A stretch of 64,000 nucleotides of DNA from Eukaryota sp. GEM-RC1 (lineage: Eukaryota): positions 3,472,001-3,536,000 of the forward strand of contig JAUFOQ010000001.1 of assembly GCA_040285855.1 (NCBI GenBank). The letters are read 5' to 3'. Numbering within the stretch: position 1 is the first letter of the stretch; each line of letters begins with the position of its first letter. Position numbers and translations under genes: made by a program. Positions 1 through 64,000 of the stretch are shown piece by piece. The notes under the pieces were generated by a model. The model was not told the origin of the DNA, ran no database searches, and saw only the letters and a program-made list of their open reading frames with translations.

Positions 1-1138
1 TTTCGTTCTTGCTTACCCCAATACCATTAAGAAAACAGTTACCCAGATTAACCATGGCTTCAGCATCACCTCGTTCTGCAGCTTCTTGGTAACCTTCAAA
101 AGCTAATTCATCATTACTTTTCTCTAATTGAAGATCATTTTCCAGAGAATTGTTCAACTCAAAGACTTCAATGGTTTGTTCAATTTCTTTCAACTCTTTC
201 AGTACATCATTAATAGAAGGTCTTTCACTAGGATTAACTGAAAGACATTTGTTAATCAAGGTTAAAATTGGCCCAGGAAAACCATCAGGAAAGCTCAATA
301 AATGTTCATTTTGTTTAGCCGTAACTACTTCCAAAACAAGCATATCCTCAAAGGCAAGTCTATTGGTAAACATTTCATAAAACAATATTCCCAGACTATA
401 AACGTCGAAAGCTGGTCCATAGATTTTACTGAAAGCTTCTGGAGGAGTGTACTTCGGAGTTACTTGGAGCGTGGAGGTGTAGTTGTACTTGGTCCGTGAA
501 GAACCAAAATCGGCGAGTTTGACCTGTGAGTTAACTATAATGACATTTTGGGGCTTAATGTCATGGTGTACAATTTCCTTGGAATGTAAGTACTTTACAG
601 CGGTACATACATCAATAGCTTGAGCAAGGGTGGTGGAAGAAAGAGATGTTGGAACTTGTAAGTGTTCAGAACCAAGTTCCATCAAGATACCAATGTGCTT
701 CGGAAGTCTGGTTATACCAAACACTCGAAGGACAAAAGGATGAGACAAAGAGGCCATGTGGGAGACTTCCTGCAAGAGTCTTGCTTCATTCTGATCAGCT
801 TTGCGGACGAGCTTCAAAGCAACTTTGGTGTCAGCCCATTCACAGAGATAAACAGTTCCGCTGATTCCACTACCCAATTCATCGTTGAGGTGGAAACTGA
901 GGTCTTCAGACGGAATCTCGGGTAGGGCGGCAGGATTCCTAACAAAAGCATCGACAGCTTCGCGGACAACATAATTAGGAGCAACATCAATGATAGAGGC
1001 TTGTTTACGACAATTAGGACAATTTTGGTGCCCTTCTAGCCATTCAGTAATACACGTGAGACAAAAGGAATGTCCACAGGGTAGTGTGGAAGCCTTGTCA
1101 AAGATTGAGGAGCAAATCGAGCAATCTAAGTGAAGCAT
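1..1138 (-). CDS. RING finger-Ser/Thr kinase-(Sel1 repeat) protein, copy 1 (3' part runs off the window)
   Basis: Reverse strand from ATG 1138 reads [29 protein letters not shown] (RING), then kinase HHDIKPQN and DFGSSR, then the first Sel1-like unit. Highly similar at DNA level to 35041-36180 and 46490-47623. Confidence 0.9.
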   Translation of the reverse strand, partial: MLHLDCSICSSIFDKASTLPCGHSFCLTCITEWLEGHQNCPNCRKQASIIDVAPNYVVREAVDAFVRNPAALPEIPSEDLSFHLNDELGSGISGTVYLCEWADTKVALKLVRKADQNEARLLQEVSHMASLSHPFVLRVFGITRLPKHIGILMELGSEHLQVPTSLSSTTLAQAIDVCTAVKYLHSKEIVHHDIKPQNVIIVNSQVKLADFGSSRTKYNYTSTLQVTPKYTPPEAFSKIYGPAFDVYSLGILFYEMFTNRLAFEDMLVLEVVTAKQNEHLLSFPDGFPGPILTLINKCLSVNPSERPSINDVLKELKEIEQTIEVFELNNSLENDLQLEKSNDELAFEGYQEAAERGDAEAMVNLGNCFLNGIGVSKNE

Positions 1139-1225
1139 TGCTGCAAGATGAGATAAATATCTTGTGAATTTGTGTCAGCCCAAAATTGTCACGTGACAAT
1201 ATTTATAAGTTAAATTTTTGAATTA

Positions 1226-1390
1226 ATGAATATTTCGAAAATAGTCAAATCTGGGAAAATCTTACATTTGGCAGAAATGCCAGGTTCCTTTATTCGTGCT
1301 CTTCGTGATGTGAATGGAAGTGATTATGATTGGGATGGTGCAAGTGCTGATTTCAGAAAGAATTCTTTATTCTTGAGTGACATTTATAAG
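1226..1390 (+). pseudogene. Fragment resembling an FtsJ/CMTR-type cap 2'-O-methyltransferase
   Basis: ILHLAEMPGSFIRAL...YDW resembles the HLxExPGxFI SAM-binding motif. Only about 55 codons, then retroelement sequence. Confidence 0.45.
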
Positions 1391-1419
1391 TTTTGTTTAT
1401 ATCATATGAACTTCAGAAC

Positions 1420-1770
1420 AATGAAAGAGAAACAAAAATAGTAGTTTCCATTGACTGCCCTTAAACAAACCAGACATGTTGAGTACAAATTGTGCCCTTT
1501 TGCGATTTCAATATATGGTCGAGTTGGTAATGTTACTGTTTGTTTTCTCCTTCATTTTGAGAAAGTTTTCAACAAAATAGTGAACAAGAAATTTGATTCT
1601 AGGTTTTGGCTGAATCGTAGTGTCTTTAGAATATTTAAAACAATTCCTGTTATGACCTCCAAAGCTCTTTTTGCTCTCAGTATTTTCTATGATGGAAAAG
1701 CTTCTGTGAGTTTCAGTGGCAATGATTGTTACTTTAATGATATTGAGTTCTAGTTTTTGTTCTTATTTTA
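1420..1770 (+). mobile_element. Non-LTR retrotransposon 3' end fragment
   Basis: KHVEYKLCPFAISIYGRVG...FWLNRSVF...SKAL...CYFNDIEF is similar to 43140-43420, which follows a CCHC/RLE-like segment, and to 22120-22300. Confidence 0.6.
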
Positions 1771-2139
1771 CTGTTTTTGTTCTGTAAACATGTCACAAAT
1801 ACAATAATGATCAAGTAAACGTCAAACTTGGTGAAAAGTGTACCACCCCATATATAAAAGAAAAAAATGGTTCGAAAATCCATTGATTCGTTCGAAATGT
1901 TTACTGGAAATGAGCATTTTTTAATCAAAACTACAATATTAGTTTTAACTGTAGAGGATTTTTCTGTTTCCTTCTGATTTTTACACGTAGTTGTACTTGA
2001 ATCTTTATCATCCCGAATTTTTTAATTTTAATTCGTTGTAATCGTTTGTCACTAGTACAAACAATTTTACATCCAAAATTAAGCAATTTTCATTTTTAAT
2101 AATAATCATATCATTTTTTGTAAGGAAATACAGTACATT

Positions 2140-2270
2140 CATATTTATTGACAACAACACTACAGTGCACATACATCTAATAGTCAATACATTGAACAAT
2201 CAAAGTCCAAATTGCCTATGTGGAAATTCTCACCAACCTTATCCTTATAATGCCAAGAGATAATGCAGCA
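2140..2270 (-). repeat. Dispersed repeat (other copies at 13100-13250 and 55250-55320), probably a TE remnant
   Basis: Reverse complement ggcattataaggataaggttggtgagaatttccacataggcaatttggactttga matches 13148-13201. 55250-55320 matches 13105-13170. Confidence 0.6.
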
Positions 2271-2436
2271 TGAGAAACAGAAGTCACTATACCATAAAAG
2301 GTTGTAAACACCTGTATTTTGTCGACCTAGTTTGGTGGTAACTACTTTTCGGATTTGGGTAGTTCGTATCATTTACAAAATGGTAGCTTATTTAAATAGG
2401 CTTTATTTTTTTTGTTGTTTTCTTCTTCTAGTTGTA

Positions 2437-2511
2437 CAGTCTACCCTCCCAATATGACCAGGTGTCGGACCAGTCTTATTGGGAGGGTGGTCATATTGGG
2501 AGGGTAGACTG
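2437..2511. mobile_element. 75-bp pogo/Tc1-mariner-type MITE
   Basis: Perfect 24-bp TIR cagtctaccctcccaatatgacca / tggtcatattgggagggtagactg, with TA on both sides. Confidence 0.9.
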
Positions 2512-2800
2512 TATGTTTTTCAATAATAACTTACAAAAATCCGCTTTTTTAGTATCAATAAAGTCGAATCTAAATCCTTGCAATTGATGATTGAACATCA
2601 TTACCTTTGTATGTTTACCTTTACTGTTGTATTTTCCAGGTATGCATATATATATTACAAACAATAAACAACATCAGTGACAACACTATTTACATCAATT
2701 AACTCAGTCAAAACTTCAGACTACTACAAAAAGTACGGTTATAATACAAACAATATACAACAAAACACAAACCAAACATTACTCAAACCACTCAGACATG

Positions 2801-3853
2801 TCATATCTCTTTAACTTCTAAGTTACGCCCAGATCTTTCAACCAGCAACATTATTTCATAGTAAAACTCATTCAAATGATAACTAGAAAAGAAACGAATT
2901 TGATGTAGCTTACCAGAAATCTTAATCCCCACCATAAACTTGTCTCTAGAAACATCCATACTCTCAATAGTTTCCCCTTTCGCACTCCACTTCAAACAAT
3001 CAACAATGTTCAAAACAGCTTTAACTCTAAAGTTTTGAAGGGAATTATCAGTGAAAACAAGAAGTCGTGTTTTGTTGGCGTGTTTCCCCGAAGTAATGGC
3101 AGCAAAGAAGTGAGAGTGGAAACGTAGAGGTTTCGGGATGAGTTGCTTTTCTAGTAGTTGTTGCCAAGCATCACGTGTTAACACGGGAAGAAGATATTTG
3201 ACATCTTGGTTGTCCTTCTCCTTCTCGAACTGGAGGGTGTAGTGAACTATAAGAACACCATCAGCAGGTTCACAGGAGATACAATCAGGATGTATGACTT
3301 CCTTTTAAGAGGCTCACTAAAGTAGATCATATTCTTACGTTTCTTGATAACAGGACGGACTTCGATACATTGGGAGCCTTTTTGACTAGTGGAGCACGAT
3401 ATTGCATCACACCGCTGAAGGAATCCTTTTCGTGACAGTGATAGGTATCAAGAGAAAGAATGGGGCGTTCCCAGACGATTTTGTAGTCCTCAGTAAGTAC
3501 AACAAAAGCCTGGTTTGTGATGAAGAGAATAAGTTTATCGAAATCTGCATCACTTTTGGGATGACTGAAATTGAGAAGTTCACAGTGCATGACATAAGCT
3601 TCGTTATCGAATAAAATCAGAGCAATCCCTGATGGATTTCGAGACAAGGGATCCATAAGAACCAGTATTGGAAAAAAATCTGATTTATGTTTACGAAAAT
3701 CTGTTGACAAGTTGTCAACAGAGTCAATGACAACTTCGGATGCTTAACTGCTGTCCATGGTGTAATAGTGTATATTGCAACATATTCAGTGTGTTTTTGG
3801 TGTCCTAGGCAACGGTGATTACCCTTGGACAGTTTCAAGAACACTCCTGACAA
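2801..3853 (-). CDS. Hypothetical protein in several frames (frameshifts or introns)
   Basis: Consecutive same-strand ORFs 3617-3853, 3327-3710 and 2801-3184 with protein-like composition. No motif recognised. Confidence 0.45.
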
Positions 3854-4055
3854 TTTGAAGTTCTATTTTTGTATAGAGTTGAGTGTGGTTTACTGTGTCG
3901 TTTGTTGATAGACAAGTTTCGCTTAATGTATCAACCAATCCGGTTAAGTCAAACACAGTGTACTAAAATTTTAAACAAAAACAAATTTTTTACTGACAAT
4001 TTATAAACAATAAATAATAACTAACTGAAAGAAGAACCAATTAAACAATATATAA

Positions 4056-5369
4056 TTAAACAATAGGATCCATTATTTCAGCCATGGACTCAATACCAAG
4101 ATTGTCAATACCTCTAACAATTTTAAAATATCCTTGATCGCCCCAATTCTCACCCCAAGAATTTTGAATTAACCAATACTTCAACCCATTTTCAACACCA
4201 TATCCAACTAAAAGCACTGCATGAGAAACCTCAACAAAAGCTTCCCCATGTCTCCCAATGGGAGTCTCGTTGAACATATACACTCCAGACTTGTAATTAC
4301 CAAATGAAGGATGCATACCACCGTCTTTAAGGGGAACAGCAAAGGCAACGGCAACAGGACCATTATCCACTAATTCTCTCATCATTGTTTCTTCAATGTT
4401 GGTGTTGTTACCATAATAGTTACCAACAATTCCATAAGACTTGACTTTCCAATGTTTGTGCTCTGACACGTCAACACAAGGATCATTTGCTCCAACATAG
4501 GGATAATGTTCTTCTTCAACTATACCAGTTTCCATGACAAATCGACCAACAGTGTAGGCAAACCCTCCTTGACATCCTTGAGTATAAGTACCACATGAAA
4601 CAACATGTTGGGTGGAGAGATTAGGAGTCTTCTTACCACCAGATTTAATACGGATTCTAGCCATCATTGCACCAGTGAAAGCAAAAGTATAACAAGATCC
4701 ACATCGCTTCTGATCACGAACTTCAGGAACAATTCCTTCATGGTCTAACCAATTGAACTCAACTGGAAGACCGTTAGGATGAGATTGGTCGTTGTAGAAC
4801 ATATTCATGGGATCAACTTCCTTGTAGACTCTGAGTCTTCTAGCTCCGTTAATGGCGACGTCAGGGGCGTTCCTAGCGGGATCAACAGTGTAAGAGAATG
4901 GAATCTGCTCTTCAGTGAAAGGATCGTTAACTACAACCCAAGGGAGGGGGAGGGACATAGGACTTACGGAGGGCGGTGATACAACCGTATTCATCAGTTT
5001 TGAGGTTGTGGTACCATCCACCTAGGACTTTGCCTGAACGATCACAGAAAGACGTTATTTCATCACCCTTTTGTTCGTAGTCAAAGAAGAAGAAGAATGA
5101 CATTTCAGCTACTTCGATACCAATACCTTGATTGTAGATAATGGTCCAGGTACCTTGTTGAGTGCCTAGACGAGCAACATTGGGTTTGTCTAAAAAGACA
5201 CGAATTCGATCGTAGGGCATAATAGAGCCGGTACACTCCTCAACAGGCTTTTCTTGAGGCTTAGAGAGAACTAATTCCCAGGGACCATAAGATTGTTCAA
5301 CAAAACAAGTAGCAGGAATATCAGCAGCAACGAAGCTTAAGACAGCAAAAGGAGTAACAAGAAGTACAT
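4056..5369 (-). CDS. CTSC: Cathepsin C (dipeptidyl peptidase I)-like papain-family protease
   Basis: Signal peptide, then DIPATC (exclusion-domain start) and GTWTIIYNQG. Catalytic motifs QKRCGSCYTFA, SHAVLLVGYG and QNSWG. Apparent frameshifts near 5350 and 4955. Confidence 0.88.
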
Positions 5370-5442
5370 GTCAACAGGAATTCAACGACCTTGTACATGT
5401 ACATTCTTACCTGAACCAATTCAACCCTGCCAATATCACTGA

Positions 5443-6649
5443 ATGGACCTCCCTCCTCTCTGAAATCTCTCTATTCGTCGACGCCGTCCACTTCATTACC
5501 ATCACTGATACTCAACCATCGTCCTTCTCTTCCGTTCCTCCCCTTGTTGATACTCGGATCACCTCTCACCGGATCTCTGACTCTTCTCCCTGGCGTTTCT
5601 CTGTGTCCCGACGTCCTTCTCTTGTTAACAACTTCTCTCCTTCTGTACACGATTCTCCTCCAATGCCAACTCCAGTTGTACCAATGAGTATCTCCAAAAT
5701 CCTTGGTCTACAGCCTATTGTCCAATGCATCGGCCTCAAAGTATCGGACATCATCATTGCGAGCAACAAGACTTCGCAACCACGCTTCTCAGAACTAACT
5801 CTAGACATGTACAGAATGACAGTAGCTCTAGAACACTCCCATTCCCATGAAACAGTAGAAGACGTTGACGTTCTAACAAAGGACTTCTCTTTCTCCACAG
5901 CCAAGTACCTGTTATACCGACCCTCTGTCACGTCATTGCTCCAATCACTGGCCAGCAGTTGCACAGAGCTATCCTCCATTGATGTTCTTCTTGTCTATGT
6001 ATCAGCTGATGGTGCTGTTGATGACGTGACTGGTGAGGAGGGATTATTGATGAGTAATGATAAGGATAGGATAACTGAAACAGGCAAGGATCCTGATATT
6101 CTCTATAATGACGACTTTACTCCGTTTTTAAGAAGAAATATTGTATTAGTAATTGACTCGTGTGGTAGTAGAGCTTTCTCTGAGCTTAACTCTCCATTTA
6201 ATTCACATGTACTTTTATTATTAGCCCCCAAGAGCACACCTTCGTTGTCTACTTTTATTCAATTAGAAGGATCTTTGTTTACTTTGTTTCTACATTGTCC
6301 TGCTCTGGGTTTCTTAGCTCTTAATGATGTTAGTCACGTAGCTAGTACTGTAGTTGCTGAGGTTGATGGTCAGATTAGCGCGTTTCTTGGAGATGTGTGT
6401 AGACAGATTTGTTGTAATTCTGATGTTTTTCCGTGGTTGTTACAGTTCTTAGAAGATGATTCGGTGCGCGTGTTGGTACTGCGGTGTATGTTCTTTAGAA
6501 TGTTGATATTTACGAAGTTTTCTCATTTGGGTGACGATTACTTGCCTCTTTTGGAGCCAGGAGTTCCAGAGGAAGTATGGGAGTTTGGGCTGTGGGTAGA
6601 GATGTTTAATGAATTAGATGCAATCTCAGAGAATCAACGAAGACGATGA
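5443..6649 (+). CDS. SCAI: SCAI-like protein
   Basis: FSELTLDMYRMTVALE, KYLLYRPS, LLVYVSADG and GSLFTLFLHCP match remembered SCAI motifs. The 5' end is uncertain because of a frameshift after ATG 5443. Confidence 0.72.
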
Positions 6650-6860
6650 GGTTGTGGTGTACATAAAATGGTTTAAAAATAATGGTGGTTTTATAGTAGG
6701 TGGAGTAGAGATGTGTGTATAGGAAGGGTTTTGACAAAACAACAGGACCTATGTACATGAGTAATTAGTAGTTGTCAGAGTCAGAGATGTTGTACTCACA
6801 ACGATAACAGACTGTCCCAGATTGATAGGGGAGAGAAAGGTGGAAGAACGAGAAAGAGTT

Positions 6861-7130
6861 CTACTTCTTTTTAAGATGAGCGATGGCTTCTTGAGTTTTG
6901 GTATCAAGGATTGCAAGCTGTGGATGAACATCACGCTCAATGTCATAGACTGGCTCTTTTGGTAGAAGATCGTTCAAAGTCAGAGTTCTTGTCAATGAAG
7001 GACCAGCTACTTCATGAGCGAATGAAGATATTTGTTGTTCTAACTTGTCTAAGGATATTGTGGGTTCAGCAACAGTTCCCAAAGAGCTGTCAAAAGGTGT
7101 GTAAAGATGGAAAGTTGGTTTTTGATCCAT
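6861..7130 (-). CDS. CCDC12: CCDC12/Cwf18-like splicing factor
   Basis: LNDLLPKEPVYDIERDVHPQLAILDTKTQEAIAHL resembles the Cwf18 LAPRKPDWDLKRDV...RTQRAI motif. Confidence 0.65.
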   Translation of the reverse strand: MDQKPTFHLYTPFDSSLGTVAEPTISLDKLEQQISSFAHEVAGPSLTRTLTLNDLLPKEPVYDIERDVHPQLAILDTKTQEAIAHLKKK

Positions 7131-7271
7131 GTATTCAAGAATTTCAGGTTAGTTATGAAAATAGCCTAGATCAGATTTAAAATAGTGAAAAAATTCAAAA
7201 TATCTTCCTTCATGATTATGAAACCAGGAGCACCTTCGAGTAAGCTGCGCAGAACCAAGAGGGCTATGTGA

Positions 7272-7937
7272 TACAAGAATAGCTTAAGAAAGGTTAGCAC
7301 CCCACCATCCTCCAAGGATATTGAGCTTCATGGCAAACCAAGATTTGGACGTTCTAATCCTGAAGTTGTTGATAATCATGTATGGCTTCATCAGATTCGA
7401 ACCAGACAGTCAGCTTACTCTCTATCCGGATTACGGAATACACCGTCATTCAGTTTTCAACGGTTTGGAATGACTGAAACTCTCTTGAGAGACGGCAGAA
7501 CCGTCTTCATTGCTGGTGAACATGAAGACTATTATGATCCTGACTTCTACATCTACAATGATGTTGTTGTGGAATCAGCTGACTGCTCAGAGTACACAAT
7601 CTATACGTATCCCAAAGAGATCTTTCCACCAACAGACTTTCATTTCTCCTTTCTATTGCCAGATAGAATCATTATTATAGGATCCATGGGCTATCAACAA
7701 ACCCGAACAAATGAAACGCCTATCTTCTCGCTCAGTTTAACAGATTTCTCCATTTCTCATATTCAAACATCAAAAGTCAATCCAGGACGTCTCAACTCAC
7801 AGAATTGTACAATGTCTCATGAACTAAGAAATGGAATGCATGTTTTCAGTGCTAAGCAAAATGGAGTGTACTTTGAGATTTCTGATAGAAATTGGTATTG
7901 GGTCCAACTAGAAGTGACTGCAAACAGAAAAATATAA
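7272..7937 (+). CDS. Uncharacterised protein carrying the GEHEDYYDPDF motif (start unresolved)
   Basis: The frame is open upstream of the tracked ORF: PRFGRSNPE...FSFQRFGMTETLLRDGRTVFIAGEHEDYYDPDFYIYNDVVV...YPKEIFPPTDFH. Confidence 0.7.
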   Translation, partial: YKNSLRKVSTPPSSKDIELHGKPRFGRSNPEVVDNHVWLHQIRTRQSAYSLSGLRNTPSFSFQRFGMTETLLRDGRTVFIAGEHEDYYDPDFYIYNDVVVESADCSEYTIYTYPKEIFPPTDFHFSFLLPDRIIIIGSMGYQQTRTNETPIFSLSLTDFSISHIQTSKVNPGRLNSQNCTMSHELRNGMHVFSAKQNGVYFEISDRNWYWVQLEVTANRKI

Positions 7938-9029
7938 TTGTACTTGATATACTAGAAGTGGAATCATAATTGGTCTTTGTTGTAAACTGATGCACGTAGT
8001 CTATAAAATAAAGGATGGTACCTTGTTTATGAGACTAATATAAGCTTGATGCAAAAAGGTAAAACTATAGCTAAGAAGGACGTGTTAACACGTGGCATTA
8101 ACAAAACACTGCAGATTAAATACAAGACTTCACTTCTACACATCTTTTGAGAATGACTAGGCTTCACTTGGTATTAAAGGTGTTAAATTCACTCCGAGTC
8201 ACTTTCTAATTGATCTAGTGGGAAGTTACGTAGATTTTTGAACATAGTTGGAAAATACAGCTCCCTGATAAAAAAATACAAAAAAATGCACTTAATACAG
8301 AAAAATACAAAAAACTTGACCTAAGAAAACTTTCGCAAAAGTCATGTTGAGAATTTTGTTTAAAAATGACAATGACTGAAATTATATAGGTATCACAGAA
8401 TAGATAACATAACAGAAAATCAAAATTACACCAGAAAGGTCCTTGCGCGAATGGCTGGATGGCGCGCCTGGCGGTATGACGGTCATACTCCAACACTGAA
8501 GTAAAGACAATTGATTGTAATTCTCTGTGACCAATGTTTTGAGCATAGCACACTAAAACACGTGTTCTTCCAGTTACAAAAAGGTTTGCAAAAACGCTAG
8601 CCAAAAAGTAAAAACAGTCGCTTTCCATCGTTTTTACGGTGTTTTTAAATTTAAGAAAATAATAGGAGTTCATTTGTATCAATAAACTCATACATACTAC
8701 ATACAACTGTAATACACTAAGTGAATAAAGTTAAATTCTCCACCTTAACACGGGAATTATCCCTATACAACTTCAAAAAATTAATAATGATGCAGATTAT
8801 TGCATTAAGTGTAGTAAACCATAGTGAGCAAATACGTGTTAGTACGCTTTCAAATTCTTTAACACCCCGTGTTTGCTCAATCTTTGTATAATATAAACAA
8901 TCTTGGTAAAATTATCTTAGTTCATCTACATTTTTCAAGTATTTCGAAGATCTTCTTTAAAAAAAGAGGCATAATTTTAGAATGGCTGAATGGAAAAATC
9001 GTATAGTGTTTTCCATACATCGGAATATG

Positions 9030-10375
9030 TCTTTCTATTTCTCTCGATTAATTGAGAAATTGTACAAGTTTGGTGTGAAGGTTAATGTTGAAAAGCGTAA
9101 TCTTTTACCGGGTGGTGATGAAGTAGACTGGCTTATTCTTAATAGCTCTTGTTTGTTTTTACAAATTCAGATTATTGCAGTGGGGTTTCCTTTTGGGGAA
9201 ATGATCAAAGATTTTTAGACAAGTTTAATTTTTGTTATTTTATTTATTATAATGTAATAAGTAAGTTGGATTAAAAAACTGAAATTTGACATCATTAAAC
9301 AAGTTTAATTGGTGGGAACCATTATATCTGGTTGATGAAAACGAAGTGAGAATAAAGTGGAAAGTTGAACTGATCATTTTGAGCGTTTTTTAATCGAAAA
9401 TAAAACGAACAAACGCGCTTGTTATTTTTGAACAACGCTTTTTAAAAACCTGTTGGTAGACATAATTGTTACAAGACAAAATTGACACATGTTTAAAGTA
9501 AATAAAACCATGGAACATACGGAGCAGCAAAAGATTCAATAATTATTTTCAGGTTACATCTGTGACCTATAAAAGAACAAAGATAATTTTGAATACGTTT
9601 TTTGAGAGAGTTGAGTTGAGAGCCATTTTCTGTAACATGGATCTCAGCAACTTTTATTTTAAACAGTTCAAACAAACACGGATTTCATTTTTGCCAAATT
9701 GTTTTAAATAATATGGATCGATTCATAAAGAACAACTTTCTACTACAATTTTGCTAAGTGTTATTTTCGACATGTAGTTTCTGACCAAACAAGACTGAAA
9801 CAGGGCAAGTGCCTTTCGATTTCTCTCGATTAGTTGCGAAAGTGTACAAGTTTGCTATGAAGGTTAATGATGAAAAACGTAATCTTTCTCCAGACAGGGA
9901 TGATGTAAATTGGACATAGTCTTCGTATTATTTGTTTGTTTTTAAACATTCATATTTTTGTAGAAAGTTTACCTTTTTGGCAAAAAGATCAAAGATTTGT
10001 AAACAAGTTTAATATATTCATGAGAGATTTGTTGTTCACAACGGATTTCGTGATCAATGTCTTTCTTTATTTAAATCAAACCGATTTCATGGAATAATTG
10101 AATCTCTATTGTCCGCATTGTCTCATTCTTTCATTCGTGGTAAGAGTCGTGGTGATTTAATTGGTACATGGTTAATTTGTCAATTTGGATTTCACCACTG
10201 TGGATCCATGTAATGGTACTGCTAGTAGCAAAATATTGCATGATCAATTTTCACCTTTGCATAATGCTGAAGATAAAAAATATCTTCGTTATTGTGATTA
10301 TATTTCTAAATTAGATTGACAAAGACATAATGCTTTGGTGTTTCAGCCATTCGGTATTTCAATTTATGGGAACAA
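9030..10375 (+). mobile_element. Cluster of degraded non-LTR retrotransposon fragments
   Basis: 9030-9235 and 9820-10010 are diverged copies of each other. 10030-10375 (HNGFRDQCLSLFKS...SRGDLIG...DFTTVDP) matches 48230-48580. Confidence 0.55.
9493..9650 (-). pseudogene. Internally deleted fragment of the LRR gene family at 10459-12696
   Basis: Joins sequence like the 5' part (SQLNSLK) to the 3' end (NLKIIIESFA) of 10459-12696. Confidence 0.55.
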
Positions 10376-10458
10376 AACAAGTTCTTGAATCCTTGATGAA
10401 AAGATTGACATAAAACGTGTCGGCTCTAGGGTAGGCTGACCACTCAAACCACAGGAAA

Positions 10459-22300: not shown

Positions 22301-24229
22301 CACCAGTCTATCTTCACAAATGACATATAATTTCAAACAAATTCATCTCTAGTTATCCCAAGATTGTGTTTTCTAACATTAACTCACAATCCAAAATACT
22401 TCCTTCACTAATCAACACAAATCAAAAGTCTTATATCCACAGAATACAAGAAGCAGTAAAGTCAATAGGTTTGTGTTATTGTAAGGTTTATTTGATCCAT
22501 TTATAGAACAGAGTGAACAAAAACAAATCCAATAGTAGAGAGGAACATTGGTAAAGATATTGAAAGAGGTTGATGAAAGCTGTTTGTTTAATCTCATATT
22601 CGTCATTAACAAAAGCTGTAGTTAAATATTTTTTTTGTTATTTATTAATTAAAAGTGATGACCTTTTCTACAAGGTTCTGACAGTGGTTGAGAACCACTT
22701 TGAAGGACACCCTCCACGAGTTAAGGTGATAGAAAGAATTGGTGTTTATTGGTGTCAAATCAACTCTATGCAATAGGAATGAAAAGTTATTTACAACTTC
22801 ATATTTTTCATGCCAATAATTATACTAATTGCAGTTAACAAAGTCTTTACAAAATTCAAGTTTACTCCAAAGTTTCGAATCTGGTGAACTGCTGAAGGTA
22901 TAAGCAGCGAGTTCAGAGCACACGACCGAGTGAAACACTTACGTGTTTGTGCCATGGTGTCGAAGTTTCCCGTCAACCATAATCACTTTCCTTTCATCAT
23001 TTTGAGTTTCCCATCCCTGTTATAGTCACACCTTTATAATTTGTAGCCTTGTCTTACATGGTCATTTGCTAGTCCTAGGTCCTCTCATCCTATGTATCTG
23101 CAATACTCTGACTCTCTTAGTCCTACATCCCTTGCTCTCGGTATCCTATTGCCAACTTCCCTTCTAGATTCCTTCCATACACCCACCACTTCCTGCTAGT
23201 CATCCCACTTCTTGTTTCTTAGCATCTCCCTTACAGTTTCTTTAGCCCTGCTTCCCCTTGTGATGTTAAAGTCTTTGCCTAGGGCTCTCCAATGAGAAAA
23301 TCACTTACTAATGAGAAGACCTTCTATCCAAACTTCGCTCCTCCTTCAACAACTAATGCCTCTAGACGAAGACGTCCCTTTGGATTGAACCTCATAAGAT
23401 TCAGTTTAAGATTTCGTTTAAAAAAATTAAGTTTGCTCAATCATTAGCTTGACAGCGTTGTGTATAGTAAATGTTCTCTTTGATCTTCAGTATATTCCTG
23501 CTACAACAAATGCTGTTTCTTCCGTCAAAAGCTCTCCATCTTCTCTCTCGTGGTCGTTCTCCAACAATCATCCTTGCTCTCTTTACATGTGTTCTTGCTC
23601 TTCGTTGCTAATCACTCTGTTCTGATCTAAGTCTTCCCATTCCACGGTATCTTTCTCATATTCCCACCCTCCATGATCACTTCTAACAATATTATGGCTG
23701 AGAATCACGTGATGGTCTCTTCTGCTTCTTGTTGGACAAAATCCCTTGTTCGTTTGTCCCTCTACGTCTATCCTCCACAAAACTATCTCTCCGCTGCTCT
23801 CACCATGTTCTCTTCTAGTAAGCACGTGATCATCAAATCACGTGATCGTTTAAGAGTCGATACGGATAGTTTAGAACCTACCTGAACTAATCTTTGGATA
23901 ATAATGGTTTTTTGCAAAACATTGTTGCTCAGAGCAGGACAAGAATTGAAATTCTCAAACAATTTACATCACCACTGGAATTTATTTAATTAGTTTGTTG
24001 CATTTTCACTTTTCACTTAAAAAATGAAATGTTTCCACATGAATTGTGTTTCGGCAATAATTTTCTGTCTTTCGTTATCTTTGTTTTGTAATTTTATAAA
24101 TGTCTGTATTTTAGTGATTCTACTCAGTAGAAAAAGTAATTTTTGCTACTCAGAATCTCTTCTTGATTTCAGTGACCTATTTTTGTTTCATTTTGTTATC
24201 TCACAGAAAAGAGATAAATATTGTTTAAA

Positions 24230-27200
24230 AACCAAGACCATTAAGAGAAATGGGACAAGAAATTAATTCTGGAAGCTGCAATTGGCATTTAAGAATGGAT
24301 TTAACATAAGATTCAAATTCTACACCGAAAAAGTTTAAAGGCGATCTTTGATGGAAAATCTTTCTGCAAAAGTTTACCAGTAACATCACGATTAACGCAA
24401 TTAAATTTATGCTCATATCTACACTAATTAATTTAGAAAAGGCTTTCGATTTAAGTTTAGGGTTAATCGAAGCGGCTTTTTTTGGGTAAATCAATACAAA
24501 AACCAGAATGCAATAACAAATACTATAAACCCGAGGGCCGCAAAACGGACATCTCTTTCCATTTAGCAGATTGACGTTCACCCTTTCGAATAAGGATACA
24601 ATGCATTTCATCGAAAAGAAACTTGAGGCCATACTTCTCCAAAGCTAAAATGGTATCATCAAAAATACCACCGTATACAGAGCAAATGGTATAAGAAGTG
24701 CACAAGAAGTCTGATAGTTTAGCTTAGTTTGTGGAAGGATCTGCTGAGCCAGTAAAAAAACTTCTTTATTTTGTTTGTTCAAATAGACCAATTTCTTACA
24801 TGGACATTTTCATCTAGTAGAGTTGGATCTATAAGCTAAGGGTATACGGGATACATAAAATGAAAGGTACATCCGGAAGAAGTCAATGTAAATTTTGAAT
24901 CCAATAGATCATTACAGAAATGACAAGTGGGATGATGTGGAAACATTAAAATGCCACACAACAACAAACTCTTCAAGCAGTCCATCAAGCGACGTTATTC
25001 AGTTTAAAGATGTTTCAAGATTCTTAAAAGCAGTTATGTTTCCACCAAATTTGTAGCGTCCAGTGATCATAGTTACAACCTTCGTATTATGGTGTTGTTC
25101 TTTAAGATGTACAACCCTTATACTATCGTGATCAGTAAACAGGCAAAACTTACGGTTTGGAGTTAAGTTGAGTTGAAAACTGTTTTTTCATTGGACCTAG
25201 TTTCCGAGGGTTCTGCGATATGACCTCAAAATTGTTCTGTTCAAGATGACAATACTTGGCATCAATACGTTGATCTTGAACCACCGCAGAAAACTGAGAT
25301 TCAGCATTGATAAGAAATTGATGATACTACAAATCACAAATTTAAAATCACTTGGGAAAAAAGTAAGTTTGGCAGATTTAGCAGCAACGACAATGCCATT
25401 GTATTTCTAACATGTGTAGGGAAGAGTGAATGCTGATATTTAGTCTTGAAAACTTGACCTGTTGCAATATTTCTGTAACGAATTAATTCGATATCGAAAT
25501 TGCTGGCCACAGTGAATATCCTTTCAAAGGATGGACTTGTTGTCGCAGGAGGTGAATCTTCGATAGTAGTGACCGTGGGAGGTGTGCTACTCCGACTACC
25601 TGTCTGTGCAGAAGATACCGTGGAAGGTGAATCCTCGACGGTTATAATCACCGGAGGAGCTGTTCTCTGAACCTTCTCTGGGAGAGGGGAAGTTGCAGAG
25701 ACAGAATTCTGCAGGGCGGAACCTGACGCGGAAACTGAATCCTGAAGGATTGAACCTTCTGGAGAAGTCAAACCTTGGAGGGTGCTTTTTTGGCACAATG
25801 TTTTACTCAATGAGTAAAAGTGTTTGATAAACATCCAGGAATTCTGGGAAAATCTGGGTGTATTGATTCGATCAAAAGAACCATTAAAATAGAGATAATG
25901 ATTGAACCAAAGATTCATTTCAAACCATACTTGTGGATCACAAACACATGTGATCACATCACTTGTGATTCAAATGTGATCCATTCTGCAGTGAAGTCAT
26001 CAACACAATACATGTATGTGACAAACCTAGACCAGTTTCAATTGTTCAATAACACTCTAAAGTTTAGAGCACCACTTTAGAGTCTAATCTGGTGCTCGAA
26101 AACTACTTTTACCATTTCCCCACATTGTCATCACTTCCTTTTCTCCAATTCGATTGTAATAAGGACAATCCGCTTTACCAGCTTGTGAAAGTTCGTGAAA
26201 ACACATCAGGTAAGGAAGACTTTCAATGTCAAGGGTGCTATAAGATATCTAACAATAAAATATCATACAATAGATTTTACCACAAAACTTACTACTTCTG
26301 AAATCATAAATTTGGCTGTCCATCAATGGTGGTACTCTGTTGGTAAACAGCTTTATCCACAGTTGAGTCAATTAGCTCAAAGAATTACATGCCATACTAG
26401 TTCAGCATCTACAACAGAAAGGAATTAGTCTTCATTTGACTTCCAGGTGTCCAAAAGAAGGTTGAAATTGACCAACGATCATTTGGATGACATGACGATT
26501 ATTCATTTCAATACTCCTCTTCTAAAACAAGAACCCAAAAATTTGAATCTCGGTATTCTCAACTAAATACTTGAGACCAAATCTAGAGTGGGGGATGTTC
26601 TTTTGGATGTGGAAATGTGGGTCTTTAGTGTTGTTGGCAGAAGAAGAACACCCGGCAGATACTATGGATGTGGTAGCAAATGTTGATTTGAGAGATGTTT
26701 TTGACGACATCACAGATGACGATGAGAATGAGGATGATAAAGAGGATATTGGAGAGGCTTTTGTGATCGAAGAATCAGATATGGAGGAGCACATTGATGT
26801 AGATTGGTCTCAGGACAGTGAAATAGATCGCGGTCGCAAAAGAAAGCTGTAGGGTTATGTAATTATAAATATTTTAATACATTATTATCAACTATATTTT
26901 TCCCAATAAACAGTATATGTGATCCCAATTTGTGATTGTGATCACATGTGATTGTGTGATGTGGTTGTGATTGTGATTGTGGTTGTGATCACACTGACAA
27001 AACGAGTGTGATCAACAAGTATGTTTCAAACTGTAAACCATTGTATGACCGGATGTTGGTAATTAACTTGTTCAAAAACAAGAGACGTTCTTCAGTATTG
27101 ACCAATGTTGAGGTTAAATGAATGATGAACGGTTTTTCAGAAGAAATTGATAACTTCATTGGTGCTTCACATTGGTTGCCATTAATTAATTGAATTTAAA

Positions 27201-27516
27201 ATCATTTCTTCATAAATTCAATAAATTTTTCCGTTTCCATTGTAAATTTTCGGTTCAGATGCAGATCGATTGATTGAAAATCTGATTGTGCATTTCGATG
27301 GATACAATCATTGGCAAATGACGAAGCAGACACTCTGTAGAATTTTTCAACATCAAGGAGTGTTGTCAAATTAAAGTGTCTGATAGCATCTTGTAGCTGA
27401 ATCAAATTATAAATGTTAGTACGGTCAAGGTGACGATGGTGAAGGTAAAATGATAAAGTCTTTGCAACTTTGAGCACTTTATGGAGTTCAGAGACAGTTG
27501 TTTCACTTAAGGTCAA
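24230..27516 (-). pseudogene. Degraded long coding region of unknown type, interrupted by a hAT insertion
   Basis: Minus-strand protein-like pieces on both sides of the insertion (27202-27516, 25334-25917, 24523-24705). The frame reads ...YNGLQFE|MNLWFNHY... across the TSD. Several stops. Confidence 0.4.
25926..27023 (+). mobile_element. Non-autonomous hAT element with BED-finger-like and dimerisation-domain remnants
   Basis: 17-bp TIR catacttgt(g/t)gatcaca and 8-bp TSD TTTCAAAC. tgtgat subterminal repeats. Internal FQCQGC...H and WWYSVGKQLYPQLSQLAQRI...SASTTERN. Confidence 0.9.
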
Positions 27517-28749
27517 AACCTTATTATCTTTTACGCGGGAAATTAAAGTCTTTATTGTTCCATATCTTTAGACTTGGTGAATCGCAGAAGGTCTGTTAAT
27601 TTATTTGACTTTTGAATAAAATATAGTGATTGTTTAAGAACGTATTTTTATTAGAAATACAAAAACGAAGAATTCTTAACGAATAATTCCGTTAACACTT
27701 GTTTTTTAAGATCGTATTGTTTTTCAAATATTGATATTGAAAGTAAGTTTTATCATTGATTTTTGATTTCAAATATGTCGAACTTTTTTAACAATTCCAT
27801 TTCTATTGTTAGTAGCACTTAGTGACAATCATAGTTGGGAAGTTTTCATTAAAACATATGACGAAATCACACAAATTGCACAAAAAAAATGTTAGAACAA
27901 AAGGTATTGAGAAATGCTACAAATGCAAATACAAGGCACATTGTATCTGTGTTCCATAGGTAAGGTTCTAAATACTTTGATTGACTCAATTATGAGAGAT
28001 ACGAGAAGAGGAGGTACGCTGCCCCTGGTAGCTACCATACTAAATAATTTCACACTTTACTACAGTTGATCACTGTAAATCAGCTTCTGTTAGCAAAAAT
28101 TTAGACGAAAATTATTCGGCTCTTCAAACTGAAATGATAAAAGTAGTTAGGTATAGTGGATTAATTTCCACGATGAACTCTCCTCGACACAATCCGGTTG
28201 TTGCCCATCCATATGTTGTTTCACTCTACTGCAAATTTGGAATATTTACACAAAAAATTCCCAATTGTTTGTATCCCACTCTCAGATACTTTGTTCTCTT
28301 GGTGATTTAAAAATGACACTACTTTAAAATTGTGTGAAGATTGTTAATGCGAAAATAATGAGTTTTGATCTTAGATCCACGAGAAATCGTATTGGAGTTC
28401 TGTCTTTAATGCACTTAAACATCAGTGAATTTCAGTTCTTCTATTATTCGTTTGAACAGAAAAGTCTAATTAAGATGGAGAGAGGTCTACTTGTCTTAAC
28501 AAACAATGTGCCCAAACAGCGTGTTGTTGAACTGCATTGGTTGGAAGGCAGATCAACAGTAGGTTGTAATAGTAACGTTCAAGTGATTTATGAGTATTGA
28601 TATTGCAAATAATAATTCATTGGGGAATGCTACAGAAACAACAAAACAAACTTTTAACATCTTGGGCCCTTTATTATACAGGATCATTTGCATATCGTGG
28701 ACTCCAGGTCAACTATAGTACTTGCTTGTGAATCCATTAATAGTACCTA

Positions 28750-29050
28750 AGTGGCAACTCAATCAGTGATAAAGGACCAATGATGATAGCCGAATCATTA
28801 AAATTGAATTCTACAATTACTGTAGTTTAGCTCGCAACCGTTCCTGTGGACGATCAATGTGACCAACTTGTAGAAGCAATGTCAAAGAATTACAGTATGT
28901 ATAAGTCTCTTAACATTAATTAGTATCACGACATGCTTAAAACGAGTTTTAATTACACATATGACAACTTTTGGGAGAAAGCCATTGACATCCTCTAAAC
29001 ATATAAAAAAATGTTCAATTGTTCAACATTTATATGGTTACATCAAAGTC
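28750..29050 (+). pseudogene. 3' fragment of the LRR gene family (copy of about 41385-41690)
   Basis: ggaccaatgatgatagccgaatcattaaaattgaattctacaattactgtagttt aligns with 41405-41460. Similarity continues into the 3' flank, with stops. Confidence 0.7.
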
Positions 29051-29159
29051 GCTTTATATAACAGTATTTTTCTGAAAACTACCAAAAGAACTAAATGCTC
29101 TTACATCTATACACATAAATCACGTTAGACAAGAAGTCACTAGATTGGTTCAGCGAAGA

Positions 29160-29827
29160 CATTGCTCAAAACATTTGCTTCCACTCTAAGCATCGTCCCA
29201 AATTGCTTCGATCTCGTGTTGTTGTTCCATTAAAAGAAGCATGCGTGTATTGTTCCCAAACACAGCATGAAGTCATTAGAGTTATTCTGTATCTTCTGTT
29301 CCGTTACACTTTGCTCAACGTGTGCTATTCTAGGCGACCATGACCAATACAAAAAGAAATTGATGCCCTTTGATGAAGGTCGAGCCTCAGTTGAACAGAG
29401 TATCAACTCTATCAATCAAGAATTGTCAGTTGCTATTGAAAAAGTCACACAGTCAGCTGAAACTGCTATCCAAGCAACAAATGGCTTTGCTTACATTAAA
29501 GAAAGTTTAACCTCTCTGCTGGAAGAAACTATGTTTAACTCTCCCATTATGAATGACTTGAAATCTAGTAAACCTGCAGTGTGTCACTTCAAACCAAGGA
29601 TCAGCGAAGAATTCTTTACCACCACTTCAAACCTTCTCAACAACCAATCCTCCATCATTTCCTCCTTAAATGAAGAACTTCTTTCAGTACACTCCGATGC
29701 TTCTCGTCGTTTGACCTCTCTTTTTGTGGATTCTGAGTCTAGTGTTGCTTCTACTAGGTCTCAAGATTGCACTGTTTTACCCATCAAGTCTGTTACAAGT
29801 GTATCTCATGTCCAGCAAGTTCAATAG
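29160..29827 (+). CDS. B-box/coiled-coil (TRIM-like) protein or remnant
   Basis: (C)PKHSMKSLELFCIFCSVTLCSTCAILGDH B-box pattern followed by coiled coil. The 5' end is unclear and a hAT-type element lies just downstream. Confidence 0.6.
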
Positions 29828-29915
29828 AAGAAACTTAAGAAACAATTTGTTATTATCAAATGATCCGTTTTTCTTTGGTTCTTTAGTTTTGATTGATCCT
29901 GTAGTTATGGCTTAC

Positions 29916-30956
29916 CAGGGCTGTCTAAAAATTGAACCGTAAATTAATTTTGCGATGAGACTAAACCATAAATTAATTTCCGTAACAATTCAAAACCGTA
30001 AATTAATTTCCGTAATAAGATTTAGCCATAAATTAATTTCCGTAACAATTCAAAACCGTAAATTAATTTCCGTAATAAGATTTAGCCATAAATGAATTTC
30101 CGTAACAATTCAAAACCGTAAATTAATTTCCGTAATAAGATTTAGCCATAAATTAATTTCCGTAACAATTCAAAACCGTAAATTAATTTCCGTAATTTAT
30201 CAGAAAGCCATAAATGACGTCCTGGAGGCGCATGAATACTGTAATTTCAATAACCAAATTTTCAATACATCTTACTATCAAACAATAATTATCTAGTCTA
30301 CAGAGCTGGACAAAATTGGAACTTGTGATTTGTGTTTCCATACTTTCCTTAATACGTATGCTCAAACACTGTAACGTGTCCTTTCATCTTGCAGCTATCC
30401 GATGGTAATCACTTGAAACTTGATCTTTCTGCTTAGCACAACGGGTTTCATGTTAGAAACTTCAAACACAATGTCAAACGCATGTTTCACTCTCTCCTGA
30501 ATCTACGACTAATCGACTTCCCACTGATCTGATAGATTGACAGACTTTCAGCTTTTACGGCATTGCTTGTATTGTAAAACACATCCATTTCTGCTTCAAT
30601 TAAATATTTGAGATTGATTTTGATGTGTATTGATTTTATTGGTAATACGTTCCGTAAATTAATTTCCGTAATGTTCAAGTTCCGTAAATTAATTTCCGTA
30701 ATACTCTGAAACCGTAAATTAATTTCCGTAATGTTCAAGTTCCGTAAATTAATTTCCGTAATACTCTGAAACCGTAAATTAATTTCCGTAATGTTCAAGT
30801 TCCGTAAATTAATTTCCGTAATAATTTAAAACCGTAAATTAATTTCCGTAATGATCAAGTTCCGTAAATTAATTTCCATAAGTCTCAATTTACGGTATTT
30901 TATGGAACCAAAATTAAAAATTAATTTACGGGGAAATTAATTTTTAGACAGCCCTG
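29916..30956. mobile_element. Non-autonomous hAT-like element with long 30-bp subterminal tandem arrays
   Basis: Perfect 18-bp TIR cagggctgtctaaaaatt and 8-bp TSD TGGCTTAC. Arrays of cc(g/a)taaattaatttccgtaa plus 10 nt at about 29937-30196 and 30652-30880. Confidence 0.9.
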
Positions 30957-33364
30957 TGGCTTACTGTTGGAGCTATATAATTCAACGTACCACGAGAGGT
31001 AAAGCTGTGGTTGCTGAGCTACTCCAACATCATCTTTATACTAATCTCTAAGCATGTTATTCATCAATTCTTTGGAGTTTTAATTGAAACTAGTGTTTTT
31101 TCTTTTTTTTTAATTTTTGTTTTGGTAAAGAATCACTATTAAAAAGATAGCATTGATAGATTTGTACGATCAGAAGGTTGGAACAGAGGTTTCTACAAAT
31201 CATCCAGGTTACAACTCAATTGTTGTTTCAGGTGCTACAGCAATTGCTAAAGCTTTAAAGGTGAATTCAAATGTTGGATTGTGAAGTGGCAAAGACTGTC
31301 TCAAACCAGATCACGTGATCATTTAAATAAGAGGAACAGAACAACTGAAGAGCAAATTAGAAGAAAACTCAGAATCGCCTGGACGAAATAGGGTTGCGCG
31401 CCCATACTAGGATGATCATACGAGAAGCAAAAAGGCAGAGAACAAGCAGGAAGAAATAGCAGGAAGAAGTTGTCAAATGTTCTGCATTGTCTAGGTCATG
31501 GTGCATGTTCACACACAATTTTTACTTCCAAATTTTAACTACGTGTCAATTGTTTGTTCTTGTGCCTTACAGTAACCTTTCTCTACCTCCTAGTGCAATT
31601 AATGGCATGGAAAACTCCATCGATTTGATTTGAATTCTTTAAGGTTCTATACATATTTATAAACTTGTCCGTGTGTAATATTTCCTTTCATTTTGCGAAT
31701 TGAAAGGAAATATTGCGGTTGTTGTGATTCCCTACACAAAAATAGCCACATTGACGCTCTGACCGTTTTCGAAGAATACAAATTCAGTTGTTATACCGTC
31801 TTAGTAGTTAGAGTTTTATTCATCATCTTGAAGACAGTCACATGGATCATCCTCTTTCTTTGACTTTCCTTGACTTTTGGAAGGAACAAAATCTATAATT
31901 TGAGTAGTTTTTGATAGCGAATTGGTCTTTGAATTATTCATCAGATAAGTAAGATTGAACTAGGAGGAATGCTTACGGAAGTTCTTGGAGTCAAAATATC
32001 GATGACAACATGTTATCAGAAAATGAAATCTTCTCCTACTGTAGCCTTAGACGCTATTGGCTGTAACATTTTGCTAGTATAATCGTATCAATTCGGCTTG
32101 TAGGTCTTATTCTTTGAGTAGACGTTTGAATTTTCGTTCTTTAACTCGTTTACAACCTGTCTCGTTTGTCAAACAATATTCTGCTGTGTTCTCGTTGAAA
32201 TAAATCACAACTTAAATACCAGTTAGAGATAGTCTTTCATTTGAGATCTTTCTTACTGACTGGCTTTGTATCGTTGTTTGTATCGTATTGATTCTGTCAG
32301 AAAATGCATCATGTGGATGATGTTAGTTGTATGGGATCCAAAAAGAATGAAGTTGTTACTTAATTGTTGCATAAGTTTTAGAATTGTGCAATGAATTAAA
32401 ATCTTAATATGGAATCCGGAATTTTTTCCAAGAGTATGTAATACAAATGCTAAAACTAAAGCCAGACATCTTCATGTCTATTTGGCAAAAGACAACAGTT
32501 TTCAACATAAAAAGTCACATCAAACCTGTTTCTCTACTGAACGAGACACATAGAATAGCGTATTTGCCTATATTGAAATCATACTGTTTTTAATATAAAG
32601 ATAAACTGACGACTGACTTCTTCGTATGCAATACTGATAGTGGTTCAACAATGATAGTTGGATCATTTCTACTCTCATCATGGTTTTGAAAACTTCAATC
32701 GGATTCTAGGTGCATCAGTAACACAATCAGATCTCAGATTTTAGAAAATAGAACTGTGTTCTTGATCATTAAATGTGTGACAACTTCTGCTTTTAACGCT
32801 CATTTATCGCTTTGAATGCATAATGACGGTAGTTGAAAATTTACCAGCGGAAAGGTGTACCTTGAGAAAACTGACTACTAGTATTACATCTATTTAGTTC
32901 TTACCATTCTAACCATATAATATCTTTCCGTATTTTGCGTACTCTCACTTACGGATTCTTTCAAGTACTAAGGCAACAGATACTGGCGCAGTTGTTACAG
33001 AACTCATTAAAGTGATCAAGAATGCTTTGATGTTTCGATTTATGGGGTAGTGGTTTAATGTAACCCTAATACATATGTGTTATGGATACATTTATTTGCC
33101 TTTGATGGGAAAAGTGTTTTTCCAACTGGAACCACTTCTTGTGGTAATTCTAGTTCTTGACGTGATTGAATCTTTCATTCAGTTTCTTTCTTACAGATGA
33201 AAGCCTTTGCATGAGACTTAAAATAGTTTTTTCAATGAAAATAAATTGGAAGAAATCTAAGGGGAATTGCATTTAATTTGAAAACTCAAATATGTCGGAT
33301 GATTTTTCAGACGACACACCACTATTTTGGTACCCTAACTTAAAATAGAACAAGTAAATGGCAT

Positions 33365-33471
33365 CAGGGATCTATATATATATATATATTGCGCATCAAA
33401 AGAAGTGCAATATTTATTGCAATACAATTTATTTGATTGTGTTGCAATACAATTTATCTTTTCGATCCCTG
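33365..33471. mobile_element. 107-bp hAT-type MITE
   Basis: Ends cagggatc / gatccctg, 8-bp TSD AATGGCAT, internal (TA)n and ttgcaatacaattt repeats. Confidence 0.8.
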
Positions 33472-33879
33472 AATGGCATCCAGGTGATTTTTTCTATACA
33501 TTGTGTGAGCATCTGGAACTCAGTCCAAATATCTCTTGGCAAATACAACAAGTCGGTAAAGGGAATGAAAAATCCATGTAGAATGAAGAATCTGGTCCAC
33601 ATATACTAAACGGGATTGATAGGTTGTAACTCATTTTGCATTTTGACGATACTTAAATATAATGTTACGAGAAACGTTTTTACCTTTTTACCTTTTTATG
33701 TTTCAATGTTTCAATGTTTCAGAAACGTTTCCAACAAACTTATCAGTTTGGAAACGGCATGAGAACGGCATGGAAACGTTAAATACGTTTCGGAGACGTA
33801 AATTTCGGATCTGGTTTTAACTTGTTTTTGTACCAAAAACTGGGTCTGAAATACAATCGTTGATTCTTACTCCTTTAGG

Positions 33880-34629
33880 AGATGATGACGACTTGGTTTT
33901 AATTATTTCAAAAATTACGAATAAGGTAATTGTTCCTAGTTTAGTTGATAGTTTTGAACTTCAAAAGGAAGAGTGGAAAAATGAAGAAGATGAATGGAAT
34001 AACGAAAAGAGCAATTTCTTTTGAAAAACAAGGAACTAGAAACCAAAGTGATTACTTTGGCCAATGAATTTGAGTCACTACGTCAATTTAAACAGAATGT
34101 AGAAGAAGAAGAGAATGAAAGAAGAATTGAAGCTCTTATTGGTACTTTTGATCCTACTACTTGTGGTTCCTTCTTTACCTTGTCAAATAACAATACTGTT
34201 GTTAAAAAGAATGGTTCTTATTGTGACACTAACTGTTTTGTGGAAGTTAATATTTCAGACAATTGTTCTGTTAAATTTACAAACTTAGATGATCTTGGGA
34301 CTAAACCACCAAAATCAAGTAGATTCCAGAGTATTGATTGCGGATCTGATGATATTGGTTGGAAAACTAACGGATCACTTCAAGATTTGTGTAATGCGTT
34401 TCCTAATATATCACTTAATGGTTATGGTGAAGGATCTTTCTCCCCTTCAAATCCAAGTTTCCCTGCAATTACCAGAGGAGGATCAATTACTGTTAGTTGT
34501 TCTAATGGTAAAGCTTACTTCAAACCTTCTACTTATACAACTACTTTTAGTATTGATATTCCTAGTGATTTGGTTTTTGGAATGTTTGGCCGAGGGCCGA
34601 ATCATGAATGGAAAGTGGAACGTGTTTGA
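33880..34629 (+). CDS. Coiled coil plus beta-rich (SPRY-like) domain, probably 5'-truncated
   Basis: Acidic coiled coil, then GTFDPTTCGSFFTLSNNNTVVKK. Frameshift near 34020. Confidence 0.45.
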
Positions 34630-35040
34630 TTGCCTGGATGCTAAAGTCAGATTGTTTACCTTAGTTGAAATTAGAACTAGAAGTACATGTATTATCTAAT
34701 CCCAAGTCTTCAGAGCCGAAACAAGTCTGTTACTTGCCCTTTTGTCAACGAACTTAAAGTTATTGAGTGTTAAGATTTAGATTTGTTTTTTGTCGAGGTT
34801 CAAGGACAGGTTGTAAACGAGTTAAAGAACGAAAATTCAAATGTATACTCAAAGGATAAGACCTACAAGCCGAACTCTAGTGCTCATTTCGAATTCAGTG
34901 TTATCAAAATCACAAAGTGTGTCAATATCAGCTGCCTTTTCAGCTCTGATAGAAGTCAAAATTCATTGAATGGAATGGTGTTTGCTGACGTGCTATTTTT
35001 GACCTGCTGAAAAAATTTGAAAGAACTTTGTCTATCTACA

Positions 35041-37946
35041 ATGCTTCATTTGGAATGCTCGATCTGCTCCTCAATCTTTGACAAGGCTTCCACGCTTCCT
35101 TGTGGTCACTGCTTTTGTCTCACGTGTATTTCTAAATGGCTAGAAGGGCACCGAAATTGTCCTAATTGTCGTAGACATGCCTCTATCAATGTTGTTGCTC
35201 CTTGTTATGCTCTCCGTGAAGCTGTTGACGCTTTTGTTAAGAATCCCGCCGCCCTACCCGAGATCTCCTCCGAAGACCTCAGTTTCAACCTCAACGATGA
35301 ATTGGGTAGTGGAATAAGCGGAACTGTTTATCTCTGTGAATGGGCTGACACCAATGTTGCTTTGAAGCTCGTCCGTAAAGCTGATCAGAATGAAGCAAGA
35401 CTCTTGCAGGAAGTCTCCCACATGGCCTCTTTGTCTCATCCTTTTGTCCTTCGAGTGTTTGGTATAACCAGACTTCCTAAGCACATTGGTATCTTGATGG
35501 AACTTGGTTCTGGACATTTACAAGTTCCAACATCTCTTGCTCCCACCACCCTTGCTCAAGCTATTGATATATGTACCGCTGTGAAGTACTTGCATTCCAA
35601 GGAAATTGTACACCATGACATTAAGCCTCAAAATGTAGTTATCGTAAACTCACAGGTCAAACTCGCCGATTTTGGTTCTTCACGGACCATGTACAACTAC
35701 ACCTCCACGCTCCAAGTAACTCCGAAGTACACTCCTCCAGAAGCTTTTAAGAAAATCTATGGACCAGCTTTCGACGTTTATAGTCTGGGAATATTGTTTT
35801 ATGAAATGTTTACCAATAGACTTGCTTTTGAAGGTATGCTTGTTTTTGAAGTAGTTGAGGCTAAACAAAATGAACATTTATTGAGCTTTCCTGATGGTTT
35901 TCCTGGGCAAATTTCATCGTTGATTAACAAATGTCTTTCAGTTAATCCTAATGAAAGACCTTGTATTAATGATGTACTGAAAGAGTTGAAAGAAATTCAA
36001 GGAACCATTGAGGTCTTTGAGTTGAACAATTCTCTAGAAAATGATCTTCAAATAGAAAAAAGTAATGATGAATTAGCTTTTGAAGGTTACCAAGAAGCTG
36101 CAGATCGAGGTGATGCTGAAGCCATGGTTAATATGGGTAACTGTTTTCTTAATGGTATTGGGGTAAGCAAGAACGAAAGACAAGCTCTTCACTGGTTCTT
36201 GGAAGCTTATTCTAAGGGAAACTTTAACGCAGGCACATACTTAGGGCAAACTGTTTTTGGTGTCAAAAACACGCAGAATTAGGTAATGAACTTGTAATGA
36301 AAGCTCTTGGTGATTGTTACAAAAGTGGACAAGGAATCCAAAAAGACCAATCGAAAGCTGTATACTGGTATCAAAAAGCGGCAGATTTGGGTAAATCTAG
36401 TGCCATGGTTAATCTTGGTATTTGTTACTACAATGGACAAGGAATCCAAAAAGACCAATCGAAGGCTGTATACTGGTATCAAAAAGCGGCAGATTTGGGT
36501 AAATCTAGTGCCATGGTTAATCTTGGTATTTGTTACTACAATGGACAAGGAATCCAAAAAGACCAATCGAAGGCTGTATACTGGTATCAAAAAGCGGCAG
36601 ATTTGGGTGAATCTAGTGCCATGGTTAATCTTGGTATTTGTTACTACAATGGACAAGGAATCCAAAAAGACCAATCGAAGGCTGTATACTGGTATCAAAA
36701 AGCGGCAGATTTGGGTGAATCTAGTGCCATGGTTAATCTTGGTATTTGTTACTGCAATGGACAAGGAATCCAAAAAGACCAATCGAAGGCTGTATACTGG
36801 TATCAAAAAGCGGCAGATTTGGGTGAATCTAGTGCCATGGTTAATCTTGGTATTTGTTACTACAATGGACAAGGAATCCAAACAGATCACGCAACAGCTG
36901 TGTACTGGTATCAAAAAGCGGCAGATTTGGGTTACTCTGGTGCCATGTCTAATCTTGGTGTTTGTTACGAAATTGGACAAGGAATTGAAAAAGATCACGC
37001 AACAGCTGTGTACTGGTATCAAAAAGCTGCAGATTTGAATCACACTGTTGCAATGAATAATCTTGGTTATTGTTACCAAAATGGACAAGGAATTGAAAAA
37101 GATCACGCCACAGCTGTGTACTGGTATCAAAAAGCGGCAGATTTGGGTTACTCTGGTGCCATGTCTAATCTTGGTGTTTGTTACAAAAATGGACAAGGAA
37201 TCCAAAAAGATCACTCAAAAGCTGTGTACTGGTATCAAAAAGCGGCAGATTTGGGCAACTCTTATGCCATGTATAATCTTGGTGTTTGTTACGAAATTGG
37301 ACAAGGAATTGAAAAAGATCACGCAACAGCTGTGTACTGGTATCAAAAAGCGGCAGATTTGGGTTACTCTGGTGCCATGTCTAATCTTGGTGTTTGTTAC
37401 AAAAATGGACAAGGAATCCAAAAGATCACTCAAAAGCTGTGTACTGGTATCAAAAAGCGGCAGATTTGGGCAACTCTTATGCCATGTATAATCTTGGTGT
37501 TTGTTACGAAATTGGACAAGGAATTGAAAAAGATCACGCAACAGCTGTGTACTGGTATCAAAAAGCGGCAGATTTGGGTAATTCTAGTGCCGTGAATAAT
37601 CTTGGTGTTTGTTACCAAAATGGACAAGGAATTGAAAAAGATCATTCAAAAGCTGTATACTGGTTTCCAAAAAGCGGCAGATTTGGGTGACTCTAATGCC
37701 ATGTATAATCTTGCACTTTGTTACGAAAATGGAGAAGGAATCCAAAAAGACCAATCAAAAACTGTGTACTGGTATCAAAAAGCTGCAGATTTGGGTCACT
37801 CTGATGCCATGTTTAATCTGGGTAATTGTTACGATAATGGAGAAGGAATTGAAAACGACCAATCAAAAGCTGTGTACTGGTATCAAAAAGCTGCAGATTT
37901 GGGTGACTCTGATGCTTTAAGGCAACTAGAACGATTATTGAGTTGA
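35041..37946 (+). CDS. RING finger-Ser/Thr kinase-Sel1 repeat protein, copy 2
   Basis: RING CSIC...PCGHCFCLTC...CPNC and kinase GSGISG, VALK, HHDIKPQN, DFG, TPPE. About 15 tandem 108-bp Sel1 repeats. Frameshifts near 36258, 37420 and 37668. Confidence 0.92.
36297..37915 (+). repeat. 108-bp coding tandem repeat (Sel1-like)
   Basis: Near-identical units such as AMVNLGICYYNGQGIQKDQSKAVYWYQKAADLGESS. Confidence 0.95.
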
Positions 37947-39720
37947 TATCCCGTTTTTAATTATTCAATTGTTTTGGACTTGTCTTTCTTTGTTTCTGTG
38001 ATACATGTACTCACGATTACGTTTTTACTAAAGTCTTTCATCCTCGATAACTCATCTCTTATTTAAAGTGTTCTCAACGTATTTGAGACGAACTGTAGAT
38101 CTCGGGTTTGGAGATTGGTGATCCCCTGATTCTATACTGGATAGAACTTGAAATTGCTTTATCACTACACGACGCAACTTTCATATTTATCTTTATACGG
38201 ACACTAATCTAGAACAAAAAAGGCGATAGTAACTGCATGTGCCGTACCAGTAAGAAAACCATTGGTCAGAGTACGACTATTTCTATGGTTAAGTCATATA
38301 TGATACACTTAATCTAAAACAATTATACACGTACCTATGAAATTAATTGTTAGTCGCCAACTTGAGGGAAGAGTATTGTTCAGAAAAGTGAGTTGATTAT
38401 AAACTAAAGAATCCATCTTTATTTCTGAATGGAAGACATATTAACTACTGTCAATTGCTACATTTCGAAACGACTACTATTGGTATTGTCGCAGCACAAT
38501 TTTGTTGATGTTAGGGATAGTTTTGGAGTAATTTAAAGGAGCTCAGAACATAGCTTTATAACAACAGGAATAGAAAAGGACAGCGCACTTTCTTTCTTTG
38601 AGTTTTAATCTTGGAAATAGAGAAATATTAAAGCAATTAAAACTAAATAAGAGAGTTATGGTGATTACGTGAAGAGCGACCTCTCCTCCCTCTAGTGTTG
38701 TAACGTCATCCTCGAGGGCGGTCGTTCTTTCTCATGTTTTGCACAATGATCGAATAAGCGGCGGTGTTCCTGACGAGCTCGATCGGTTCCCATAACGCTT
38801 CACAGATCCTGCTCCACTATTTAAATGAATTGGATTATTAGAAATTAATTACTGTTTAGTTTTAGTTTCAAATCAAGAAAGTTTACATATTGCTTTGAAC
38901 TTCTTTTGCTTTGAAAGACACAGCTCAATCAACAGAAATAGCAATTGTCATCATATCAACTTAACATGGTACATGTAATTGACCTCGATGTAACTCGTTG
39001 AGACACATTCAGATACAGTTTATTGTCCAAATTCAAATGTTATGATATCTACTTGAGATATTATCAAAATAAGGTCAGTTAACATCCAAAACAGGGTCAT
39101 CCACTTATTTCTACTTCTTTTCATATAAACATCATTGAATCTTTGTTATGAACGCAACTATTGAGGGGAAATGCAAATATATGTATTTTCCAGTACAATG
39201 TACTTATATTTGTATAAATACAAAGCCCTTACTGTATTTGTATTTTTTTGGTATAATTGGTGATAGCATTTACAGTATTTGTAGTTATTAGAATTGGACT
39301 CATCTTGTGTGTTTTTACGTTGTACATTCATGTGGCATCATTACTACAATGTTTGCACTTGTGTTGTTTAGCATTAATCTTAACGCCATACTTTGTACAG
39401 TTTCTCCACTAAACGAGGACGGTTTATTTCGAAAATGAACAACAACGGTGATAGTTCCAACATCTTTGTCCATTTGTCATGCAGTTCATTCTGCCGAATG
39501 CCAAGAACAATCAGTTTTTAAAGAAAGTGTCCTTTAATGAGCAGGGAACATAGATTGACACATCTTATTGATACCTTCAGGTAATAGATTTCATGTCAAA
39601 CATCGACCGTGAATTGAACATTAAATAATGGTATCAGATGAGTGACCCTTCTACTATAGTAGTAACTTAATTGGTAATCATTGAATTGATTCTCTTACTC
39701 TCAAAACCAATACCTTTTCA

Positions 39721-41553
39721 ATGTTGAAGGATGATCTTCTCATGCCAACTTCTGAATCTCTCAACTGTCAAGGCCATGTTTCTCCAAATCAAACCAATTC
39801 CACCCCTGATAGTTTCGTCCCACACGAGTCCTCTTCTTGTCATGTACTACCCTCCACTGAACAGTCTCTATCTCCTTACTTGTCACCTTTATCATGTTCC
39901 CATTCAGACTTATCTGAACATGCACTAACCATGTATTCAGACAAGTCACCATGTCATACGATCTCTCTCCAGCAGTCTCTATTGGTGCATGTCTTCACTC
40001 ACATGATACGTGCTGTACACTCTTGTCTTGATGATGATGAAGTGCAATTTTATGACTTCTCAACCCTAACACTCAAGCTTCCAAACGTGTTTACAAAAAT
40101 TGGTAGTATTAGTAGACTTTTTTTTCATTCCACTCTTCTTGCCACTCGGACCTTCTTGGAACAGAATTCCTTTCATGTTGTTGATGTTGATCTTCCATTA
40201 CTCTGCTCTTTTGTTTCGTTCTTTAATGCTGAATTACAATCGATCTCACTTACTGTCACGTCATCTTTACTGGACAATTTCCCCGATTATTATCCAATCA
40301 TTCTTGGATTGACTTTTGATTGGGATAGAATGGAAAATTTCAGTTTTCACGAGTCATTTTATCTTCTTCGACTACCTAGGCTTATGTTTCTTGATTGTAG
40401 TTGCTCATTTGATTTTGATGATGACGTGGGCAACACATTTGGAATTAGTATCAAAAATGTCGTAATGCTAGCAGAAACTTTGAAAATTAATTCAACGATA
40501 ACTGAAATCGATTTAAGTGGAAATTCCATTGATCATTTAGGTGCTGAAGCGTTAGCTGAAGCTTTGAAAGTCAATTGTACGATTACAAGTCTTGATCTTA
40601 GTGGTAACTTTATTGAAACTGAAGGTACAAAAGCACTTGCTGAAGCATTAACAATTAATTCAACGATAACTGAAATCGATTTAAGTGGAAATTCTATAGG
40701 TAACAAAGGTGCTAAAGCATTAGCCGAACCCATAGCAATCAATTCTACAATTTTAAAAATTAATTTAGGTGACAATTCTATAGGTGACAGAGGTGCCTTG
40801 GCATTAGCTAAAGCCTTGAAAATTAATTCTACGATTACAAGTCTTGATCTAGATGGCAACTTTATAGGTGATAAAGGTATCGTGGCATTAGCTGGGGCTT
40901 TCAGAATCAATTCTACAATTTCCAAGATTCATTTAGGTGGCAACTCTTTTGGGGATGAAGGTGTTAATCCAATCAGTGCTCAAGGTGTTTCTGTTTTATG
41001 TGAGATTTTAAAATTCAATTCCAGTATTTCTTCTATTAATTTATGGTGTCATTCTATTGGTGACGAGGGGGCAACTTCAATTTCAGAAATGTTGAAGGTC
41101 AATTCAGCAATAACAAAAATCCATTTCGGCTTCAACTCTATTGGAGATGAAGGTGCTAAGGTGTTGTCGGGTGTGTTGAGAACTAATTCCACTATTACTG
41201 AAATTGGTCTAGATGGTAATTCTATTGGAATTGGAGGTGCTAGCTCATTATTTGAAGCTTTAAAACAGAATTCTAGCCTTCGATTGATCAATCTCGGGGG
41301 AAACTCTATTGGAGATGAAGGTGTTAGTGTATTAGCCGAGATGTTAAAAATCAATTCAACTGTTACTAAAATATTTCTAAGCGGCAACTCAATAGGTGAT
41401 AAAGGGGCAATGATGATAGCCGAAGCATTAAAAGTCAATTCTGCAATTACTGTAGTTTACCTCGGAACCCTTCCTATTGACGACCAATGTGTCCAACTCC
41501 TTAAAACAATGTCAAAGAATCGCATTATGTGTAAGTCTGCTAACACTAGTTAG
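39721..41553 (+). CDS. RNI/NLRC3-like leucine-rich-repeat protein
   Basis: 610-aa ORF with about 12 28-residue repeats LKINSTITEIDLSGNSIG. No NACHT P-loop seen. Confidence 0.88.
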   Translation: MLKDDLLMPTSESLNCQGHVSPNQTNSTPDSFVPHESSSCHVLPSTEQSLSPYLSPLSCSHSDLSEHALTMYSDKSPCHTISLQQSLLVHVFTHMIRAVHSCLDDDEVQFYDFSTLTLKLPNVFTKIGSISRLFFHSTLLATRTFLEQNSFHVVDVDLPLLCSFVSFFNAELQSISLTVTSSLLDNFPDYYPIILGLTFDWDRMENFSFHESFYLLRLPRLMFLDCSCSFDFDDDVGNTFGISIKNVVMLAETLKINSTITEIDLSGNSIDHLGAEALAEALKVNCTITSLDLSGNFIETEGTKALAEALTINSTITEIDLSGNSIGNKGAKALAEPIAINSTILKINLGDNSIGDRGALALAKALKINSTITSLDLDGNFIGDKGIVALAGAFRINSTISKIHLGGNSFGDEGVNPISAQGVSVLCEILKFNSSISSINLWCHSIGDEGATSISEMLKVNSAITKIHFGFNSIGDEGAKVLSGVLRTNSTITEIGLDGNSIGIGGASSLFEALKQNSSLRLINLGGNSIGDEGVSVLAEMLKINSTVTKIFLSGNSIGDKGAMMIAEALKVNSAITVVYLGTLPIDDQCVQLLKTMSKNRIMCKSANTS

Positions 41554-42712
41554 TTTAACTCATGCTTAAAACGAGTTTTAATTGCACTTACCACCATTTT
41601 TGGGAGGAAGAAGTCATTCTCATTCTCTAAACAAAAAGTGAAAAATTGATCATCATTAACAGTTTATATGGCTACATTGAAGTCGTTTTCTTTAGTTTTT
41701 TTGACAGTGTTACAGGAACTATATGCCCCTATATCAATATAATCATCGTCCAACGAAAATGTTCAGGTACTATCTTGATAATGCCTTTCAAGAGATGACA
41801 AATCATTAAAGACAGAGGTTACCACAAACAGTTTACTCATTCTTAAAAGTAATATTGAAGTATGTTTTACAAAAAATTCAACACTTAAACTGAATTAAAC
41901 AAGATTACGATGGTGAAAAAAACAGTGAGGTTGACATCAACATTTTTGTTCTATTAATCCCGATATACTCTAAAACATCTAATAGAGCGCCACCCCCTAA
42001 TTTTTGGGGTTTGGGGGTGGCGTTGTATTAGATGCTTTAGAGTAATTAGTTGTTTGTTAATAGAGTACAAATTCAAATTCAGTTTTGTGCATTGATTTTC
42101 AACCGTAACTGTTGTCACCGAGAAACAGAAGGCCACATACTATAGATTGACTTGTTTGCAAGAAAATACGTGTTTTCGAAAGCAGTTTACAAAAACAAAA
42201 TGATAATGTTGGTAGTCACAACAAAAGGAATTGATTCGGTTTGGCTTCATTTTATTGAGCAGACCTTTTTGAGAGAATAAAGTGATTCATTGGAAATAGT
42301 TTTTGAAACAATTTTGATAAACAGTGATTTTTAAAAAATTGCCATTCATCACTTGTAGAATCTAATAATCATACTTCTTTCTATTTCGAATTCGCTCTAC
42401 TGGTATGGTAAGAAACAGTTTATTGATGGAGGGTACAAAATTACATGTTTTAATAAAAGCTATGAAACACTAGACACCGAAAATTCCTGGTCAACAGTGC
42501 CACAGTTTTTATACAACTTTGTGAAAATTGATTTAAAAACTTAGGCACCGAACGAAACAAAAAGAAAATCAAACGGTTATGCCAAATTGATGGGTTAAAT
42601 CTCTTATTCTGAGAATCCAAAATCAGATAAAAACTTAGAAGTCATTTCACCAATACAACCAAAAATAGAAATAGCAAATGGAACAAATATAAATTTTGAA
42701 TATAAATTTTGA

Positions 42713-43420
42713 TTGAGTTTAGCAACAGCTGATCTTCAATGTAGCTGTGGACAACAATTAACGTTTTCTCATCTGTTAAGTTGTAATCGCTACATAACTT
42801 TTCGAACGTGTATGCATGATGCTATAAGAGATCAAATACATGATATGTGTAAGTCTTGCAAAATTGAGTCATTTGTTGAACCACTTCTAAGATCTTTAGA
42901 ACCAAGAAATAATTGTAATGTCGAAAAACAGAACCAATTTTTGGTAAACGGAGAGCAGATGTTGTTGTCCCTTCTTCTTCAGACAAATTGTTTGTCGTTG
43001 ATGTAGTGTCAGTGGATGTTTGTAAAAAGACATCGTTAAAGAACGCTTCGTCTGAAACTTCTCCTTTAGACATTTCTGAACAGGCCAAACAGGATAAGTA
43101 CAAGAAACCATTGATGGCATTAAAAACATGTAAAACATGTAAAACATGTTGAGTACGAATTATGCCCTTTTGATGTTTCAATTTACTGACGTTTAGGAAA
43201 AAGTGCTTTGAATTTTTTAAACGACTTCAAAATAGGATGAACAAACGTTTTGATCATATGTTATGGTTGAATCGGATCGTTTTTACTGTTTGTAAAACAG
43301 TTCCCCTAATCATCTCCAAAGCTTTATTAGCAGTGAGCTCCTTTTATGAGGACAAAGCTGCTGTAAGGTTTGATAGCGACGGATGTTGTTTTAATGATAT
43401 CAAATTTTGGTTGTTTAGTC
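42713..43420 (+). mobile_element. Non-LTR retrotransposon C-terminal zinc finger/restriction-like endonuclease remnant
   Basis: CSCG...HLLSC...HDAIRD...FVEP, then in another frame RADVVVP...LFVVDV and K..KY. Frameshifted. Confidence 0.7.
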
Positions 43421-44404
43421 TAATTTTTACAATAACAAATATTTCTAAAAAAATGTGTGATATTATAATAAATTTGAATAGTCACTTCATTCACTTCGTA
43501 AAGAATTTTGGTTAGACCCTCAAGATGAGGGTGTACTGTTGGAAGATTTGAAATAATGATTGATTGATTGAAGGAACTGGGACTTCACAAAGCTATCAAA
43601 GGTCCACATAAACTGAAGTGAAAGCATTCTGTACATCAAGATCACCCGAAAATTCCGGTTCCTCTCTAAGTATTCTACTTTAGTATTGTGTTAGTAATTC
43701 GCATATCAAGCTGTATGACTATTTTGGAAACAGTGGAAGCGCTGCAGTGGGTTCGCTTTGAATGTAGTTGGTGATCACTTTGTGTTTGAATTAAGTGTAA
43801 TCAATCACTCTTTTGGTTTGATTGGAGTATGATCTTGTTGTATAGAAGTATATCAAACAATATGAAAGGAATTAGTAAAGTACATATGACTCATTAATTG
43901 ATGTAGAGAAAGTTGAAACACGCATGTATTAGTTCGTTCATAGAAAACGATGCTCAAGGTGATATGTAAATAGTGTTGAATTGAAGCTAAACAGTAATTA
44001 ATTTCTAATCGTATAATTTAGTATTAGGGACGTTAAATGGTTTTGTTAATCACTAGTATGAACTGACGTGAATCGGTTCCCAATTTGGCCCCCTTGTCCC
44101 CACAATAACTAACAAAGTCTTGTTATGGCAAGATTTTGGAGTCTAGGTAGAAGAAAACAACAGTATACATATATTGTCTCAAGACGACTTTTGATTGATA
44201 TAATCTCCAGTATTTTATCCAAAAAAATATGTTCGAAAATGATTGAAGTAAATTCATTTTAAATTTAGTAACATTAGTTATGTCGACTCAAGTGAAGTCA
44301 AGTAAATTAAAGTAAGAGTTGCGAGGAGTGTATCAGAGAGTCTACGAGAAGTTGAACTACAGAACACAAGTTACAAGTGATCACCTCGATTTGTAATTAA
44401 CACA

Positions 44405-47400
44405 TCATCCTAATAGTCGTTCTAGTTGCCTTTGGGCTTTAGAGTCACCCAAATCTGCAGCTTTTTGACACCAGTACACCGCTTTTGAGTGATCTTTTGG
44501 ATTCCTTGTCCATTGTAGTAACTAGCACCAAGATTAAACATAGCATCAGAGTGACCCAAATCTGCAGCTTTTTGGAAACCAGTACACAGCTTTTGAGTGA
44601 TCTTTACGGATTCCTTGTCCATTGTAGTAACTAGCACCAAGATTAAACATAGCATCAGAGTGACCCAAATCTGCAGCTTTTTGGAAACCAGTACACAGCT
44701 TTTGAGTGATCTTTACGGATTCCTTGTCCATCGAAGCAACAAATACCAAGATTATTCATGGCACCAGAATTTCCCAAATCTGCAGCTTTTTGAAACCAGT
44801 ACACAGCTTTTGAGTGATCTTTACGGATTCCTTGTCCATTGTAGTAACTAGCACCAAGATTAAACATAGCATCAGAGTGACCCAAATCTGCAGCTTTTTG
44901 GAAACCAGTACACAGCTTTTGAGTGATCTTTACGGATTCCTTGTCCATCGAAGCAACAAATACCAAGATTATTCATGGCACCAGAATTTCCCAAATCTGC
45001 AGCTTTTTGATACCAGTACACAGCTGTTGCGTGATCTTTTTGGATTCCTTGTCCATTTTTGTAACAAAAACCAAGACTAATCATGGCACCAGAATTTCCC
45101 AAATCTGCAGCTTTTTGATACCAGTATACCGCTTTTGAGTGATCTTTTTGGATTCCTTGTCCATTGTAGTAACTAGCACCAAGATTAAACATAGCATCAG
45201 AGTGACCCAAATTGGCAGCTTTTTGATACCAGTAGGCAGCTTTTGAGTGATCTTTTGGATTCCTTGTCCATTCTCGTAACAAAAACCAAGAGTAAACATG
45301 GCATCAGAATTTCCCAAATCTGCAGCTTTTTGATACCAGTACACAGCTGTTGCATCATCTTTTTGGATTCCATTTTCGTAACAATCACCAAGATTATTCA
45401 TGGCAAAAGAATTTCCCAAATCTGCAGCTTTTTGATACCAGTACACAGCTTTTGAGTGATCTTTTGGATTCCTTGTCCATTTTCGTAACAATCACCAAGA
45501 TTATTCATGGCAAAAGAATTTCCCAAATCTGCAGCTTTTTGATACCAGTACACAGCTTTTGAGTGATCTTTTGGATTCCTTGTCCATTTTCGTAACAAAT
45601 ACCAAGATTATTCATGGCATTAGAATTTCCCAAATCTGTAGCTTTTTGATACCAGTACACAGCTGTTGCGTGATCTTTTGGATTCCTTGTCCATTTTCGT
45701 AACAATCACCAAGATTATTCATGGCACCAGAATTTTCCAAATCTGCAGCTTTTTGATACCAGTACACCGCTTTTGAGTGATCTTTTGGATTCCTTGTCCA
45801 TTTTCGTAACAAATACCAAGATTATTCATGGCATTAGAATTTCCCAAATCTGTAGCTTTTTGATACCAGTACACAGCTGTTACGTGATCTTTTTGGATTC
45901 CTTGTCCATTTTCGTAACAATCACCAAGATTATTCATGGCACCAGAATTTTCCAAATCTGCAGCTTTTTGATACCAGTACACCGCTTTTGAGTGATCTTT
46001 TGGATTCCTTGTCCATTTTCGTAACAATCACCAAGATTATTCATGGCACCAGAATTTTCCAAATCTGCAGCTTTTTGATACCAGTACACCGCTTTTGAGT
46101 GATCTTTTGGATTCCTTGTCCATTTTCGTAACAAATACCAAGATTATTCATGGCATTAGAATTTCCCAAATCTGTAGCTTTTTGATACCAGTAAACAGCT
46201 TTTGAGTGCTCCTTTTGGATTCCTTCTCCATTGTGGTAACAAACACCGAGATTATTCATTGCAACTGTTTTACCCAAATTGGCAGCCTGTTGATACCAGT
46301 AAACAGCTTTTGAGTGATTCTTTTGGATTCCTTCTCCATGGTGGTAACAAACACCCAAAGCAGTCATTGCAAGTTCATCGCCTATTTCTGCGTGTATTTG
46401 ACACCATTGAATAGTTTGCCCTAAGTTATTTCTCGCGTTAGAGTTTCCCTTATAAAGAGCTTCCAAGAACCAGTAAACAGCTTGTCTTTCGTTCTTGTTT
46501 ACCCCAATACCATTAAGAAAACAGTTACCCAGATTAACCATGGCTTCAGCATCACCTCGTTCTGCAGCTTCTTGGTAACCTTCAAAAGCTAATTCATCAT
46601 TACTTTTTTCTATTTGAAAATCATTTTCTATAGTATTGTTCAACTCAAAGACTTCAATGGTTCCTTGAATTTCTTTCAACTCTTTCAGTACATCATTAAT
46701 AGAAGGTCTTTCACTAGGATTAACTGAAAGACATTTGTTAATCAAGGTTAAAATTGGCACAGGAAAACCATCAGGAATGCTCAATAAATGTTCTTTTGTT
46801 TAGCCTCAACTACTTCAAAAACTGACATACTTTCAAAGGCAAGTCTATTGGTAAACATTTCATAAAACAATATTCCCAGACTATAAACGTCGAAAGCTGG
46901 TCCATATTTTTTACTGAAAGCTTCTGGAGGAGTGTACTTCGGAGTTACTTGGAGCGTGGAGGTGTAGTTGTACATGGCCCGTGAAGAACCAAAATCGGCG
47001 AGTTTGACCTGTGAATTTACGATAATGACATTTTGGGGCTTAATGTCATGGTGGACAATTTCCTTGGAATGCAAGTACTTCACAGCGGTACATATATCAA
47101 TAGCTTGAGCAAGGGTGGTGGGAGAAAGAGATGTTGGAACTTGTAAATGTCCAGAACCAAGTTCCATCAAGATACCAATGTGCTTCGGAAGTCTGGTTAT
47201 ACCAAACACTCGAAGGACAAAAGGATGAGACAGAGAGGCCATGTGGGAGACTTCCTGCAAGAGTCTTGCTTCATTCTGATCAGCTTTACGAACGAGTTTC
47301 AAAGCAACTTTGGCGTCAGCCCATTCACAGAGATAAACAGTTCCGCTAATTCCACTACCCAATTCATCGTTGAGGTTGAAACTGAGGTCTTCAGACAGTA

Positions 47401-47623
47401 TCTCGGGAAGGGCGGCGGGATTCTTGACAAAAGCGTCAACAGCTTCACGGAGAGCATAGCTAGGGGCAACATCATTGATAGAGGCTTGCTTACGACAATT
47501 AGGACAATTTTGGTGTGCTTCTAGCCATTCAGAAATACACGTGAGACAAAAACAGTGACCACAGGGCAGTGTGGAAGCTTTGTCAAAGGTTGAGGTGCAG
47601 ATCGAGCAATCTAAATGAAGCAT
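44405..47623 (-). CDS. RING finger-Ser/Thr kinase-Sel1 repeat protein, copy 3 (many apparent frameshifts)
   Basis: Same architecture as copy 2. About 18 Sel1 units ending KAQRQLERLLG*. Repeated 1-nt indels in A/T runs. Confidence 0.88.
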
Positions 47624-48099
47624 TATAGAGATGAGAGAAAGATTCACTAAATTTGTGTTAGCTCAAAACTGTCACGTGGCATCTATATATACATTATACA
47701 CCATGTCCATTGTTTGAATAGATACTTCAAGAAAAAACATCGAGGGTTTTGACCTTGGGAATCAACAGCAATTGTTGTCAAGATCCACTTGTCACTGGAT
47801 GGTGAGTCTACAACAGTTTTTGGAAAGTCTTGACGCTGATGTTTGGTCGTCACTCGTTCCTGTTTGTCAGATTCCTCAATGAAGTGTTTTTTCTCTTCCA
47901 ATGTGTGTTTATCAACTACAGAAAAAATTCATCAGTAATCACGGAAGCTTGGATTTTCAAAATCGTATTAGCTCAGCTAAAACTTATCGTCTCGCTTTTT
48001 TGTCTTTCTTGATGGATGTTTCTAGCGATTGTGCTTGAGCGCTGGTTATTCGTCAGACAATTTTGTTTTAATCTAGAAGATCATGAATGACTGATATAC

Positions 48100-48730
48100 A
48101 TGCGACTAAGATTAGGCATGTGACCCAATGGTGTATTACAAAAGTCTTATTGCAGTTGATCAAAATCTTTGAATGTCACGGTCAATCATGTTGTTAATTG
48201 TAGTAAATTTATTCATATGAGATCTGAAAGCCACAACAGTGTTCGTGATCAGTGTTTATCTATGTTCAGATCTAATGGTTTCCACGGCCAAATTGAACCT
48301 CTTTTATCTGCATTTTCTGATTCAGTTATTCGGAACAAAAGTCGTGGGAATTCATTTGGACCTTCCAATAAGTCCAGTACAATTTCTTGAGAATTTCTCC
48401 ATAGTTGACCCTTGTAGTTCTACTTCTACTAAAAAAGTACTTAGTGATGAATTTTCGGCCATTGACCATGCTGAAGACAAGAAAGTTCGTCAGTACATGG
48501 ATTGTTTTAATCAGATATACTCTCAACGACACATTGCTTTTGTTTTTCAACTCTTTGGGATTTCTTGATATGGAAAATTAGGTACTCCAGCTAATAACTT
48601 CATATTGTTGTTTAAGGACTTGTGTTTATGATTTTGGTAAAAAGCTCAACGGTGGCTTTTGGAGAGATCGTCTAGTATTTGCTTTATTTCGTTCTATGAA
48701 CAATTACTTTGATGTTATCTTGAAGAGTTG
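48100..48730 (+). mobile_element. Non-LTR retrotransposon RLE-domain remnant (second family)
   Basis: CS...NHVVNC...HNSVRDQC...IEPLL...SRG...FSIVDP...AEDKKVRQY, similar to 10030-10375. Confidence 0.65.
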
Positions 48731-48923
48731 GTTTGGTGGTGGTGAATGTTATCACATTTCTTAAACGGATGCTAACAGTATGGTTAATTGCAGAAGTCGC
48801 ACGAACAACTACAAGAATTTAATGCCACTACAAGTCCCTTATAAGTTACGCACTGCTCAAATGGAGATTGCTCAGTTTTACAGTAAACTAAATGTATTTG
48901 CAGACTAAGCTTTTATAAGAAAA

Positions 48924-51900
48924 CTAATTACCATAGAGAAAATCAAACATCGACTTGAATACATTTTCTCCTAAATCCAATTCAACATCAATGTCATCAA
49001 CTCTAATACAAAGCTTACCAGTACCTAGAACGTCAGTTGCTGAACCATAGTTTAACAGAGGAACTACTGCACCAAGCTTAGGAATCTTCTCAAGAAGATC
49101 AGTTGAAACTACTAAAGCTGCAGCACAAACAACAACACGAATAGAAGTTTCATCAAGTAAAACAGTTTGTTCACCCAAATGTTTAAAATAATGAGGAATT
49201 TCAGAAAATGATGAAAAAGTACATCCAAGTTTTGATACAACTAACGAATCACGAGTATTTGAATTCGTTTTTAAAATATCCAATAATTCACAATCACTGG
49301 TCTCAACAAATACTTCAATTAAATCACCTGGAACCAATCCCAATGTTTTCCTCATCTTTTGAACAACAGCAACTACTTCCCGAACCTTTCTCAACTCCAA
49401 TAACTCAGGAGTAACAGACAGATTCAACAAAACAAGAGAGCCTTCATCTCCTGGCATTGCCTCGTAAAACTGACTACTACTCTGCTTAAAAGAACGTACA
49501 AGAATCAAATCATTAGGAGTGAAAGTGAATCCACCCAATTCAATCATTCCTTGATCTCTACAACGATTGATGTCGTCATGAGTCATTTGAGAGACAATCT
49601 TTCCAGCTTCCTTCATTTTTTTGCCTAGTTTGGGTCCTAATGCTTTAAAGTTAGCATTAGCAGACAGAATAACGTAATCAGCTTCATTGGAAGTTGCAAT
49701 AACGGAAACCAATGACGTTTCTGATTTAATATAAGGAGCAGTAGTTTCAATGTCAGAAATATAGGTAGGGTCACTATGGATAACTACTACTTCTGATAAT
49801 GGTTGTTTAACAGGAAGCTTATTTCGATCTCTCATAGTCCTAATCTTAACCACAACGTCCTGCATTCTAGACACCATTCGTTCAACTTCTAAGTGTTGGG
49901 CCTGTTCTTGAGGCTTAGGGAAAGACAAGAAGTGAACAGAAAGCTCATGGATTTCAGTAGTTATATACTTGTTCAGTCGATGATAGATATGTTCAGTCAT
50001 GAAGCATGCAAAAGGAGCCATACAGAGGTTGAACTGGTACAAAACATGGAATAAAGTTTGGAGGGCAGCTACAGAGTCAGCTTCACCCAACAAACCCTTA
50101 AGTCTATCTCTATTCAATCTAACGTACCAATTAGATAGATCTTGAATGAACTCTAACATTTTAGGTACAACTGAGTAGACTCTATAGTTTTCCATTTCAG
50201 TCTGGACAACCTCAACTAATGAATTAAGAGAAGAAATGATCCACTTATCAAAGATATTGTCAGAAGCCAAAGCTTTAGTGGTTTCAGGAATAAACTTTTC
50301 AAACTTTGCTTCATAACGATCAATATTTTGGAGTAAAAAGTTGAACGTGTTGTACCAGGGAATTAACACGTCCCTAACAATTCCTTCAACTCCGTCTTTT
50401 CTAAATCTAAAGCTTTCTCCTCTCATTACTTGAGAATTGATCAAGTAAAGTCTTAGAGCATCGGCTCCGTGGTCCTCAATTACTAACATAGGATCAGGAT
50501 AATTTTTTAATCTTTTAGACATCTTTCTTCCATCAGGAGCTAAGATTAAACCAGTAACTACCAAGTTCTTAAAGGCGGGAGAGTCAAAAGAGCGGTAGAT
50601 AGCACTAACATGGTGTAGAACCATCCACGTGTTTGGTCAAGTGCTTCAGCTACGAAGTCTGCAGGGAAAGAGTTCATAAATAACTCTGGATTGGTGAAAG
50701 GATAATGCTGAGAAGCATATGGCATAGAACCAGACTCGAACCAACAATCAAATACTTCAGGAATTCTTTTGAGAGGCTCACCATTGGGATTCTTTGATGG
50801 AATGATGATGTCATCAACGTGATCACGATGAAGGTCAGAAATACGTGTACCACTGAGCTCTTCTAAATGATCAACTGATGACACGACAACAATTTCAGAA
50901 AAGTCAGAATTAGACCATATTGGAATAGGAGTCCCAAAGAATCTCGACCTACTAATAGCCCAATCACGAGAATCACGTAACCAATTATGAAACCTTCCTT
51001 CTTGAATATTCTCAGGAACCCACTTACTCTTGAGATTATTCACTAAAAGTCTCTCCTTAAGTTCTGTAACCTTGACAAACCAAGAAGGTACAGCTCTGTA
51101 TAATAGAGGAGTATCAGATCTCCAACAGAAGGGATAAGAATGTTTAACAACAGACTTACTCCAGAGACGGTTGTTGGCTTTCAACTCAGCAATGATTGCA
51201 GCATCAGCGTCCTTCACGTATTGACCTGCATACGTGGCAACTTCCTTAGTGAAATTACCAGCACCATCAATAGGACAGACCGGGGGGTTACCTGGGGATA
51301 CTATCTTGTACAAATCACCAACACGGGCATCGTCTTCACCAAAACCAGGAGCACAATGAACAACACCAGTACCAGTTTCAGAAGTAACAAAAGTATCACA
51401 AACAATAATAAAGGAGTTTGGACGATCCTTGAAGAAAGTAAAGAGAGGAACGTAAGAGAGACCTTTGAGATTCGAACCTGGGAAAGTAGCTTCAATCTCA
51501 TAGGGAAGTTCTGGTTGTTCACCTTTCTTTTCTTAATTGGAGGAAACAACGCATCAACACGAGACTGTGCGACAATGAGCTTCTTACCAGTTTCCTTGAC
51601 AACAAGTCTAACGTAGTCAAACTCAGGATGTACTACAAGAGCAAGGTTAGAGGGGAGAGTCCAGGGAGTGGTAGTCCAAGCAACAAGAGAGACATCGGGC
51701 TGATCTACTAGGGGGAAGGTGATGAATATGGCGGGATCGCTGACGTCCTTGTAGTTCTGATTGGCTTCAAAGTTGGAAAGGGAAGTCTGGAGACCAGTAG
51801 ACCAAGGCATGACCTTAGTACCACGGTAAACGAGATCCTTTTCCCATAGCTGAGAGAAGACATACCAGACAGACTCCATGTAACTGGGGTCCATGGTCTT

Positions 51901-52405
51901 GTAGTCGTCTTTAAACTCGATCCAACGTCCGATACGGGAGATGACGTGTTCCCATTCTTCACGGCAGCGCATAACAATGGATCGGCAAATGTTGTTGTAG
52001 TTTCCAATACCCATGGCTTGTACATCGGCTTCTCCGTGGATACCGTGGAGTTTGTCAACTTCGTGCTATGATTAGAAGGATGAGAAGGGGGCAATACCTC
52101 AATAGGAAGACCGTGTGTGTCCCAGCCAAATCTACGAGGAATATGGTGGCCTTTCATGGTAAAGAATCTAACGACAACATCCTGCAATAAGCGAAACAGG
52201 ATGAACAAACTTTAAGGATAGAGATCAAGATATGTCCATAATGAGGAGTTCCAGTAGCAAAAGGGGGTCCATCATAAAAGCGATATTCAGGGAGATCTTT
52301 GGTCTTTTCTAGGAGAGTATGAAAGGCATCAATTTCATCCCAATACTTTAAGATGTCATTCTCAGAGGGCAGGGAAGTCATTTTATTGAGAGAAAAAGTT
52401 TTCAT
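48924..52405 (-). CDS. IARS1: Isoleucine-tRNA ligase, cytosolic type
   Basis: [45 protein letters not shown] and KMSKR. Introns 52182-52210 and 52066-52097. Several apparent frameshifts. Confidence 0.95.
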
Positions 52406-52446
52406 AACATCTTACTGCAACTTAAACCAAGCCACTATCTCAAACA

Positions 52447-53040
52447 ATGGCTATCCCTACTTGTTATGCTTATCCACTGGAGAACTACAGGATGACAACA
52501 CGAGATCATGTGCAGGATGCACAGGATGAGACTTTAGATCAATTCTTCCAGCGAATGTCTGCAGAGGTGTCTAAACAAGGACCTCGTACTACTGTTGAAG
52601 CAGTTCTGTTAACACATATCCACAGCTATCCACATATTCTTCTATTGGACACATCTGGTCCCCGAGGATACCGTCTCCCAGGAGGAAAACTCGATCCTGG
52701 TGAATCAGAATTAGCTGGTCTCAAAAGAAGTCTTACAAACAAACTCTGTCCAACTGGGGCTATCTCTTGGGACCTTGGTGAACTACTAGGAGTATACTAT
52801 CGTCCAGAGTTCACTCAAAATCTATATCCTTTCATGCCTCCTCACTCTACATTGCCTAAGGAAACTATCAAAGTCTTCTTGTGTCAGCTTCCCCAGGAAA
52901 CAGAGTTTATTCAGGCAAAGAACTTGAAACTGGTGGCTATACCGCTTCATGAGTTGAAGATGAACACGTCGAAGTTTGGGGGTTACTTGTCTGATATTCC
53001 AACCTTGTTGAGTAGAATTAATATTAATCTGATTAAGTAG
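52447..53040 (+). CDS. NUDT21: Cleavage factor Im 25-kDa subunit (Nudix fold)
   Basis: YPLENY, RTTVEAVLL, HILLL, LPGGKL, RPEF and LVAIPLHEL. Confidence 0.88.
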   Translation: MAIPTCYAYPLENYRMTTRDHVQDAQDETLDQFFQRMSAEVSKQGPRTTVEAVLLTHIHSYPHILLLDTSGPRGYRLPGGKLDPGESELAGLKRSLTNKLCPTGAISWDLGELLGVYYRPEFTQNLYPFMPPHSTLPKETIKVFLCQLPQETEFIQAKNLKLVAIPLHELKMNTSKFGGYLSDIPTLLSRININLIK

Positions 53041-53221
53041 TTCGAGATGGCTTTATTTTGAATCATTTTATTTCATTGTTAATGACTCATTGAATGATTT
53101 ACTTTATGTGATTTATTCTGATTGATTTGTATTGTCAGTATTGATTGTGAGTCTTGATCGTTTGTGGGTTTTTTTGGAAAATTTTAAAATTAAATTTGTT
53201 TAATATACAGGGTGAATAAAG

Positions 53222-54372
53222 TTATTTCCAACAGTTTCGTAAGTCAATCTGGAATCCTTCAAAGTCTTCCACCTTTTTAAACTGTGGAAACTCAACCAAA
53301 TTTTTAAAATTATTATTTGATAAATCAAGACGTTTCAGTGGTAACTCCTGATCAATCATTGAGACAACAATCAAAAAAGATTCCGCCCCCAAACGATTAC
53401 TACTGAGTGACAGTGATTCCAGAGATTTTGAAACAGTAGAAGCAGCCAGAATAAACCGACCCCCAGAATCAGTAATTGAATTAAGCCGTAGATTTAAAAC
53501 AGTTAATCGCTGAGAATGAAGAATTAAATTAGCAATTGATTTACAATGGTGAGATGACAACTGATTATCTGATAGGTTTACTTCTTTTAAATAGCTCAAA
53601 TCCATAAAATTTAAATTAAGCAAAGATTTTCCAATTTTGTTATGAGCTAAAGAAAGAAAAAGCCAATGATGAAAGATTACAAAGACTTGGAGAAATAATA
53701 GAAAAATGTTCATCCGTGACTTCAGAGTCTTCAAGTACTAGTGACTGTAAACGTTCACATGATACCAAAGCCTTTGATAGTGACTGGCACTCGTCAGAAG
53801 TAAGTAGAGTAGATATCTCAAGAACAGCAGGGTCTATATCCAACATAAGATCTGATCTAAGGAAGTAGGAAGGGAATGAGATGGAGAGAGTTGTGAGGTT
53901 GGGTAGGTGAGATAGCAGAGTAGTAATGTTGTAACGGGAAGGGATCTGAGCAACTGTGAGGCTCTTAATGAAAGGGCCAGAGTGTACTAGAGCTGTTTCT
54001 AGGTCAGCCATTGATGGGATGAGTAGACTGCGATTGAAGAAGTTATTTGGAGGCTTTTTGTCATCAGGAAGTGCATTTTCTAGAGGAAGAGAGATACTGT
54101 TCTAGGAACAGTATCTTGTAAGAGAAGGACGTTGAAGGAGCTGGGCCAACTCTGGAGAAGAAGATGGATGACTTGAGTCGTTTGTACCAATATAACTCAT
54201 TGGAGATCACTACAGCTATATCCAAAGGTAGTTCATCATTCAATTGATCAAATACTTGGTCTTGAAGATAAGATGGAAGATCATTGATAGCATGTATCAG
54301 AGCAGGAATATGCTTAATTATGGTAGCAAGAGCAGTATCCTCTAGAGTGGGTATAACAAAGCCTGTTGTCAT
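53222..54372 (-). CDS. LRR protein, dynein regulatory complex subunit 5 (TCTE1)-like
   Basis: N-terminal IPTL...LPLDIA...ELYW segment followed by RNI-like LRRs. Split over three frames (shifts near 54080 and 53660). Confidence 0.6.
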
Positions 54373-54412
54373 TTATTTAAATGAAGATATGAATACTAAA
54401 AGATTGTAAAAA

Positions 54413-55024
54413 CTATTTCTTCTTTGGGAGAGAAAATCCCCGTTGGATGGTTTGCACCGAACGAGTGGCCCCACAGCAATTACAATTCACAAAGAAGAGT
54501 TTGGATTCCTTTGTTAACTCTGTATCGGCAGATTTACAAATCTGGCATATGACGAATTCCATGATATAATTACGTAGAATCGATTCGACTTCTTTCTCGT
54601 TGTACCTGCCTCTAATAAGCATACGATCACTTCCATCAACAGAGGCAGTAGTTCCCATTTCAGCAAGGAAAAAGTTCATGAGATGGTCGGGGTTACGTTT
54701 CAGTAGATGGGCGATTTCTTTGAAATTAGACCAAACAGTCTTACGGCCAGACTCACGTCCAACTCTCGGTGGCTTCATGATGAGTTTTTTTCTGTCACTA
54801 AGAAGTTCAGGGTTTCTACGACGAAGATTGTCGTATAATCTTGTAAGAAGATGTTTGTAGGCATAGGGAGAGTCTGCAGATGCTTGCAGAGACGAGATAG
54901 AAACCTCATCTTCTACTAGGTTTGTAGCAGAAGATTCCATGGCTGCTTTTAGCTCTTCAGCCTCAGCTGTTTGACGGGTCTTCTTTTTCTTTTTCTTCTT
55001 TTCACCAAGGAAAGACGCAGACAT
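54413..55024 (-). CDS. EIF2S2: Translation initiation factor eIF2 beta subunit
   Basis: Poly-Lys box, KTVWSNF, FLAEMGT, C4 zinc ribbon CQICKS...CNCCGA. Confidence 0.93.
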   Translation of the reverse strand: MSASFLGEKKKKKKKTRQTAEAEELKAAMESSATNLVEDEVSISSLQASADSPYAYKHLLTRLYDNLRRRNPELLSDRKKLIMKPPRVGRESGRKTVWSNFKEIAHLLKRNPDHLMNFFLAEMGTTASVDGSDRMLIRGRYNEKEVESILRNYIMEFVICQICKSADTELTKESKLFFVNCNCCGATRSVQTIQRGFSLPKKK

Positions 55025-56327
55025 TGAGTAATGATGGAGTAATGGAGAGAATTGAGATTGAGAATTTCATTTCCTACTCCATGTCCAGAGGATTTGTTAA
55101 TATTGATTGTACAAGTAGTTTGTATTTGTAAGAGTAAATAAAAGGCGTTTTTCCTATTCCAGTCTGATTAAAAGTAGTGCTTCTGTGTTAGTTCATGAGG
55201 TTGCTTGTATTGGGCGCTAGATACGGAAGTCGCTATACTTTAGTTAAATTATGGTGACTTCCGTATCTAGCACTTTATTATCTCTTGGCAGACATTATGC
55301 GGACAAGGCTGGTTAAGAAAATTAGTTAGGGTCTTTTACTATTTGTTATGTAAGTACAGTTAACCCTGTCTATAGCGTCACTATATGTCCTTACGCTATA
55401 ACCAGTTTTACCATATATCCAATAAAGACCCTGTGCAGTTTTACAAATTGAGTTGAGTCTTTATATACAAAGTAAATGAAGAGAACTAGGAGGAGTGGGC
55501 CATCATCATCTGGTGTATGATATATTAGATACACCGTGTATCTAATACTTATGTTATACCAGTGTTTATTTCAGTCAAGTTAAATCATTCTGGTGAAATT
55601 ACTAGTGTTGATGAAAGACAGTGTGTTTGTGTCAGCACATAAACCCTCTGTTTGCTTACATAAACTAACATAAATCAAATAAACCGGAACTACACTGTAT
55701 ACTGTTCCAACGTCTTGAAGTGTCTAGACCTGTTTAGACAATAGTTTTAGAAACGTTTATGCATTCTCTCATTACTGAAGCAGACCTTTTGTTATCCTCT
55801 ATAATTCTAGATCAGAAAGTTGACTAACAAACAACAACATTTAGTCCATTTTGTGTGCAACGGTTCATGGACATTTTTCAGGAAGACTGAACAATGAACG
55901 TCAAGATGTAGAAACTTTAGTTGTGTGTTTGTCAGATACAATGGACCGAAGTCTGACAACCATCAAATAAGGAAATACGTCATGATGTTTGGTACGAACG
56001 ATCTGAACCGACCGTGATAAGTTTTGAGCCCAATACTTATGTTTTGGAAAGAGGATTTATGCTACTATTTCACCTGCGACTATCACTTGATCAGAGCAAC
56101 TGTAAGGATCATTGCTTGTTTGCTAAAATCGGTTTCAGCAACACAACATTTATGCTTCTGATTTGAAGAGTTATTACATAACATCACAAACCCTTGAATT
56201 GACTCTACTAATCAGTGACTTGTTATATCATCAAAAACCACAGTTACAGGAAAACTCACAGAACAGTTGAGCTAACAGAAACCCTCGATGCTATCTACAA
56301 TTCTGTTCGTAGTTTGATCCCTCACAA

Positions 56328-57008
56328 ATGAATTCGACAAACAGAGAAGTTGGCTCGCCTGAAACAAGTTTTATTGTTGACGTGAGATCTGGACAACCCC
56401 AGGTAGCAGTGCTATTGTTTGATGGTGTAGAAGAAACTGAAGCAGTTGCCAGTATTGACATTCTCCGTCGTGCTGGTGTTGCTGTTACTACAATCAAATG
56501 CTCTTGTGAAAGTAACGAGGTGACAACACAGCATGGCATAATCATGCGAGCTGAGAATTGCTTTGACCAGGGTAGGTTCTGATTGTGAAGTTAATTATAG
56601 CATGTCAATTGCAACAACTAACTAAAGATAGCTGAAGGAGATGTGTTTGATGCGGTTGTGGTACCAGGAGGAGATCGACACAGATCATTGGCAATTCAAG
56701 CATGTGATGAAGCCACAAAGTTCATCATCCGTCACTATGAAAAAAAGAAGATTATTGCAAGTTGTTGTACCGGAATTCCGCTGTTATCGCAACTAGGAAT
56801 TTTGAAAAATCACAGAATTACTGTTCACTCAATGTTCAAAGAAGAAGTAGAAGCAAAAGAGAAGTTGGATGATGCTGTAGTGATTGATGATCACGTTTTG
56901 ACATCAAAAGGACTTGCCACTATTCTAGAATTCAATTTGGCTTTGATTGAAATGCTAATGGGACGTGATCAAAGAGAGAATGTTGAAACAGATATTCTAG
57001 TTGATTGA
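56328..57008 (+). CDS. DJ-1/PfpI family protein, one intron
   Basis: GVEETEAV...DILRRAG, intron 56572-56631, FDAVVVPGG, ASCCTG (nucleophile Cys) and LTSKG. Confidence 0.88.
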
Positions 57009-57303
57009 TTGTAGTGAATCCTGGAACAACTTGAGCTTCTCTATTTTAGAATGAATGTGAATACAGAAATTTTAGAATATTTTAAAGCAAATGGATACTT
57101 AGTAAGTTTGTGTTGAGATTTCATTTAATAAATAGTTCTCGTTGAGATGGCTTACTGTGCATGGTCATTCTAATGTTGATTTAACACTTTATTCATGAAC
57201 AATAAGTTGTTGAAGATGTACTGTAGTTAATAGCATTAAGTCGATGTCATAGATGCCAGGCTTATTGATGAGCTTGTATCAATCCTAAAAGAAAGGGTGA
57301 AAT

Positions 57304-57827
57304 TTAGAAGAACTTACAGGGGTCGGTCTTGCCACAAACTGTACATAAACCTTTTGAATATCTACCTTGGGGTACATGGGAGACATCATATCTTCCATCC
57401 AAGAACTTCCAGGATTGGCGTTTGGCCCAAGATTCACACTGCTTATAGGAACCAGCATACCCAAAGTTACAAGTACCATCATTACAAATACACCGACGGA
57501 CGGGAAACATGATTTTCTCATTTGTTTGGATTCCCAAAATGGCTTCTGATAGACTGTTTTCAAAGACTTTGGCTGCAGAAGTTTCAGAGTTGAGGCTGTT
57601 AATGCTATCAGCGCAAAGGGAACAACCACCACTACTGAATGAACTACGGGCAAAAAGGTACACATTACGTCAGGTGATGCCTTAATATTGTTTGCAGTCT
57701 TCTGACACCAGCAGTGACAGTCCGCTTGGGTTTTAGAATATCCAGACCCACAAGGCCATGGACATCGGCATCCAGCATTTGTGAGAACAAGAACCAGCGA
57801 AATTAAAAGAGCGACAGTGAACGTCAT
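57304..57827 (-). CDS. Small secreted cysteine-rich protein with two internal Cys modules
   Basis: Signal peptide MTFTVALLISLVLVLTNA, then CRCPWPCG...CHCWC...CSLC and CICNDGTC...CESW...CTVC. Frameshift near 57655. Confidence 0.6.
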
Positions 57828-59108
57828 CGGAATGTGAAGAAGTGGATTATGATCAATCTTATGCATTTTTATGTTTGTACTTGTAACCACAAGCAAGAGA
57901 TTGTGTTGTTACAAAGGTCGGTATTGCTGCTGTTGCAACCATATGGTTCGATGTCAGAAAAAACAATTAATGGGACATTTTCTATCTGACAGGAAGGTCA
58001 TTGTTATTAACCACCAAACTCCTGGTAGGTGGGTGCTGAACCTCTGAATTTTAGTTTCTTAAAATCTCAAATTATCAAGTGAGTTCTTGGCTTATCAAGT
58101 GAGTTCATGTTCATCACTACACAAAAGATGAGTTGGAGTACATCAACAATGCTGTTATTGGTCCACACTATCTTAAAAATGCAAAGATTTCCAATACGGT
58201 TTGTTCTTCAAAGATCCATCTGCTGGTAGAATCTTAAACACAAGAATTGGAGGTATTACCCTAGTTTTGTGATTATGTGATTAGAAATCATCCAATTTGC
58301 AGAATCAAATGTGATTTGTCAAGACTTGAAATGTAGACTGTTGTTCAACCACTACTAATACAACAGAATTTCAATCTCAAATTTATCTGGGTAAGTCAAG
58401 CTGGTTAACTGTTTCTCTGACACAATAAAAGATCTCTATCTTTCATTTCAAACCATCTATAGATTCAGATGAATGTAAAAAGGCTGAAGCTATAAAACAA
58501 GTCTTTTAGTTTGTCTAATAAATATTTTGTAGAATGTAAATAAATATTGTTTAGACAAATAAGCATACGTCGACTGGGAATTCCTTATTGATGATGCTTT
58601 ATTTTGTTCATAAAGTCAAGCCACTTATGTCAGTCTATTGTCCCTATTTAATGTTGTTTAGTTGTGTCACGTGTAACATCACATTTAGTCATTTGTCTGT
58701 GAGAAATTAACCTAAATGAAAGTGATATATGGGTTCTGAATTGTGGTTACTGACTATTATTGCTTTCTATATGTTCAAGTGATAGTACTGTAGCTTATTG
58801 TAGAATTGTTCTTTTTACTTCAATCTTTTCTTTCCTACATAAATCGTAGCAGGTTTTCTCTTATTAAGCATCACAAAACAACCATTAAAATATACGATAT
58901 AAATTTATCAAACGTAACTAACAATACTATATCCCCCATCACTCTTGCAAACATCACATCCAAAAAATTCGAATCCTTAAATCCAATCCCACAACAATAC
59001 ACACACATCAATTCACGAAACTCATCCAATATTCCAAAACACTGTTCATCACAAATCAATTCATGATTTGATATCTAGTTTCGACATAACAAAAGTATTG
59101 GTTAAGAA

Positions 59109-59843
59109 CATAGTTGCGAATCACAAATTTTTGTGATGTGATTTTGTGATGTGATTGTTGTGACTCACAAAATCACAAAGGCATCCATTTGTGATGTGAA
59201 ATTGTGATTGCTGTGATTTCCAATATCACAAAGTAAACAATTTGTGATTTTGTGATGTGATTGTTGTGATATGTAATTTCTTAGATTTTACATTACCATG
59301 TGTTTATTACTATCATAAACAATGTTACGTACAAGAATTCGGATCACCAACTTATGAGATAGAAGTAAATTTAACATCGGAACTGAAAAAACAATTATTG
59401 TTTTTTTTAAAAAACAAATGTCTTAATATTTTCCATCTATCTTAGACTCCATGGAAGAACATAACTAGCTTACATCCGAAAACTTCCTTAAGTAACTTCC
59501 TTTGGGACACGATTGGAGAGTTACGAAATCTGATAGCCCATTTGGAAAGTCAACAATATGAACTTCATATTATGAAGCACTTTGATTCTATTACTCAAAG
59601 GTCGGATTTGGAATATTATCGGACCTTACTACTAAAAACTCCAAAGGTCTTCCAGCGTGAAATTCAGCGTAAGAACAAGACACTTGCTTCAGTTTTTACA
59701 TTTCATTAACTTTCCAGACTATTTTTTGTTCAATCATTGTGATGTTGTGATGTTAAATCACAAATATCACAAAAATATTACTTGTGATGTGATTATTGTG
59801 ACTCACAAAATCACAAATTCAAATTTTGTGATTCGCAACTATG
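59109..59843. mobile_element. Non-autonomous hAT-type element
   Basis: Perfect 19-bp TIR catagttgcgaatcacaaa, 8-bp TSD GTTAAGAA, tgtgat subterminal repeats. Confidence 0.92.
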
Positions 59844-59907
59844 GTTAAGAACAAAACATTGAAGTACAGTGTACTTGTCCCTATCATTTAAATGAAAACT
59901 CAAAATT

Positions 59908-60190
59908 TTGACCATTCAAGGTCACGGTAGACCTACCATCCTCGAGAGACCAAAATATCAAACAGTACCTGTCGTGGATGGCGGGAAGACAGATCCAATT
60001 CCTAAGAAAATGACTGTAAGTAAGGGTAAGGGTAAGGCAAAGCGTCCTCTAACAACTATGAGAGGTCCTAACAGATGTCGTATATGTTCTCAACCTGGTC
60101 ATAACATAACAACTTGTCCTAAGGGTCCTAAGGTTTTGCGAATTAGGACAATTATTTGTCAAACTGCGGATTTGCTCATGAGCAACAATA
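59908..60190 (+). pseudogene. 3' remnant of a second Fanzor copy (C-terminal tail plus CCHC knuckle)
   Basis: TIQGHGRPTILERPKYQT...CRICSQPGHNITTC aligns with TINGQGRPSALERSKTQT...CGNCGQEGHNKRSC at 62380-62613. Confidence 0.8.
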
Positions 60191-62780
60191 GTTTTCATTT
60201 TGGGTGAATATCCCCATTTTACCAATTCCCCCACACACCCAATTCCCACAACCTCTTTTTACTTATGGGATACACTTTTGAGATACTCTGGGACTCAAGA
60301 CTCGACTTAACGAGCATGTCTGTCCACGCTTCTGGACACGATTTCCAAAAATCTTCAAGACTAGAAATGAACGAAAAAGAAAAAATTGCATTTCAGTACT
60401 TGAACAACTTTTCTCCACTGCTACAACAGTTGTCTGATGAAATTGGAACAAATCAAATTTCTTTTCCTGATTCTACGTCAATGTCTCCCATATTTCATTA
60501 CACTGCCAAACAAATTTCTACAAATTATGCCAACAATATGGTCAAAAATTTTCATGATTATGTATTCAGATTCTTTAATCTGGTAAAAAGAAAGAAAGTA
60601 AGACTTGAACAAATAAGTGATCAAGTTGATAAGAAAGAATTGATTTCGAAATTGAATTCAGTCAGAGATTCGATTATCAATGGAAATTTTGATGAAATTC
60701 CCATTAATAATCACAAGATCTTCCCTTATCCACTTGAAGAATTAACATTGAGGTTTTTTGCGTATTTGAAATTTTCTTTGTTTCCAATGTTTTCAAAAAG
60801 AACATTTACTATTTACAGAAAGTAAAGCCGATGCAGTTAATTTCTCATGCTCTATACATCAACCGAACAATACAATCTTTGTGTTTGGTTGATGGAAAAC
60901 CAATCAGTGTAAACAATCCTTTTCCAATGACGAAGACATTGATTCCCCAGCATATTCGTTTGGACACTGATTGGATTAATCAAAGATTTGTCCATATATG
61001 TCGTGGCAAAAAAGCAGATGAAATAAGGAAAAAGGTTTTTGATCAGGTCCTTACTGACAAAGCTGTGGCACCAACAAAATCATTTGTCTTTAGATATTCT
61101 TCAATTCTGACTGATGGAATTTCTTGTTTGGTTTTAATGAGGAAAGATTTAGTTGATGAAGATGGAAATACTTTCAAAGATTTTACTGCTAAATCTCTCG
61201 GAACTTCGGAAAGATACATTCACTCTTTATCAAATGAGAATATTCACGAATTACAATTGAAAGAAAAAAAGAATTGTCGGTGTCGATCCCAATGAATATG
61301 ATTTAATGTATTGTGTTTCTGAAAAGACAGTCGATGAGCTTAAAGAAGAAGATATTTCTGGAAATAATCCACTCAAAAACGATTACCCTCAGAAATCAGA
61401 AGTAAGAAAAGAGGAGGAATTAAGAAAAGAAAGAAACAATTACAAGATTGGAAAAATTCGAATAATGATGTAAAATCAAAGAAAAAGGCTAAGCACAAAT
61501 GGAAGAAGTTTAATTACACAGCTGGAGAAAGAGCTTATGATAGGAAATCTAAAAAATATTGTAAATCTGAAAATAGAAAACTGAAAGAATTTTCTATCGA
61601 ATCACCAGATGAAACTGTCACTGAAAGACAACTTAAAGATTTTTTGGTTCTTCGTCCTGATAATATTCTTGTAACAGGAAGAGATGTCGTTAACCAATTT
61701 TCCAATGCTGTATCAAATGGGGAAAGAAAGTCGTGTTTCAGTGACACATTTGAAACATATATTAAAGAAGCTGAACGATATAACGTATATTTGAGTTTTT
61801 TTTACGAAGATGACTGGTTTAGAAAGAGGAAATTCCAAATTTATTCAAATAACCAACAATCGGAGAAAAACATGCTGGAACGCTTCAATTTAACATATGG
61901 ACCTCCAGAAGACGTCATCATTGGCTATGGGGATTGGAGCTCAAAAGGTAAAACAAGAAAGGGTAAAACCTCAACGGTTAGAGGAGTGGAAATCCGTAAA
62001 ATGTTAAGAAGATATGGATACCAAATATTTCTTGTTGATGAATACAGAACAAGCAAGTGTTGTTCCAAATGTGCTGAGGAAAAATCAACTTTCGTAGAAT
62101 GTGAAAATGTTTCAGAACTAAAGGTTCTTGGTCCCAAAGGTAAGAGACAGCTAAGAAGGACGAAGAGAAATTTAAGAAGAGAAATTTTGCTCGAAAACAA
62201 ACAAGATCCTCTAAACCAACGGGATTTTGGAAGCAGAGTGGGAGGTGAAGCAGAAGTCATTGGAAGAAGAAGCTAAATCCACACCCTGGGGACTGGTAAG
62301 GTGCTCAGATGCTGAGTGTGGTACTTATTGGAATAGAGACCTAAATTCTGCCATTAATATCTATTCCATCATTGAAGCAACGATCAATGGTCAAGGTAGG
62401 CCATCCGCTCTCGAGAGATCTAAAACTCAAACAACAGATCTCGAGAGTGGTAAGGATACTTTGGCGAGAGACCAGAAGGAGAAGACTGTGACCAAGAAGG
62501 AGAAAACTTCAACAGGAAAGAAGAAGACTGTGACCGGAAAGAACAAAACTTCAACAGGAAAGAAGAAAACATGTGGAAATTGTGGCCAAGAAGGTCATAA
62601 CAAAAGGTCATGCAAGAATCCACCAAAAGAAATGAGTTCGCCTAAAAGAAGAAGCGTAATGTCAGTCCAGCAGACGAATGTCTCTCGTAAAGAACTTTAG
62701 TGTACTCTTAACAGTACGCAGCGAAGTGGGCTTAGCTCACTGAGTGTCTGTGGTTTCGATACTCTAATCAAAATGAAAAT
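60191..62780 (+). mobile_element. Fanzor-carrying element with short imperfect inverted ends
   Basis: ta|gttttcattttg at 60189-60202 and caaaatgaaaat|ta at 62769-62782. The 11-bp core is perfect. No transposase inside. Confidence 0.6.
60265..62700 (+). CDS. Fanzor (Fanzor1-like TnpB homolog), about 810 aa over five reading segments
   Basis: NIYY..K..P, PQHIRLDT and ILTDGISC. RuvC-I IVGVDPN (D at 61285). IIGYGDWS. RuvC-II plus zinc finger LVDEYRTSKCCSKC (E at 62040). RCSDAEC...WNRDLNSAINI (D at 62338). Frameshifts near 60785, 61270, 61435 and 62225. Confidence 0.9.
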
Positions 62781-62800
62781 TAACAAAGTTGTGTACTTTG
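62700..62800 (+). ncRNA. Candidate Fanzor omegaRNA (scaffold about 62700-62780, putative guide from about 62781)
   Basis: Three consecutive hairpins with G-U pairs favouring the + strand: gtgtact/agtacgc 62700-62719, agtgggc/gctcact 62725-62741 and gagtgtc/gatactc 62742-62764. They end next to the right inverted end. Confidence 0.65.
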
Positions 62801-62874
62801 GGAATACTAGTATCCATTTGAGTTGAGAACCACAGTAGTGAAAATGTATCAAGTTAATGATAAAGTTAGAAACA

Positions 62875-63357
62875 ATGTCTTCCACTAAATTAAATGGCCA
62901 GCTCTTATTAGCTTGGGGTTCTGAAACTGGAACTGTGGATCAAGCCCAAGACGATTTATGCGATCGACTTCGTCCTCTTGGAGTTGACGTCTTGTCTAAA
63001 GAACTAAACGACGTCACAGCTGATGACATTAGAGAAGCCAACCTAACCTTAATTTTGGTGTCCTCAGCTTCTGGAGGTGAAGTACCAGGAAATGCCGAGG
63101 ATTTCTTGTCTGAAATGCAGGACTTAGCTGCTTCTGATCCGAAAGCTCTTGAAGGTGTTAGATTTGTTCTGTTTGGATTTGGTGATCGAACATATGACGA
63201 TACTTTCCAGTTTGGACCTCTCTCGATTTGGAAGGTTATGAATGATTTGGGAGCTTCTCCAGTAATGGAAAGAGGTGTTGGAGATGCAAATGATGATGAT
63301 GGTATTGAAGGCACTTTTGATCCTTTTGTTGAAGAGTTTATAGAAAAGTTTTTGTAA
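62875..63357 (+). CDS. Stand-alone flavodoxin
   Basis: LAWGSETGT FMN loop, SSASGGEVPGNA, FVLFGFGDRTY. Acidic, about 160 aa. Confidence 0.88.
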   Translation: MSSTKLNGQLLLAWGSETGTVDQAQDDLCDRLRPLGVDVLSKELNDVTADDIREANLTLILVSSASGGEVPGNAEDFLSEMQDLAASDPKALEGVRFVLFGFGDRTYDDTFQFGPLSIWKVMNDLGASPVMERGVGDANDDDGIEGTFDPFVEEFIEKFL

Positions 63358-63879
63358 TTATGATTGAGCTGCTCTGTATAAAATAATTGTGATTTCTCTG
63401 TTATGATTGAAGCTTTGTTTAGAAAAATCAGACAAAGAACATCAGTTTAGAACACAAATCTACTCAATACAGATACATTAAATTACAAAAAGCTTTTTGT
63501 GCATAAAGGAGTAAAAAATTGTTTTTTGGGATCATAAAAGCTCTTGAGATAATAGCAGCACACTTTTTAAACACATTTGAATCAACTTGTTTGATCAAAA
63601 GTTAATGTTCAGATTTTCTTGACAATGGCATCAAACAGAACATTTTGGTAACATGAATTAGAACTCAGTAGGGTTAATCATATAGAAAATAGATCGACAA
63701 TGGATATTGTAGTAGTTTTTAGTTCGATTTTGAACCATCTCTTTGCATTGAGACATGAGTTTTAGTCTAAAACTTCTAGATTATGTAGAGCTAATGGTAT
63801 CTTTTGTAAATATTGATGATAGTCTATATTTGTCTGACTAAACAAAGGTTGTTCTAATTATGGCATATAATTACATCCA

Positions 63880-64000
63880 ATGCTTCACTTAACTTGCTCA
63901 ATCTGTGAATTGGTCTTTAACAAAGCTTCCACGCTACCATGTGGACACTATTTTTGTTTCTCATGCATAACTCATTGGTTAAAACTCAATCAAAAATGTC
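63880..64000 (+). CDS. Start of a fourth RING(-kinase) family member
   Basis: [34 protein letters not shown], paralogous to the N-termini of copies 1-3. Truncated by the window edge. Confidence 0.8.

Follow-up and report, generated by a model that had tools for sequence, protein, structure and literature searches.

A 5'-truncated Fanzor1 copy with a retained RuvC triad in the skoliomonad Eukaryota sp. GEM-RC1, and its multicopy relatives

The described nuclease closest to the locus reported here is SpuFz1 of Spizellomyces punctatus (PDB 8GKH, 9CEU-9CEZ; PMC10432273), which gave the best sequence match to the locus and the best fold match to a sister protein, followed on both counts by PpFz1 (9CF0-9CF3) and GtFz1 (9CER-9CET) at a structural identity of about 15%. 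Fanzors are a nuclease family with established RNA-guided cleavage of DNA. Fanzor1 genes are carried by non-autonomous elements of the Helitron, MuDR, Mariner, Sola and IS4-like types and follow the motif D-X(125,275)-[TS][TS]-XX-C4-X(5,50)-RD (Bao and Jurka 2013, PMC3627910). Yoon et al. name DPG in RuvC-I of Fanzors and regard a RuvC-II Glu six residues ahead of the zinc finger as a Fanzor signature, and Fanzors often carry other domains (PMC10530073, fig. S1B).

The locus was analysed within a 64-kb window, i.e. the whole stretch of GEM-RC1 DNA under study (Table 1). With SpuFz1 it shares the domain order, the D-E-D triad, the position of the Glu (six residues ahead of the C4 finger), a DPN in RuvC-I, and membership in a multicopy family that includes partial copies. 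Unlike SpuFz1, the window copy lacks about the first 90 SpuFz1-equivalent residues, carries basic insertions after RuvC-I and inside the finger as well as a 100-aa tail with a CCHC knuckle, and has no terminal inverted repeats that we could find. The Bao-Jurka motif is present at a D-X spacing of 254 residues, and Fanzor-only copies are another common trait; in contrast to the elements described in that text, however, the window copy has no assigned host element type. Fanzor2 and IS607 TnpB (ApmFz2, 9B0L) share the shifted RuvC-II Glu, but ApmFz2 is a far weaker fold match, and locus size and REC insertion fit Fanzor1.

Table 1. Features of the Fanzor1 locus and its flanks (positions within the window).
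Feature	Position	Strand	Remarks
Left 8-bp target-site duplication (GTTAAGAA) of MITE	59101-59108	.	identical to 59844-59851
735-bp non-autonomous TIR element (MITE)	59109-59843	.	14-bp perfect TIRs, TGTGA-rich subterminal repeats
Right target-site duplication of MITE	59844-59851	.	equals left copy
3'-end remnant of second Fanzor1 family B (P0033/P0187)	59911-60132	+	cut at both ends
Tail-stem copy in family-B remnant	59936-59981	+	10/12 pairs kept; z only -1.6
Spacer unrelated to Fanzor	60133-60339	+	in-frame TGA 60205-60207; fold z -0.8
Segment 1, truncated REC	60340-60790	+	abrupt start at DFQKSS; 91-97% to P0196-P0198; profile 84-192
Break 1 (-1)	60754-60799	+	within T6/T4/A5 runs; exact site not pinnable
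Segment 2, REC/WED second half	60795-61266	+	contains PQHIRLDT and TDG; 95% to P0198; profile 222-374
PQHIRLDT	60945	+
TDG	61110	+
Break 2 (+1 or -2)	61264-61270	+	A7 run
Segment 3, RuvC-I	61273-61377	+	motif and profile match
GVDPN (RuvC-I)	61279-61293	+	catalytic D at 61285
Break 3 (-1)	61376-61380	+	A5 run
Segment 4, RuvC helices	61380-62228	+	GYGDW, RuvC-II Glu, first CxxC, lineage-specific helical insertion; 94-97% identical to P0027, P0176, P0177
GYGDW	61923-61937	+
VDEYRTSKCCSKC (RuvC-II)	62034-62072	+	E at 62040
Break 4 (+1)	62225-62230	+	one surplus base near 62229, in TTTTGG
Segment 5, second Cys pair to stop	62230-62700	+	RuvC-III Asp, GRP motif, ~100-aa K/T-rich tail; 96% to P0176; Pfam Cas12f1-like_TNB E 1e-4, below cut-off
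RCSDAEC	62299-62319	+
WNRDLN (RuvC-III)	62329-62346	+	D at 62338
12-bp RNA stem in coding tail; candidate guide-RNA scaffold part	62405-62450	+	z -5.1, 0/200 shuffles
C-terminal CCHC zinc knuckle CGNCGQEGHNKRSC	62572-62613	+	zf-CCHC E 0.048
3' flank (two 7-bp hairpins), candidate for guide RNA and right end	62701-62856	+	z -2.3, 5/200 shuffles

Fanzor1 identity and catalytic motifs

From 60340 to 62700, the motifs lie in Fanzor order on five plus-strand frame segments, and the motif list and order given by an earlier, sequence-only reading of this DNA were borne out, with GVDPN, GYGDW, VDEYRTSKCCSKC, RCSDAEC, WNRDLN, PQHIRLDT and TDG all located. A profile built from 64 Fanzor1-type proteins was matched by all five segments in order (E 2e-13, 1e-21, 4e-7, 1e-57 and 2e-19), which together cover profile positions 84-659 of 665. 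The largest segment matched 1179 cluster representatives at E up to 0.001 and, among PDB entries, SpuFz1 (E 6e-9), PpFz1 (1e-7) and GtFz1 (9e-4). The split RuvC triad is present, its D, E and D lying in three different frame segments, the C4 finger is intact, and all catalytic and zinc-binding residues are kept. The Glu-to-finger spacing named by Yoon et al. is found here as E-YRTSKC-CSKC, while RuvC-I reads DPN, as it does in SpuFz1 and, by whole-sequence count, in 38 of the 64 reference proteins.

An AlphaFold model of the sister protein P0187 (pLDDT 80) matched SpuFz1 at E 1e-16, with the best non-Fanzor fold at 2e-3 and Fanzor2 at 0.03, so that Fanzor1 is nearer than Fanzor2/TnpB by profile and fold, the fold test having been made on the sister and not on the window protein; a tree with no named reference rows agrees. 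An NCBIfam scan gave no match above cut-off. Judged by its sequence, the gene is a Fanzor1 with an intact RuvC triad, as had been proposed: profile, PDB sequence matches and the P0187 fold match agree, and the profile and structure searches recovered a RuvC/Fanzor fold (by profile and in the sister model).

Loss of the 5' end and breaks of the reading frame

Three paralogues, P0196, P0197 and P0198 (3/3 matches of the segment 1 search), align to the window only from 60340 and run 109, 67 and 160 residues further upstream, respectively, than the window copy. These upstream residues had no credible tblastn match in the 64 kb (a single E 0.03 match lies at 8.3 kb on the opposite strand), nor did profile positions 1-83, comprising the first WED strand and first REC helices, find a credible match in six frames (best nearby E 1.4). 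The window copy has no complete set of N-terminal WED strand and REC helices, and the truncation suspected in the sequence-only reading is thereby confirmed, both for the profile positions and for the 67-160 residues of the paralogues. The proposed start at 60191 and length of about 810 aa did not hold, because 60191-60339 matches no paralogue and contains the in-frame TGA at 60205; the Fanzor-homologous part extends from 60340 to the stop at 62698-62700, i.e. 785 codons.

The peptide MSPIFHY (60481) aligns via P0012 with approximately Q129-N133 of SpuFz1, in a numbering whose offset we inferred from the length of the MBP fusion; in the window copy it is preceded by just 47 residues. In the published SpuFz1 text, H21, T22 and K25 contact the guide-target duplex and R96 reads the TAM (PMC10432273). 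By analogy, the lost part would comprise the first WED strand and the REC helices to about the TAM-reading R96, and a normal R-loop would be impossible.

Other elements occupy the DNA upstream of 60340. The MITE is enclosed by identical duplications and contains no match to the Fanzor profile within 59109-59843; we take it to be hAT-like from its 8-bp duplication. The adjoining family-B remnant shares 77-82% amino acid identity over 74 residues with family-B proteins (82% with P0187) and bears a TIQG-GRP tail followed by a CCHC knuckle (60076-60117; Pfam zf-CCHC_2 E 1e-5, below cut-off). Its reading frame ends at the TGA at 60205; an intron over this TGA was ruled out by eye, there being no AG in frame. 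The ~200-bp spacer (60133-60339) was unmatched by the three family-A N-terminal paralogues or any database protein. The sequence-only reading mentions neither the remnant and the MITE nor the knuckle at the C terminus or the exonuclease-fused sister families described below.

The upstream knuckle-bearing frame enters segment 1 in the same frame save for one TGA, and might suggest a domesticated, N-terminally shortened protein starting at ATG 60009 or 60265 with knuckles at both ends. We regard this as highly improbable: the upstream frame is the tail of family B (82% identity), the spacer matches nothing, and four breaks follow.

The assembly holds no single continuous reading frame for the gene. 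All four breaks touch runs of at least four equal bases, which make up 16% of the locus. The third break lies at 61376-61380 and not, as first placed, at 61435; the fourth was refined to about 62229, the second to the A7 run at 61264-61270, and the first only to within 60754-60799. Counted on the paralogue gene models that span each site, break 1 is in frame in one of three (P0198; P0196 has the same wrong-frame end and P0197 a third frame) and break 3 in the only one, P0176, which is continuous as ...NNPLKKRLPSEIRSKK. Break 2 is in frame in 0/1, P0198 having the same wrong-frame end NCRCRSQ, and break 4 in 0/4: P0027, P0028 and P0177 share the same wrong-frame terminal peptide, and P0176 bridges the site by a predicted 97-nt intron equivalent to 62140-62236. 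Breaks 1 and 3 look like homopolymer noise, whereas breaks 2 and 4, being present in every spanning paralogue (1/1 and 4/4), would be either systematic errors or inherited lesions. The earlier attribution of all four frameshifts to assembly error is thus plausible for the two sites at which a paralogue reads through; for the two that recur it may or may not apply. We discarded a programmed -1 frameshift as the cause of break 1, since visual inspection showed no canonical slippery heptamer and P0198 reads through.

A neighbouring gene, which from its motifs we presume to be IleRS-like, had been cited as showing the same kind of breaks. This is half correct: at two of its four frame breaks (~51530 and ~50588) a short run has lost one base, but the other two are GT-AG introns of ~31 nt. 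Introns aside, the breaks number two in ~3.3 kb there versus four in 2.4 kb at the Fanzor locus. The window belongs to a compact eukaryote genome with short introns, and five host introns of ~30-56 nt have a CTNAY-like branch motif beside the 3' AG. This motif is missing from the 97-nt candidate at 62140-62236, which speaks against a reading in which break 4 is real but spliced out together with the lineage-specific insertion, restoring the usual finger spacing. The P0176 annotation, the ends GTAAGA...GCAG and the fact that the excised part is an insertion relative to the profile fit such an intron, but three other paralogues have no such annotation and similar skips in P0029 and P0193 look like predictor patches; overall, we consider splicing at this site improbable.

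Could the gene be a live nuclease damaged by assembly only, with basecalling errors for breaks and a misjoin for the missing 5' end? Its proximity to homopolymers at every break, the read-through at breaks 1 and 3, one T run that occurs in three different frames among the copies, and the repeated breakage of family-B gene models at A runs would agree with this, as would the way in which the named relatives were sequenced: their MinION reads were basecalled with Albacore, and the assemblies were corrected with Nanopolish and Illumina data (10.1101/2023.05.03.539051). However, indel errors do not account for a loss of at least 200 codons, and the DNA upstream is an orderly succession of other elements in which a clean target-site duplication is preserved. 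Two T runs, a T6 at 61640 with the same GATTTTTTGG context and a T8 at 61796, stay in frame, contrary to undercalling of two bases at break 4. Misassembly may have produced the junction at 60340, but a gene intact save for assembly error is, in our estimation, improbable. The expectation of a live nuclease once the sequence is polished finds no support for the window copy; polishing cannot restore it, because the 5' end is physically gone and foreign DNA stands in its place. The missing N-terminal WED strand, which the sequence-only reading had itself named as the mark of a dead copy, is indeed missing.

We therefore regard the locus as very probably an inactive relic, because the front of the protein is missing: it is a member of a multicopy Fanzor1 family, truncated at the 5' end and frameshifted, with its triad retained. 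Family membership, triad, 5' loss, the flanking remnant and MITE, and multiple paralogues are the observed parts of this explanation. Across 377 columns in which at least two paralogues agree, the window copy differs privately at 10 (including R>C and S>F), and its 785 codons contain no in-frame stop. The stop-free frame counts only weakly against a relic, since ~20 changes would give roughly one stop under neutrality; few changes and no stop fit a young relic, and selection is not thereby demonstrated.

A related question concerns the family rather than the window copy, and its answer is compatible with the relic reading either way. Family A may be a dead subfamily in which breaks 4 and 2 are true inherited insertions, with passive spread and RuvC-III out of frame. 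Besides the recurrence of both breaks among paralogues, homologues align without gaps only with one base removed at each of the two sites, longer T runs nearby are in frame, and break 4 needs the loss of a G to keep a conserved Phe. On the other hand, systematic context errors recur in every copy of an unpolishable repeat, and in the P0034 cluster one break recurs in 4/5 among the members listed while other family-B copies read through. A dead subfamily is a serious possibility, to which we give somewhat less credence than to its opposite.

C-terminal tail, candidate guide RNAs and element ends

The proteins of families A and B, and P0029, terminate in a tail rich in K and T that bears a CCHC knuckle, a pattern found in none of the 64 reference Fanzor1 proteins. 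None of 88 fetched loci (80 metagenomic, 8 viral) contained an ORF with an exonuclease, knuckle or 2A motif, and PpFz1 and GtFz1 are not known to have a knuckle or an exonuclease. The window knuckle resembles the C-terminal knuckle of a MULE transposase at 14562-16592 (P0029 tail match E 2e-9), a likeness that is a lead only toward the host element.

The stem in the coding tail was picked as the best of 33 sliding windows. Compared with its copy in the family-B remnant, it shows two double changes, a covariation on two sequences that is not significant (114/500 shuffles reach as many), and the flanks of the two tails had no similarity to each other (122/300 shuffles as high). The P0029 peptide permits 12/12 stem pairs versus 0/60 random peptide pairs, in a best-case back-translation of what is a homologue. 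Rfam returned no match for the candidate guide RNA apart from one at chance level (E 0.5). The RNA of SpuFz1 is located beyond the stop codon, and overlap with the reading frame is described for other OMEGA RNAs; the tail stem and/or the 3' flank may contribute to a guide RNA here. Downstream of the flank lies a host flavodoxin gene (Flavodoxin_1 E 1e-16). No inverted repeat brackets the Fanzor gene; the MITE closes upstream of it, the left end is lost, and no transposase is linked to the gene. A Helitron-like CTAG candidate end with a weak hairpin was observed at 62807-62810.

Skoliomonad relatives and exonuclease-fused sister families

The closest relatives are skoliomonad gene models from Eukaryota sp. 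GEM-RC1, TZLM1-RC and TZLM3-RCL, all annotated 'hypothetical protein' and represented by predicted proteins, in line with the earlier suggestion of an unstudied protist lineage; skoliomonads are described as free-living anaerobic metamonads, protists of soda lakes. Paralogues of 91-97% identity would place the window in this lineage too. In GEM-RC1, family A comprises at least seven gene models (P0027, P0028, P0176, P0177, P0196-P0198) and family B the P0033 and P0034 clusters with 26 and 5 members; further relatives are P0030-P0032 (GEM-RC1) and P0029 (TZLM1-RC). The TZLM3-RCL families consist of the P0012 cluster (12 members) and of the P0015 and P0016 clusters (6 + 4). In a 62-row FastTree, which also held 34 references of at least 600 aa, P0017, P0018 and 20 locus ORFs and was run without bootstrap or named references, six skoliomonad representatives make up one side of a branch with SH-like support of 100, families A and B group together (94), and the two TZLM3-RCL families group with P0030 (96). 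In this tree, the near relatives form one clade of multicopy Fanzor1 families. A metagenome scan yielded 94 relatives, the best 80 of which showed segment identities of at most 54% and included no family-A DNA; viral scans gave 0 and 8 loci. No report of metamonad Fanzors was found in the titles, abstracts and main texts covered; supplementary tables of Fanzor surveys may list metamonad hits.

Where families A, B and P0029 carry a knuckle, the TZLM3-RCL families have none and instead show a predicted N-terminal PolB-type 3'-5' exonuclease (PF03104) and a 2A-like motif fused to a full Fanzor. The exonuclease scored above the Pfam cut-off in P0001, P0010, P0016 and P0023 (E 4e-16 to 8e-13). DEDD/PolB exonucleases are defined by the motifs ExoI DxE, ExoII NxxxFD and ExoIII YxxxD, all of which are present in these relatives. 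The domain is collinear in both families, which are ~35% identical to each other, and ends ~25 residues ahead of the WED strand. Nine of 22 gene models keep ExoI-III and the three RuvC motifs (all six), and 9/22 carry the 2A-like motif D(V/I)ExNPGP; 2A skip motifs are described in non-LTR retrotransposons (PMC3708506). A predictor artefact is unlikely, since the same exonuclease-Fanzor junction occurs at many loci in two distant families. In the AlphaFold model of P0001, the Fanzor part is confident and matches SpuFz1 (E 5e-18, TM 0.71 by target), but the exonuclease part is mostly below pLDDT 50, i.e. that domain is not modelled with confidence. In the ESM Atlas the exonuclease clusters at 0.83, a lead only, and the whole of P0023 had no usable match. 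Six frames of the window contain no exonuclease domain or 2A-like motif, a result that applies to this 5'-truncated copy and not to family A as a whole.

The word 'exonuclease' occurs 0 times in the main texts of PMC10432273, PMC10530073, 10.1101/2023.08.09.552727, PMC3627910 and PMC13565253. Among the openly accessible titles, abstracts and main texts covered, no report was found of a natural Fanzor-exonuclease fusion, of a TnpB fused to a DEDD exonuclease, or of a Fanzor with a 2A-like motif or a knuckle tail; the fusions may already be covered in PMC10530073 fig. S1B. We put forward tentatively, at just short of an even chance, that these proteins represent an undescribed skoliomonad Fanzor1 clade in which a nuclease is joined to a complete PolB-type exonuclease behind a 2A, with a knuckle-bearing sister branch, and that the fused enzyme would trim its own break and steer repair; complete family-A elements may carry both additions.

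As to the window copy, a recently spread Fanzor1 element would have lost its left part amid other mobile debris, the relic retaining its catalytic residues through its youth and making no working nuclease. By analogy, complete members are likely RNA-guided DNA endonucleases that aid the persistence of their mobile element: having bound a 3'-end RNA and recognised a short TAM, they would cleave empty sites and thereby favour the element's restoration, a role proposed for OMEGA systems (PMC13565253). The guide would probably come from the 3' end with its spacer read from flanking DNA, the knuckle may provide an extra grip on nucleic acid, and an enzyme acting in trans would presumably move the element. 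Complete copies may even now draw guide RNA from the relic. Leads toward DNA-transposon or retroelement hosts come from the MULE-like knuckle and, in the sister families, from the 2A motif and the exonuclease.

The locus is thus very probably a dead member of a gene type already known, in which the tail and the host lineage are new. With its front end gone it is unsuited as a new editor, and its value is that of a pointer to full-length exonuclease-fused relatives and to multicopy Fanzor1 families in Metamonada. If the proposal holds, the self-trimming fusion would be a natural version of engineered nuclease-exonuclease fusions. The nine TZLM3-RCL models in which the exonuclease and RuvC motifs are all present lend themselves directly to TAM and cleavage assays, which would show whether a natural exonuclease partner alters the ends and the repair of an RNA-guided break, and would bear on what Fanzors do for their mobile elements.

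Length variation among copies and gene models of two Fanzor1 families

A segment of 29 residues carried by the paralogue models P0176 and P0027 is absent from the window copy (site 61635–61640) and from P0177, so that family A, the multicopy Fanzor1 family uniting all four, comprises at least two length variants. In the P0033 cluster of family B, the second Fanzor1 family, models covering only the C-terminus are numerous (260, 155 and 138 aa), and all three 644-aa models begin at the site homologous to break 1, the first frameshift of the window copy. This pattern in family B reflects either recurrent errors or frequent 5' truncation.

Mobile elements and host genes in the window

The MITE occurs only once within the 64-kb window, and a Pfam search with the 87-codon frame inside it returned nothing above cut-off. 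The C-terminal end of the MULE transposase is a CCHC knuckle similar to Fanzor tails (match to P0029, a TZLM1-RC gene model, E 2e-9), and this transposase is a possible mover of the Fanzor element or donor of the knuckle. The frame at 19616–20236 ends in a motif resembling the hAT transposase dimerisation region, for which Pfam gave no support, and the Resistin match of the Cys-rich frame is probably due to chance. One-base breaks were observed in two of the three RING-kinase-Sel1-repeat paralogues. Host introns, described from DJ-1 and from genes that we take to be IleRS-like and RPL12-like, measure ~30–56 nt with a branch motif adjoining the 3' AG (48927–52381 and other host genes).

Mobile-element, host-gene and minor frames of the window
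Feature	Position	Strand	Characteristics
RING-kinase-Sel1-repeat genes (three paralogues)	2–1174; 35011–37943; 44875–47662		
MULE transposase frame	14562–16595		uninterrupted; Pfam MULE, E 1e-20
Frame with hAT-like terminal motif	19616–20236		
Cys-rich frame	57288–57908	(-)	Pfam Resistin, weak, E 0.001, below cut-off
MITE	59109–59843		14-bp perfect TIRs; 8-bp TSD; TGTGA-rich subterminal repeats
87-codon frame in MITE	59446–59709		

Divergent and exonuclease-fused relatives

Metagenome contigs contained long (730–890 aa), divergent Fanzor-like ORFs on long branches (L080, L074, L046, L068, L054, L063 and kin). According to the gene models of Eukaryota sp. TZLM3-RCL, two multicopy families combine a 2A-like motif, a PolB-type 3'-5' exonuclease and a full Fanzor1, with the complete motif set retained in 9 of the 22 models (P0001–P0012, P0015, P0016, P0019–P0026). 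As the locus tags of P0020 and P0010 are adjacent, copies of these two fusion families may lie side by side in the genome.

Follow-up and report, generated by a model that had tools for sequence, protein, structure and literature searches.

The right end of a Fanzor1 transposon in the 64-kb window (the whole stretch of DNA analysed, 64,000 nucleotides) raises the question of which guide RNA it encodes and where the scaffold of this RNA begins and ends. Three hairpins lie between the stop codon of the Fanzor1 gene and the end of the element. Fanzor transposons with an omegaRNA at the right end are already known, so that by themselves the three hairpins would add one case to these. Our best explanation, held with about even confidence, is that the Fanzor1 transposon at 60191-62780 would encode an omegaRNA that is ~400 nt long or made of two parts.

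The element is delimited by short inverted ends. The earlier note had placed an inverted end behind the hairpins, and this was borne out: the right terminal inverted repeat CAAAATGAAAAT (62769-62780, + strand) pairs at 11 of 12 positions with the left repeat GTTTTCATTTTG (60191-60202, + strand). These 12-bp repeats, with TA outside both (60189-60190 and 62781-62782), bound a 2.59-kb element at 60191-62780, as seen in this single copy, and no empty site was observed. Among the 16 TA dinucleotides past the stop codon, only 62781-62782 had an upstream inverted partner matching at least 12 of 14 positions (13/14), and such a TA-anchored match occurred at a frequency of 0.004 among 1953 random region pairs. 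TA duplications have been described for Spu-1 and mariner-type Fanzor1 elements. A right end at 62780 with a TA duplication is supported. By analogy to CATA of SpuFz1, the sequence CAATA to the left of the element (60186-60190) would provide the TAM context, and we infer from it a TAM that ends in TA. No transposase was seen within the element. Two other candidates for the true ends, a longer terminal inverted repeat and an 8-bp GTGTACTT duplication, were rejected because no inverted ends were found for them.

Membership in Fanzor1 was judged by the RuvC D...E-x-x-[TS]-S-C4 finger...RD motif together with similarity to solved Fz1 proteins. The gene upstream of the hairpins (60295-62700, + strand, TAG stop at 62698-62700) kept the RuvC triad (D at 61285, E at 62040 and D at 62338) and the C4 finger, and the VDPN, DEYRTSKCCSKC and NRDLN motifs were found across its frames. 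A phmmer search with one gene fragment gave E-values of 5.9e-9 for SpuFz1, 1.1e-7 for PpFz1 and 7e-4 for GtFz1. Judged from its sequence, the gene is a Fanzor1. It is truncated at the 5' end, an intact ORF with an N-terminal WED/REC start being absent, and its reading frame is broken four times, each time by a frameshift in a homopolymer run (~60795, ~61262, ~61375 and ~62225). Homology to the paralog P0027 starts only at 60295 (P0027 residue 52), and P0190 and P0191 reach more than 100 aa further towards the N terminus; the N-terminal part thus appears to be gone, and the protein of this copy is likely inactive. Three of the four frameshifts recurred in the paralog models P0190, P0191 and P0024, suggesting either systematic read errors or shared decay.

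The paralogs, labelled Eukaryota sp. GEM-RC1, are 79-94% identical over the C-terminal ORF, suggesting a young Fanzor family, and relatives occur in TZLM1-RC and TZLM3-RCL (NCBI labels, unclassified eukaryotes). No close DNA relatives were found among 456 candidates from metagenome contigs or 469 from viral contigs; the best 80 of 367 metagenome relatives were 23-41% identical. This Fanzor1 family carries a C-terminal extension of ~100 codons that includes a CCHC zinc knuckle (62572-62613, + strand). In a set of 48 proteins, including 11 copies from the long-tailed P0040 family, ordinary Fz1 proteins ended a median of 28 residues past the RP motif. As a separate observation, the relatives P0009, P0023, P0171 and P0189 have an N-terminal DNA polymerase B 3'-5' exonuclease domain (PF03104, E-values of 6e-10 to 5e-13) fused to Fanzor1. 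By eye, the acidic exonuclease motifs are seemingly intact in P0023 and degenerate in P0009, and the exonuclease part is missing from the element's own copy. Full-text literature searches, in which few subscription papers were covered, turned up no account of Fanzors from this lineage, nor of Fanzors fused to a zinc knuckle or a PolB exonuclease, nor of a native Fz1 omegaRNA of ~400 nt. The findings point to a Fanzor lineage in many copies, some with zinc-knuckle tails and some with exonuclease fusions, for which the literature searched gave no description.

Folding of the + strand past the gene gave three neighbouring stems of 7 bp each: H1 (62700-62719, arms 62700-62706 and 62713-62719, loop CUUAAC), H2 (62725-62741, arms 62725-62731 and 62735-62741, loop UUA) and H3 (62742-62764, arms 62742-62748 and 62758-62764). 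As the earlier note had described, they occupy 65 nt from the stop codon, whose last base is the first base of H1, and each contains a G-U pair (exactly one); both sequence and folding agreed on this. The segment 62700-62782 folded at -24.4 kcal/mol on the + strand (z -3.02, equalled by 1 of 200 shuffles) and at -14.5 kcal/mol on the - strand (z -0.91, equalled by 38 of 200 shuffles). The proposal that the stems work only on the + strand therefore holds as a strand bias (z -3.0 vs. -0.9), but not in its "only", since a 5-bp core of H1 folds on the - strand too. A structured non-coding segment hence adjoins the right end of the element on the strand of the Fanzor1 gene. Equally stable folding was observed in 139 of the 12,784 83-nt windows of the 64 kb (~1.1%), so that the position of the segment weighs more than its energy. 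Rfam gave nothing at the three-hairpin position, and its 12 sub-threshold matches all lay away from it. We consider it likely that 62700-62782 is part of an omegaRNA.

The terminal bases of this segment were unpaired in the minimum free energy (MFE) structure and formed no canonical closing stem to the linker; an anchored helix was present in 16 of 20 viral scaffolds. The right ends of these 20 viral loci were set by motif, and an automatic TIR finder gave mostly spurious ends. The H3 loop (62751-62756) is complementary to 62777-62782, which may allow a 6-bp pseudoknot beside the guide (chance ~1%), and this loop was the sole partner of at least 5 bp for the last scaffold bases within 62380-62764. 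A 4-bp UAAU/AUUA stem, noticed by eye, is an alternative for the terminal bases.

The extent of the scaffold depends on which hairpin serves as the first stem (SL1). The three solved Fz1 RNAs have in common a 7-bp SL1 that binds RuvC/TNB, and in SpuFz1 the backbone of the SL1 loop G touches the catalytic Asp. We fetched 141 Fz-related loci and anchored 60 distinct tails on the RP motif. A strict pattern, in which UCA is accompanied by a 7-bp stem whose loop has CG at its end, was present in 27 of the 60 tails; 17 of these 27 were aligned, one misaligned row and near-duplicates being left out, and the 17 hairpins showed strong covariation. By eye, the (U/A)CG-type pattern was also seen in 9 of the 11 Fz1-labelled rows of Saito Suppl. 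Table 3 (PMC10432273), but not in GtFz1 or in row 28. Compared with these features, H1 has the 7-bp stem and the position but no (U/A)CG loop end, whereas hpB, a hairpin inside the ORF, has 7 bp, the UCG and the position but no 5' U-C-N. H3 offers 6 bp and a UCG, but lies too close to the element end for SL1. A model built from the 17 hairpins matched none of H1, hpA and hpB, at a sensitivity of 8 of 33 held-out loci. H1 as drawn in the earlier note thus stands as a 7-bp stem, but it lacks the first-stem loop signature and a match to the SL1 model, and it is predicted to unfold with the native flank attached.

The in-ORF module at the RP motif (62387-62450) gave a z of -4.1 on the + strand and -1.35 on the - strand, and in 36 sliding 90-nt windows the + strand z fell below -2 only at 59905, 62380 and 62695. 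Folding and comparison place here hpA, a 6-bp hairpin over the G-Q-G-R-P codons (62387-62404, + strand), and hpB, a 12-bp hairpin (62405-62450, + strand) that is a candidate SL1 of the omegaRNA. In the outer 7 bp of hpB, the UCG at 62441-62443 directly precedes the 3' arm, and it is paired in the predicted fold. The flank directly 5' of the stem reads CCAU/CCUA instead of U-C-N, and within the hpB loop a TCA stands at the canonical distance from the TCG. A C-terminal remnant of a second Fanzor1 family, recognised by homology at 59911-60132 (+ strand) and sharing 77-82% amino acid identity with the 26-member P0040 cluster, has its own hpA (59919-59934) and hpB (59936-59981). UCG precedes the hpB 3' arm in both the element and the remnant, and in both the arm begins 46 nt past the R codon; the same arm spacing was 43-63 nt in 16 of 32 signature-bearing relatives. 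Beside this, the homology of the remnant begins only ~8 nt before its hpA, like a possible ghost element or RNA-derived copy, and a motif that resembles an element end, AAATGAAAAC (59890-59899), is found a little upstream of it.

Covariation was assessed on two DNA copies, hpA and hpB of the element against those of the upstream remnant. Across both hairpins, 33 of 36 cells were paired; in 3 of 18 pairs both partners had changed and in 2 only one, with one compensatory pair in hpA, and slid registers of the alignment gave no double changes. The covariation score was reached by 57 of 500 shuffles, a control that is weak with two sequences, and the hpA sequence is mostly dictated by its codons. 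The peptides encoded by the arms vary by family and stay complementary at the codon level (ALE/LES, ILE/VVD and IFE/FEN). For P0028, which belongs to a third family under another species label, 12 of 13 Watson-Crick pairs were codon-possible with the hpB register set beforehand (null p 0.003, best of 53 registers); the same test on five TZLM3-labelled proteins gave 8-10 of 13 pairs (p 0.06-0.43). The 80-nt scaffold of 62700-62780 that had been proposed earlier is consistent with the omegaRNA position in published precedent, but it is probably incomplete, because the structure that is best conserved and covaries lies upstream in the ORF.

The two structured regions would be bordered by a long-range helix, P3 (62451-62699, + strand), a folding prediction in which 62451-62472 would pair with 62680-62699 in segments of 5, 4 and 9 bp. 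Its pair probabilities were 0.70-0.93. P3 is predicted to lie directly between hpB and H1, adjoining both, and to loop out ~205 nt of coding sequence including the knuckle-coding stretch. The whole of 62384-62782 gave a z of -3.5 on the + strand and 0.0 on the - strand. When paired with 20,000 random 21-mers, the 5' arm of P3 reached the same energy with 0.135% of them, so that the position of the helix is unlikely to be due to chance; a P3-like match somewhere in a random 230-nt stretch arose 8.7% of the time, and the P3 equivalent of the remnant was not significant (25%). The VSRK residues encoded by the 3' arm were kept in all seven inner-family proteins (one as LSRK), and the preceding residues varied. 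A D-to-V change in P0016 would break one P3 pair.

In the model that we prefer, the three hairpins, the right TIR and the TA would be the guide-proximal half of the omegaRNA, and the scaffold would begin ~300 nt upstream of the hairpins, inside the gene. A transcript through the right end would be trimmed to an RNA of ~400 nt, or to two pieces paired with each other. The first stem would be hpB, in contact with RuvC/TNB, and P3 would loop out the K/T-rich zinc-knuckle tail codons and stack hpB beside H1-H3. The TIR and TA would terminate the scaffold, possibly closed by the 6-bp pseudoknot with the H3 loop, and the ~15 nt at 62783-62797 would be the guide. In its fullest form, a ~400-nt guide RNA over the last ~100 codons with SL1 at the ancestral site, a looped-out knuckle insertion, a TnpB-like pseudoknot of a kind regarded as lost in Fanzor1, and PolB-exonuclease-bearing relatives, the proposal is tentative, and we place it somewhat below an even chance.

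The guide start at 62781 given in the earlier note had to be shifted. Since the target-site duplication is counted as scaffold in Fanzor1 reRNAs (PMC10711439), the TA at 62781-62782, recognised by precedent and inverted match, is predicted to form the last scaffold bases, and by analogy the first guide base should be 62783, directly behind this TA. Precedent and folding predict a guide of ~15 nt of flank (62783-62797, + strand); the SpuFz1 RNA is described as extending 14-15 nt beyond the conserved end. Because such a guide is the flank next to the TA, the Fanzor would, once the element is excised, cleave the TA site left empty, and because the protein of this copy is likely dead, its RNA would serve paralogs in trans. 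The native guide is also predicted to disrupt H1: 62788-62797 can form 10 bp with 62713-62722, and addition of the native 15-nt flank lowered the H1 pair probability from 0.98 to 0.01 in folding. Displacement of H1 was seen with 1.4% of 1500 random TA flanks.

Several further observations concern this flank. A flavodoxin-domain gene (62875-63357, PF00258, E 1e-16) starts less than 100 nt past the right end, so that the guide would be read from its upstream region. In inverted orientation, and with gaps, the stretch 62783-62856 resembles the scaffold at a level reached by 1.5% of 5000 nulls, which we treat as probable chance. The H1 arm GTGTACT at 62700 is repeated at 62791 and also at 59869. 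The repeats at 62700 and 62791 made it attractive to regard the flank 62783-62850 as the 3' half of the remnant's omegaRNA, split by an exact nested insertion, but this idea is not supported: the flank is less stably folded than its shuffled versions (z +1.2), the computed empty site gave z +0.4, direct alignment of flank to scaffold was at shuffle level, and 60133-60190 is unlike the coding tail of the P0040 family (47% of nulls score equally).

The preferred model has to be weighed against a short scaffold of ~62695-62782 plus guide, in which H1 would be SL1 and the in-ORF hairpins would act only in the precursor, in processing or stability. H1 has the 7 bp of SL1 in all three solved Fz1 RNAs and begins with GU at the stop codon, as in many fetched relatives; the 83 nt fit the ~80 nt of SpuFz1, and a three-stem shape is already published for Fz1 (PMC10711439). 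The H1 loop CUUAAC, however, lacks the (U/A)CG end seen in the tails and in the Fz1 rows, the very loop whose G backbone meets the catalytic Asp in SpuFz1. GtFz1, whose first stem by our reading also has no CG-ending loop, indicates that exceptions to this rule exist. Conserved upstream structure outside a mature RNA is itself published (PMC10530073), and a 275-nt 5' extension raised SpuFz1 activity. With the SL1 model giving no match and the MFE leaving the terminal bases unpaired, we consider the short scaffold doubtful, though a serious contender.

It is unlikely that the hairpins are no guide-RNA scaffold at all and instead either arose by chance or act as mRNA 3'-end signals in a decayed element. 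The ~1.1% of windows that fold equally well, the missing matches to the SL1 model and Rfam, and the broken gene of this copy are all consistent with such a reading. Against it, the hairpins fill the interval from stop codon to TIR exactly, where the tested Fanzors encode their RNA, the folding is strand-biased, the catalytic triad is kept, and the family is young by the paralog identity over the C-terminal ORF. A right end 13 nt further on, at GTTGTG|TA (TA 62794-62795), would let 62713-62722/62788-62797 close around H2 and H3 and start the guide at 62796. With 15 nt of flank added, this 10-bp helix forms the MFE structure, few random TA flanks displace H1 as the native one does, and the helix is similar to the closing stem UACAC/GUGUA found in viral Fz1 scaffolds. 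Yet an equal energy gain was obtained with 10% of random flanks, and the TA at 62794-62795 lacks an inverted partner (the best match within 56000-60300 is 9/14) as opposed to 13/14 for 62781-62782, leaving this the least probable of the readings and a very improbable one.

We compared the locus with known systems; the stem assignments in published Fanzor RNAs are our own reading of the sequences. Like SpuFz1/Spu-1 (Saito et al. 2023, PMC10432273; PDB 8GKH), this is a Fanzor1-only element with TIRs and TA and with structure from the stop codon to the right end, in which the guide would come from the flank and a ghost-like use in trans is proposed here. It differs in its repeats (12 bp vs. ~30 bp), in having three hairpins as opposed to SL1 and one stem, in an SL1-like signature in the ORF ~330 nt from the end, and in a protein with a ~100-aa tail including the CCHC knuckle. 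The SfAV and related Fanzor1 reRNAs (Yoon et al. 2023, PMC10711439) share the three-stem prediction, the TIR and TSD inside the scaffold, and a guide of ~15 nt beyond the TSD; they have a terminal-base stem and, according to that study, no pseudoknot, unlike the possible H3-loop pseudoknot here. Longer RNAs are also known, namely the omegaRNAs of GtFz1 (150 nt) and B. salamandrivorans Fz1 (229 nt, coordinates 15876-16104) (PMC11423790; PMC10432273 Suppl. Table 3). The former covers 17 C-terminal codons of its ORF, and the latter, by our reading, has a long insertion in the first-stem loop. Unlike in these, the overlap proposed here comprises ~100 codons, and a long-range helix would loop out those of a protein domain. 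Conserved structure upstream of the mature RNA, in ApmFNuc into the coding region, is likewise known from the fRNAs of ApmFNuc and CrFNuc (Jiang et al. 2023, PMC10530073); in contrast to our model, it was read there as a processing element outside the mature RNA. Other literature drawn on was PMC13434818 and PMC3627910.

If the long, ORF-overlapping form is true, it would show how a guide RNA tolerates the insertion of a protein domain, with the same sequence selected as RNA structure and as codons. Rules that define the RNA as running from stop codon to TIR could then miss an essential first stem in the mining of Fanzors for genome editing.

The window contains other features. A non-autonomous element at 59109-59843 has ~41-bp inverted ends starting with CATAG and, next to them, subterminal TGTGA repeats; it is flanked by an 8-bp duplication, GTTAAGAA, at 59101-59108 and 59844-59851, and we take it to be hAT-like by its features. 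Two 108-bp tandem arrays in opposite orientation lie at 36305-37910 and 44448-46355 (15 and 18 copies), and their 36-codon period presumably reflects Sel1-like repeat genes. The 84-bp repeats (28 codons) at 40469-40962 and 11677-11907 are probably leucine-rich repeat genes. Very stable hairpins or palindromes on both strands were found at ~2411-2525, ~18541-18700, ~41941-42065 and ~55181-55300, reaching -52.7 kcal/mol per 83 nt; they are possibly the ends of other transposons. Finally, 8227-8352 on the - strand gave a weak tblastn match (E 0.007) to P0027 residues 5-42 and may be another fragment of the Fanzor family.

What the first reader, a model, noticed from the sequence alone, without database searches (positions are those of the whole stretch)
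62380..62700. Fanzor C-terminal extension: Lys/Thr repeat, CCHC zinc knuckle and NLS-like tail
Seen: about 120 aa follow the RuvC-III aspartate. They include 30-nt repeats (EKTVTKKEKTSTGKKKTVTGKNKTSTGKKKT), CGNCGQEGHNKRSC (62572-62613) and SPKRR. The upstream remnant keeps the same linker plus knuckle despite divergence, so this is a family trait. I do not recall this appendage in characterised Fanzors. Inference: an added nucleic-acid-binding or nuclear-targeting module, possibly captured from a transposase (the MULE here ends in a similar knuckle).
Basis: partly seen in the sequence, partly recalled or inferred. Interest (0 to 1): 0.7.

Follow-up and report, generated by a model that had tools for sequence, protein, structure and literature searches.

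The report
Fanzor nuclease with borrowed zinc-knuckle tail
A broken copy of a transposon-borne Fanzor RNA-guided nuclease gene ends in an extra flexible, positively charged tail with a small zinc-knuckle motif. The tail is shared by several Fanzor families of one protist group, was likely taken from a Mutator-type transposase, and is predicted to help grip RNA or DNA.

Summary
The tail is in frame with RuvC-III, with 119 aa after the Asp, of which about 93 are extra. The knuckle is at 62572-62613. The repeat is 2 x 42 nt, not 30 nt, and varies between copies; SPKRR occurs in one family only. The upstream remnant is the 3' end of a second Fanzor1 family (cluster of 26 proteins). Four divergent families keep all four zinc ligands while most other positions differ. 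All 6 knuckle-bearing proteins among the 150 best of 1,462 hits come from two skoliomonad protists; 0 of 128 other hits with a RuvC-III motif have one. One family's knuckle matches the window's MULE transposase knuckle at 14 of 17 positions, which supports capture from a MULE. Two new points. First, a hairpin with compensatory changes overlaps the first codons of the tail. Second, published Fanzor1 sequences already carry knuckle-like motifs at the N-terminus, so only the C-terminal position looks new. The window copy is 5'-truncated and frameshifted. Function is untested; an accessory nucleic-acid-binding tether is most likely. The scan's earlier notes held nothing similar. Verdict: new variant of Fanzor1, moderate interest.

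The parts
60340..62700 (+). Fanzor1 gene, family A; 5'-truncated, four frame changes at A/T runs (near 60795, 61268, 61375, 62225)
   Evidence: 81-91% identical to P0009, P0026, P0002; Pfam Cas12f1-like_TNB below its curated cut-off on the split pieces
61285..61287 (+). RuvC-I catalytic Asp (DPN context)
   Evidence: the same context aligns with SpuFz1 for family B protein P0014
62040..62042 (+). RuvC-II catalytic Glu, just before the zinc ribbon
   Evidence: E442 of P0014 nearly invariant in alignment A2
62061..62319 (+). C4 zinc ribbon (TNB), its two Cys pairs lying on either side of a frame change
62338..62340 (+). RuvC-III catalytic Asp
62341..62418 (+). Ordinary last RuvC helix and GRP-x2-L-x-R motif, where most Fanzor1 proteins nearly end
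62405..62450 (+). RNA hairpin overlapping the end of the core and the first codons of the tail
   Evidence: z -4.0 to -4.9 on the sense strand, 0 of 300 shuffles as stable; 10 of 11 pairs of the family B hairpin kept, 2 by double change
62419..62571 (+). Lys/Thr-rich linker, 51 aa, predicted disordered
62476..62559 (+). Two 42-nt tandem copies inside the linker; copy number differs between family A copies
62572..62613 (+). CCHC zinc knuckle, C-x2-C-x4-H-x4-C
   Evidence: Pfam zf-CCHC E 0.048, below cut-off; best-predicted part of the tail, block pLDDT 82 and 76
62614..62700 (+). Basic 28-aa end with SPKRR (62638-62652) and stop codon
   Evidence: SPKRR not conserved in families B, C, D
62700..62840 (+). 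Structured stretch right after the stop; candidate omegaRNA scaffold (inferred from position)
   Evidence: z -2.3 and -3.0; no Rfam match; element end not determined
59911..60132 (+). 3' remnant of a second Fanzor1 family (B): end of core, hairpin 59936-59981, linker, knuckle 60076-60117
   Evidence: 76% identical over 74 aa to P0014; Pfam zf-CCHC_2 E 1.3e-5
16497..16538 (+). C-terminal CCHC knuckle of the MULE transposase (ORF 14562-16595), representing the likely donor type

Best explanation
This is a Fanzor1 nuclease gene whose reading frame runs on past the usual end into a predicted flexible basic linker and a CCHC zinc knuckle, likely captured from the end of a Mutator-type (MULE) transposase and likely kept as an accessory module that grips single-stranded nucleic acid. 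Shown: the tail is in frame; it is shared by four divergent families in two skoliomonad protists; the zinc ligands are invariant while other positions change; one family's knuckle is nearly identical to the MULE knuckle; a sense-strand hairpin with compensatory changes overlaps the start of the tail. Inferred: one gain in the ancestor of these families, with at least one later exchange with MULEs. Predicted: the knuckle folds on its own at the end of a 30-60 aa tether next to the RuvC/TNB face that binds the omegaRNA. It would hold the omegaRNA or its precursor transcript (or unwound DNA) and so improve assembly or stability without being needed for cutting; the basic residues would also aid nuclear import. 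The copy in this window is 5'-truncated and is probably not a working gene.
For: In-frame tail in 5 family A proteins and 16 family B proteins, including three 644-aa open frames running from the WED/RuvC region to the knuckle. Ligands are kept 4 of 4 in families A, B, C (P0079) and D (P0051), with 2-5 of 13 other positions shared between families; the cores of A and B are 34% identical. Within family B, 5 of 10 non-ligand positions vary over 17 knuckles and 0 of 4 ligands do. AlphaFold2 on P0014: knuckle blocks pLDDT 86 and 77, linker 577-605 under 50. MULE link: 10 of 13 non-ligand positions and the unusual E-D-H shared by P0051 and the window's MULE, rough binomial P 3e-4, BLASTP E 9e-10. 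The Atlas structure neighbours of the P0051 tail include SWIM/MULE clusters, all under the tool's bar. C-terminal zf-CCHC in MULE transposases is in print (PMC3441728; zf-CCHC_6 in TEDA and MURA, PMC9569675). Knuckle-bearing rows lie on one branch, support 93/80. The RuvC/TNB surface binds omegaRNA stem-loop 1 (PMC11423790). Nucleic-acid binding by CCHC knuckles is recalled general knowledge.
Against: No binding, expression or activity data. Close Fanzor1 relatives from TZLM3-RCL (P0004, P0043 groups) lack the knuckle, so it is not needed for the Fanzor fold. The disordered C-terminal domain of ISDra2 TnpB is dispensable for cleavage (PMC10097598). The knuckle of family A itself shares only 3 of 13 non-ligand positions with the MULE, so the MULE origin rests on P0051, a gene model that skips RuvC-III and could be chimeric. 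The branch support is below the starred level, and two rows with unknown C-termini lie inside it. Pfam scores of the knuckles are under the curated cut-offs. The hairpin comparison rests on two DNA copies only.
Confidence: 0.55

Rival explanations
1. The tail is a by-product: the ORF is overprinted on RNA elements at the 3' end of the transposon (hairpin, omegaRNA precursor), and the captured knuckle is a passenger with no effect on the nuclease.
For: A conserved hairpin covers the best-conserved part of the linker. TnpB and GtFz1 ORFs overlap their omegaRNA, and the TnpB tail is dispensable. Tails of 75 aa or more occur in 10 of 128 other Fanzor1 hits. Linker length is unstable.
Against: All four ligands survive in four families whose other knuckle positions are about 27% identical (chance about 0.005 per family pair, rough). 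The knuckle region itself shows no RNA structure (z about 0).
Confidence: 0.17
2. The knuckle is a DNA-binding or protein-binding module that serves the host transposon (end binding, chromatin or transposase contact), as it may in the MULE donor, and does not touch the omegaRNA.
For: Donor type is a DNA transposase. Fanzor1 genes are often carried by MuDr and other DNA transposons (PMC3627910).
Against: No transposase gene or terminal repeat was linked to this copy; the MULE lies 45 kb away. The host element is unknown.
Confidence: 0.15
3. The tail's job is nuclear import; the basic clusters matter and the knuckle is secondary.
For: All four tails are Lys/Arg-rich (18-25 K+R in 77-93 aa). Fanzors commonly carry functional NLSs.
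Against: No basic motif is conserved between families; the tested Fanzor NLSs were N-terminal; import alone does not explain conserved Cys/His spacing.
Confidence: 0.08
4. The knuckle came from the N-terminus of a neighbouring Fanzor copy by read-through in a tandem array, not from a MULE.
For: N-terminal knuckle-like motifs exist in published Fanzor1 sequences, and two Fanzor copies lie in tandem here.
Against: Those motifs have H-x7-C spacing, not H-x4-C. The N-termini seen for family A and for the RCL relatives have no knuckle. The best match is the MULE.
Confidence: 0.05

Closest known systems
Fanzor1, SpuFz1 of Spizellomyces punctatus (PDB 8gkh, 9cey); also PpFz1 (9cf0) and GtFz1 (9cer)
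   Same: Top sequence match (E 1e-13) and top fold match (E 1e-16) for family B protein P0014; D-E-D triad, DPN context, C4 ribbon between RuvC-II and RuvC-III.
   Different: The SpuFz1 and PpFz1 chains end a few residues after the GRP-like motif; here 77-93 aa follow, with a CCHC knuckle.
Fanzor1 proteins with an N-terminal knuckle-like motif (SFav-1, HAmv-1, HVav-1 in PMC3627910 file S3; Fanzor50_0009, 0138, 0353, 1290, 1316, 2722, 3635, 3636 in PMC10530073 Data S1)
   Same: A small Cys/His zinc module on a low-complexity, often basic or Thr-rich arm attached to Fanzor1.
   Different: N-terminal, spacing C-x2-C-x4-H-x7-C; here C-terminal with canonical H-x4-C. Not discussed in the passages of those papers that I saw.
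C-terminal zinc knuckle of MULE/Mutator transposases (VdMULE8; zf-CCHC_6 in MURA and TEDA)
   Same: Same motif at the end of a basic linker; 14 of 17 positions between P0051 and the window's MULE.
   Different: Attached to an RNA-guided RuvC nuclease instead of a DDE transposase.
C-terminal domain of ISDra2 TnpB (residues 376-408)
   Same: Disordered extension after RuvC-III encoded on DNA that also encodes RNA structure (PMC10097598).
   Different: That tail is short, unconserved and has no zinc module.

Membership tests
Fanzor1 | D-x(125-275)-[TS]-[TS]-x-x-C4 zinc finger-x(5-50)-RD constellation (PMC3627910) | tested here: met
   Asp 61285, E-Y-R-T-S 62040, Cys pairs 62061 and 62302, RD 62335; spread over three frames in this copy, in one frame in family B protein P0014
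Fanzor1 | DP-type RuvC-I motif and RuvC-II Glu shifted next to the zinc ribbon (Yoon et al. preprint) | tested here: met
   DPN rather than DPG, as in SpuFz1; Glu seven codons before the C-x2-C pair
Fanzor1 | Closest solved relatives and fold are Fanzor1, not Fanzor2 or TnpB | tested here: met
   the 7 hits with E under 0.001 are all Fanzor1; Fanzor2 9b0l ranks 22 (tested on P0014, not on the window's own pieces)
Fanzor1 | omegaRNA encoded at the 3' end of the element | tested here: inconclusive
   Structured stretch 62700-62840 and hairpin 62405-62450; no second copy of the 3' end, no RNA data, no Rfam match
Fanzor1 | RNA-guided DNA cleavage with a TAM | not testable with these tools
   needs biochemistry
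Fanzor1 | Intact full-length gene inside a delimited transposon (ends, target duplication) | tested here: not met
   This copy lacks the N-terminal 130-140 aa of P0009/P0026 and has four frame changes; no ends found. It is a defective member.
CCHC zinc knuckle (Pfam zf-CCHC clan) | C-x2-C-x4-H-x4-C spacing with conserved ligands | tested here: met
CCHC zinc knuckle (Pfam zf-CCHC clan) | Profile score above the curated cut-off | tested here: not met
   14.2 vs 20.8 bits (window tail), 25.3 vs 27 (remnant), 19.4 vs 22 (P0079)
CCHC zinc knuckle (Pfam zf-CCHC clan) | Compact knuckle fold | tested here: inconclusive
   Locally confident in two models; the fold search of the small low-confidence model gave no match with Z 2 or more
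CCHC zinc knuckle (Pfam zf-CCHC clan) | Binds zinc and nucleic acid | not testable with these tools
   needs experiment
MULE-derived C-terminal knuckle | Closer to a MULE knuckle than to other knuckles | tested here: inconclusive
   Met for P0051 (10 of 13 non-ligand positions), not for the window's family A knuckle (3 of 13); no broad knuckle tree was built
Classical monopartite NLS | Conserved basic cluster that drives import | tested here: inconclusive
   SPKRR in family A only; basic character shared; no NLS predictor was run

The most novel reading that the evidence does not exclude
These Fanzors carry a self-contained cis module: a MULE-derived zinc knuckle on a tether that binds the conserved hairpin written over the tail's own first codons and so directs processing or loading of the omegaRNA from the Fanzor mRNA. 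More widely, Fanzor1 termini act as docking points that repeatedly take nucleic-acid modules from co-resident transposons (C-terminal knuckle here, N-terminal knuckles elsewhere, a PolB-type exonuclease with a 2A-like motif in the TZLM3-RCL relatives).
Probability: 0.15. Interest if true: 0.7.

Novelty: new variant of a known kind. Interest (0 to 1): 0.45.

Why it matters
How eukaryotic Fanzors make and load their omegaRNA from a host-transcribed message, and how they adapted after leaving bacteria, is still open. A natural, lineage-restricted tail with conserved zinc ligands and an overlapping conserved hairpin gives a clean deletion test of accessory RNA binding. Gains of knuckles at either end of Fanzor1 suggest a recurring benefit that could be used to improve compact genome editors. 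If the tail proves neutral, the case is only a record of domain shuffling between transposons in a little-studied protist group.

Tried and rejected
1) Idea that the upstream piece is the N-terminus of the same gene, giving knuckles at both ends: rejected, it matches the C-terminus of family B, and family A has a different N-terminus (P0007-P0009, P0026). 2) No whole genome was held for the window, so copy number, element ends and codon-level selection could not be measured. 3) No sequencing run was listed, so reads and expression were not examined. 4) Related loci: one metagenome hit, an unrelated knuckle (L001); none in viral contigs. 5) Atlas search with the window's tail gave no usable hit. 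6) Fold search of the tail model gave nothing; the model is mostly low confidence. 7) Rfam: one chance-level hit, outside the gene. 8) Programmed -1 frameshifting at the G-GAT-TTT site near 62222 was considered. In this copy a -1 shift leads to a stop within ten codons, and similar breaks at A/T runs occur in the isoleucyl-tRNA synthetase gene, so assembly indels or decay are simpler; reads would be needed. 9) Earlier scan notes: none on Fanzor knuckles, this genome or this sequence. 10) Paper searches: 'Fanzor' with 'zinc knuckle' 0 papers, with 'CCHC' 0 papers; 'Fanzor', 'exonuclease', 'fusion' listed engineering papers and reviews by title (15 of 25 listed, none opened).

Full report
1. Observation. 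The frame 62215-62700 carries the second Cys pair of the zinc ribbon, the RuvC-III Asp at 62338 and 119 more residues without a break. The knuckle C-x2-C-x4-H-x4-C is at 62572-62613 and SPKRR at 62638-62652. The repeat is two 42-nt copies, 86% alike, at 62476-62559, not 30 nt. About 26 residues after the Asp are the normal last RuvC helix; the extra part is 93 aa after the GRP-x2-L-x-R motif.

2. The gene. It is a Fanzor1. The relative P0014 has SpuFz1 as best sequence match (E 1e-13), and all 7 fold matches under E 0.001 are Fanzor1 structures. The three catalytic residues are present in the window copy. The copy is defective: it lacks the first 130-140 residues of P0009 and P0026 and has four frame changes, each at a run of A or T. 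The isoleucyl-tRNA synthetase gene in the window has two breaks of the same kind, so some are likely assembly errors, but no reads could be checked. The break before the second Cys pair recurs in other family A copies (P0046, P0048, P0197 end in the same off-frame peptide). No full-length open frame of a knuckle-bearing family was seen; even the 644-aa family B proteins start inside the fold.

3. Is the tail a family trait? Close relatives are labelled Eukaryota sp. GEM-RC1, TZLM1-RC and TZLM3-RCL. PMC11316075 (passages) describes GEM-RC and TZLM3-RCL as skoliomonad metamonads assembled from Nanopore R9 reads with Illumina correction; that TZLM1-RC is a third skoliomonad is recalled. Family A (85-95% identical to the window): 5 proteins have the knuckle in frame, and P0003 leaves the frame before it. 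The upstream remnant is 76% identical over 74 aa to family B, a cluster of 26 proteins of which 15 were listed. Of the 13 listed that reach RuvC-III, 12 have the knuckle and one leaves the frame. P0079 (family C) and P0051 (family D, TZLM1-RC) are further variants. A and B cores are 34% identical. All four ligands are kept in all four families, while 2-5 of 13 other positions are shared. In 17 family B knuckles 5 of 10 non-ligand positions vary and no ligand does. The Lys/Thr repeat and SPKRR are not shared; linkers run from 32 to 59 aa. AlphaFold2 gives a confident knuckle on a disordered linker in both models.

4. How common is it? A search of 1.84 billion representatives with P0002, which includes the tail, gave 1,462 hits; I could examine the best 150. 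Six have the motif, five labelled GEM-RC1 and one TZLM1-RC. Of 137 others, 128 have a recognisable RuvC-III motif; none has a knuckle after it, the median tail is 38.5 aa, and 10 have tails of 75 aa or more (one of the 128, P0074, later proved to be a TZLM3-RCL protein). The TZLM3-RCL relatives end without a knuckle. In a tree of 33 rows (5 of 38 dropped for lack of the anchor motif), the 4 knuckle rows sit on one branch, support 93/80. Two rows of unknown C-terminus lie on that branch and the knuckle-less RCL rows lie outside. One gain is compatible with this, not proven.

5. Against full novelty. Motif searches of the protein file of PMC3627910 (file S3, searched by short terms, not read whole) show three insect-virus Fanzor1 proteins that begin with C-x2-C-x4-H-x7-C, and one protein with an internal canonical knuckle. 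PMC10530073 Data S1 (searched likewise; cells cut at 400 characters, so long C-termini were not visible) shows nine rows with a similar N-terminal motif, one of them lacking the last Cys. I saw no C-terminal knuckle in these passages. The main supplement of PMC10530073, with its domain-architecture figure S1B, was too large to open and may already list zf-CCHC; supplements of the Yoon preprint were not looked at. Full-text searches for Fanzor with 'zinc knuckle' or 'CCHC' gave 0 papers. About 60% of Fanzors have predicted NLSs (PMC10530073 passages), so a basic end is ordinary.

6. Origin. The window's MULE transposase (Pfam MULE E 1e-20) ends in a knuckle. P0051 matches it at 14 of 17 positions, including the unusual E-D-H (BLASTP E 9e-10; rough binomial P 3e-4 from the other family pairs). 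The window's own family A knuckle matches it at only 3 of 13 non-ligand positions. Family D is the sister of family A in the core (100/99) yet has the MULE-like knuckle, so either D kept the ancestral state or it was refreshed from a MULE later; I favour exchange. P0051 is a gene model that skips RuvC-III, which is a caveat. C-terminal knuckles are described in MULEs (PMC3441728 passage; PMC9569675 passage; PMC3435246 passage, concerned another domain), so the direction MULE to Fanzor is the simpler one. Atlas neighbours of the P0051 tail include SWIM/MULE clusters but are under the bar.

7. The stretch 62405-62450 folds into a hairpin on the sense strand (z -4.0 to -4.9; 0 of 300 shuffles; only 1 of 92 background windows of 140 nt reached z -2.9 or lower). 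The family B remnant folds at the same place (z -2.1 to -3.3). Ten of its 11 pairs are kept in family A, two by changes on both sides and one by a change on one side. In family D both arms change from Leu-Glu to Phe-Glu, which would fit two self-complementary codon pairs (inference; DNA not seen). The hairpin lies where most Fanzor1 ORFs are about to end. A second structured stretch follows the stop (62700-62840; z -2.3 and -3.0) and is the candidate omegaRNA by position. In SpuFz1 the omegaRNA lies between stop and right end, and in GtFz1 it overlaps the last 17 codons (PMC10432273 passages). In SfAV Fanzor1 it maps to the right end (Yoon preprint section 25). Only two DNA copies were available, so this is a lead.

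8. Mechanism. Shown: in-frame tail, conserved ligands, restricted distribution, MULE-like knuckle in one family, overlapping hairpin. Inferred: capture from a MULE and retention by selection. Predicted: the knuckle hangs on a 30-60 aa tether from the end of RuvC, whose RuvC/TNB face binds omegaRNA stem-loop 1 (PMC11423790 passages), and adds affinity for the omegaRNA, its precursor or unwound DNA. Nucleic-acid binding by knuckles is recalled, not tested here. It should be dispensable for cutting, as the TnpB tail is (PMC10097598 passages) and as knuckle-less relatives suggest. Odds: accessory single-stranded nucleic-acid binder 0.55, neutral passenger on an overprinted RNA region 0.17, DNA or protein contact for the host transposon 0.15, import signal only 0.08, origin from a tandem Fanzor N-terminus 0.05.

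9. Verdict. A real, lineage-restricted domain addition to a known family: new variant of Fanzor1. Interest 0.45. It is testable and apparently unreported at the C-terminus, but knuckle appendages have N-terminal precedent, this copy is defective, and function is unshown.

Noticed in passing
P0004, P0005, P0006, P0043 and cluster members (TZLM3-RCL): Close Fanzor1 relatives of 1,180-1,490 aa carry a 2A-like motif (label recalled) and a PolB-type 3'-5' exonuclease domain (Pfam PF03104, E 1e-11 to 1e-15) fused in front of the nuclease; multi-copy. Possibly more striking than the knuckle.
   Followed up: partly
PMC3627910 file S3 and PMC10530073 Data S1: An N-terminal C-x2-C-x4-H-x7-C motif, once in tandem, recurs in Fanzor1 proteins of families 3 and 4 and was not discussed in the passages I saw.
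   Followed up: partly
window 59092-59860: About 770-bp element bounded by 58-nt inverted arms with 53-nt subterminal repeats and no long ORF, just upstream of the family B remnant; MITE-like.
   Followed up: no
window 59911-62700: Two 5'-truncated Fanzor copies of different families lie head to tail; 60133-60340 between them matches neither family's proteins.
   Followed up: partly
window 48924-52211 (-): Isoleucyl-tRNA synthetase-like gene (name from its motifs, recalled) with a 35-nt GT-AG intron and two frame breaks at A/T runs, which points to residual assembly indels.
   Followed up: partly
window about 62222: Family A copies differ in the length of the T run at this site, and none of the copies seen is in frame across it; the site reads G-GAT-TTT.
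   Followed up: partly
window 14562-16595 (+): MULE transposase in one open frame of 677 codons with a C-terminal knuckle.
   Followed up: partly
window 2-1174 (-), 35011-37595 (+), 46041-47662 (-): Three copies of a RING finger + kinase + Sel1-like repeat gene (domain names from the translation, recalled), two with frame breaks.
   Followed up: no
window 62842-63357 (+): Flavodoxin gene (Pfam E 1e-16) starting within about 40 nt of the candidate omegaRNA end.
   Followed up: no
window 19616-20236 (+): Fragment resembling a hAT-type transposase C-terminus (recalled from the translation).
   Followed up: no
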